A stretch of 57,656 nucleotides of DNA, from positions 1-57,656 of the forward strand of contig NIVC01004154.1 of NCBI GenBank assembly GCA_002269645.1, read 5' to 3'. Below, one piece after another: positions 1 through 57,656 of the stretch. Under the pieces are notes generated by a model. It did not search any database. It was not told the DNA's origin and worked only from the letters and a program-made list of their open reading frames with translations. Each line of letters starts with the position of its first letter. Within the stretch, counting starts at the first letter, position 1. Source of the stretch: Macrostomum lignano (taxonomy: Eukaryota). The translations under genes were made by a program, and so were the position numbers.

Positions 1-141
1 ATGATCTGTGAAGCTAATGGGCTACTGCTGATGATCTGTGAAGCTAATGGGCTACTGCTGATGATCTGTGAAGCTAATGGGCTACTGCTGATGATCTGTG
101 AAGCTAATGGGCTACTGCTGATGATCTGTGAAGCTAATGGG
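1..141. repeat. 30-bp tandem repeat (atgatctgtgaagctaatgggctactgctg), about 4.7 copies, truncated by the window edge
   Basis: Exact 30-bp periodicity visible from base 1. Confidence 0.95.
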
Positions 142-420
142 CTGTATAAAAATATTGTGCTTGCTGCAAATTTTGACTAAAATAACCAACTCTGATTCTA
201 GACAAATGTTTTTGCGATAAAGGCAATAAATTTTAACGAGGCTTCAAGAGTGAACTAACATTGCGTTTTTATTGCATTTTTGTTTAAATTGAAAAGCGCA
301 GAACGAAAAAACAGAAAAACAAAAAAAGAAAAATGCTGAAAACGTTCAAATTTCTTCAATTGAAGAAATATGTGAAAAGCTGCTTTTAAAAAGTTGTAGT
401 AATTTGCAGCTCCTTCACTC

Positions 421-3400
421 TCAGCTGACGTCGTCTTGGAAAGCGTCACGAACGCCAACAGCGCAAACCTGGAAATGGAAACAGTTTAAGTTGGTATTAA
501 TCAGCCGGGGGTCCTATAGGTTCGAGTTTTCAAAAGTTCTATCCACCACCCAATTATTCTTTAGTGGGCTGCCGCCCATCCGAAAGCAGAAGATACCCCC
601 ACCTCCTCCAAAAGCAAAAGACACCCAGCCCCCTCCAAAAGCAGAAGACACTTAGCACCCTCCAAAAGCAGAAGACACCTAGCCCACTCTAATAGCAGAA
701 GACACCTGCCCCTCCAAAAGCAGAAGACACCTAGCCCACTCTAATAGCAGAAGACACCTGCCCCTCCAAAAGCAGAAGACACCCAGCCCACCCTAATAGC
801 AGAAGACACCTGCCTCCCTCCAAAAGCAGAAGACACCCAGCCCACTCTAATAGCAGAAGACACCTGCCCCTCCAAAAGCAGAAGACACCCAGCCCACCCT
901 AATAGCAGAAGACACCTGCCTCCCTCCAAAAGCAGAAGACACCCAGCCCACTCTAATAGCAGAAGACACCTGCCTCCCTTCAAAAGCAGAAGACACCCAG
1001 CCCACTCTAATAGCAGAAGACACCTGCCCTTCAAAAGCAGAAGACACCAGCCCACTCTAATAGCAGAAGACACCTGCCCCCCCGTCCAAAAGCAGAAGAC
1101 ACCCGCCTGGAACACGGCGCTGCTGCCAGCCCGCACGGCCGGATGCTTCAAGACGCGCATCCTTCGCCGCTGATCCTCGCAACCGCCGCCCCCCGCCCCC
1201 TTCGAGTCGCTCGATCACCAGCCGAATGTTGCACACGTGGCACCAACTGGGCCCCAGCGCCGGCTCCACCCGCGAGTCAGCAGCATCCGTCAAACCGAAC
1301 CGGGTGGTCATCTGGTTGGTGCACAGCACGGCCAGCCGGCAGCTGACGGCCAGGCGGGTGAGCAGGGCGGCGAGCTCGGCGAGCTGGCGGTTCCTCTGTC
1401 CCGCATTGTCGAACTCGTAGCGAAACGGCGAGGCGATGGAGTCCAGCACGATTAGCCGGACGTGCGGGTGACCGACTAAAAACCTCTCCAGCGATTCGTG
1501 GGCGAACGCGCACAGCTGCACGTGGGACAGGCAGCGAAAGTAGTATATGTTGGACATGACCTGCTCCACTGTGAGGCTGCTGACTTCGTTTAGCGCTTTC
1601 AGGTGCTCCTGCAGTTTTGGGATTTCGGAGAATAAGAAAATGGCAAGAGAATAGTGAGGAAGAAAAAAGATGTTTGAAAGAGAATTGGGAAGGGAGGAAG
1701 GGAGTAGGGAATAAGTGAAAGGGGAAGAAAGTGAATGGGGAAGAGAATGAATGGGGAAGAGAGTGAAAGGGGAAGAGAGTGAATGGGGAAGAGAGTGAAA
1801 GGGGAAGAGAATGAATGGGGAAGAGAGTGAAAGGGGAAGAGAGTGAATGGGGAAGAGAGTGAAAGGGGAAGAGAGTGAATAGGGAAGAGAGTGAAAGGGG
1901 AAGAGAGTGAAAGGGGAAGAGAGTGAATGGGGAAGAGAGTGAAAGGGGAAGAGAGTGAAAGGGGAAGAGAGTGAATGGGGAAGAGAGTGAATGGGGAATA
2001 GAGTGAAAGGGGAAGAGAGTGAAAGGGGAAGAGAGTGAAAGGGGAAGAGAGTGAAAGGGGAAGAGAGTGAATGGGGAAGAGAGTGAAAGGGGAAGAGAGT
2101 GAAAGGGGAAGAGAGTGAAAGGGGAAGAGAGTGAATGGGGAAGAGAGTGAAAGGGGAAGAGAATGAATGGGGAAGAGAGTGAATGGGGAAGAGAGTGAAA
2201 GGGGAAGAGAGTGAAAGGGGAAGAGAGTGAAAGGGGAAGAGAGTGAAAGGGGAAGAGAGTGAAAGGGGAAGAGAGTGAAAGGGGAAGAGAGTGAATGGGG
2301 AAGAGAGTGAAAGGGGAAGAGAGTGAAAGGGGAAGAGAGTGAAAGGGGAAGAGAGTGAAAGGGGAAGAGAGTGAATGGGGAAGAGAATGAAGAACGAAGA
2401 ATAGAGGAAGATTGGGAAGAGAGTGACTGGGGAAGAGAATGAAGAACGAAGAATAGAGGAAGATTGGGAAGAGAGTGAATGGGGAAGAGAATGAAGAACG
2501 AAGAATAGAGGAAGATTGGGAAGACAGCCAAGTGGGGAAGACGAGGAAGGTGGAAAGAACGAAAACGGGATTGACAAAACCGGGAATTTTTGAAAAAAAA
2601 CCGCACATCACTGCCTCTCCCCGAACCTTCGTCAGCGGCCCGTCGCCGCCGTCTCCGCCACCTTCTACCCCGTTGCCGTCGTCGTCGTCGCCGGGTGGGA
2701 GACGCCGCTGCCGCATTCGGTCGGCCAGACGGCGGCAGTGCAGCAGCAGGCCGGAGGCGATCTGCGCCTGCCGCCTGGGCGAGAAGCTGCCCTCGGTGTC
2801 CAGATAGACGGCGCCGCCTTGGAGGCCGCCCAGCGCGGCAGGCAGCTGCACGGAGGCGCACAGCTGCATGCACAGCTGGGTCTTGCCCGAGCCGGCACTG
2901 CCAGCCAGTTCTGTGAGCTGGCAGAGCGACAGGCCGCCCTGCAGGAGCCGGTCCACGCTGGCCGACATGCTGGGCACCGCGCGGCTGAGAATGGCATATT
3001 TATATGCTCATTGTTGGGTATAGAAAATGGCACATCTATTCTACTCTAATAGAAAATGGCACATCCATTCTACTCTAATAGAAAATGGCACATCTATTCT
3101 ACTCTAATAGAAATGGCACATCTATTCTACTCTAATAGAAAATGGCACATCTATTCTACTCTAATAGAAATGGCACATCTATTCTCACATCTATTCTACT
3201 CTAATAGAAAATGGCACATCTATTCTACTCTAATAGAAATGGCACATCTATTCTACTCTAATAGAAAATGGCACATCTATTCTACTCTAATAGAAATGGC
3301 ACATCTATTCTAATCTAATAGAAAATGGCACATCTATTCTACTCAAATAGAAAATGGCACATCTATTCCGCTCTAATAGAAAATGGCACATCTATTCTAA

Positions 3401-3799
3401 TCTAATAGAAAATGGCACATCTATTCTCACATCTATTCTACTCTAATAGAAAATGACACATCTATTGTATTAGAAAGCGGCAGTTAACCAACCTTCTAGC
3501 CACATCAAGTAGCAGAGTTTCCGCAGTGTCTGGCAGCCGAAAGCCGCCGCAGCCGCCGCCGCCGTCGTTGGTGCACCTGGCCAGAGCGTCCCGCACAGTC
3601 AGCTGCATTCGCCTGCACTGATCCAGCGGCTGGCCCAGCCGGGCCGCCAGCTCAGCCGGCGGGTCAGCAGGCAGTGGCGGACAAGGCAGAGACCCGCTCC
3701 CAGCAGACGGGACTTCAACTCGCTTGGCAGCGGCAGGCTGCGGATGTCCTCCTCCTGGAGTCCGTGGAGGTCATGGGGTCGCGTCGACTCTCTACTCAT
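421..3799 (-). CDS. RAD51C: RAD51 paralog C (RecA/RAD51 family); 4 coding exons, two 1-nt frameshifts
   Basis: complement(join(421..468,1107..1608,2627..2984,3493..3799)). Walker [32 protein letters not shown], Walker [32 protein letters not shown], ending FQ|VCAVGVRD (human FQIKPQGFRD, recalled). Splice phases 2/0/0 fit. Frameshifts near 3661 (1 nt missing) and near 1190 (1 nt extra). Last intron GC-AG. Confidence 0.9.
560..1100. repeat. Minisatellite of alternating ~23-24 bp units (core aagcagaagacacc) in RAD51C intron 3
   Basis: Repeated aaaagcagaagacacccagcccactctaatagcagaagacacctgccc. Confidence 0.9.
1700..2525. repeat. 16-bp purine-rich minisatellite (gaa[t/a]ggggaagagagt) in RAD51C intron 2
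   Basis: About 45 near-identical units; pyrimidine-rich on the sense strand. Confidence 0.95.
3020..3470. repeat. 28-29 bp minisatellite (aatagaaaatggcacatctattctactct) in RAD51C intron 1
   Basis: About 14-15 tandem units. Confidence 0.95.
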
Positions 3800-3914
3800 A
3801 CTAATGCAGTACTATTGAAGTCTGACTTAATGCCTACAATCTAATTGATAAATTCAGGACTGAGATCAGAATGAGATATTAGAAAAAAGTATACACAATA
3901 CAAAACAAAGGTAC

Positions 3915-4475
<561 letters not shown>

Positions 4476-4499
4476 ACTAGATAAAGCAGAAAAAAGATA

Positions 4500-5385
4500 G
4501 ACAGATGGACAAAGACAGGGCAAAGACAGGACAAAGACAGGACAATAAAGACGGGACAAAGACAGGACAAAGACAGGACGAAGACAGGACAAAGACAGGA
4601 CAAAGACAGGACAAAAAGACAGGACAATAAAGACAGGACAAAGACAGGACAAAGACAGGACAATAAAGACAGGACAAAGACAGGACAAAGACAGGACAAA
4701 GACAGGACATAGACAGGACAATAAAGACAGGACAAAGACAGGACAAAGACAGGACAATAAAGACAGGACAAAGACAGGACAATAAAGACGGGACAAAGAC
4801 AGGACAAAGACAGGACGAAGACAGGACAAAGACAGGACGAAGACAGGACAAAAAGACAGGACAAAGACAGGACAAAAAGACAGGACAAAGACAGGACAAT
4901 AAAGACAGGACAAAGACAGGACAAAGACAGGACATAGACAGGACAATAAAGACAGGACAAAGACAGGACAAAGACAGGACAAAGACAGGACAATAAAGAC
5001 AGGACAAAGACAGGACAATAAAGACAGGACAAAGACAGGACAATAAAGACAGGACAAAGACAGGACAATAAAGACAGGACAAAGACATGACGAAGACAGG
5101 ACAAAGACAGGACGAAGACAGGACAAAAAGACAGGACAAAGACAGGACAAAAAGACAGGACAAAGACAGGACAATAAAGACAGGACAAAGACAGGACAAA
5201 GACAGGACATAGACAGGACAATAAAGACAGGACATAGACAGGACAAAGACAGGACAAAGACAGGACAATAAAGACAGGACAAAGACAGGACAATAAAGAC
5301 AGGACAAAGACAGGACAATAAAGACAGGACAAAGACAGGACAATAAAGACAGGACAAAGACAGGACAATAAAGACAGGACAAAGA
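4500..5385. repeat. 11/14-bp minisatellite (acaaagacagg / acaataaagacagg)
   Basis: Direct reading, about 70 units. Confidence 0.95.
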
Positions 5386-5396
5386 CACGCACTCAC

Positions 5397-5494
5397 AAAT
5401 AAGGCAGAAGATGGCACTGTCAGACGCAATAGAAGACAGAAACTCAAAAAGCAAAACCACGCAGAGATCTCTAATCGAACGTTTAGCCCCCTTC
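5397..5494 (-). other. Putative upstream (5' UTR or uORF) exon of the RAD51C transcript
   Basis: Minus-strand acceptor attgtag| at 5495-96 and donor TTT|GTGAGT at 5396. Strong downstream acceptor ttttttctaatatctcattctgatctcag| at 3860-61. The intervening 1.5 kb is satellite-filled like other introns here. No ATG in the exon. Confidence 0.45.
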
Positions 5495-6090
5495 CTACAA
5501 TATACGAGCTATTAATAAAGCACAACCAAGGCGAAAGCAGCGAATGAATTATAGCGGCCCAGCAATAAAAGTCAATTTACATCGGAGCGGCAGGCAGTGG
5601 CAGACAGGCAGTTTAGAGAGACAGCACGCATTGCCTGTAGATTCAGCTGTAAATCGCTTGAAAACAGGGAGCAGAGGCACCGACCAGACAGGGATCAGGG
5701 AGAGCTGAACTGGGGAGTAGGGGGGGGAACAGAAAATCGATAGCTGATCCGGAACTCGCCGAGCTAATCGGGACAGAGAAGCGGAGCAGCGGCCTACCCT
5801 GTGTTGCAATTTTTTTGTTCGTTTATAAGAGCAAAAAAATGTCCAGAAAGCGCTAAAAAATTTTTCCCACAATTGGGGTTGGTGCAGGGAGAGGACAGAG
5901 AAACTGCTCAAAAGCCCAACTCAATAATGCGAAGTGCAAGTCTGCTGTGATTTCTAGTTTTTCTTGCTGCAAGGAAAAGGAAAAACCTGGTATAATAGAG
6001 AACTCCCAAGGGTGGCACCACTTGCATAGCAACTACAGCCAACTTGAAAACTAAGAGAAATAAAGAGCTACTCAGCTTCAGACACAAAAT

Positions 6091-7762
6091 ATGCCAGGAC
6101 CAGATGATGAGCCAATTCATAATGGCACTCTGACCGTGATCAGAAAGATCGGTGAGTACATTCGGGAAGTAGACAGTAGAATGATAGTTTAGAGAGAAGT
6201 AGACGATATTAATAAAGGATAAGTGAGCATGAGAAGTAGACTGGTGAAAGGAGGATCAGAAATAGGAGATAATCGACAGGGGAAGTGAGAGTGGCAGAGA
6301 GAAGTAAACAGAGGGAGTAAGAGAGGCAGAGAGAAGTAGACAGGGGAAGTGAGAGTGGCAGAGAGAAGTAGACAGGGGAAGAGAGAGTGGCAGAGAGAAG
6401 TAGACAGAGGGAGTAAGAGTGGCAGAGAGAAGTAGACAGGGGAAGTGAGTGGCAGAGTAGACAGGGGACGTGAGAGTGGCAGATAGAAGTAGACAGGGGA
6501 CGTGAGAGTGGCAGAGTAGACAGGGGAAGTGAGAGTAGCAGATAGAAGTAGACAGGGGAAGTGAGAGTGGCAGAGAGAAGTAGACAGGGGAAGTGAGAGT
6601 GGCAGAGAAAAGTAGACAGGGGAAGTGAGCGGCAGAGAGAAGTAGACAGGGGAAGTGAGTGGCAGAGTAGACAGGGGACGTGAGAGTGGCAGATAGAAGT
6701 AGACAGGGGAAGTGAGAGTGGCAGAGTAGACAGGGGACGTGAGAGTAGCAGATAGAAGTAGACTGGGGAAGTGAGAGTGGCAGAGTAGACAGGGGAAGTG
6801 AGAGTAGCAGATAGAAGTAGACAGGGGAAGTGAGAGTGGCAGAGTAGACAGGGGAAGTGAGAGTAGCAGATAGAAGTAGACAGGGGAAGTGAGAGTGGCA
6901 GAGTAGACAGGGGACGTGAGAGTGGCAGAGAGAAGTAGACAGGGGAAGTGAGTGGCAGAGAGAAGTAGACAAGGGAAGTGAGTGGCAGAGAGAAGTAGAC
7001 AGGGGAAGTGAGAGTGGCAGATAGAAGTACATGTAGACAGGGGAAGTGAGAGTGGCAGAGAGAAGTAGACAGGGGAAGTGAGAGTGGCAGATAGAAGTAG
7101 ACAGGGGAAGTGAGAGTGGCAGAGAGAAGTAGACAGGGGAAGTGGGAATCGCAGAGAGAAGTAGACAGGGGAAGTGGGAGTCGCAGAGTAGGCAGGGGAG
7201 TTGCTGAATGCTTCCCCATATAATTGCAGTGCCGATTTACACGTGGGGATTTCTGCTGCTAGTCTGCTTCCTATTCATAATGCTGCTATTCGCATTTCTC
7301 TACATGGAGCAGCTGCTATGCTTCGGCTATTGCAAAGGTCGCACCTGTTGCGACACCAAATCTAGCGGTGAGTTTGAGATAGCAATTTTTGTTTTCAATT
7401 GTTATTTATTGCGAGATTTTTCTACTTCAAAGTAGCATGTACTTAAGATAGATAAGGCACTATCGTTCGGAAAGCTTCTATCCTTTGCGTTGAACAACAT
7501 TCTAGCCTCAAAGTTGGACGTCAGTAAGTAAAATTTATGCGCACTGGTGATTACCCTTAGTAGCTAGCAAATGATTATAAAAATGTTTCTTTTTGTCGCT
7601 CTTGCTTGATATTATTCAACCTTTGCTTGAGCATTTCGGTGAAAGACCGAAGCATAAAAGGAGACAGGGGGTGTGCTTTCGAGTTGAGAACCTCTGTGCT
7701 GATGCTTATTTAAATTAACTACGAAACCCTTCTTTGCAGGCCACAGATACCCGCTTTGGTAG
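6091..7762 (+). CDS. Unrecognised small single-pass membrane protein (~75-80 aa), spliced; 3' end uncertain
   Basis: join(6091..6151,7230..7367,[7506..7523],7740..7762?) gives MPGPDDEPIHNGTLTVIRKI|VPIYTWGFLLLVCFLFIMLLFAFLYMEQLLCFGYCKGRTCCDTKSS. Donors ATCG|GTGAGT and AGCG|GTGAGT, acceptor taattgcag|, phase 1 throughout. One hydrophobic helix, NGT sequon, Cys cluster after the helix. Confidence 0.6.
6270..7195. repeat. ~30-32 bp purine-rich minisatellite (gacaggggaagtgagagtggcagagagaagta) in intron 1 of the small plus-strand gene
   Basis: Direct reading. Confidence 0.95.
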
Positions 7763-8035
7763 ATCCAGATACCCACTTTGTAGACTCAAATATCCATTTG
7801 GTAGCCCTAGATACCCACTTTGTAGACCCAGATACCCACTTGGTAGACCTAGATACCCACTTGGGTAGACTCTGATACCCACTTGGTAGACCCAGATACC
7901 CACTTGGTAGACCTAGATACCCACTTGGGTAGACTCTGATACCCACTTGGTAGACCCAGATACCCACTTTGTAGACCCAGATACCCATTTGGTAGACTCT
8001 GATACCCACTTTTTAGACCCAGATACCCACTTGGT
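7745..8035. repeat. 21-22 bp minisatellite (gatacccacttggtagaccca)
   Basis: About 13 units. Confidence 0.9.
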
Positions 8036-8709
8036 AGTCGCCATAACCACTGTGCAACCTCATATCAAGAATGGAAAACGCATATTTTGCACTAATTTGT
8101 TATTTTTACTTAATTAATACTCCACACAGACAATTCCTGATAACTATTAACTAACTAGTGTTTCGAAAATTGTTATTTTGCAAGGCAAAGGTGTGAAAGG
8201 TTATTAATATTAACTCTTATATAAACTAACATCCTACCCAAGTTGCTTATGAATAAGAATTAAAAATAGTAACACACAAGACTCAGTTAAGTCCAATCAA
8301 AAAAGGAAATTCTTTCACAGCATTATTCGGCAGTCAGAAATAAGGTTAAACAAACAGAGCCAAGGTTTTATTATTACAATTTTCGCCAGTCTGAAGAGGT
8401 GTTGAAAATTATTTTATTATTTAATTAGCCAGATATAGAACTCAGACCAGAAGATTGAATGCTTAAATATTATTGGCCATCATCATTTATAACTTATACG
8501 CAGAGGCATTAGGAGACAAGTGTAAATAATAGTAAAATGCCGCGTCGAAGCAATGCAAATTGAATACTATTTATAGTAGTACAAGTAGGTTAAACAGAGG
8601 GGTTTTTGCAACAGTTTCCGGACTGCGAAACCATTTGAGATGCAGAGCAAATCTTGCATTAATTTTTTCAATCATGACGTAAGAATGCGTTTCATGAAAG
8701 AACTGTCAG

Positions 8710-9560
8710 TAGAAGGGTCTGTGGGTCTGTAGAAGGGTCTGTAGGAGGGGTCTGTAGAAGGTTCTGTAAGAGGGGTCTGTAGAAGTGTCTGTAGGAGGGG
8801 TCTGTAGAAGGGTCTGTAAGAGGGGTCTGTAGAAGTGTCTGTAGGAGGGGTCTGTAGAAGGGTCTGTAGGAGGGGTCTGTAGAAGGGTCTGTAGGGGGGG
8901 GGTCTGTAGAAGGGTCTGTAGGAGGGGTCTGTAGAAGGGTCTGTAGGAGGGGTCTGTAGAAGGGTCTGTAGGAGGGGTCTGTAGAAGGGTCTGTAGGAGG
9001 GGTCTGTAGGAGGGGTCTGTAGAAGGGTCTGTAGGAGGGGTCTGTAGGAGGGGTCTGTAGAAGGGTCTGTAGGAGGGGTCTGTAGAAGGGTCTGTTGGAG
9101 GGGTCTGTAGGAGGGGTCTGTAGGAGGGGTCTGTAAGAGGGGTCTGTACAAGGGTCTGTAGGAGGGGTCTGTCGGAGGGGTCTGTAGAAGAGTCTGTAGG
9201 AGGGGTCTGTAGAAGGGTCTGTAGAAGGGTCTGTAGGAGGGGTCTGTAGAAGGGTCTGTAGGAGGGGTATGTTGGGTCTGTAGAAGGGTCTGTAGGGGTC
9301 TGTAGGAGGGGTCCGTCGGAGGGGTCTGTAGAAGAGTCTGTAGGAGGGGTCTGTAGAAGGGTCTGTAGGAGGGGTCTGTAGAAGGGTCTGTAAAAGGGTC
9401 TGTAGGAGGGGTCTGTAGAAGGGTCTGTAGGAGGGGTCTGTTGGGTCTGTAGAAGGGTCTGTAGGAGGGGTCTGTAGGAGGGGTCTGTAGAAGGCTCGGT
9501 AGGAGGGGTCTGTAGGAGGGGTCTGTTGGAGGGGTCTGTAGAAGGGTCTGTAGGAGGGGT
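8710..9560. repeat. 13/14-bp minisatellite (gggtctgtagaa / ggggtctgtagga)
   Basis: About 60 units; abuts the SINE at 9556. Confidence 0.95.
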
Positions 9561-9850
9561 CGGTCTGGTGCGACGCTCTGATGCGTCAGTGGTTTGGGGT
9601 CGATTCCAAGTTGGGGCTAAATTGGAATCTCGGCTTGGCTCTCTGCTCGTGCAACTAACGCCATTTGAGGGCCAACCCCAATGCACAGTGAAGTGTACAT
9701 GCCTAACGATAAATAAAGTTAGGGCCGCTTTACACTCCTGTGTGAGTGTGTGCCTGTGCGTATGACTGCATACGTATCCGCGCGCTTGTGTGCCTGCTCA
9801 GGGGAGTCGGCGGAATGGGAAGTAATGCCTCTCACCGGTTGTGGGACAAT
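9556..9850 (+). mobile_element. tRNA-derived SINE-like dispersed repeat (same family as 29398-29740)
   Basis: B-box-like ggtcgattcc at 9598-9607. Body ggggctaaattggaatctcggcttggctctctgctc...tgcctaacgataaataaagttagggccgct...ggggagtcggcggaatggg is shared with 29480-29690. Confidence 0.65.
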
Positions 9851-10291
9851 GTCGCTATTACAGTCACTGTGGTAGTTTTCCTCTACCGTTGAAGTGCTAT
9901 TGGCTCTCCTTTAGTGTGGCAGAATCTTTTGTCAATGCATTGCTTCCTTAAAGTGACAGAAAAGATGGTCATTTTCCCCGTGTTATCCAATCAGCAAGTC
10001 GTCTATGGCAAATGTGTTTAAAACTGATACAAGTTTTGCTCAGCAAGTCAAATCATTCTGGCAGTTTTACTATTCAGAGTAACGCCCTCACAGAAAAACA
10101 AATTGAATAAACAAAAAGTTGACAGTTGTTGCCGGCCTCCTAGTGAGGCTAAAAATAGACTTTTGCTACCACCGCGCATAAATAATTTTTTTAGTCTAAA
10201 ATAAAAAGCCGAGGCTTATTGTAAAATCGAATTAGATTTAAAAAATTCGCAATAAAGCCGGTGCAAGCATTAAAGAGATTAAGATGGCCTC

Positions 10292-13200
10292 TTAAAGCTT
10301 CTTTGACAACCGTCTGGCCTTCTTGCTGACTGGCTGCTGCGATTCCGCATCGCCTGCCGACCTGTCTCCCACCAGACTGGAGCCCGGCTCGGTCTTTGCT
10401 TTGATTCGCTCCGAGAGCAGCTGAGCGCCTCGATATTGACGTTTGAGCGCCGACTGGAGGGCTGTCGCAAAGCCACCGCCGCCTCCGCCCAGCAACAGGG
10501 TGGCAACGCGATCCCGGAGGCTGCAGTCTTCGGGACAGCTTTCGTACAGTCTGCGGTCGGGGCGAGGCGAATGGGTGACTGGTTGGAACTCAATAGGGAA
10601 TATTGAGGAATATGGGAGAAGTATGGGGGAGGAATGGGAGAAATATGAGGGGATGAGAGAAATGTGGGGGATGAGAGAAATATAGGAAAGATGGGAGAAA
10701 TATGGGGAGAATGGGAAGCCGGGAGAAATATGGGGAGAATGGGAAGCCGGGAGAAATATGGGGAGAATGGGAAGCCGGGAGAAATATGAGGAGAATGGGA
10801 AGCCGGGAGAAATATGAGGAGAATGGGAAGCCGGGAGAAATATGGGGAGAAGGGGAAGCCGGGAGAAATATGGGGAGAATGGGAAGCTGGGAGAAATATG
10901 GGGAGAATGGGAAGCCGGGAGAAATATGGTGAGAATGGGAAGCCGGGAGAAATATGGTGAGAATGGGAAGCCGGGAGAAATATGGGAAGAATGGGAAACC
11001 GGGAGAAATATGGGGAGAATGGGAAGCCGGGAGAAATATGGGGAGAATGGAAGGCTGGGAGAAATATGGGGAGAATGGAAAGATGGGAGGAATACAGTGT
11101 ACAGAAGGTACATCAGCGGTCAGCAAGACTCACTGCAGCAGGAAGAAGCAGCCCCGGTTGCAGGCCAGCCAGGACACAATGTTCTCGTCAGTGACAAAAT
11201 CGTTAATTAGTCTAACTAGATCGGGCGCCGAAGGTAGCAATCGTTTAAGCATCAGGTGGCCGGCTGAGCACTCGATAATGTGCTGTTGCTGCTGCTGCTG
11301 GTCTGACTCGTCGCCAGATGATTGCGACGTGGGATTCTGGCAGGGCACAAACGGCTGGCGGATGAGGTCGGCCAGAGCAGCGTAGCAGGCGGACTTCTCG
11401 CCTGAGGGGAGCAGATTGATTGAGGATGAATAATAGTTCTGCGGCTGGGTCATTGGGTTATCGCATTGGAGCCGAGGCTCATGCAGTTTGGACATTGGGA
11501 CAAGTCATGCAATTAGGCCATGGGTAATGATAGGATAATTGGTAATGATAGGGTCATTGGTAATGATAGGGTCATTGGTAATGATAGGGTCACGGGTAAA
11601 TGATAGGGTTATTGGTAATGATAGGGTCATGGGTAAATGATAGGGTTATTGGTAATGATAGGGTCATAGGAACTGACAGTAATGAGAAATGAGCCTCACC
11701 GGGACAGTGCCGCAGGGTGTCCTGCACAAAAAGAATGGTGCCGTTAGCTTGGCACAGTTCTGCCATCCGGCCGCTAACATGCGACAGCAGCCGGCTTGAG
11801 CACAGACTCAGAGCGCGATGAAGCCGCTCGCGAAGCTGCTCAGTAGTGACCGAGTTCTCCTCAACGGCGGATTTACCGCCAGCACCAACAGCAGCGGGCG
11901 GCAGTATCAGCGACATCAGCTGAGGAGAAAAGTGCAGAGAATCTCTAGGAGACAGCAGGTAGAGCAGCACCTTGCGGCCGAACTGGCTGTCAATCAATTC
12001 TTGAAGCGAGTCGAACAGCTCACGCAGGACAAGTTTGTGCAGCTCCTCCGGGGTGAGCGAGTGGCGCTCGGCTAGGCTGAGCACGAACAGGTAGCCGTGC
12101 TCGTTGCATGCAGAGGTGCACAGGAATGTCTTCATGCTCTTCAGGGCCCGCTTCAGGTCTTTGTGCGACAGGTGGCGCACCACTAGCAGGGCCACTTTGA
12201 CGCCCTCTCTGGCGGAGGGAGGTTGTGGTTGTTCAATAAATTCTGGGGGGGGGGGTTTGATCCTCAATGGCATGCTCAGAGAAATATATACACTGTAAAC
12301 AGACGGAAAGGCACTAAGACAGAAAGACAGACAGACAGATACAGCCAGAGAGACAGACATACAGACAGACAGACACACACAGACAGACTGTGACACACAC
12401 TCACAGACAGACACAGACAGACAGACAAACCCACCTGGTGTGCAGCATCGGCACCAGGTTTTCCCTCAGATTCTCCATCAGCGAGGCCACAGCGCTCGCA
12501 TCTGCGTTCCCCTGGCAGCCGGAAGCTCCTGCTGGCACAGCCTCCTCCAGGTACTCGAGCAGCAGATGCTGCACAAGCGAATGCCTAATGAGATCTTTCT
12601 GAGTGAGCGCCAGCAGGTGTTGCTGCAGGTGCTGCATGACCAGGCCGGGCCGTTTCGTAGCCAGCGCATCCTTGAGCCGTACAATGCTGGTGGATTTGAA
12701 CAGCGCCAGCTCGGGCCCGAAGAACTCCTGCAGGATGGCGGCCCGCTGTGCGGCATTGGCGAACTCATTGTAGGCGGTCTCAACCAACTCGGAGGCAAAC
12801 CGGTGCTTCAACAGCTCCGGAGTTCGGCCCTCGATAGCTCTGAATACGTAGGCGCGCTGTTCTTTAGCGCCGTATTTGAGCAGTTTTTGAGCAACAAATC
12901 GGCCATACTTGGACTTGGCCAAGGCGACCAGTTGATCTTTGAGCTCTTCGAAGATTAGCCAGCGTTGCTGATCGCTGCCGCGTTTGAGCACGGCTTCGAG
13001 CACGCGGCCCGTGTCGTGTGCGGCGGCCAGCTCGGCCAGTTTGCCTCGGCCGAGTTTGAGCACAGATTCGCACAGCTCGGCCACTCGGTTGGCCGGGGTG
13101 GCCTCAATTCTCAACTCTTCCCAGGCCGTGAGCAGCTCAGACACCAAGTCGGCGTTTTTCTTCTGCTTTTTCTTTAAAGCGCGTCGTTCTTTCTTTGTTG

Positions 13201-13729
13201 GAGGCTGCTTTTCTTGTTGCTGCTTTTGCTGTTGTTGCTGCTTATTAGGCTTCTTTAACTTTTTCTTGTCGGACTCGTTCAGGTCCTCGAAGATGGTGGA
13301 GTCGTTCAGATTCGAGTTCTCAAACTCGTCATCCTCGGCAGCCTCGTCGCCGTTCTCAGCGTCGTCGTCATCGCCGTCCTCCGAGCCGGACGAAGATGCC
13401 GCAGCTCGGGGTCGCTTGCGCTTCCGGTCGCCAGCGATAGCAACGGCGCCTCGCTTCTTAATAGTGCTGGCCAGGTTGGCAAGGCTGCGGCCCATGCGGG
13501 GCATCTGCCTGCCGCCAGCCTTCTTATCCACTGCCGCCGAGTTTTTATTATCCATTTGCAGCTCCGCCGTAGCCGCAGACGGTTCCGACAGTTTCCGCTT
13601 TCTGCCGCCGGGTCGAACGGCGGCAGCAGCGGCGGCGCCTTCGTTAGCACCAGAGCCGCCGAATCCAGCGGCCGACTTCAAATCCGACACTGTCTTACGA
13701 AATGCCGACGGTTTTCTGCCTAGCGGCAT
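10292..13729 (-). CDS. PUM3: Pumilio homolog 3 / Puf6 / Penguin (nucleolar PUF protein with CPL region), 776 aa
   Basis: complement(join(10292..10550,11134..11401,11700..12208,12435..13729)) = 2331 nt in frame, all GT-AG. Motifs LAAAHDTGRVLEAVLKRGS, LAKSKYGRFVAQKLLKYG, LLKHRFASELVETAYNEFAN, HTREG, SQFGRKVLLYLLSPRD, HIIECSAGHLMLKRL, SWLACNRGCF. Confidence 0.93.
10600..11095. repeat. 28-bp minisatellite (gggagaaatatggggagaatgggaagcc) in PUM3 intron 3
   Basis: About 15 units. Confidence 0.95.
11520..11670. repeat. ~18-20 bp minisatellite (ggtaatgatagggtcatt) in PUM3 intron 2
   Basis: About 7 units. Confidence 0.85.
12320..12430. repeat. (CAGA)/(CA) microsatellite in PUM3 intron 1
   Basis: Direct reading. 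Confidence 0.8.
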
Positions 13730-13994
13730 TCTATGAAACAATTTGTTAGATTCTTTTAGAAACAAAAATCAATTGATTTTTACTAGCTACTACTGCAAGT
13801 AGGCGCCGCTTAGTTCACGGATCTGAAAGGAAGCATAGAAAAAAACTTTAAATAATGGCCTGAAACTTTCAATGCCTAAATGAAGGCCTAGTAACGAAGT
13901 CAATGGGCATCCGTCTGAAGAATCTGGATTAAATTTTGGTCCTAAGACAATTGACTGCCGAACCTAACTCAAAATACTAATTCCTAAATCTTAA

Positions 13995-14300
13995 CGTGAA
14001 CCCTAATTCCTGAACCCTAATTCCTAAACCCTAACCTACACCCTAATTCCTAAACCCTAACCTAAATCCTAATTCCTAAACCCTAAGCCCTTAACCCCAA
14101 TTCCTAAACCATAATCTAAATCCCAATTCCTAAACTCTAATTCCTAAACCCTAACCTAAACCCTTTACCTAATCTAAAATCTAATCGTGAGCTAACCTAA
14201 ACCATATAACCTAAAAACCTACTCCTAACCTAAACCTGACCTCTAAACTTAACCCTAACTGGAACCCTTTTCTAAACCCTAACCCTAACTCTAACCCAAA
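13995..14300. repeat. Degenerate telomere-like (CCCTAA/CCTAA) tract
   Basis: aaccctaattcctaaaccctaacctaaa-type units; complement of TTAGGG-like repeats. Confidence 0.75.
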
Positions 14301-14671
14301 TAGTCGGCAGTCAATTTGTGGCAGGATGTCATGGCAACCCAGTAGTAAAAACAACATTCGCTTTATTCGCTTGTTAACCAATTTTTCAGACAAGCTGGAC
14401 TTGGACGACTCAGATTCCGAGGATGAAGAGACGCCAGTTGGATACGGGAAAACTGCTCGTGCTACTACTGGATAAACTCGACAATTTATTGACTGAACAG
14501 TGCAGTGAAGATAATCAAATGATAGCACAGATACTAAAAAAACTTTTACTATTTGTCATCGCAATTTAAGTTTTGGTTGTGAGAAAGCAGAGCGAATAAA
14601 TTTTTACGAGCGTAAATTGTCTACGCAGTATCGAAAGAAGGACGAAACCCAGAATATGGGGACAGGCTCAT

Positions 14672-14772
14672 TCTAGCTTAGCCAATGAGAGAGCAGTAAG
14701 GAGAGAGGTCAAAGTTAGACGGACGAAAGTCAGTTAGGGGGCAGGCCTAGTCTAGCTCAGCCAATGAGAGGA
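14672..14772. promoter_or_regulatory. Paired CCAAT boxes, likely PUM3 promoter region
   Basis: tctagct[t/c]agccaatgag occurs twice (CCAAT at 14682 and 14761), about 1 kb upstream of the PUM3 ATG. Confidence 0.4.
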
Positions 14773-15742
14773 GAGCTTATTCAGACACAAGCGGGCAAGA
14801 GGAAAGCTTAATTCGCCTGTCTGGGAAAAACCTTAAGTATCTTGAAAACATTTATAAGACAAAAGCGCTAATTTTGCTACTGAAAAGAGTAGAAGAGTGC
14901 AGTTTTTTGCGAGTGGCATATCTACTAGTTATTTCTAGTATCTGTATTCCTAACTACTGTATACCTATGCTTAACTAAATGAACTAACCTTGTAGAAAAG
15001 AACTGAATATAAAAAATCAGAACGCGAAATACCCTGAAATTGCATAATCAAAATGTTCATGTTACGTAATTTATTATAGCGGCATATAATTATGAATCAG
15101 AGTAATCCTGCTATATAAAACACCTGTATTGGTTTACTAACTACGCTCGTATATTTTAGGTACACTATTTATTATACGCGACAATTTTTTAAAATTAAAT
15201 ATCCTTGATTTTTTGCCTATAAATAAAAATAAATTTAGAATACCTAACACCATGATAATGGTATATACTACGAGTATTTAACAAAATAAAGCTTTCTGAT
15301 GTGTAGTATTTACAATGCAAACAAGTAGGGAACTTATTTTTCTGTAATAATCTTGCTCAACTTACAGTCTCGTGTAACTTAGGAGAAAAAGAGCAATACA
15401 GAAAAAAAAGGAAAACAGCGAGTTAATACCAAAAACAAGGAATGAACACGCAGGTCAAGGAAGACACGAAATCCAAATTCAAGCCATGCTGTTGATTCTT
15501 AGTAAACCGTAGATAAATAAAAGCATTAAAATCAATTCCAAACAAGACTAGACAGTGTCAAGAATTGCTGTTGTTCTTTTAAACAAATAGAACTCAACAA
15601 TTGACAAAACATTAATATTGCTGAATAATTTATACTGAAGTGCTAAAGCTATGAAAGAGAGATAAGAATTCATACCTACGAATACCATAATTCATGCTTA
15701 ATAAATAATTGTTTCATTCAATTCTCTCAGATGTTGAGATTT

Positions 15743-18700
15743 TCATACATCAGCGGCGGGTTCCGCGGAGGGTGCAGCGGCGGGGTCGGCGGCGGGGTCG
15801 GCGGCGGGTGCAGCGGCGGGGTCGGCGGAGGGTGCAGCGGCGGGGTCGGCGGCGGGGTCGGCGGCGGGGTCAGCGGAGGGTGCAGCGGCGGGGTCGGCGG
15901 CGGGGTCGGCGGCGGGGTCAGCGGAGGGTGCAGCAGCGGGGTCGGCGGCGGGGTCGGCGGCGGGGTCAGCGGAGGGTGCAGCGGCGGGGTCGGCGGCGGG
16001 GTCAGCGGAGGGTGCAGCGGCGGGGTCGGCGGCGGGGTCAGCGGAGGGTGCAGCGGCGGAATCGGCGGCGGAGGATGCAGTGGCGAGATCGGTAGAGGGT
16101 GCAGCGGCGAGGTCGGCGGAGGGTGCAGCAGCGGGTTCGGCGGAGGGTGCAGCGGCGAGGTAGGAGGAGGGTGCAGCGGCAGGGTCGGAGGAAGGTGCAG
16201 CGGCAGGGTCGGCGGCGGAGGGTGCAGCGGCGAGGTCGGCAGCTCTGACAGGCGCAACCGGTACAACACCAAGTGGGCGGTAGACCTCAGTGAGCATGAG
16301 CAGCACGGTGTCCTCGGAGGCCCAATAGCAGGCGTGGCTAGTCAAAGCGAACAGATAATCGTTGAAAGCCTCAATTGGCGCCTCCTGCAGCACATAGTCC
16401 AACCGACGGCCGCCATTTAAAGCACTGTCACAAGAATCCTCAACTGAACTATCTAAAGAAGAATCCACAGACGCTGCTGAGCTGTCTTCGCTAGGGTCAT
16501 CCTCTTCGGTAGATTGCTGCCGCTGTCGCTGCTGCTGACTATGCGCAGCGGCAAAGCTCTGCAAACCGGACCAGGTGGCTCGCAGGCCGCTCACTAGCCG
16601 ATGCCGCAGCCCGGTGCCAACGCGGGTCAGGCTGTCGCGCAACTGAAGATGCATCCGCTTGCGGCCTTTGTGATGGGGAATCTGCGGGAATAGGTGCCCG
16701 ATATTCGTCCGATTTTATATCGTAAATAAGCGGAGTGTACATTACTGTTACTGTATTGTCTCCCCTCCTATGTCACTCCCCATTTCTCCTATATCACTCT
16801 CCGTCTCTCCAATCTTACTCACGTCTCCCCAATCTCGGTTTCCGTCTCTCCAATCTTACTCTCCGTCTCTCCAATTTCAATCCTGTCTCACCTATCTCAC
16901 TCCAAATCTACTATCTCACTGTCCGTTTCTTCAATCTCACTCTCCGTCTCTCCTATCTCACTCCGAATCTATTATCTCACTTTCCGTCTCTCCAATCTCA
17001 CCCTCCGTCTCTCCGATCTCACGCCCGTCCCTCCAATCTTACTCTCCGTCTCTCCAATTTCAATCCTGTCTCACCTATCTCACTCCAAATCTACTATCTC
17101 ACTGTCCGTTTCTTCAATCTCACTCTCCGTCTCTCCTATCTCACTCTGAATCTATTATCTCACTTTCCGTCTCTCCAATCTCACTCTCCATCTCTTAAAA
17201 TCTCGCTCCCGTCTCTCCGATCTCACTCTCCGTCTTTCCGATCTCACTCTCCGTCTCTCCAATCTTACTCTCCGTCTCTCCAATTTCAATCCTGTCTCAC
17301 CTATCTCACTCCAAATCTACTATCTCACTGTCCGTTTCTTCAATCTCACTCTCAGTCTCTCCTATCTCACTCCGAATCTATTATCTCACTTTCCGTCTCT
17401 TCAATCTCACTCTCCGTCTCTCCAATCTCACCCTCCGTCTCTCCGATCTCACTCCCGTCTCTCCAATCTCACTCTCCGTCTATCCAATCTCACTCTCCGT
17501 CTCTCTAATCTCACTTCCGTCTCTCCTATCTCGCCTCTCCCTTCTCTCGCTCCCGCCCAATTAATAAGCAATAACTGGGGAAAAATCCTACCAAAAATGG
17601 CTCAGCAGGATATCTGGACAGCAGCGGCTCCAACCGATAGGCGATGGGATCAAACGGATGAAAGATGTTGAACAAAGCTGGACGACACGAACCGCTGCAA
17701 CATTCGGGTAGCTGGTATTCGGCGGCCAAAGCTGACACGCCTCTAGACGTGAGAAACAGGGCGATGGGAGAGCCCAGACAGAACAGAGAAGCCGGTGAGA
17801 ACTCCAGCTGGGGATACGAGACACAGGGAAATCCGCTACCTTCACTGTGTTGACTTTCCGTATTCTCGCCAATGCCCGCTACCTGACCAATGACATACGT
17901 TAATTGGGGGGGGTTTCACAAACTCGAAATTTCACAACGTCGAAAGCACCTTCTTTCACAAGGTCGAAATTTCGCAAGGTCGAAATTTCATAACATCGAA
18001 AACTCAAATAGCAGCCACTTTCACAAGGTCGAAACTTCACAAGGTCGAAATTTCACAACATCGAAAGCTTTAGCAAAGGACTTCATAAGGTCGAAATTTC
18101 ACAAGGTCGAAATTTCACAACGTAGAAAAGTTAAACAGCAGCCACTTTCACAAGGTCGAAACTTCACAAGGTCGAAACCTCACAACATCGAAAATTTTAG
18201 CAAGAGACTTCATAAGGTCGAAATTTCATAAGGTCGAAATTTCACAACGTAGAAAACTACTGTATGGTTCTTGATATATAAAATTTTCGACTTTGTGAAA
18301 TTTCGAGCTTATGAAGTTTCGACCTTGTGAAAGTGGCTGCACTTGAGTTTTCGATGTTATGAAATTTCGACCTTGTGAAATTTCGACCTTATGAAATCTC
18401 TTGCTAGATTTTTCGATGTTGTGAAATTCCGACCTTGTGAAGTTTCGACCTTGTGAAAGTGGCTGCTATTTGAGTTTTCGATGTTATGAAATTTCGACCT
18501 TATGAAGCCTCTTGCTAAAGTTTTCGATGTTGTGAAATTTCGACCTTGTGAAGTTTCGACCTTGTGAAATAATTTACTTTTCGACGTTGTGAAATTTCGA
18601 CCTTGTGAAAGCACCCCCGTTAATTGTTTTACTGGCTTTGAAGCCGGAGGCGGAGTCGACTCTCGCTGCTGTTCATCTGGAATCTGGACTTTGGCCTTTG

Positions 18701-21700
18701 ACTTGGTTGCCGACGATTTTGCAATTGCAGCCAGCAGCTTCTTGCGGGGTCCGAGGGGGATGCCGAGTTCCTGAATGATTTAGGTAAGTAGGGCACAGGA
18801 AACAGCAACCAGTAAACTGATTACACATGTAGAAGACAGTCCCCAGTGTAGAACAAAAAGCAAGCAACAACATACCTTGAGTTCGGCATCTGTCAGACTA
18901 GTGAGCACATCAACACTGTCAACTCCAGCAGTTTTAAGTTTCTCTCTAACAGTAGCGGATTCGCCTAGACCACACTGCTTCAAGAACGGGTCAATCTCAG
19001 CATCTGCATTGGTGCCGCTGTCTGCTTTGACATCGGACAGCAAAGGAACCGCTGTGACAACCGCGCTACTAGCCGGCGCAACAAGACCCTGATGAGTCAG
19101 AATGTCGAAAGCGATCACCGAGCCAAGCGAGTGGCCAATCAACGAGAAGCTGCCTTTGTAGTCGGGATTTCGGGTTAGAAACAGTTGACGGAGACGGTTC
19201 ATCTGGGGAGAATTGAGGGGGGGTGGGGACTAAGGGATGTAGATGTCGGTCAATGGGGATCAGAGGGATTTCAAAGTTGGTCAATGAATAAGAGCAGATG
19301 TCGAAGTCGGTCAATGGGGATCACACAAGGCCGGGATGTCGAAGTCGGTCAATGGGGATCACGCAAGGGACGTCGAAGTCGGTCAATGGGATCACACAAG
19401 GCAGGGATGTCGAAGTCGGTCAATCGGGATCACACAAGGGATGTCGAAGTCGGTCAATGGGATCACACAAGGCAGGGATGTCGAAGTCGGTCAATCGGGA
19501 TCACACAAGGGATGTCGAAGTCGGTCAATCGGGATCACACAAGGCAGGGATGTCGAAGTCGGTCAATCGGGATCACACAAGGGATGTCGAAGTCGGTCAA
19601 TGGGATCACACAAGGCAGGGATGTCGAAGTCGGTCAATCGGGATCACACAAGGGATGTCGAAGTCGGTCAATGGGATCACACAAGGCAGGGATGTCGAAG
19701 TCGGTCAATCGGGATCACACAAGGGATGTCGAAGTCGGTCAATCGGGATCACACAAGGCAGGGATGTCGAAGTCGGTCAATCGGGATCACACAAGGTCGG
19801 GATGTCGAATTCGGTCAATCGGGATCAGCAAGGGATGTCGAAGTCGGTCAATGGGATCACACAAGGCAGGGATGTCGAAGTCGGTCAATCGGGATCACAC
19901 AAGGGATGTCGAAGTCGGTCAATCGGGATCACACAAGGCAGGGATGTCGAAGTCGGTCAATCGGGATCACACAAGGGATGTCGAAGTCGGTCAATGGGAT
20001 CACACAAGGCAGGGATGTCGAAGTCGGTCAATCGGGATCACACAAGGGATGTCGAAGTCGGTCAATGGGATCACACAAGGCAGGGATGTCGAAGTCGGTC
20101 AATCGGGATCACACAAGGGATGTCGAAGTCGGTCAATCGGGATCACACAAGGCAGGGATGTCGAAGTCGGTCAATCGGGATCACACAAGGGATGTCGAAG
20201 TCGGTCAATGGGATCACACAAGGCAGGGATGTCGAAGTCGGTCAATCGGGATCACACAAGGGATGTCGAAGTCGGTCAATCGGGATCACACAAGGCAGGG
20301 ATGTCGAAGTCGGTCAATCGGGATCACACAAGGTCGGGATGTCGAATTCGGTCAATCGGGATCAGCAAGGGATGTCGAAGTCGGTCAATGGGGATCAGCA
20401 AGGGATGCCGTTATGAGTCAATAGAGATCAGGAGATATCGACGACTCAACATCATTTAATGAGGGTCTTAAATAAAGACCTGTCTATGCAAATGAGGAAC
20501 TTTAGATACTCGTGATAGCGCACCTCTTTCCCAACAGTGTCCACAATAGTTTGCATGTACCTCGGACTGCTGTAGAACAGCACATCCGTGAGGGTGTCAT
20601 TAGCAAACCGACGCAATTTCGGTATAGACTGCAGACTGATCCGCTGCAGCTGAGCATCCAGCCCCGTAGTGTGATTGCTGTGCAGAGCCGAATGCCAGTG
20701 CACTGGCAGAAACTCAACCCGGCCAAACTGATTAGCGAAATGCGAGCGCATTAATTCACCAGAAACGAAGCGCATTCGGTCAACACACTGGACCAGATTG
20801 TGCCCGAGTAGGTCGTACACAGAGCCGATACCGTGCACTACGAATAGCACGTGATCTACCGGGTTCCGGGACTCCGAGTCCGGAGGCAGAGTGCCGGGGA
20901 ACTGGCCCATGCCTCTGCGGAAGTTTTCAGGTAATATTGGGAACGAATTTATTGCGTAATTACCCAACCTGTCGTTCTGGGTGTCCAATGTCATTCTGAG
21001 TGTGTAACCTGACATTCTGAGTGTGTAACCTGTCATTCTGAGTGTCCAACCTGTCATTCTGTGTGTAACCTGTCATTCTGAGTGTGTAACCTGTCATTCT
21101 TAGTGTCCAACCTGTCATTCTGAGTGTGTAACCTGTCATTCTGAGTGTGTAACCCGTCATTCTGAGTGTGTAACCTGTCATTCTGAGTGTCCAACCTGTC
21201 ATTCTTAGTGTCCAACCTGTCATTCTGAGTGTGTAACCTGACATTCTGAGTGTGTAACCTGACATTCTGAGTGTGTAACCTGTCATTCTGAGTGTGTAAC
21301 CTGACATTCTGAGTGTGTAACCTGTCATTCTGAGTGTCCAACCTGTCATTCTGAGTGTGTAACCTGTCATTCTGAGTGTGTAACCTGTCATTCTGAGTGT
21401 GTAACCTGACCATTCTGAGTGTGTAACCTGTCATTCTGAGTGTGTAACCTGTCATTCTGAGTGTGTAACCTGTCATTCTGAGTGTGTAACCTGTCATTCT
21501 GAGTGTGTAACCTGTCATTCTGAGTGTGTAACCTGTCCTTCTGAGTGTCCAACCTGTCATTCTGAGTGTGTAACCTGACCATTCTGAGTGTGTAACCTGT
21601 CATTCTGAGTGTCCAACCTGTCATTCTGAGTGTGTAACCTGTCATTCTGAGTGTCCAACCTGTCATTCTGAGTGTGTAACCTGTCATTCTGAGTGTGTAA

Positions 21701-22983
21701 CCTGTCATTCTGAGTGTGTAACCTGACCATTCTGAGTGTGTAACCTGTCATTCTTAGTGTCCAACCTGTCATTCTGAGTGTGTAACCTGTCATTCTGAGT
21801 GTGTAACCTGACCATTCTGAGTGTGTAACCTGTCCTTCTGAGTGTCCAACCTGTCATTCTGAGTGTGTAACCTGTCATTCTGAGTGTGTAACCTGTCATT
21901 CTGAGTCTGTAACCTGTCATTCTGAGTGTGTAACCTGACATTCTGAGTGTCCAACCTGTCATTCTGACTCCTGAGCGTCAAACCTGTGCTGTGATCTTAT
22001 GTCTCCGCATCCACGAATTTGTCTGCCTGTTTTTTTCAGTGTCTTTAGATCTGTCTGTCTCCCCGAGCGTCCTGCCAGCCTGTCTGCACGAACCTGTACA
22101 CCACCCGGGGCAATCCGCCGCCAGAAGCGACGCCGCTAGCACCAGCCGATCCGTGCTCGCTGTCATCACTAAACTGCATCAGAGCGTTCGGACTGTGGAA
22201 CACAAACTTTGTACCGTCAGTTTCGACGCCATCTAAACGGAAATATTTACGCCAGGCGTTATTTAACACAGCGTCTCGATAGTGCGTCTCCAGGCTGTCG
22301 CTACTGGCCTCATCGAACGGGATAAATGTTGTATCAGCATCCTCGCCATCGGGCCGGTAAAACCAGGTGCACCGACGGATCTGCATTAACGAACTTTCAG
22401 CATTGCCTACTTCTTCGTCGCCCCAGTAGACTGGGCGCATGTACCGGCCGGACAAATTGGCGTCGAATCTGATTGACATAAAAATAAGTAAAAAATGCGC
22501 GTTGCACTACTTTTAGTAAAATTGATTGCATTAGTAAGTCAATATCCCGCATAAAAGTGAGACGGAAACCTTTGTTGGTGATAGTGACCGTCAGTTAATA
22601 ATGCGACTGTCAAATAAATGGTCACTCGTGCGACCATAAAAAGATGAGCAAACCACCATTGTGACCCTTGTGTGTTCAGGTTGATTTAAGAAATGCAAGA
22701 ACTTGACAGTCACATTGGAGGGTCACAAATCGATCAGTGTCAAAATTTGACCGTCTCAATATTTTGCGGGCATGATTTACCAAGTAAGTTTTACTAACCT
22801 GCCTCCATTCACGGCAACAATATTAGCTGTCTGAGCAGTTGCCGCCTCCTCAAGCTGACAGGAGTCGTACAGAGAGAATGGCAGCCAAACACGCAGGCTG
22901 GCATCGACGCGATGCTGGTGAAACCAGTGGGGCTCTACTGGCTGGTACATTGACTGGCTAGGCGACATAGGGTTAGATGCCAT
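15743..22983 (-). CDS. DDHD2: DDHD2/SEC23IP-family intracellular phospholipase A1 (WWE-like, lipase, SAM, DDHD domains)
   Basis: complement(join(15743..16681,17592..17882,18633..18770,18876..19202,20524..20914,22094..22468,22799..22983)); the exon 5 donor is uncertain because of the TE. Motifs EPHWF, GGR|FD...[46 protein letters not shown], lipase GHSLG, SAM LTDAELK|[64 protein letters not shown]2 versus SEC23IP orthology cannot be resolved by eye. Confidence 0.9.
15750..16245 (-). repeat. Coding GC-rich minisatellite encoding ([11 protein letters not shown])n at the DDHD protein C-terminus
   Basis: 12/21/33-bp units, in frame after the DDHD domain, up to TGA at 15743. Confidence 0.8.
16760..17530. 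repeat. 21-bp minisatellite (ctcactctccgtctctccaat) with ~180-230 bp higher-order blocks in DDHD intron 6
   Basis: Block ctccaatttcaatcctgtctcacctatctcactccaaatctac recurs near 16870, 17053 and 17279. Confidence 0.9.
17907..18617. mobile_element. Non-autonomous foldback (Mutator-like) DNA transposon, 711 bp, 9-bp TSD
   Basis: TSD cgttaattg at 17898-17906 and 18618-18626. Termini gggggggtttcacaa and ttgtgaaagcacccc. Left arm is tandem tttcacaaggtcgaaa, right arm is its reverse complement tttcgaccttgtgaaa, with a short unique centre near 18250-18285. Confidence 0.88.
19240..20410. repeat. 33/38-bp minisatellite (gggatgtcgaagtcggtcaatcgggatcacacaa[ggca]) in DDHD intron 3
   Basis: About 30 units; a variant marker recurs at 19796 and 20333. 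Confidence 0.95.
20960..21965. repeat. 21-bp minisatellite (aacctgtcattctgagtgtgt) in DDHD intron 2
   Basis: About 47 units. Confidence 0.95.
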
Positions 22984-24689
22984 CTTTTGAACTCTTTATT
23001 GTTAATCAGACAATGCCAGCAAGCTAAGGCATAGCTTCTTGACTGGTCTGAAGTAACCAATGCATAGGATTTCAAATGATTATTAGATCATACTTAAAAT
23101 TGACTAAAATGCCCTGTTAACTGTCAAGATATTCAATACAAATCTGTTCATCAATCAGCACATCAATCAAATTAATAGAAACATAGAACTTTATCAACCT
23201 AGTCAATCCAACTGGTATAAATTGTTGTAGACTAAAGGTTAATTGGCATTTTTTATAGATTTTTATATATACTGTAATATGGTAAATGAAGAAAATAATA
23301 AAAGCAATAGTTCAAAGCTATATCAGCCACAAATATGAAAAATTAACCCATTTTAACTTTGTTTTCTAAATTTATCAAGTCAAGCTTCTACTTAAAAAGA
23401 TTGAGTTAATAATTTTGCCTTAGTTATTTAGGAATGTTAAAAGACCTTTTAGACAATGGGAGAACTTGCTGCCATTTAAGAAAATAAGACTTCTAAAAAA
23501 CTGACTTAAGGCAAAGTTATCTTCCAGAGGGTAAGAATATCTAGATTCAAAATCCAAGAACTTGCCTTAAAATAGTAAATCTATCAGAGTATAAGCTATG
23601 ACCCTCTGATTATAATAATAAACCAGACTTAGAGAATAAAAATAAATGAAATAGGATTTAATATTGCCTTAATTTAGTAGGCCTACTTAGTAGTATTATA
23701 ATATTAAAAGTACATTAAAAGATTACATTAAGACAGGATAAGTAAAGAGTAGGGAATAAATCCTTAGGGCAACTTTGAAGGTTTCTAGAGATTATAATAA
23801 AATAATTGTAAGACAAGAAAATAAACTTTACTATAATAGTGATCATAGTAGTTGGATATTTTATTATACAAAAAACGTGGTACTAGTATATATATTTTAT
23901 GGTTACTTTATTTATTATACTGAATTCATTTCTTTATCTATTTTTTATTATATGATATCTAAGACTGTTTATTTTAAGAGTTCATTCTAATCTATATGGC
24001 ATTAGGCCTAAACTTATTATAGCCATAGGTATATAAAATGTATATTATAGTAAAAATCAAATAACTATTGTGGTAGTAGAGGCTACCACTCTTGCCTTTT
24101 TGAATATGCTAAATGTAGACTCACCTTTTTGTCCTAAAGCTGGCCTTGACTATCCATCCTGAGGTATTCCCTGACATCAGTTTGTCATTGCCTTATTTAC
24201 TAAGTTTAAGAGCCTTCATTTTTCTTATGGTTAGTACATTTCCTTTTTTTCTAGCCCTATCTGTTTTTCCTAGTATTCTTTTACTGTCTATGATTTAAAT
24301 ATGTTTTTTTTTGTCAAGTATCTGTTGACTCATGTTTGAACATGTTATGTCTTCTTCTAAAATAGCACTTGTCCTATGCTATCTACCTACTATCCAGACA
24401 TGTCTATCTTATGTTGTAATGTAGCTCGCTTTAAAATTAGCAAAAGAGCAAACATCAAAACAAACATTTAATTAACATTCATTCAAAGATTAAATGTTTG
24501 TTTTGACGTTTGCTCTATCTTATGTTGCCTTTGGGTTCTATATACTCATTCTTTCTCCTATCTTTTTAATCCTGTTTTAAACTTTTTTATTTTATACTAA
24601 TTTGCTAGTTGCTTGACCTTTTGTCTACTACTTATTTTAGATTTTAACTTGCTCACTATCTAACTCACTTATTGCTTAAGCCCAGTGTG

Positions 24690-25540
24690 GGCAGCCAGTC
24701 TGGCAGGACAACTTTGAAAGCCAGTCTGGCAGGACAACCCTGCAATTCAGCAAGCAAGGGAATATCTAGAGAAGCTCTGTCTGAGCAGGTGACCTACTTG
24801 CGAGGTGGAGGAGGCTCTGGCGACTATCTATCTGCAGTGGCAGCAGGCTGCAATTGATAAAGTTGTCCAGGCCATTTCCGCACTGGACCCGACACCAGAA
24901 GGCATGTGACCTAGTCCACCATTAATGCTCTGACAGGGCAGAAGTGATGCATCCAACTGAATCTGGCAGGCGACACTGCGGATAAGCGCAGGAATGAGCT
25001 GCAAGAATTCTTTGCTGCCATAGTCAATGCACCATTACTCCCACTGCCCAATATCCTGATGCTGCTGCCAAAGACACCGTTGCTATTAGAGGACAGTTTT
25101 AACATTGCACCAGTCACCATGGCTGAAGTTGTGATGCACACCCAGAAGATGCTGGGCAGCAAGGTGCTAGGTCCAGACGAGGTGCCAATCACGGCACTGG
25201 GCATCCACTGTGTGGCCAATGAGGTCACCCATGTGATGAACCGCGTGCTTTGATGAACTAGTGAAATGGCACCCACTGAGTGGACCATGGCACACATCAT
25301 TGCCATTCTAAAGAAGCCAGACACTACACAGCTAGATGAGCACCGAGGCATCTGTCTGCAATCCTGTGCTGCAAAGTTGTTCAACCAGATGTTGCTATTG
25401 TGGTTAAAACCCATGCTGGATCCCTACTTGCAACCTGAGCAGAATAGGTTTTGGCCCTACTGTGGCACAGTGCCATAAATCCTAGCTCTTTGACAAATCA
25501 TTGAAGAGGCGCGCACATGCCAATTGGACTCAACAGGTAT
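24690..25540 (+). mobile_element. Decayed non-LTR retrotransposon (LINE, RTE-like) reverse transcriptase fragment
   Basis: Pieces SKVLGPDEVP, EWTMAHIIAILKK, HRGICLQSCAAKLFNQMLL.WL...LDPYLQPEQNRF, ILAL*QIIE match the N-terminal part of the LINE RT domain; interrupted by stops and frameshifts. Confidence 0.8.
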
Positions 25541-26238
25541 TAACAACAACAATAACTAATTGAACAGAGAAAAATTATCTAGATGAATAGAATTTATTTG
25601 ACTTGACAATAAATAAATAAATAAAGTATATGGCCATAAATAATAGGTAAATAGCAAAATTTATTTCTATTTTTCCTTTTGTTTTTAGATTTTTTGGACC
25701 CTTTGCAATTGCAACAATCCATATTGCAACAAAGGTAGGGCCTAAGGGCCTAGCAAGGTCTAAGCTATGCTAGACAGCCACCTATGTCATCCAGACTTTA
25801 GCATGCTTTTGAATCTTAAATTGCTATTTCTTTCTATAGTATAGCACCTGACTTGCCTCTACCACTTTAGATAGGCCTGTTAACATCTATGACTATGGCC
25901 TTGGCTTGTTATTTTGTTGTAGGCCCTAGGCAGGTAGGTAGGCCTACTGAACCTTAATAGGCCTAGGCCTTGATCTCTATCAAAACTATACAATTGCTTG
26001 ATCATGTGACATTAATGCAGTTAGGTAAATACAAATGTGTTGAATTATAACAGTTTGTGTAGTAGGGCCTAGGCCTACTCTTAAAAGACGAAAGAGATCT
26101 GTGAGCTGAAATAATAGGCCTAACTTACTAACTATAGGGCCTAGCCGAATAGTATAAGAAATTGTAAATCCATAATACTACAATAAAAATGAGTTGTTTG
26201 TATGTAGCTGTATGTGTAAATTTATCTTCCCTATGGGT

Positions 26239-26397
26239 CAGGGGCGGACCCAGGATTTTATCGAGGGGGGGGGGGGGCAAGCCTCACGTCTGGTCAGGCC
26301 AGAGCTGCAATTAGGGTACCATGATACCAATACATCTGAGGATTTTTTTGGCAGAGCTGAGGGGGCCCCCTTGCCCCCCCCCCTCGGTCCGCCCCTG
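26239..26397. mobile_element. hAT-type MITE, 159 bp
   Basis: TIR CAGGGGCGGACC / GGTCCGCCCCTG; perfect 8-bp TSD ctatgggt at 26231-38 and 26398-405. Confidence 0.9.
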
Positions 26398-27062
26398 CTA
26401 TGGGTAAATTGTAAATTCATCTGCCTGCTAATAAACGCGGGATTTGAGCTACAAAATGACACTCAATTTTACACGAGACCACACGTCAACATGCTAACAA
26501 ACACGTTAAGAATTAATGCATGATATCTCATTAAAAAGAATACAAAAATGAATGCCTAAATTAAAAATTCTTTTAGAAAAGCAAGTTTTAATTTTTTTCT
26601 ATAAAGAGGCTGATTTCTTACTGCAACATTTTGTTTTTATGTTTTTAAATTAAAGAAAAAATTAACTTAAGTCCAACTTCTTGGAAATAACCTCACAAAA
26701 TACTGAAGTTAAAGTTTTACTTGTTTGCAGTACAGTGCAATGCCCATTATACTTTCTAATCGTGCCAGTTATGGTTTAAAAATTTACTTTTAGTACTATG
26801 CCATATTTCATCGATTTCATGGTATATCAACTTTAATTTATCTTGAACTATCTTGAATTTGGCCCCAGATTCCAATTTGGCACCTTGCTTTGTCAATGTC
26901 CAATTCAAGCTCAATTACAATTGCTTGGGCTTAGTCTTAGATACTTTAATTTAAATTTCATCATATTTTCTAAAGCTCATATTTAATTTAAAATATTGAT
27001 AGTCGTAGCTATATAATTATTTGCATTTTTGGTATTTAAGACTTGTTGATATTAATTATTAA

Positions 27063-27322
27063 CATACATGCGCAACCCCCTGATTTACACTGGCCATGCG
27101 ACTTACTTTTTGACCAAAAATGCGACTTACCTGTAAAAGAAACCCTAACGCAATTTTGGGTAAACGGCAGGAGTAACTATGATTGTCTTATAAGGTATAA
27201 ATGCCTCATCATCTAATTAGTACTGTCTTTCTTCAGGCTGGGAATTTTTGCGACTTACCCCTGGTCCACCACAATTTACAGTGGCCAGATCGGCCAGGTC
27301 GGCCAGCAGTTGCGCATGTATG
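27063..27322. mobile_element. MITE with 8-bp TSD (P- or hAT-like), 260 bp
   Basis: Perfect 14-bp TIR CATACATGCGCAAC / GTTGCGCATGTATG; TSD attattaa on both sides. Confidence 0.85.
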
Positions 27323-27925
27323 ATTATTAAATTAATAATCTATAAACTTTAACATCAAACAGAGTCTATAGCCATACCATTGTCGTCCATAAGCCTACAT
27401 GTTACAATGTCATCTAGGTCATTAATATGTCATCTATAGATTCTATATAGGGGGCCTATTATATATATATTAATTATATATAGCTAGGACTATCAATATT
27501 TTAAATAGTATTATAGTTATAGACCTAATCTTACTTTCACAATTCCTAGGGTCTATGTAAATATCAGCAATAGGTCAATTTGGCAACGACCATTTTGGCA
27601 ACAAATATGATAGAAAAATTACAAATATCTATGGTATAGTGAACTACCCCCTAGCTGACATGACTCCCCAGCAGGCATTTTGTTGAAACTGTTTTAGAAT
27701 TGAATGCCTAAGTTTCAGACTCACTTTAGGGCCTATTATATTATATTATTTGATTGATACTTTCACTGTCCCTCTATGTACATTATATACACCATGCTCT
27801 GCCTAAGTGACTATCAGTTCATCTCCCTCATCTCTTTCGTCTAATCAAATCCAATCTGATTAGTATAGTACAAGTGTATATGGCAGAGTGGAATAATGGC
27901 AAAAATATGAGCGCGCTACCATTGT

Positions 27926-30900
27926 CCCAGTGAAAAAAATGATATGGATTCCATGTGGATTTTTCATATGAAATCCATATGTGCATTTGTCTCCGTCCAT
28001 CCATGTGGAATCAAGATATGGATTCCACATGGAAGATCCACATGGAAGTAATTATGTATTTCACATAGAATCCACATTGTCATTGAGTAAGCAGCCATTA
28101 TACTGGTTGCCATAATAAATTGTTGCATCCTAAATCTCAAAATAATACCAGATCTCAAAATTTCATACAAACCCCAGATCTCAATACCATATAAAAGAAA
28201 CTGAAACACAGATAAAACATTAGCTATAGCCAAAAATATTTCTGCACAAAAATATATTCAAAAAGGATGTATCAATAAGTAAGGTGTATTTATGTACAGT
28301 AGTGAGTCACTAGCACACAAAGAATAAACACACTGATGTAGATATTGATATCTTTAGAGTTGCGCTGCGCATATGATATAATATATAATTTGAAATTGAC
28401 ATTGTCAATAGCATTAATTAATTAACAATAATATAATGCACCAAAATTAGAACATTCAGAAACATGCTGCTGCCAATTGCCAGAATGCTGCTTCTTCAGG
28501 TCAGGTGAGCAACCTTAGAAAAGAAAGGGGTTAAATTACAGAATTTTATAACAGATTGATAATAGATTTTGTAATAGATTTTGATAGATTTTGATCTTAT
28601 AACAGATTTTGATGACAGAAAAAATCAGTTTATAACTAAAACTTACCATTGCTTCACAAAAGGTAGCATTTGAGATATTAAATTCCAATTCCAAGTAGCT
28701 TTGCATGCTTCTTCAAAGGCAAGACCAAGGTGACATCCAAGTTTGAGGATGGGCCATGTAATGTTAGGCTGAAATGAAATAGAAAAATAATTGTTGCCAA
28801 TTAAGATTGATAGATAATATTGATATAATTCATAAAACTAATTTAAGGATGAATACTTAATAAAGTTTATTTTAAAATTAACTAGGCCTAAGTCCTAGGT
28901 TTATTTTTTAAGCGCAAAGTGTGCCAGGGGTTAGCGAAATGGGCAGCAATGCCTCCTCGCTGTTTCCGGATGCACAGAGCCCCCTGCAGCTAAGTCAAGT
29001 AAGTCAAGTGCACCCTAAATCTTAAAATTGTACCTTGAAAACTGACATTAAAAAGTTGATACAGTTTAGGTGCGATCTCATTACCTATTTTTATGTTGAA
29101 GCCTTATTTGCATTGCCTTTATATAAGAAAAAAAAGAAACTGCATTCTAAGCCTTAAAATCATAAAACCCTAAAAGTGAGCATAGGGTATGATTTTGCAC
29201 CTTGTCTCTAGCAAAAAAGAAAACCCTACCTAAGTCAATCAATAAAATAAAATAAATAAAATTAAAATAATAAGTATAAAAATAATTAATATATGTTTCT
29301 ATAAATTTAATTTTTTATTTTAAAATTGATTTGAGACTATAAAGTATTTAGGCAAAGCAATGCGTTTTTCATATTTGCTGGCCTAGTATGATTAAAAGGG
29401 GGGCCGTAGCCAAGTGGTAGCGCAGCTGCTCTGGTGTGCCAGCGACCCAAGCTTGAATCCAAGTGCAGTCATATTAATTTGGGGCTGAATTGGAATCTCA
29501 GCTTGGCTCTCTGCTCATGCAATTAATGGCCTTGAGAGCCAACCCCCCAAGGCACAGTGAAGTATACATGCCTAACGATAAATAAAGCTAGGGCCGCTGT
29601 ACATTCCTGTGTGAGTGTGCTTGCATACATATCCAAATACTTGTGTGCCTGCTCAGGGGAGTCGGCGGAATGGGCAGCAATGCCTCTTGCCAGTTGTGTG
29701 CCTATGTCGCTTAAAGTGTGCCAGGGTGCACACAACCCCCCTGCCTCTAATAAAAAAGTAGTATAATCAAACATTAGGCCTAGGCCTAACCTAAGCCTAA
29801 ATAGCTATGCCCTATGGCTTAAAATTAAATTCTGGACTTGGCCTAAATCAGATCAAATTTACAATAATCATTCTTTATTTTTATTAGCAACCTTAGGGAT
29901 CTGCTAGGCTAGCTATGCCAAAAGCAAGTTGCAAGTGTAATTGCAAAGAATTATTTATTATAATTAATAATATTGTTTTTAAAAATGCAACAAGTCCAAA
30001 AGATGCTAACAGACTTTTTTGAAGAAAATCATAAATTAATTGATTTTTAACATATTAACTAGATTGACTAGTCACAATTCACAAAGTCAAGCTAGTCCTA
30101 ACCTTAATTAAAATAGAAGGACCTAAATTGATAGTTATAGCAGGCCTAGCTTAAAATACACCTATTAAGCATATATATAAATAGATAGGACTAATAGGTA
30201 GGACTAAGAGGAAATTATGAACTTCTAAAGGCCTATTTAAGTTAAAAAAATGAGTAGCCAATCTATGGACATGGCCATGGGATTCCTAGAAATTGGAGGC
30301 CTAGGCCTAAATAAATTTATCATGGATTTTACCAAAAGTATTAGGCCTATCTATGATAAAATACTGATTTATCTAATTTCTAATCTCATGGAGGCTATGG
30401 CCTGATAAGTTATTGCCTATAGGCTAGGTCTACTAAAATTTTTAAGGTGCTTAAATAGCCATAAACAAGGCAATTTATCTTTCAAGGCCTTGAATCAAAA
30501 CATTGACGAATATAAAATAAAATAAATTTAATTTTAAAAAGCACGAAGCGTTTTTTATTGTTCACTTCTATTTTGTCTATTTTAACAAACAGTGTCTTAT
30601 TTGCCAATTATAATTTAGCTTTAAGATATTAATTATTACTTTAAAACATATAAATATAATAATGAATTATAGTAATTTCCTAAAAATGTCTGAATGTGGT
30701 GTATCACAGTTTTTTACCGAAGTGGATTCCATGTTGAATCAATATACGCTTATTTCTCATGAATTCCTTGTAAAATCCACATCAACATTTGGACAGTAAA
30801 AATAAAAAAATAATGCATAAAAAATACTTTGCATACCATTATGTCATCTTTAAGTTAATAATTTGCAAAAAATAAAGAAACATTTAAATTCCACATGGCC

Positions 30901-30942
30901 ACGTGGAACCCACGTGGAATCCATGAATCATTTTTCACTGGG
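27926..30942. mobile_element. CACTA/EnSpm-like non-autonomous element, ~3.0 kb, with nested insertions
   Basis: TIR CCCAGTGAAAAAAATGAT / ATCATTTTTCACTGGG; 2-bp TSD gt; subterminal ccacatgga/ccacgtgga repeats at both ends. Confidence 0.7.
29398..29740 (+). mobile_element. tRNA-derived SINE
   Basis: A-box TAGCCAAGTGG at 29407-17, degenerate B-box gcttgaatcc at 29451-60; body shared with the 9556 copy. Confidence 0.7.
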
Positions 30943-31320
30943 GTGCTACAATTCAAAGCAAGCCTTGCAGTGTGTGTAGTTGGTTGCTTATTGCACGTTG
31001 GAGATCACAAGAACATAAAGCACGTTGTAGCTTGCAAAGTGGAAAAAGAATGGGGAGAAAGAGGTGCTATAAAAGCAATCAGTTGGTGTCATATGCTGAC
31101 TTATCAATCAGCCAATCATGTCTAGTTGTGTTGTGTGCAATGTCAGAGTTTGAAAAAGGCAGCAAAGGCTGGAGTATAATGGATGTTGCACATAGCAGTA
31201 TTGAACTTGCAATAGTGGCATTACTTAGGAAGAGTATTACCAGCTAAATAAGCTAGATGGCTTTGACTGGCTGTGTAACTTTTGCTCACAGCAGCACTAG
31301 CCTGAGCAGCACCAGCCTGA

Positions 31321-31769
31321 CCATAGTCGGGAAGGTGGCACAGTGTGCGCCGGAACTATTTTGATGGCTTTTGAGCACTGTGCGCCGTGCGCCATGAAGA
31401 AAAGATTTTGTGCGCCGCAGCGCGCCATGATAAGGTAAGTCTAAGGTAAGGTAAGGTAAGGTAAGGTATTTTTTCTACCATAAGGAATTTAGGGCAGACA
31501 AATTTGAATTTCATTTACGTATTTTATATCGTGATTTATGTAATTTACGTAATTTACGTAATTTTATTTTACGAATTATGGAATTAGGCCTGACATATAT
31601 TTTGCAAAGTATAACGAAGTGTAACTATATATTTTTTCAGCGCCATGCGCCTTGTGCGCCACCAGAGCATTTCCAATTTTTCCTTGTACGCCGTGTGCGC
31701 TGTGTGTGCCAAAAAAGGGCCAATTTGCGCCGGAAAATTCACCAAAAACTGCCACCTTCCCAGCTATGG
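31321..31769. mobile_element. MITE with 8-bp TSD, 449 bp, nested in a short tandem repeat
   Basis: TIR CCATAG[TC/CT]GGGAAGGTGGCA; TSD cagcctga at 31313-20 and 31770-77; internal tgcgcc subrepeats. Confidence 0.8.
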
Positions 31770-31927
31770 CAGCCTGACAAGCACGAGCAGCACTAGCCTG
31801 AGCAGCACCAGCCTGACAAGCACAAGCAGCACCAGCCTGAGCAGCACCAGCCTAACAAGCACAAGCAGCACTAGCCTGACAAACATTGACATGAGCCATA
31901 CCTGAGCCATTTAATCAGCTGTACTGC

Positions 31928-32440
31928 ATGCATTCATTTGTTACTGGTCCTGAAGGTCACCTGAATCAGGTACCAGTGCTCATGATGGTCTTGATGTCCG
32001 GCAGAGGCTACCAGGACTACCGCTTGGTCTTCTCTGCCGCACGTGATGTGCTCCATGGCCGGCCATCCAAATGCATGATGGACTTTGAGGCTGCAATGTG
32101 GCGAGCAGTATGCACCAAATTTCCAACTGCAGTGCATCGCGGTTGTGCCTTCCACTACACACAGGCAATTTACCGCCAGATCGTCACGATTTGGACTTTC
32201 ACAAGCTTACTTGGATGATGTCGACAGCTGCCAGTTTTCTGCCAACAGCTCATGGCGTTGCCTTTTCTGCCAGGTAACCGAATCGCAAATGCATTTTACA
32301 TACTCCAAAGCACGGTCATAGACAATGAGCTCAACAGGCTCTGCAACTATGTCCAGGGCACGTGGATCTGCAACTCTAACTGCCGAGTTCATGAACTCTC
32401 AGTCTTTCAGTTATCGATTAGAACAAACAAGGAATTGTAA
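31928..32440 (+). pseudogene. Mutator (MULE) DDE transposase remnant, frameshifted
   Basis: KCMMDFEAAMWRAV...FP...HRGCAFHYTQAIYRQI, then in another frame MALPFLP...LCNYVQGTWI...SVFQLSIRTN: typical animal MULE motifs. Confidence 0.82.
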
Positions 32441-34360
32441 TTCAAATGGACTAACATTTAAAGTCCTCTACAAGCTTTTTTCTTGTCATTTCTTAAGAAC
32501 ATTAATTTCTTATTGTAATTCATTCATTTTATTGTACTTTTGGTGTCCAAGCATCCATCAGTGTCTAGGTTTTATACTGTTGACACATTGATTAAGTTTT
32601 ACATTAAAAATTGTTTTAACATAGGTTTAACAAAGCTTGTAAAACTTAATGTAAAGTTTTACACTATAATTCGTTTTAACAACATTTAAACAAAGGTTGT
32701 AAATTTGTGTAAGTTCTGAAATTTTTTGTTGCTATGAGATAAGAATCCTGTTCCTATGCCAAAATTCTTAAACATTCAAAATCCTATTTAAGAATTGTTG
32801 CCAAAATGGTTATTGCTGAATTGACCTGTCACCAAAATGGGTGTCACCAAAATGGTTTGTCGCCAAAATGGACCAGATTCTATTTAAGTAGCTTAAAATG
32901 GCTTAAAAAAATTTAAAATGACTTAAAATGATTTTAAGCACCATTTTAACGTCCTCAGTAAAACAAAACAAATGACAAAATTTTCTTCTTAAAATATATT
33001 TGTGTTTATAAACAGTGTTTTTAGAATTATAAGAAAACTGTTTTAATATTTTAAGCAACTAGATAGTCAGTCTAAACTTATTTACTATTTGTAATAGTTT
33101 TTTACTATTTGAGACTGTAAATTTTAACAAATTGTTAAGTGAGAAACATTAGTCAATATTGCTTCAGTAAATTGTTTATTACTAGTGTTATTCATTTAGT
33201 GTAAATAATCATTCTAACAATGCTAAATATCAGTCTAAATTACTTTGTTGACATGTGTAATCAAGTCTATGTAAACATTGAAATGCAGAAGTAAATGCAG
33301 AAGAACACTCTTGACTCTTCATGCCTTTAGACTACAATACATGTACATGTATTAGTGCTAATTAATTAGTCAAGGTTAAAAAATTAACCTTCACCTTCTT
33401 CTAAGTCACTGTGCTCCTCAATCATATCAGAATAGAGTGCAAGTTTTTTGCAACCTGCATGGCTATGTGTGTATCACATCATATCGGCAGTGCCCACTGT
33501 TTCTGTCAGTCAAAGTGTTTCTGATTCAATTGGCTATACATGTACCTATAAACAGGGCTTGACATCAGTGTGCGGGCATGGCCTGCTTCACATCACATTG
33601 TTAATTATTAAAATGGGTGCATGTAAATTGTTAGCTTTTAGGACAAATCCACTGCACTTTTACTTTCCTTAGCAGAACATTTTGCTCAAGGCTAGAAAAA
33701 AGAATAAAATAGAATAATGGTAAATTATATTAATTTGTTGCAAATGAACTTTAAATTAGACTGAATTTAGCATGGCTAATCATACAAGCGAATGAATTTA
33801 TTTATAAAATTTCTGACATTAAAGTAGTTTTGGCATAAAAATAAGACTGAAAAATTTAAACTATCAACTTTAGTTTGTGCAAATTTAAAGTTCATTAGAG
33901 ACCAGTATTTATTAGCAATGAGAATTTTTAGCTTAAGTAACAGTGCATTTATTAAGTGTATCAATGTGGTAATATTAATTTAATTTTTATGAAATAGTCT
34001 GGGTGTGACTGTTTCTGCAATTGATAGAGACATTTTATAAATTGCATTTGTGAAATAGCACTATATCATAAGATTTAGCAAAAATGCTTAAATTGAATCA
34101 AACCTTAATATCTAGTCTATTATCACTTAGGTTTTGGTCCATTATGGTCCATTGCAGTCCTGTTGTAGTCCATTGTGGTCTATTGTGTCTATTGCAGTGT
34201 TTACATGGACTGCAATTCCTGTTCCTATGCCAAAATAAAATACCAAATGATAATGTTCTCTAATTGATAATATGGTATAAGATTCTAATCCTTCAAAATC
34301 TTATGTTGCTTTTTATATCTATGTTTTGACAATGGCTAGGCCACTAGGCCCTATTTCTCT

Positions 34361-34898
34361 GGTTCCTGGACACTTTGTCATCTTACTACTTTGTAATTTA
34401 CTCATATTTCTAGACACTTCATTATCTTACCACTTTGTTATCTATAATAACTGTGGATACTTTGTCATTTACTCCCTGGACACTTTGTAATCCACTTTGT
34501 CTAAAAAAATTAGCTATCTAAATGTAACTTCGTTAGCTAAGTTGTATCAGTAGTCATAAATATATGTGGCCACACTGTGTCTAAATAGGGGCCTATTTAT
34601 ATATGCAACTATAAATATTAAGATTAAAGACATTATATATAACATGTATATGTATCTACATATAGTCGCCTTCCTCCTTTTACATTCTGGGCTTGGGACT
34701 AGACAATGGTAGAGTTACAACCCACAAAGATAGTTGTCAAATAGTTGTATAATTGTGTAGTCTTATTTGCTTTTCATATGTGATTTCATGATTTCATCTA
34801 GATTTTTAACATTTTTTGGTATGACAAAGCATCCAAAAACCATGGTCACTTTGTCATCTAGATGATGAACTGGTAAGATGACAAAGTGTCCAGGAACC
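34361..34898. mobile_element. Foldback-type MITE, 538 bp
   Basis: Perfect 26-bp TIR GGTTCCTGGACACTTTGTCATCTTAC; flanks atttctct/atttttct (7 of 8 match); internal cactttgt subrepeats. Confidence 0.75.
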
Positions 34899-35820
34899 AT
34901 TTTTCTAGGCTAGTCCAATATGTGCAAATGGTTAATAATTATTTGGTCTGCTACTAGTTGTCTAGGCCTACCATTTTTAATTTACAAAAATATGATAAAA
35001 TTATTTTTTGCCAAAAATTAAAAAATATATATATGATATCAGTTTAATGACTATGAGTTTATAATGAAATAGTGATAATATAATAAACTTATTTCTTCAT
35101 ATTACAAGAGTTATTCATTGGAGATAATGATAAAGGATAAAGATAATGATCATTTTTTTATACAACTTTATGATTGCATTGAAATTGCTCAAAATAAAAT
35201 TCACATTAAAATCAATATTCAATGCTTCAGTTGACTATTGAATATCTTCTTTAGGTCATTCCATTGCTAAATTATGGCTTATTAAGTGATAGGTCCAAGA
35301 AAATAAATTGCAATTTTAACCTGACTATTAGAAAAACTTTGTTTATAGTCATAAAGATTTATTCTTAAGGTCAGTTACAAGCTAGGAAGCATTTTCAAGC
35401 TAAAAAATAGGGCCAAAAAGAGAAAGGTAGGGCCATTGTACATCTAGCTCATATGCATAATGTCTTTATATTAGTGAATTAGATCACTTTTCAAGGTAAG
35501 TTTTAATTTGAGCAATTTCAATGTGACGAAAAAAAATTATGTACAAACAATCACTATCCCAACAAACATCCCTTGGCCTTATAGTGACAATTGACAATAA
35601 ATTTTGAAGTATGACCATATCTAAAATAATAATTCACACATGTTGTCCTGATCACAACTTTCTGGACATCCCTCATATCTACATAGATTATATGTAAAAC
35701 TATACATAATACCTATGACCCTTTGTTAAATGATGAGTCTTTCTAATCCAATTTCAGTGGTCCATTGGCATAGCAACAAAGCCTTGAATCAAGTGGACTT
35801 TTTGCAGTTGCCAGACTTAG

Positions 35821-38800
35821 ATGCAGCCAAACCCGGTCCGCTTAAGGCCCGGAGACCGATGCACCTGCTGCCCGAACGGCTACCACGTGGACAGAAGTTA
35901 TCTGGACGCTGTTGGCGCGACCAGCAACTACTCGATGGAGAGCTCCAGATCGGCTTATCAACGATCTACAACTACAATGCAGAATGGATCTGTGCTGTCT
36001 TCCTATGAGCAGCAACAGCAGAGAAGCAGCGCTTATTACAGCGACGCCGGCAGCAGCAGGCGGCCTCCCGGCAGTGCCAGCGGCGCCAGCTACAACGGCG
36101 AGCCAGGTATTAATCCGGACGATGAGGGCGACTTTTTTGCCACCTACGGCACTAAGCTGGACAGGCGAACGGTGCGTCGGGATTTAGAGGCCGACGAGAA
36201 TCGGCAACGTGATGAGGAGGAGGCCAAACGACGTCAGCAGGAGGCCCAGCGGGAGCAGGAGCGAGAGCGGCGGCGGCAGGAGCGGCGCCGGCGAAAGCAG
36301 CAACAGCAGCAGCAGCAGCTGGAGGAGAAGCAGCCGTCGCCCAGGCGACTGTCGCCTATGCCAGAGAGCTCACCGCCTAAGGTGTCTAGAAGGGCACCGC
36401 CTCCGCCTCCTCCACCGCCGCCGCCGCCCCAGCCGCCTAGGCCGAATCGGCGGCTAAACGAGCTTGAGAAGCTGCTGCCGCATCTGGAGGAGCAGTTCAA
36501 AAGCCTGCGGGACGCGGAGCCGCCAGCAGAAGCCACTCCACCGCAGAAGCCTCGCCGAGAAACAAAAACTTCGACAGCGCAGACGGATCCGGACAGCCCG
36601 CCGCCGACACCGCTACCGACTGTCAGCAAATCCACCGAGACTGAGCGACCGCCTGTGGCGGGCTATCGAACCCAGTCTACTGGCACCGACGATTTTAGTC
36701 GGTCGGCCTCGGTCAAGGCCGCCGCCGCTGCCGACGAGTCCGACGGCGAACCGGTGCAAAAGAAGCCGGCAGTAGCGGCTAAACAGCCGCCGCCAGCTGT
36801 GCCGCCGAAACCGGCTGTGAAGAAGCGTCCGCTACCTCTGTTGAGCGCGTGCGTTGGAACTGACCCGCTGCCGCCGCCGCCGCCGCCGCCGCCTCCACCA
36901 CCGCAGTCAGATGCCAGCGTCATCACCGATCCGCTTCCGCCACCTCCTCCCCTGACCGACTCCAGCGTTGTCACCGACCCTTTGTTGCCTCCGCCGCCTC
37001 AGTCCGACGCCAGCGTGTCCACCGATGCGCCGCCTCAGCTTGTGCACTTCGGCCAGCAGATCTCCGCTTCAGACGATCCGGCCGAGGTGCTTGAAGATTC
37101 CATTCCGGCGCCGCCTGCGCCGCTTGCCGAATTGGCGCCGCCGCCTGCCCGTGTGCCACCGTCCGAGGCCGGCCTGCCGCCCATTCTTGACGATCCGCGA
37201 GTTCAGGACGATGACGACAATAACAATGGTTGCGAGTGCATCGAGGAGACGATCATACCGGAGCGGGCTAACGTCGTGGAGACGGGCACCAGCACCACCT
37301 TCAGCTGGATGTTTCCCTCGCAGGCGACGAGTACAGACGACTTGCCGCAGCCTCCGCTGCCCGAACCGCCGGCGCATTCAAAGCCGGAGAGCAGCGACTT
37401 TGAGCAGCAGTTCAGTCCGCCGCCGCCGCCGCCCTCCAGTTCAACAGACACGGCCGTTTCCACTGTCCGCGTGCTTACCAACTGCAGCGACACTCAGACG
37501 GACCCGCTGCCCTCGCCGCCAACTCCGCCGTCGCCGCCACCGACGCCGTCTCCATCGCCAGCTCCGGTCGTGTCAGTCGGTGTCGGCGATTTCGACGTTT
37601 GCGACGTTGAAATGGCGACAAAATCGTGCGGCACAGACGGAGGCCCCGCCGCCCCGATGGTGACGTCGAATGTCGAATGTCGGATGCTGAAGTTAGTCGA
37701 CGTTGGGTCGGAATTCTCCTTGCACACGCATGCAACCTCGGCTCGCGACTCCGGTTCGTTCCATCGGCAGGAGGCGGAGGCGACCTCTGCAACTACGATG
37801 TCGGCCAGCTATCGTCAGAAGCATGAAGAGAAGCAACAGATTCTGCAACAGAGGCAGCAATTAGAGCAAGCTTATCAGCAGAAACTGCAGCTAATCGAAC
37901 GCGAGCATGTTAGCACAGTGAATCATCTCAGGTCAGTGATAACAGAACTGGAGAGACAGGTGAGCACGTATCAGTCAACTGTAGTTGAGCTGAAGCAGCA
38001 GCAGTCGGCAGCATCAAAGTCAATCCGCAGGCGCAATGTTGGCCTAATTGTGAAACCATCCTGTCGCGATGTCGGCATCAATTTTGTCGCCGAGGAGGCC
38101 AAACCGTCTCAACGTTCCGTCGGTATCGGCGTCGAACTCCAGCCGCCGGCGGCCAGCAGCAGCAGTAGCAGCAGGATTGAAGAATCGACCAGATCATCCA
38201 CAACTAGAAGCGAAAGTTCTCTGCTCAACTCGGTTCAGCAGTCGTCCACAGAAGTGGTGGCTCCCGCGCCTACGCCGCCGCCAGTCACGTCCACAACCAT
38301 AATTAGCCAGAGGCACGCCGCTCAGACCATCATCCAACAGTTGCACCAGACCTACGGTATTAGCACTGTTGAGCTTGTCAATCTTATTAGTCAGCTCCTA
38401 CGACGCGACGTTAGAAGCTGCGGACTACAGGTTAGGGTGCAATGTTTGTTATTGTTGTAGACCTAGTTTATGTTGATAGCCGCTTTACTAAACTGTCTTG
38501 TCTGTCAGGTACGCTCTCTGTCAGCTGTAGGTCAGCCTGTAGTTGTCTGTCAATCTGTAACTGTCTGTCAGATAGGCCAACAGTCAGTCTGTAATTGTCT
38601 GTCAGATGGGCCAACAGTCAGTCTGTAATTGTCTGTCAGTTAGTCCAACAGGCAGTCTGTAATTGTCAGATGGGCCAACAGTCAGTCTGTAATTGTCTGT
38701 CAGTTAGGCCAACAGTCAGTCTGTAATTGTCTGTCAGTTAGGCCAACAGTCAGTCTGTAATTGTCTGTCAGATGGGCCAACAGTCAGTCTGTAATTGTCT

Positions 38801-41800
38801 GTCAGTTAGGCCAACAGGCAGTCTGTAATTGTCTGTCAGTTAGGCCAACAGGCAGTCTGTAATTTTCAGATGGGCCAACAGGCAGTCTGTAATTGTCTGT
38901 CAGATGGGCCAACAGGCAGTCTGTAATTGTCTGTCAGTTAGGCCAACAGGCAGTCTGTAATTGTCAGATGGGCCAACAGGCAGTCTGTAATTGTCTGTCA
39001 GATGGGCCAACAGTCAGTCTGTAATTGTCTGTCAGTTAGGCTAACAGGCAGTCTGTAATTGTCTGTCAGTTAGGCCAACAGTCAGTCTGTAATTGTCTGT
39101 CAGATAGGCCAACAGTCAGTCTGTCTGTAATTGTCTGTCAGATGGGCCAACAGTCAGTCTGTAATTGTCTGTCAGTTAGGCCAACAGTCAGTCTGTAATT
39201 GTCTGTCAGTTAGGCCAACAGTCAGTCTGTAATTGTTTGTCAGCCTGTAATTGTCTATCCGATAGGTCAACAGTCGGTCTGTAACTGTCTGTCAGATGGG
39301 CCAACAGGCAGTCTGTAATTGTCAGATGGGCCAACAGTCAGTCTGTAATTGTCTGTCAGTTAGGCCAACAGGCAGTCTGTAATTGTCAGATGGGCCAACA
39401 GTCAGTCTGTAATTGTCTGTCAGTTAGGCCAACAGTCAGTCTGTAATTGTCTGTCAGATGGGCCAACAGTCAGTCTGTAATTGTCTGTCAGTTAGGCTAA
39501 CAGTCAGTCTGTAATTGTCTGTCAGTTAGGCCAACAGGCAGTCTGTAATTGTCTGTCAGTTAGGCCAACAGGCAGTCTGTAATTGTCAGATGGGCCAACA
39601 GGCAGTCTGTAATTGTCTGTCAGATGGGCCAACAGTCAGTCTGTAATTGTCTGTCAGTTAGGCTAACAGGCAGTCTGTAATTGTCTGTCAGTTAGGCCAA
39701 CAGTCAGTCTGTAATTGTCTGTCAGTTAGGCTAACAGTCAGTCTGTAATTGTCTGTCAGTTAGGCCAACAGTCAGTCTGTAATTGTCTGTCAGTTAGGCC
39801 AACAGTCAGTCTGTAATTGTGTGTCAGTTAGGCCAACAGTCAGTCTGTAATTGTCTGTCAGTTAGGCCAACAGGCAGTCTGTAATTGTCAGATGGGCCAA
39901 CAGTCAGTCTGTAATTGTCTGTCAGTTAGGCCAACAGTCAGTCTGTAATTGTCTGTCAGATGGGCCAACAGTCAGTCTGTAATTGTCTGTCAGTTAGGCC
40001 AACAGGCAGTCTGTAATTGTGTGTCAGTTAGGCCAACAGGCAGTCTGTCTGTAATTGTCTGTCAGATGGGCCAACAGTCAGTCTGTAATTGTCTGTCAGT
40101 TAGGCCAACAGTCAGTCTGTAATTGTCTGTCAGTTAGGCCAACAGTCAGTCTGTAATTGTTTGTCAGCCTGTAATTGTCTATCCGATAGGTCAACAGTCG
40201 GTCTGTAACTGTCTGTCAGATGGGCCAACAGGCAGTCTGTAATTGTCAGATGGGCCAACAGTCAGTCTGTAATTGTCTGTCAGTTAGGCCAACAGGCAGT
40301 CTGTAATTGTCAGATGGGCCAACAGTCAGTCTGTAATTGTCTGTCAGTTAGGCCAACAGTCAGTCTGTAATTGTCTGTCAGATGGGCCAACAGTCAGTCT
40401 GTAATTGTCTGTCAGTTAGGCCAACAGGCAGTCTGTAATTGTCTGTCAGTTAGGCCAACAGGCAGTCTGTAATTGTCAGATGGGCCAACAGGCAGTCTGT
40501 AATTGTCTGTCAGATGGGCCAACAGTCAGTCTGTAATTGTCTGTCAGTTAGGCTAACAGGCAGTCTGTAATTGTCTGTCAGTTAGGCCAACAGTCAGTCT
40601 GTAATTGTCTGTCAGTTAGGCTAACAGTCAGTCTGTAATTGTCTGTCAGTTAGGCCAACAGTCAGTCTGTAATTGTCTGTCAGTTAGGCCAACAGTCAGT
40701 CTGTAATTGTGTGTCAGTTAGGCCAACAGTCAGTCTGTAATTGTCTGTCAGTTAGGCCAACAGGCAGTCTGTAATTGTCAGATGGGCCAACAGTCAGTCT
40801 GTAATTGTCTGTCAGTTAGGCCAACAGTCAGTCTGTAATTGTCTGTCAGATGGGCCAACAGTCAGTCTGTAATTGTCTGTCAGTTAGGCCAACAGGCAGT
40901 CTGTAATTGTGTGTCAGTTAGGCCAACAGGCAGTCTGTAATTGTGTGTCAGTTAGGCCAACAGTCAGTCTGTAATTGTCTGTCAGTTAGGCCAACAGTCA
41001 GTCTGTAATTGTGTGTCAGTTAGGCCAACAGTCAGTCTGTAATTGTCTGTCAGTTAGGCCAACAGTCAGTCTGTAATTGTCTGTCAGTTAGGCCAACAGT
41101 CAGTCTGTAATTGTTTTCAGTCTGCAATCGTCTATAAAAAATTCCCTCGATTTGCCCCCAGGTGTCTCCAGAGACGCAGTCGCTGGGCACGGCGGCCCCA
41201 GACGGGTCTGTGTACACCGAATCGAAGGGCACAGGCGACGAGGACGAGATGCGCACGGATGTCCGTCAGGTCCGCGAGCACCTGCTCCGAGGCGCCTCTG
41301 TGCAGGCGAAATCGCCAATGTCAAATAAATTCGCCTTCACCGAACGAGTTTATAACTACGAGGCGGCTACGAATACTCTGCACCCGACTTATCGGGACGC
41401 GCACACTTCGACTGGTCCTGAGCTCAGCTCGGCGACAGTTCAGAATGCGTCACCCACTCGGATCGGCAATCAGCAGGTTCGAGTTGAGAGCAGCAGTCAC
41501 TCTACAACTGTTAATCGGGCTCAGACTCAGAGCGCCTCCGTGTTCGACTGGTCAGTGGCCGGGCCGCGGCCGTACGCCCGGACGCAGATTCCCATGCGAG
41601 GCTCAGCAGTGCCAGACGATTTGCCAATTCGTCGGTACAGCGGCGATCACGGCGACGACGACAATTCGATGCCGACAACGCCGGAGACGCCGCCGAGATC
41701 GATTTTGTCGGCCGCCGGCGTCAGGTCTACGCTGGTTGGTGACAACGCCAAGTCGGCCAAGACCGTCACCTTCGATGCTATCGAGGTGGTGAGACGGTGA

Positions 41801-44800
41801 GTTCCGCTGGGTTGTAAAGATGTACAGCCACTGATGTCTGTACTAGCTATGACTTAGGCTTATGACTGATCATATACTAGCTATGACCGATCATATACTA
41901 GCTATGACCGATCATATACTAGCTATGACCGTTCATTTACTAGCTATGACCTAGGCTATGATCGATCATATACTAGCTATGACCTAGGCTTATGACTGAT
42001 CATATACTAGCTATGACCGATCATATACTAGCTATGACCTCGGCTATGATCGATCATATACTAGCTATGACCTAGGCTATGATCGATCATATACTAGCTA
42101 TGACCTAGGCTATGATCGATCATATACTAGCTATGACCTAGGCTTATGACTGATTATATGCTAGCTATGACCGATCATATACTAGCTATGACCGATCATA
42201 TACTAGCTATGACCTCGGCTATGATCGATTATATACTAGCTATGACCGATCATATACTAGCTATGACCTCGGCTATGATCGATTATATACTAGCTATGAC
42301 CTAGGCTATGATCGATCATATACTAGCTATGACCTAGGCTTATGACTGATTATATGCTAGCTATGACCGATCATATACTAGCTATGACCTCGGCTATGAT
42401 CGATTATATACTAGCTATGACCTAGGCTTATGACTGATCATATGCTAGCTATGACCTAGACTATACCTAGACCATGACCGAGTATGTACTAGACATAACC
42501 TAGGCTATTACTGATAATTTAACTAGCTATGACTTATGCTATATGATCGATTGCATATTAGCTATGACCGATCATTTACTAGCTATTGTCTACCCTATTG
42601 ACTGATCATGTACTGACTATGACCAATTATACTGGGGATTACCCCTACTATATACTAGCTGTAAACAGCAATATAATGACTATTGCGATTCCTACTAGCC
42701 AATGACCAACTGGTACCACATCGTTGCTAATCCAGTTTACTTACTAAATATTCTACTATAAAATCTTAATTTGGTGGAATCCACATATCCGAAATACTCA
42801 GCCTTTGCTTGTTCTCATCGTTGCTTTATGCCAGTGGCCAAGATTTTTTATTGACCAAATTTTATTGACGCATGGCGCATAATCACATAGTTTCTCACGG
42901 AAATTCGTAGAGGAGTTTTACTATGAATAACAGTTTTTGTATAGTTAGTTAGTTTGTATAGTTTGTATGTGAGTTGATTCTGCTATTGTTATTGCTATCA
43001 ACGCTATTTTGCATTCTTGTGCTGGAATTTGGCACATTTTGCAACCCTAGAATATAAGAGAATTGCTTGCTGAAAGCGCAGACCACAGAATGGAAAAGAA
43101 CTAACATTATGACTAAGTTTTGGCCCCACCCAGCTGCTTGCCACAAGCTGCCCTGCTCACAGGTTGTGTCTCTGAATTACTGGTCAGCTCTGCTCTTCAT
43201 AGTTTGCTTCAGTACAGATGCCGACCTTAGCTGTTCCCTTTTTGAGCCTTTTCTGTTCAAACTTCTCCCTTACTGCTAGACTCTCACTGTCTCCCTTGCT
43301 GCTAGACTTTCACCGTCTCCCTTGCTGCTAGACTCTCACTGTCTCCCTTGCTGCTAGACTCTCACTGTCTCCCTTGCTGCTAGACTCTCACTGTCTCCCT
43401 TGCTGCTAGACTCTCACTGTCTCCCTTGCTGTTAGACTCTCACTGTCTCCCTTGCTGCTAGACTCTCACTGTCTCCCTTGCTGCTAGACTCTCACTGTCT
43501 CCCTTGCTGCTAGACTCTCACTGTCTCCCTTGCTGCTAGACTCTCTCTGTCTCCCTTGCTACTAGACTCTCACTGTCTCCCTTGCTGCTAGACTCTCACT
43601 GTCTCCCTTGCTAGACTCTCACTGTCTCCCTTGCTGCTAGACTCTCACTGTCTCCCTTGCTGCTAGACTCTCACTGTCTCCCTTGCTGCTAGACTCTCTC
43701 TGTCTCCCTTGCTACTAGACTCTCACTGTCTCCCTTGCTGCTAGACTCTCACTGTCTCCCTTGCTAGACTCTCACTGTCTCCCTTGCTGCTAGACTTTCA
43801 CTGTGCCTTGTTTCGCTGGCTTCTCAGGCCAGTTCCTTGCCAGTGCAATAGCTGTTGGTGTTGGATTTCATTAGCTTATTTCTCTATTCAGTTCGCACTG
43901 CTGGCTAAGTGGCTGACCCAAGGTATGCAGAAACTCTCCTGCTTTTTCTGTAGTGAGCTTTTGTTTAGTCTGTTTTATTAAATATGCGTAGAAGACTTGC
44001 GCCATTAGACCAGCTCTGGCGGTCTGGCTGTAAACAGAAATTCTCTTCTCTCTCTTTCTAGTCTTGCCTCTTATTCTATTTATTTTATTTTTTCTTGGAG
44101 CCGAACCCAGCGTACAGAAGTCAATTGCATTGCATTTTATGAATCCAGCGCTTTGCTTCCATTGCCACGCGTTTTTGGGTTTTAAAGGCTGCAAATAATT
44201 TTTTGAGTTAACCAGAAACGTCATAAACAATGGGTGGTACGCATTGTAAATAAGTTTCCTTAATTGTATTTTTACGATAAATATTTTAAACACTTGGATG
44301 TCGAAAAAAAGTTTGTCAAGTCCAATAAAATAATTATTTTAGCCAAGTTTCGTGCACGAGACCCCCATTATTGAGGCCAACTGCTCACGGAATCGAACTC
44401 AGGGACTTGAGCGCAAGTGAAATTGTGAGCTAGCAGAAGTGACACTAATACGACTTTTCGACAATTGGAAAGTTTGAGGTCATTTTTTGTTGCTACACTA
44501 AACCTTACTTAATATATAGTAATAATAATAAAAATAATTGATTATGCCTGCCCTAATGGCCAGATGTGCAACCAACAGCTCAGCCGCAGCTATTGCGCAG
44601 CGCATCTGAAGGCTGCGTACGGCTGTTCAGTCCAAGGACTGGGAGGGGGGTCGCCACACACATCCTCAATTACCCCAGCCAATGCTGGCACCCATTTTAC
44701 AGCTGGGTGAACTGAAGCAATGCAGAGTTGAGTGTCTTGCTCAAGGACAAATTGTTCCGAGTGGGTCGAGAATCGAACCCCCGACCTTCCAGTCGTGAGT

Positions 44801-47310
44801 CCGACGCTCTACCCACTAGGCTACAACCCCCTGTATATAGTTAGTATCGATTCGCATTGATTGATTAAGTGAAATTGACACTTCCAGAATTGACGAGCAG
44901 CAGCAGCAGCGGCAGCTGCCGGTTCCCGATGCTGCGAGTTCCGATTCAGCTTCCGGTTCCACAACCGACGACTCCTCTGATTCTACCGCTGGCGGAGGCG
45001 ACGCCAGTCAAAAGTTGTGCCTCACTGAGCAGCTTATTAAAGCCTGCGACACTTTTGCTACCTGGCACGAGGACTCAACTACCATTTCTGCTAGGGATTT
45101 GGTGAGCAAAGTGTTTGTGTCTGTGATGGAGTTCAGCTTATCCTTTTAGATCTGTCTATGGCATTGAACTTGTTTTGGATCCTGAGACCCAATGGAATTC
45201 ATGACTCATTGAGCTCTATGACCCAATGGCATTCATGACTCATTGAGATCGATGACCCAATGGCTTTCATGACTCACTGAGATCTATGACTCAATTGAAT
45301 TTATGACTCATTGAGATCTATGACTCATTGAGATCTATGACTCAATGGAATTTATGACTCATTGAGATCTATGACTGAATGGCATCTATGACTCATTAAG
45401 ATCTATGACTGAATGGCATTCATGACTCATTGAGATCTATGACCCAATGGCTTTCATGGCTCAGTGAACTCTATGACAAAATGGCATTTGGGACTCATTG
45501 CGACCTATGACCCAATGGCATTTATGACCCATTGAGATCTATGACTGAATGGTATCTATGACCCATTGAGATCTATAACTAAATGGTATCTATGACCCAT
45601 TGAGATCTATGACTGAATGGTATCTATGACCCATTGAGATCTATGACTAAATGGTATCTATGACCCATTGAGATCTATGACTGAATGGTATCTATGACCC
45701 ATTGAGATCTATGACTGAATGATATCTATGACCCATTGAGATCTATGACTGAATGGTATCTATGACCCATTGAGATCTATGACTGAATGGTATCTATGAC
45801 CCATTGAGATCTATGACCCATTGAGATCTATGACTGAATGGCATCTATGACCCATTGAGATCTATGACTGAATGGCATCTATGACCCATTGAGATCTATG
45901 ACTGAATGGCATCTATGACCCATTGAGATTTATGACTGAATGGAATCTATGACCCATTGAGATCTATGACTGAATGGTATCTATGACCCCTTGAGATCTA
46001 TGACTGAATGGTATCTATGACCTATTGAGATCTATTACTTACTGTCAGAGCTGAATTATTGTCCTCAAATTTCATACCGCAAACTCGCCTTTCTCACTGC
46101 ACCAGAACGAAGCCCTCGCCGTCGTGAAGGCCGAATGGTTCCGTCTGTGCTGCAATCGGCCAGTAAACGAGGTTACCGACTTTATGGACCGCGTTGGGAC
46201 CAGGTCGACTCAACTGCTGGAGAAAATGGTCAACTTCTCTGACGAAAATGTGAGCAAGTTAACTCCTGTCCACCATAGATCTCATCGCATCGAAAATTCC
46301 ACGAAATTGTTGCAATCTCATCCAGTAATAATTGGAATCCCATCCAGTAATAATTGAAATCCCATCCAGTAATATTTGAAATCCCATCCAGTATTAACTG
46401 AAATCCCATCCAGTAATATTTGAAATCCCATCCAGTATTAACTGAAATCCCATCCAGTAATATTTGAAATCCCATCCAGTAATATTTGAAATCCCATCCA
46501 GTAATATTTGAAATCCCATCCAGTAATATTTGAAATCCCATCCAGTAATATTTGAAATCCCATCCAGTAATATTTGAAATCCCATCCAGTAATAATTGAA
46601 ATCCCATCCAGTAATAATTGAAATCCCATCCAGTAATAACTGAAATCCCATCACATCCCATCTCTCAACGCTTTTGATTAGGACCCAAATCTCACTCTCT
46701 AATCCTACCTGAATTCCCTAAATCCCATTGCAAATCCCTTCAGGGCAACACGAGCCTGCACTACGCGGTCAGCCAGTCCAACTGGGCCCTGGTCCGAGCC
46801 CTGCTCTCCAGCGGCCTGATCCGAGTGGCCGACCTCACCAACAAGTCGGGCTACTCCGCCCCAATGCTAGTCGGCCTGTGCCGCCTACCCTCGTCAACAT
46901 TGGACTCGAATGGCGAAGCTGAAGACTCGCGCAGTGCGGCCAGAGACCTGCTGGCCTCGGCTGGCGACATCAACGCCAAATCGGTGCCGAGCGGCCGGAC
47001 GGCGCTGATGCTAGCAGCCGGACACGGCCGGTTGGAGTCGCTGCGACTGCTGCTGCAGCTGGGCGCCGATCCCAATCTGCAAGATGATGAAGGATTCACA
47101 GCGCTGATGCTGGCAGCTGAGCAGGGTCATCTGGACTGCGTCCGGGCTCTGCTGGCTCATCCCAATCTGGATGTGGAGCTGCAGAACAACGAAGGTGTCA
47201 CTGCGTTGAGCCTGGCTTTGGACAGCGGGCATCGGGACGCCGCGCTGCAGATCTACGCCAGGGCCAAGCTGGGCGGCCGGGCTGGCAACTTCGGTGTAAG
47301 CTGCTGCTGA
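35821..47310 (+). CDS. KANK1: KANK family protein (KN motif, coiled coil, ankyrin repeats), ~1389 aa; possible further 3' exons
   Basis: join(35821..38430,41162..41796,44888..45101,46106..46249,46744..47310), phases 0/2/0/0 consistent. KN-like CTCCPNGYHVD, coiled coil, RDVG/RSVG repeats, AEWF, N|GNTSLHYAVS, NKSGYSAPML, GRTALMLAAGHGR, QDDEGFTALMLAAEQGH, TALSLALDSGHRDAALQIY. Single-copy-type orthologue of KANK1-4; the symbol is nominal. Confidence 0.92.
38520..41115. repeat. 34-bp minisatellite (gtcagtctgtaattgtctgtcagttaggccaaca), ~2.6 kb, in KANK intron 1
   Basis: About 75 units; a rare variant block recurs at 39241 and 40165. Confidence 0.95.
41840..42620. repeat. 21-32 bp minisatellite (tactagctatgacc...gatcata) in KANK intron 2
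   Basis: Direct reading; degenerate at the 3' edge. Confidence 0.9.
43270..43800. repeat. 26-bp minisatellite (tagactctcactgtctcccttgctgc) in KANK intron 2
   Basis: About 20 units. Confidence 0.95.
44520..44831 (-). mobile_element. CORE-SINE (MIR-like) with tRNA head
   Basis: Minus-strand head GGGGTTGTAGCCTAGTGGGTAGAGCG...GGTTCGATTCTC has A and B boxes. Plus-strand cccattttacagctgggtgaactgaagcaatgcagagttgagtgtcttgctcaagg (44691-44746) resembles the recalled MIR core cccattttacagatgaggaaactgaggcacagagaggttaagtaacttgcccaagg. A/T-rich tail. Confidence 0.75.
45190..46040. repeat. 17/34-bp minisatellite (ctatgacccattgagatctatgactgaatggtat) in KANK intron 3
   Basis: Dimeric unit; degenerate at the 5' edge. 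Confidence 0.92.
46320..46650. repeat. 22-bp minisatellite (gaaatcccatccagtaatattt) in KANK intron 4
   Basis: About 14 units. Confidence 0.95.
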
Positions 47311-47439
47311 TTAACATGCGTTTGGGTGGGGATTGCCACTTCTTGTACTGGGTGTTGGTGAGCGCAAGTGTGAATGGTTGAATGTAAAACTGTGAATGAA
47401 TAAGGAGTAGTGGGAATACGTAAGTGGAAATGTTAATAA

Positions 47440-47930
47440 GTGAGTGGGAGTGTGAATGAGTGAATGGGAGTGTGAATGGGTGAGTGGGAGTGTGAATGGG
47501 TGAGTGGGAGTGTGAATGGGTGAGTGGGAGTGTGAATGGGTGAGTGGGAGTGTGAATGGGTGAGTGGGAGTGTGAATGGGTGAGTGGGAGTGTGAATGGG
47601 TAAGTGGGAGTGTGAATGGGTGAGTGGGAGTGTGAATGGGTGAGTGGGGTATGAATGAGTGAGTGGGAGTGTGAATGGGTGAGTGGGGTATGAAGGAGTG
47701 AGTGGGAGTGTGAATGGGTGAATGGGAGTGTGAATGGGTGAGTGGGGTATGAAGGAGTGAGTGGGAGTGTGAATGGGTGAATGGGAGTGTGAATGGGTGA
47801 GTGGGGTATGAAGGAGTGAGTGGGACTGTGAATGGGTGAGTGGGACTGTGAATGGGTGAGTGGGAGTGTAAATGGGTTAGTGGGAGTGTGAATGGGTGAG
47901 TGGGAGTGTGAATGGGTGAGTGGGATGGCA
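47440..47930. repeat. 18-bp G-rich minisatellite (gtgaatgggtgagtggga) downstream of the KANK ankyrin exon
   Basis: About 25 units. Confidence 0.95.
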
Positions 47931-48052
47931 AGAAGTGTTACTGAGTGCACGTGACTAGATTTTAGCAAAAACATTATTTACAAAATTTTGCCATATTCAG
48001 CAATAAAATTGATTGTGCACTTCATTTTATAGTACTCGTAGGCTGACAGCTG

Positions 48053-48078
48053 ATTGGGCGTGTGGTTTCCATAGTAAC
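48053..48078. promoter_or_regulatory. RFX X-box plus inverted CCAAT box
   Basis: GTTTCCATAGTAAC (48065-78) fits the X-box consensus GTHNYYATRRNAAC at every position; ATTGG at 48053-57. Confidence 0.5.
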
Positions 48079-48248
48079 CGGTCGAAAATGGCTACTTTGT
48101 TGGCCATGAATATTTGTCTAGTTTTCGTTGATTGTTCGTCACAACTTTAATTGATTTGTTTTTGTCTTTTTAAAAAAGTTTTTTTGCTCACCGTGAGACC
48201 CCTCCCAACTACTCTGTTGCTCAAAACTGCGTCACCCATTTTTCACAG

Positions 48249-50198
48249 CCGGCAAACTCATTCGCCGAGCTCGAAGCTGAGTTAAACAGCTTCGATGATG
48301 GACAGCTGGCGGCTGACGAACTCAGCAGGTGAGTACGGGTGTGTGCAGTTATTTAGCTGTCAAGTGTGCCTTAGTATAGTCTACTGTCTGTCTCCTATCT
48401 CGCTGTGAAATCTGAGAGCGTCTTGACTCTTTCCAAGCAAACCCTGTCTGACTATGGGTATTGCATTTTCTATGCAAACAGTGCCGCAAATCTGTGATCT
48501 GTGAGGTTTTTAAACTGGCGTGTATGTGTGCGCATCTGCATTACTTATAGTAGTTTAAACTCGTATAGTAGCAAGGCTTCAGTATCAAGTTTCGAGGTTT
48601 CTTGTCAATCTTATCAATCATCCATCTTTTTTATTGTTCTATTATTGATTTCGTCTCTCCATCAACTCAGCTTCATCTCTCGCTCATCTCACTCTCGTCT
48701 TTCGCTTATCTCATCCTTGTCTCGCTTATCTCACCCTCTTCTCTCCCTCATCTCATCCTCGTCTACCCTCATCTTTCGCTCATCTCACCTTCGTATTTCG
48801 TTTATCTCATCCTTGTCTCGCTCATCTCACCCTCATCTCACCCTCGTTTCTCCCTCATCTCATTCTCATATCACCCTCGTTTCTCCCTCATCTCATTCTC
48901 ATATCACCCTCGTTTCTCCCTCATCTCATTCTCATATCACCCTCGTTTCTCCCTCATCTCATCCTCGTCTCTCCCTCATCTCATCCTCATCTCACCCTCG
49001 TTTCTCCCTCATCTCACCATCGTTTCTCCCTCATCTCATCCTCATCTCACCCTCGTTTCTCCCTCATCTCCTCATCTCACCCTCGTTTCTCCCTCATCTC
49101 ATTCTCGTCTCTCCCTCATCTCATCCTCATCTCACCCTCGTTTCTCCCTCATCTCATCCTCGTCTCTCCTTCATATCACCCTCGTTTCTCCCTCATCTCA
49201 TCCTCGTCTCTCCCTCATCTCATCCTCGTCTCTCCCTCATCTCATCCTCGTCTCTCCCTCATCTCATCCTCGTCTCTCCCTCATCTCACCCTCGTTTCTC
49301 CCTCATCTCATCCTCGTCTCTCCCTCATCTCATCCTCGTCTCTCCCTCATCTCACCCTCGTTTCTCCCTCATCTCACCCTCGTTTCTCCCTCATCTCGTC
49401 CTCGTCTCTCCCTCGTCTCCCTCATCTCATCATCGTCTCTCCCTCATCTCACGCTCTTCTCTCCCTCATCTTACGCTGTTCTTTCCCTCGTCAGTCGTCT
49501 CCATCATCTCATCCTCGTCTCTCCCTCATATCACTCTCGTCTCTTCTTTATAATCTCTCCCTCTTCACCCTCCTGTCTCACCTACGTATCACCTCGACCT
49601 TTCTTTTTGCCTTTTATCTCTCCTTCTTCTCTCCCCCATCTCGTCCCCTTTTCTCTCCCTCTTCCTCTACTCACCTGTCCAGCTCCACAAGCAGCAAGAA
49701 CAATCAGTCAAAACCCACCCACACCACCCCCCATTGCAGCCTCCTACTAATGGAAGAGCCCATTGAACAGCAGCAGCAGTCTCGCAAATGCAGCACAAAA
49801 TCAGCTGAAATGTCAGCAGCTGATTCAGTTGAAACAGAGGAAACCATTGAATTGGTAATTCAATTCAATTGTCACAAGTTTTAAATGAGATTGCTAAGAG
49901 AATAATAACCAAATAAACTTCAGCTAACAATTAGAACTAACAGTGAATCATAAATCTGCTTTGCTGTATGCGCAAATTAAAGATTGTCGGCAACACTGGA
50001 GGCATCGCCCTTGCGGTTGAGTCGCCGCCTCTGAACTCAACTGGATTGAGCAGTTTAATTCAACTGCTAATGCTGATCACCTGCATAGTGCTCACTGTGC
50101 TATTCAGCATTGAGGTCTTGCCAGCCAGTAAGATTGCTGAGCTCTCGGCTTCCCCTGAACTTTTATTCCATTGTTTCCTAGTCGGATTTTTCTGGTAG
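48249..50198 (+). CDS. Exon chain of unknown protein: either a KANK C-terminal extension or a separate gene
   Basis: join(48249..48328,49683..49854,49983..50198?) gives PANSFAELEAELNSFDDGQLAADELS|SSTSSKNNQSKP...EEPIEQQQQSRK...ETEETIEL|IVGNTGG...LSSLIQLLMLITCIVLTVLFSIEVL...FFW*. First exon has ttttcacag| and CAG|GTGAGT and only one open frame. The third acceptor is weak. Confidence 0.5.
48640..49560. repeat. Pyrimidine-rich ~22-bp minisatellite (ctcatctcaccctcgtttctcc)
   Basis: Fills the intron 48329-49682. Confidence 0.9.
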
Positions 50199-50454
50199 CT
50201 GCTTTGTTCCCAACTGTGTTCGTCCACCGATATGGATCTGCGAGTATTTAGGCTGTGTGTTGTGCTTTCTTACTTTTCTTATAACAGCTAATTATGGATT
50301 GAGCACCCGTTTATACTTTTTTATTTATTATTTTTTGGTTGTTGGCAATCTTATCTATCACCTGTGTCCGTCTTGCTTATTATTTACCTTCTTTCTTAAA
50401 CATATCTTGTTGTGTATTTGGTTATTTATACTTTATGACCACATATAAGCTTTA

Positions 50455-51193
<739 letters not shown>

Positions 51194-53157
51194 GTGTGTC
51201 TTAGTGTCTGTCTGTCTTTTTGTCTGTTTTTATATTCTATAAAATGCAGACCTGTTGTGTGCGCATTTATGTTTAACATTTTAGTAAACTTTTACCTACC
51301 TATAAATGTCGTGTGTGCTTATTGGTATCGCATATATGCTGCTTGCTAGAAACAGATGTTTTAGTTTGCATTCGGCTGCTATAAGTAGTATTTTGACTCT
51401 CGCATTTGCATTTTCCAAGGTTATTCGCTCCTCAGTTTAGACTGATTGACGAACCGTAGGTAAAACTTGCGATGTTGATTTGAGAGTTTTCTATTTTGGT
51501 AAATGAGATGCATGATTGAAACTCGGCTCGAATTAAAATCCGACTTTAAAAGCCAGAGTAAAAAATAGTAGAAGTACATTTTGATAAAAATCTCTACAAA
51601 GAATATCAGTTATTTAGTTGACTTATGATCGGTTAAGTTTTGTTTTAATTCCTTCCGGATTTATTGCTTACGTTTTCAAATTGTTTTTTTTTTATTTAAA
51701 TATTTCATTTTTCATAATTATTTCAGAAATACTTAAACTGATTGGAAATGCATTGCTTTTCAGGTCCGGTTCCACTCTGATGTTGTATCACAGTAACTGA
51801 GGTATGGGACGAGTGCGGCGTGTATCACTCTAAGTAGTAGTAGTATTTATATCAGGCAGATTACAGCTGATAGCGGCATAGTGTATACCTGTATTCAATT
51901 TCATAATTCGTGATTTCTGTCATTCCTTAATTTCGTTTGGCTCTACTTTAAAGCTTAATTATTTGGCTTACTGCCAAATTTGCTAATAATAAATGTGAAG
52001 ATTGTTCTTTTGTGTGACCTTGACGAAAAAGTACTTTATCATTACCTCTTAAATGTACTTTTTACGAGTAATCTAGTAGAAATGAACAGCTATTGAGAAA
52101 ATTATTAAGTTTCTTTTCCGTTTGGTGACCTCATTTTTTATTTGTCAGCTCAAATTGTTTTTTCTTTGTTGTTTTTAGACACTTTTTTCTTTTTTTATTG
52201 CGAAAATGTGATACATAGTACTAATTATCAAATGCAGAACATAAGTAGTGTGTTTAGCAAACTACAATCATTTCTGTACCTGCTAGGCAAAACTTAATTT
52301 TTTCTTATAAATTTGTCTACTGTGAGTAAAGCGAATTGCTTTTTTTGTTTTTTTTGTTTTGAAGAAGTCGTCTAAAAGCGTATTATGACTGCAGCTGGAG
52401 CCGAGGTACCGCTTCAATAGTCCTTGTCCGCCTGAGAGTGCGTATTTATTAGTTTTTTAAATAAGTTATTAATTTTCAGCTGGCACTGCGTGCCCATTCC
52501 ATTAATTTGCATTATTTTCTATTCAAAGTATGTTGCTGTCATGCATCTTAATTTAGACCCACGTTTTTCTGCTTCGTGTACACTCAACATTTTTTTTCTC
52601 CAGGTTCCAAGTTCTTGAAAGTGATGTATAGACAAGGCTTGTTTTAATTTGAAATTTGCCATGGATGTATTACTCATTAATATTAATTATCATTGCTTTC
52701 CGTCAGCCATCTGATCAGCTTCTGAGTTGCCTCATCAAATGTATTTTTGTCTATATTTATGTGAACACAAAAATTTATTATTATATTTAGTTCAATATAC
52801 ATGCAGTTAAGCAAAGCTCCTGATAAATGATTTCGTCTCTGAAGCATACCCAGCATTTTCCGCTATCGGTTGAAACTCTTACTTTGTTTTATTTGTGTGC
52901 TCGAGACTCGTAATAACAAAATCAGATGCACCAATTCAAATTTTATTTTAGGTGTATATGCGGACCTGCTAATCTTAGACTCTACGCTTTTCATTTGCCA
53001 CGCTGCGTATGCTATGTAATAAATCTAAATACATCAGACCCGCTTACTGAAGGATTCCTAACTTCTGTATTTTCATTTTTTTAACGCAATAGATTTTATT
53101 ATTAATTTGACTGAAATTTTATTCAACAAGTTGCTCGTTAATTTGGAATACAGCATG

Positions 53158-53286
53158 CTATTCTGGCTCATGAAACTTGCAGCCACGGGTCTTATAGCTA
53201 AGAGAGCACAGCAGCCTGGCAACCAGAGAGCATCCGGAATTGTCTCTTGTTGACGCATTGCTAACTTCCATTCCCTCAGGCAAATG
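53158..53286 (-). CDS. Candidate alternative terminal exon of the 54879-56116 gene
   Basis: Acceptor gctgccgcag| directly after a pyrimidine satellite; phase 0 reads HLPEGMEVSNASTRDNSGCSLVARLLCSLSYKTRGCKFHEPE*. Confidence 0.35.
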   Translation of the reverse strand, partial: HLPEGMEVSNASTRDNSGCSLVARLLCSLSYKTRGCKFHEPE

Positions 53287-53309
53287 CTGCGGCAGCCAGC
53301 CACAAAGGG

Positions 53310-53770
53310 GAGATGAAGGGGGTGAAGGGAGTGGATGAAGGTGTGAATAGAGAGGATGTAGGGGAGATAGAGAAGATGAAAGGAGAGGATGAAGGGGGTG
53401 AGGGAGAGGATGAAGGGGGTGAGGGAGAGGATGAAGGGGGTGAGGGAGAGGATGAAGGGGGTGAGGGAGAGGATGAAGGGGGTGAGAGAGGATGAAAGGG
53501 GTGAGGGAGAGGATGAAGGGGGTGAGGGAGAGGATGTAGGGAAGATAGAGAAGATGAAAGGAGAGGATGAAGAGGGTGGAGGGAGAGGATGTGGGGGAGA
53601 TAGAGAAGATGAAAGGAGAGGATGTAGGGGGGATAGAGAAGATGAAAGGAGAGGATGTAGGGGGTAAAAGGAGAGCATGAAGGGGGTGAAAGGAGAGGAT
53701 GAAGGGGATGAAGGGAGAGAATGAAGAGTAGATAGAGAAGATGAAGGAAGAGGATGAAGGGAGAGGACGA
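53310..53770. repeat. 21-bp purine minisatellite (gaagggggtgagggagaggat)
   Basis: Direct reading. Confidence 0.9.
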
Positions 53771-54878
53771 AGGCATGTATATGTACTTTGTAATTATTAA
53801 TGCACCAAAAATGAGTCAGTTAATTACATTGCAGACTACATTCATTATTGTTGACTCAAGTAAGCAAAAATTTATATTGGCAATTCCAGGTAAAACATGT
53901 TGAGCTGAGAGAGATTCTAAATTCACAGTTAGCACTCGGAAATGAATCAATTGAGCATTTAAAATTATCGAGACATGTCAAGTGAATTGTGAAAGTCATT
54001 TAGCTACATTAAAAGGGCAAAAATCATTCAAATGTTGCCGGTGCAAACAGGACTAAAGCAGGCCTTTCTTTTTTTAGAGTTTGGATACACCAGCAAACAG
54101 GAAAAAATCAATCAACTTTGAAGTTTATTGACACTGAATTAACCTCTTGACAAACACACTGTGACTTGATTCTGTGAGTTGAAGTTCAGGAGTTCACAGG
54201 TGAGATCAATGATTGACATACATGTAGTTACAGTGATTAATTACTCTTAGGGCAGTTATTCCTCATCTCTGGACGTACATGTATTTCTCCAAGCTTTTCT
54301 TTAACCATCAGAGCGCAAAATTTTGGCCCACAATAGTAAAGATTTGCTCCTGCACATTCCTTTCCTTCTACTCATCAGTAGCTACACAAGTAGGGCGTCG
54401 CCACCGCGGGGTGACAGGGCCGGGGGACATGTCCCCTCCCCCCCCCAGTAAAAGCTATGCGGCTACTGGGGAGTGGGGAACATGCCAATGCTTTGTCCCC
54501 CACCCCACCTTGTCACCCGTTGTAAAAATCAATTGTTTCTTCAGGGCGCCAAAATGAGTGTCTGTGGTGCTAAATAAGGGCATGCGGCGCTAAAATGAGC
54601 GCTGACAACACTGGTTCTCAAAATAATGGACATTTAGGAATTTATCGGCATGTACATGTACATGTTAATTCTTTTGGCTTTGTCCCCCCCCGTAAAAATC
54701 CACCCGGTACACGTGTCTGATTTTCACACAGCTCTGTCCGCATCACTACGAATGAACAAATGTATAGTGTCCATTGGGAGAGGGGGCGTTATTGAGTAGC
54801 CGTCATTTCATTCGTTTACAAGTTTTACTGTACACATGTATTTTCCCTGTCTTCTTCGCCGGGAGTACATCTATACAT

Positions 54879-55836
54879 TCAACAGTTTGCAAAAGAAGAC
54901 GCGTCGCAATCTGGTCGCAGCGTCGAGGGCTGAGGCAGATGGCCGAAAATATCATCGGACAATTCGAACACAGCGCCCGCTTGTTGGTTGGAGTCGCCGT
55001 TGTTGTTCTCCGTATGCTGCAGTTAATGAATTGTAGAATATAGAGATTTTTAGTATAGGCCGAGCGGAACTCCTCCGTTGGAGGAGAAAGAGGATAGGCG
55101 AGAAATACTAGCCGACTTTGGCCCTCTTGGGTACGAGTATTCTATGCCGGGAGCTGTTAATATATACTTAGGAGCAGCAGAAGCTAATTATAGTCTATGG
55201 TCTTAACCCCGGGGTTTTCATGCTGAAGTGGCCCAGGAACTCTAAATCTAGTTGCTAGATTTAGAGTTCCTTGAATTGGCCCATTTTAGCAGTTGCCATA
55301 GATAGGTTTTACCATAGTCAACAGCGATTGAGAAAAATCAAATTTCTCCAACAGAGCATACGATAAATGCGCTAAGCGATACGATAGATATGGGTTCATT
55401 AATTAACGGTCTCCAAGTGATTTCTTTGAAAATCCTTCTAAGTTCAGTTGACCATCGCTAAGTCGAGTTAAAGTCAAGTTGTGCATATTTCTAGCCTCCA
55501 ATGTTTCAAACTCAGTCTTTCTACTTATACTTGCACATTATTGCACAGTAAACTTTTGCTCATTAAGAAAGAATCATTTAATTACCGATTGCGTCTTGGA
55601 GAAGCAACAGCATTGACAGTATTTGCACAGCAGGATTGCCAGTATGAGTATCGTGATGAGCAGTATTAGAATGAAAGCTAACAGCCCAGTTAGCACAGCC
55701 AGTTGTACAGTGGGGTCTGCGGTGTGTGAGATGTAATTAAGTTTAAGTAAGTGTGTAAGTAAGTCAGTCAGTCCGTCAGTCAGTGAGTAAGTAAATAGGT
55801 AATTACGTAATTAAGTAAGTGAGTAAGTAAGTAAAC

Positions 55837-55894
<58 letters not shown>

Positions 55895-56116
55895 TAAATC
55901 TGCAATGTTCCGTTGCTGACCTGCACAGAAAATCGCTGGTGCACACGCAGTCGCGTTCCCAACGTATCTGTCATCATCTGCGTAGGCGCTCATAACTCCG
56001 CTCACAATGGCACCTTGTTGCCAATGCTGCGCATGATTGGCCGGATTCGAACCAAAGCTGTCTTTGTAGGCGCCGACGCCGTTACGAGAGTTCTGATTTA
56101 TTGGTTTTAGATTCAT
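54879..56116 (-). CDS. Unrecognised spliced single-pass membrane protein; 5' end uncertain
   Basis: complement(join(54879..55016,55586..55716,55921..56116)) gives ...YADDDRYVGNATACAPAIFCA|DPTVQLAVLTGLLAFILILLITILILAILLCKYCQCCCFSKTQS|HTENNNGDSNQQAGAVFELSDDIFGHLPQPSTLRPDCDASSFANC*. Donors GCAG|GTCAGC and TCG|GTAATT, acceptors ccgcag| and ctgcag|, phases 1 and 0 fit. Confidence 0.68.
55740..55895. repeat. (AAGT)n microsatellite in an intron of the minus-strand membrane-protein gene
   Basis: Direct reading. Confidence 0.9.
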
Positions 56117-56176
56117 GCAAAGGAATGAATTAACTAGCTGCAGACATTTGCAATTCTTTCAAATCTAAATTTCATT

Positions 56177-56335
56177 TAAGAGGAGGCGCCATTTCATTTG
56201 AGAGGTGGCGCCACTTCATTTGGGATGAGGCGCCATTTCATTTGAGAGGCGGCGCCATTTCATTTGAGAGGAGGCGCCATTTCATTTGAGAGGAGGCGCC
56301 ATTTCATTTGAGAGGAGGCGCCATTTCATTTGAGG
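56177..56335. repeat. 22-bp tandem repeat (gagaggaggcgccatttcattt), about 7 copies
   Basis: Direct reading. Confidence 0.9.
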
Positions 56336-57656
56336 GGACACCATATACTGGTGTCCCCTAACTGATTGGGCCCCCAATTGCTCCCATGCTACACCGCTAC
56401 AACTTTTCCATTTCAAGAACGAAATTTTTTATATAGATTTCTCATCATCTCGTCATATTGATTTCAAATCAAAAGTCGATAAACCTCGCATTGACTATCT
56501 AGATAGCATCTGGATACCGGAGTTAGGCGATCTAATCATATATATAGATATACTTATTAGGGCCAAATATCAAAGCACAGATATAGTCAGACACCTGCTT
56601 ACGTAGATCCTTATAAAGCAGACGTTTATCCCCGGCTGTTGAGCAGTTGACTCAGCGCATGCAGCCAACTCTCAGAAGGAATTCGAGTTTCCAACAATAG
56701 AACAATATTTTGCTCAATAATATTTCGGTTAAAAAGCTTTCCTCTTTAATCTTCTGCTTAATAAGATACTTCTTTTTGTGCTTGCGGTATGAATACAGGT
56801 AGCTACGCGGGGGGGGGTGCGCGTTTTGCCCGCCGCACATTGGTGTCCGTGCGGCTGTGTGCCCTGGGGTAGCTCTGTGATACTAGCACACACATTCTCT
56901 TTCAAGTTCTCTCACTCTCTCACCCCCCCCCCCGAGTCTAAAATACTCTATCCAACGCAGTAAAGGTGTGTTTTGCAAGTGCAACTCTGCTGGTTCTGTA
57001 ATGCGGCCGACTCTGCAACATAGCTGCTGTCCAAAAATAAATCCAATTTCTTTACTGCCGAGAGAGAGGAGAGGAGAGGAGGAGAGGAGAGGTGCGCAAA
57101 AAAGGCACAGAGATTCTGTCTAAACAGCCAATTCGAGTGTTCGGCCCTGGCGTGAGTCACTGCTCTGTGTTTATTTTGCTAATCGCATAGCATGGCAATA
57201 TAATGCATGCGATACTGCAATTGGCTAAACCGCCTTAGACAAGAATTTACACGCACACCAAGCTGTCCAGCTGCTTAGCTATATATTTTGTAACAAGTAT
57301 CCTGCGCACATGTATACGTACCTGTTTCTGTGGACCACCGATACTAGAATAACTATACGCTCGTAGATGGGCCACTCAGCGCATTTGCGTGTAAGCTACT
57401 TTCAGTTCAGTAGTAAGTTGAACTGAAGCATTTTAATGTATTTTTAAAGACTAAGGCTTTTTATTGGCTCTGAACCCCTCCAAGCTTAGCTCGTAAACCC
57501 TCAAAACTCAACACGGAACCTCAACCCTGCACCGCCACCCAGTTTTTATTGCCTTCCTCGGCTGTTCCAGCTAAATCTGCCATGTACATTTCAGTGGCCA
57601 ATGTACATTATTGCTGAACCAATTAGAAGCTATTTACGTCTGCAAGCTTGGCTTCT

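Follow-up and report, generated by a model that had tools for sequence, protein, structure and literature searches.

Macrostomum lignano has a coding exon that is split by a transposon, and this raises the question of whether the insert is a newly born intron, as a preliminary description of the DNA proposed, or an insertion that has disabled one gene copy. The window, meaning the whole 57,656-nucleotide stretch analysed, is contig NIVC01004154.1 of assembly GCA_002269645.1, from line DV1. The host gene shows the domain order WWE, lipase GxSxG, SAM and DDHD: WWE_3 was matched by Pfam in open reading frames of the window, the DDHD, SAM and WWE families are on record for homologues and for the annotated product, and the GHSLGS motif is encoded in exon 4. 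The host protein is 38-42% identical to animal DDHD2/SEC23IP proteins over 95-100% of length. A PUF gene, which we reconstructed as a 776-aa model, adjoins the host gene, and a tRNA scan of the window returned no tRNA. Coordinates are collected in Table 1.

Table 1. Positions in the window of the host gene, the inserted element and the candidate splice sites (a slash within a motif marks the splice boundary)
Feature	Position	Strand	Comment
WWE-lipase(GHSLGS)-SAM-DDHD phospholipase gene (DDHD2/SEC23IP-like)	15743..22983	-	PAA48415.1 / BOX15_Mlig023831g1
Host gene exons	22983-22799, 22468-22094, 20914-20524, 19202-18876, 18770-18618 joined to 17897-17592, 16681-15743	-	
Upstream half of split exon ("exon 5")	18627..18770	-	SAM domain end and linker; acceptor attcag/GAACTC at 18770
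Downstream half of split exon ("exon 6")	17592..17897	-	DDHD domain start; donor TTG/GTAGGA after 17592
Target-site duplication, copy 1	18618..18626	-	CAATTAACG, codons Q-L-T; end of upstream exon half
Foldback-type non-autonomous DNA transposon, 711 bp	17907..18617	.	Termini GGGG.../...CCCCCCC
Target-site duplication, copy 2	17898..17906	-	CAATTAACG
Arm A (5' arm, gene sense)	18284..18617	.	Tandem 16-bp subrepeats
Arm A terminal inverted repeat, outermost 39 nt	18579-18617	.	
Central 27-nt loop between innermost arm copies	18257..18283	.	
Arm B (3' arm, gene sense)	17907..18256	.	Inverted copy of arm A
Arm B terminal inverted repeat, outermost 39 nt	17907-17945	.	
Candidate cryptic donor CCA/GTAAAA	18631..18632	-	Host sequence, phase 0; used by UniProt model A0A1I8II28
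Candidate cryptic donor GGG/GTGCTT	18613..18614	-	Element terminus, phase 0
Candidate cryptic acceptor GGTCAG/GTA	17883..17884	-	Host sequence, phase 0; first AG past the element's C-run
Hypothetical 750-nt in-frame GT-AG intron	17883..18632	-	Removes element and 10 codons

The preliminary description recognised the insert as a foldback transposon with inverted arms and a perfect 9-bp target-site duplication, and every sequence fact behind that reading holds. The duplication, which flanks the 711-bp element on both sides, is CGTTAATTG on the plus strand and CAATTAACG in the sense of the gene. Its two copies lie 720 nt apart and the match is limited to 9 bp, with the bases just outside differing; the chance of a 9-mer match at one fixed register is about 4e-6. 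The element's termini are GGGGTGC... and GGGGGGGTTTCAC..., and its two arms (350 bp for arm B, 334 bp for arm A) are 89-96% complementary. Both are built of a 16-bp subrepeat, TTTCACAAGGTCGAAA, with higher-order units of 65, 111 and 127 bp. When the window was searched with a probe of two subrepeats, all 21 matches fell within the element, against 0 expected, which left the window with just the one copy of the element. As RNA, the element is predicted to form a hairpin of -455 kcal/mol (z = -43.5) that would bring its flanks side by side.

In its composite inverted arms of short tandem subrepeats, the element resembles foldback (FB) and Mutator-like foldback transposons such as Drosophila FB and Tm1 of root-knot nematodes (PMC3169594). 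It shares with FB and Tm1 the near lack of a unique middle and a 9-bp duplication with no obvious target consensus, and with Tm1 a MITE-like, non-coding character, the likeness being one of architecture (PMC3169594). Unlike the FB and Tm1 families, it was accompanied by neither a cognate transposase nor a second copy in the sequence searched. Pfam found no transposase among the 10 open reading frames of the window, which matched only PUF and WWE, and the element itself gave no match to a Pfam domain or a homologous protein. The subrepeat was absent from approximately 49 kb of M. lignano sequence outside the window, an exact scan of metagenome and prokaryote genome collections with the two-subrepeat probe gave 0 matches, and the element's 84-aa open frame, compared with a protein database for ORF calls on other copies, had no match. 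A 9-bp target duplication fits Merlin elements too, so the element may belong to the FB/MULE-like group or to another superfamily such as Merlin.

Taking out the element and one copy of the duplication restores a continuous frame, which confirms that exons 5 and 6 were once one exon. With the insert in place, read-through from exon 5 meets an in-frame stop at 18359-18357 on the minus strand, after 86 foreign codons and where the preliminary description had placed it. In the same assembly, the paralogous loci on NIVC01000309.1 and NIVC01002258.1 both have no interruption at the target and carry it as a single copy (...CCAGTAAAACAATTAACCTATGTCATTGGTCAGG...), and the protein of a UniProt paralogue (P0022) is continuous across the insertion site. 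Exon divergence from the closest paralogue is about 1.9% overall and 5-6% in exons 4-5. The insertion-bearing copy can also be told apart by variants in exons 4-6, among them 8 differences in exon 5, and by its target site, which has ACG where ACC would otherwise stand. An empty allele of this copy was not found in the parts of the assembly examined; duplicated blocks of at least 95% identity make up 180 Mb of the assembly, and DV1 carries extra large chromosomes.

The residues at LTYVIG, which the preliminary description had singled out for comparison with orthologues, belong to a conserved motif that spans the insertion in 119 animal orthologues. The insertion point falls between T and Y of this motif, where Y or F is present in 119 of 119 orthologues and V or I in 118 of 119, and the [VI]-[DE]-[YF] motif across the insertion point is kept. 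The empty paralogous sites and the motif conserved in 119 orthologues together indicate that the insertion is recent, specific to one copy and outside any old intron.

Both donors named in the preliminary description, CCA/GTAAAA and GGG/GTGCTT, and the acceptor GGTCAG/GTA are present and in phase 0, and the cost of 10 codons stands. With this common acceptor they define candidate introns of 750 nt (donor 18632) and 732 nt (donor 18614), both in frame. Among the real donors of the host and PUF genes, G occupies position +5 in 8 of 8 and position -1 in 7 of 8; CCA/GTAAAA has neither, and GGG/GTGCTT lacks the +5 G. All eight other introns reconstructed at the locus are GT-AG, a small sample from one locus. 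Exact removal of 720 nt yields GT-AG in 0 of its 10 registers, and the duplication contains neither GT nor AG. The element supplies no good splice site, and both in-frame donors are weak compared with the real donors of the locus. The idea of a short intron concealed upstream of the insertion was rejected, exon 5 having no usable donor. At the protein level, the conserved S-[VI]-x-[VI]-[DE]-[YF]-x-x-[GF] segment would be lost entirely with the 750-nt option, and the 732-nt option would replace YVIGQ by G.

Two public gene models skip the element. GenBank PAA48415.1 is the translation expected from exact excision, with the element and one duplication copy dropped, and UniProt A0A1I8II28 uses the 750-nt GT...AG pair and is elsewhere identical to the insertion-bearing copy. 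The Mlig_3_7 annotation combined STAR/StringTie models with de novo transcripts that had been mapped by BLAT; it applied no splice-site filter and retained only matches within 1% of the best. The WormBase ParaSite gene models for M. lignano are MAKER/SNAP predictions, as indicated by the MAKER/SNAP gene names quoted in a published paper, and A0A1I8II28, which belongs to this set, is therefore probably a prediction rather than a transcript. Both models come from methods that do not demonstrate splicing. The GenBank model implies some RNA-derived sequence with an empty junction that mapped best to this copy; given the divergence of the paralogues and the 1% filter, RNA of the insertion-bearing gene copy without the element probably exists.

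It is doubtful that pre-mRNA of the insertion allele is spliced at the cryptic canonical sites, over 750 or 732 nt, to give a shortened in-frame protein. Such splicing would fit the shared phase of both pairs, an acceptor CAG that matches 5 of 5 real host acceptors read and is the first AG past the poly-C end, the resemblance of a real host donor (GAG/GTGCGC) to GGG/GTGCTT, the choice of exactly the 750-nt pair in A0A1I8II28, and a predicted hairpin that would bring the two splice sites together. Against it stand the bases missing from both donors, the loss of the invariant Y/F with either deletion and of the whole conserved segment with the longer one, the probable MAKER/SNAP origin of A0A1I8II28, and a transcript-derived GenBank model that ignores the candidate sites. 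With weak donors, motif loss and gene models that are not proof of splicing, nothing shows an intron gain caught in progress, and the null allele that the preliminary description gave as its alternative is more likely. We find it scarcely credible that an ancestral intron was already present and received the element, with no coding exon disrupted. The starfish orthologue, the sole one checked for this, does have an intron nearby, in the G codon of GVGQ, but this corresponds to approximately window position 17840, 58 nt downstream of the insertion, where coding sequence runs unbroken in all three M. lignano copies, and no ancestral intron was found at the site itself. In addition, the residues on either side of the insertion align to the conserved motif, the GT...AG pair of the preliminary description would span only 30 nt once the element is removed, and the empty paralogous sites refute this reading. 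Hardly any credence attaches to an assembly artefact such as a long-read palindrome chimera. The contig is an early PacBio one and both assemblies come from the same reads, but the insert bears no relation to the sequence on either side, its inverted termini are well defined, it is bordered by a perfect 9-bp duplication whose target is single-copy in the paralogues, and two different assemblers appear to have retained it, judging from A0A1I8II28. A palindrome artefact was rejected on these grounds.

The exact 720-nt gap could also have arisen during reverse transcription, through a template switch between the 9-nt copies at the hairpin base, with the RNA itself retaining the element; we consider this improbable. 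A hairpin of about 340 bp with adjoining 9-nt direct repeats has the geometry for template jumps, no register of the gap is canonical, and artefacts of template switching that show short direct repeats and non-canonical ends have been described (PMC2923612, PMC8240250). However, an artefact of this kind needs element-bearing RNA to be abundant and stable although it contains a premature stop and a long double-stranded stem, and an empty allele accounts for the same observation more simply. True non-canonical, repeat-guided removal of the element and one duplication copy from RNA, in the manner of introners of the dinoflagellate Amoebophrya, is very improbable; we know of no such splicing system in flatworms. 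The GenBank coding sequence does equal exact removal, and the locus shares with those introners direct repeats over the boundaries, terminal inverted repeats whose hairpin would join the exon ends, and, in the GenBank model, non-GT-AG boundaries (PMC7789003). Non-canonical introns, supported by RNA-seq, account for more than 60% of the total in Amoebophrya, and the arms measure 8-20 nt, compared to approximately 340 bp in the M. lignano element (PMC7789003). Unlike in Amoebophrya, every neighbouring intron here is canonical (8 of 8 other introns at the locus are ordinary GT-AG) and the single exception is explicable by the mapping method; the annotation pipeline would give the same model from an empty allele. 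It is unlikely, in our estimate, that RNA of the insertion-bearing copy is truly freed of the element, whether exactly, by means of the stem and direct repeats, or through the weak GT...AG pair. The GenBank model keeps that reading open, since it implies exact-junction RNA-derived sequence that maps best to the insertion-bearing copy.

We favour, with a probability of roughly 0.55, a young insertion allele with lost or strongly reduced function that is buffered by paralogues, the introns of the gene models being annotation products. On this account, M. lignano has three or more paralogous DDHD2/SEC23IP-like genes, and a non-autonomous foldback-type DNA transposon inserted by cut-and-paste into the fifth coding exon of one of them, creating the 9-bp target duplication, later than the divergence of the gene copies. 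Transcription would then enter the element and the reading frame would end after the 86 foreign codons; since the stop lies upstream of the last exon junction, nonsense-mediated decay would be expected, and RNA of the element could fold into the hairpin of about 340 bp. The insertion would be tolerated because of the two intact paralogues and, probably, an empty version of the same copy. The GenBank gap would reflect empty-junction RNA-derived sequence mapped with no splice-site requirement, and the UniProt intron is probably the predictor's in-frame path around the insert. Three observations count against this explanation, namely that in-frame GT...AG pairs exist, with an acceptor CAG like that of all five real host acceptors read, that the assembly parts examined hold no empty version of this copy, and that exact-junction RNA implied by the GenBank model maps best to the insertion-bearing copy.

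One source of empty alleles in culture may be precise excision at the DNA level. Drosophila FB elements undergo precise excision at high frequency. In bacteria, the DIRex principle relies on direct and inverted repeats that stimulate precise deletion of DNA (PMC5576700). The M. lignano insertion resembles both in having a long palindrome between short direct repeats, a slippage substrate from which the palindrome and one repeat could be lost.

Exon insertions that are removed from mutant pre-mRNA via cryptic splice sites are known from maize Ds/dSpm alleles and from C. elegans Tc1, where sequenced cDNAs established the spliced products. The M. lignano case shares with these an insertion in a coding exon and a cryptic in-frame GT...AG pair near the element ends; unlike them, it is known from DNA sequence and gene models alone. 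Introners form families in which many introns resemble one another and take their splice sites from the element and/or the duplication (PMC9860276, PMC12130899). Like introners, the insert lies inside coding sequence, is annotated as an intron and has the inverted termini and target duplication of a DNA transposon. Unlike them, it was found as one copy, neither the element nor the duplication offers a usable site for exact removal, and the candidate acceptor is host exon sequence. The label "introner-like" given in the preliminary description thus finds no support, a second copy not having been found in the sequence searched. A published introner screen of 3,325 genomes scored Macrostomum_lignano as free of introners (ie = 0), and systematic screens have found intron-generating transposons in just two animal groups (PMC9860276).

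As the evidence stands, the locus represents a clean case of a recent foldback insertion in a hidden polyploid, whose redundant genes buffer its effect. The locus also carries a warning: both public annotations contain an "intron" that is a transposon, in GenBank with impossible splice sites and in UniProt with a conserved motif deleted, and cases like this could mislead introner screens that depend on annotated introns. Were the intron reading true, a DNA transposon insertion would have acted as an intron from the moment of landing, in an easily cultured laboratory model with public RNA-seq, inbred lines and transgenesis, where the mechanism would be directly testable. If the element is removed from RNA, the locus would provide a dated, single-locus case of an animal intron created by a DNA transposon.

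A repeat search of the window recovered a 9-mer, CGTTAATTG on the plus strand and CAATTAACG in gene sense, at 17898-17906 and 18618-18626, with the two copies spaced exactly 720 nt apart and the match not extendable on either side. The foldback element between these duplication copies has G-runs as termini, and its arms, separated by a 27-nt centre, are complementary to each other at 89-96%. A two-subrepeat probe gave 21 matches across the window, all 21 of them within the element (chance expectation 0). The RNA of the element with its flanks was predicted to fold at -454.6 kcal/mol, compared to -180 ± 6 for shuffles (z = -43.5), into a stem of ~340 bp with both duplication copies at its foot. 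No second copy was found in the window, ~49 kb of other M. lignano sequence, metagenome and prokaryote genome collections, or the protein database. Composite subrepeat arms, a near-absent centre and a 9-bp duplication are shared with foldback and Mutator-like elements such as Tm1; Merlin elements are also compatible with a 9-bp duplication. We assigned the element to the foldback type; its superfamily may be foldback/Mutator-like or Merlin.

With the element and one copy of the duplication taken out, a single open exon results. By exon reconstruction, the host gene has six exons, or seven pieces once the element splits one, and GenBank gives its span as 22983-16025. Its product is a DDHD2/SEC23IP-type phospholipase with WWE, lipase (GHSLGS), SAM and DDHD domains. 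In a protein search the restored product matched P0022, an M. lignano paralogue, at 97% identity; the GenBank model of the window copy, PAA48415.1, belongs to the same cluster.

Coordinates of the foldback element and the host gene exons
Feature	Position	Strand	Description
Foldback element	17907-18617		711 bp between duplication copies
Element arms	17907-18256 and 18284-18617		16-bp unit TTTCACAAGGTCGAAA in 65/127-bp higher-order repeats
Host exon 1	22983-22799	-	
Host exon 2	22468-22094	-	
Host exon 3	20914-20524	-	
Host exon 4	19202-18876	-	
Host exons 5 and 6	18770-18618 and 17897-17592	-	one exon, split by element
Host exon 7	16681-about 15743	-	

The host introns are packed with minisatellites (17003-17548, 19232-20460 and 20960-21980), with a 21-nt unit repeated ~26 times, units of 34-38/71 nt and a 21-nt unit that reads MTGYTLR in one frame, producing long spurious ORFs on both strands. 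The last exon terminates in a coding minisatellite of AADPAA/AAAPS repeats (15743-16270), inside which the GenBank product, labelled partial, ends and P0022 has a frame shift. At the other end (22955-22983, minus strand), P0022 and UniProt A0A1I8II28, a second model of the window copy, both MAKER-derived, begin SMYQ..., ten residues past the GenBank start and directly after the CAG in ...CCTAGCCAG/TCAATGTAC. This CAG could be a trans-splice acceptor, making MYQPVEPHW the true start. Elsewhere in the window, an 879-codon open frame (35821-38460, plus strand, 60-66% G+C) adjoins a 13-kb A+T-rich stretch (23-36 kb, 27-37% G+C). Its product is proline-rich and of low complexity with a coiled-coil-like C-terminal part, and neither a Pfam match nor a gene with exactly that product is on record.

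Two further M. lignano loci, L002 (NIVC01000309.1) and L003 (NIVC01002258.1), were located via the PUF gene adjoining the host gene, and the DDHD gene of both carries an uninterrupted single target, ...GCCAGTAAAACAATTAACCTATGTCATTGGTCAGGTAGCG.... Identity of the window copy to L002 is 99.5-100% in exons 1-3, falls to ~94% in exons 4-5 and is 98-99% in exons 6-7; exons 4-5 are ~94% identical to either paralogue, each of which shows 16 and 8 mismatches to the window in these exons. The three gene copies are paralogues, not alleles, and the insertion is secondary, specific to the window copy and in coding sequence. The mosaic divergence (window 15743-22983, L002 1811-7314, L003 898-7039) suggests that homeologues have recombined or undergone gene conversion. 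The DDHD gene at L002 1811-7314 looks intact and matches UniProt A0A1I8H412 (QHNEGSGF variant); GenBank has no gene call there, although the transposon-bearing copy is annotated. Across the entire PUF gene, a 94-residue gene without a Pfam match on record is annotated antisense (L002 9083-19471 and L003 9108-19122, minus strand).

In an alignment of 119 animal orthologues, the insertion point separated T from Y in a conserved S-[VI]-x-[VI]-[DE]-[YF]-x-x-[GF], with Y/F at its position in all 119 and V/I at the preceding hydrophobic position in 118. In the starfish orthologue, the G codon of GVGQ (~17840 in the window) holds the nearest intron, 58 nt past the insertion point in the downstream direction; the three flatworm copies all lack an intron there. 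We therefore rejected an ancestral intron at the insertion site as highly improbable. The preliminary description had proposed one coding exon split by a transposon, and this stands because the paralogues are empty, the motif is conserved and the description's own refuting condition, an old intron at the site, does not hold. The flatworm protein also has 13 extra residues within the motif (17833-17884), found in none of the other 119 orthologues aligned. They end at the exact position of the starfish phase-1 intron, are flanked by a 9-bp direct repeat, AGGTAGCGG, with a spacing of 43 nt, and may have arisen by small-scale tandem duplication or mark a past intron loss.

PAA48415.1 is an exact prefix of the restored translation, so the GenBank CDS omits exactly the element and one duplication copy. 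For the Mlig_3_7 annotation, de novo transcripts were placed with BLAT at a minimum identity of 0.8, retaining hits no more than 1% below the best, and were merged with STAR/StringTie assemblies by TACO before ORF calling, and canonical splice sites were required at no step (PMC5730564). The GenBank model thus shows only that an RNA-derived sequence with the empty junction was placed on the window contig. That sequence probably came from the window gene copy, since the closest paralogue differs by ~1.9% in exons; possible sources are an empty allele, a reverse-transcriptase jump or exact removal from RNA. A0A1I8II28 equals PAA48415.1 over its whole length minus ten residues, exactly those of the GT(18632)...AG(17883) intron of the preliminary description. 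A gene finder probably chose it as a canonical in-frame path around the insert, given that models of the older assembly are MAKER/SNAP predictions. The two assemblies concur on a real insertion, but they share PacBio reads and so do not sample it independently. An assembly artefact is very improbable.

Real donors at the locus (host gene CAG/GTTAGT, CAG/GTTCGT, GAG/GTGCGC, AAG/GTATGT and TTG/GTAGGA; PUF neighbour AG/GTGGGT, CG/GTGAGG and CA/GTGAGT) have G at +5 in 8/8 and at -1 in 7/8, and CAG was present at each of the five host-gene acceptors read. Cryptic GT-AG splicing around the element would have a plausible acceptor, GGTCAG/GTA at 17883, a CAG and the first AG past the element's C-run. 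However, the candidate donors lack the +5 G (GGG/GTGCTT, 18614) or both the +5 and -1 G (CCA/GTAAAA, 18632), and neither exon 5 nor the first arm yielded a better in-frame donor in a scan. The 750-nt option removes ten residues, the entire conserved segment, and the 732-nt option turns YVIGQ into G with loss of the invariant aromatic residue. The protein cost of either is substantial, and we consider such splicing unlikely. Exact removal of 720 nt from RNA is far less credible. None of its ten possible registers (CA..CC, AA..CC, AT..CA, TT..AA, TA..AT, AA..TT, AC..TA, CG..AA, GG..AC and GG..CG) has canonical ends. Reverse transcriptase can jump between direct repeats across a hairpin (PMC2923612, PMC8240250), here 9-nt repeats, and we regard an exact junction made in this way as doubtful. 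Unspliced read-through continues for 86 codons into the element to a stop at 18359-18357. Because the last exon junction lies further downstream, nonsense-mediated decay is predicted.

Introners occur as large families of similar introns, with splice signals provided by the element or duplication (PMC9860276, PMC12130899). The duplication here contains neither GT nor AG, and the element's sole own donor, GGG/GTGCTT, is weak. In a 2022 screen covering 3,325 genomes, the entry for Macrostomum_lignano reads marine = 1 and introner = 0. Together with the lack of a second copy in the sequence searched, these observations do not bear out the label "introner-like". Structurally, the GenBank "intron" is close to the introners of Amoebophrya, which are non-canonical and bounded by repeats, but unlike in that system all other introns at the locus are ordinary GT-AG.

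Drosophila FB elements undergo precise excision at high frequency. Long palindromes tend to be deleted exactly when direct repeats bound them (PMC5576700). In DV1 the large chromosome is present in extra copies, and the assembly is highly redundant. An empty allele of this gene copy would supply the exact junction. The preliminary description read the element, duplication, restored frame, stop and candidate sites correctly; its interpretation holds as to a transposon within a coding exon where no ancestral intron lay, while evidence for intron birth was not found. We favor, with a probability of about 0.55, a recent insertion allele that is probably non-functional and is tolerated because two paralogues are intact and an empty allele probably exists as well; on this reading the annotated "introns" are products of the annotation methods.
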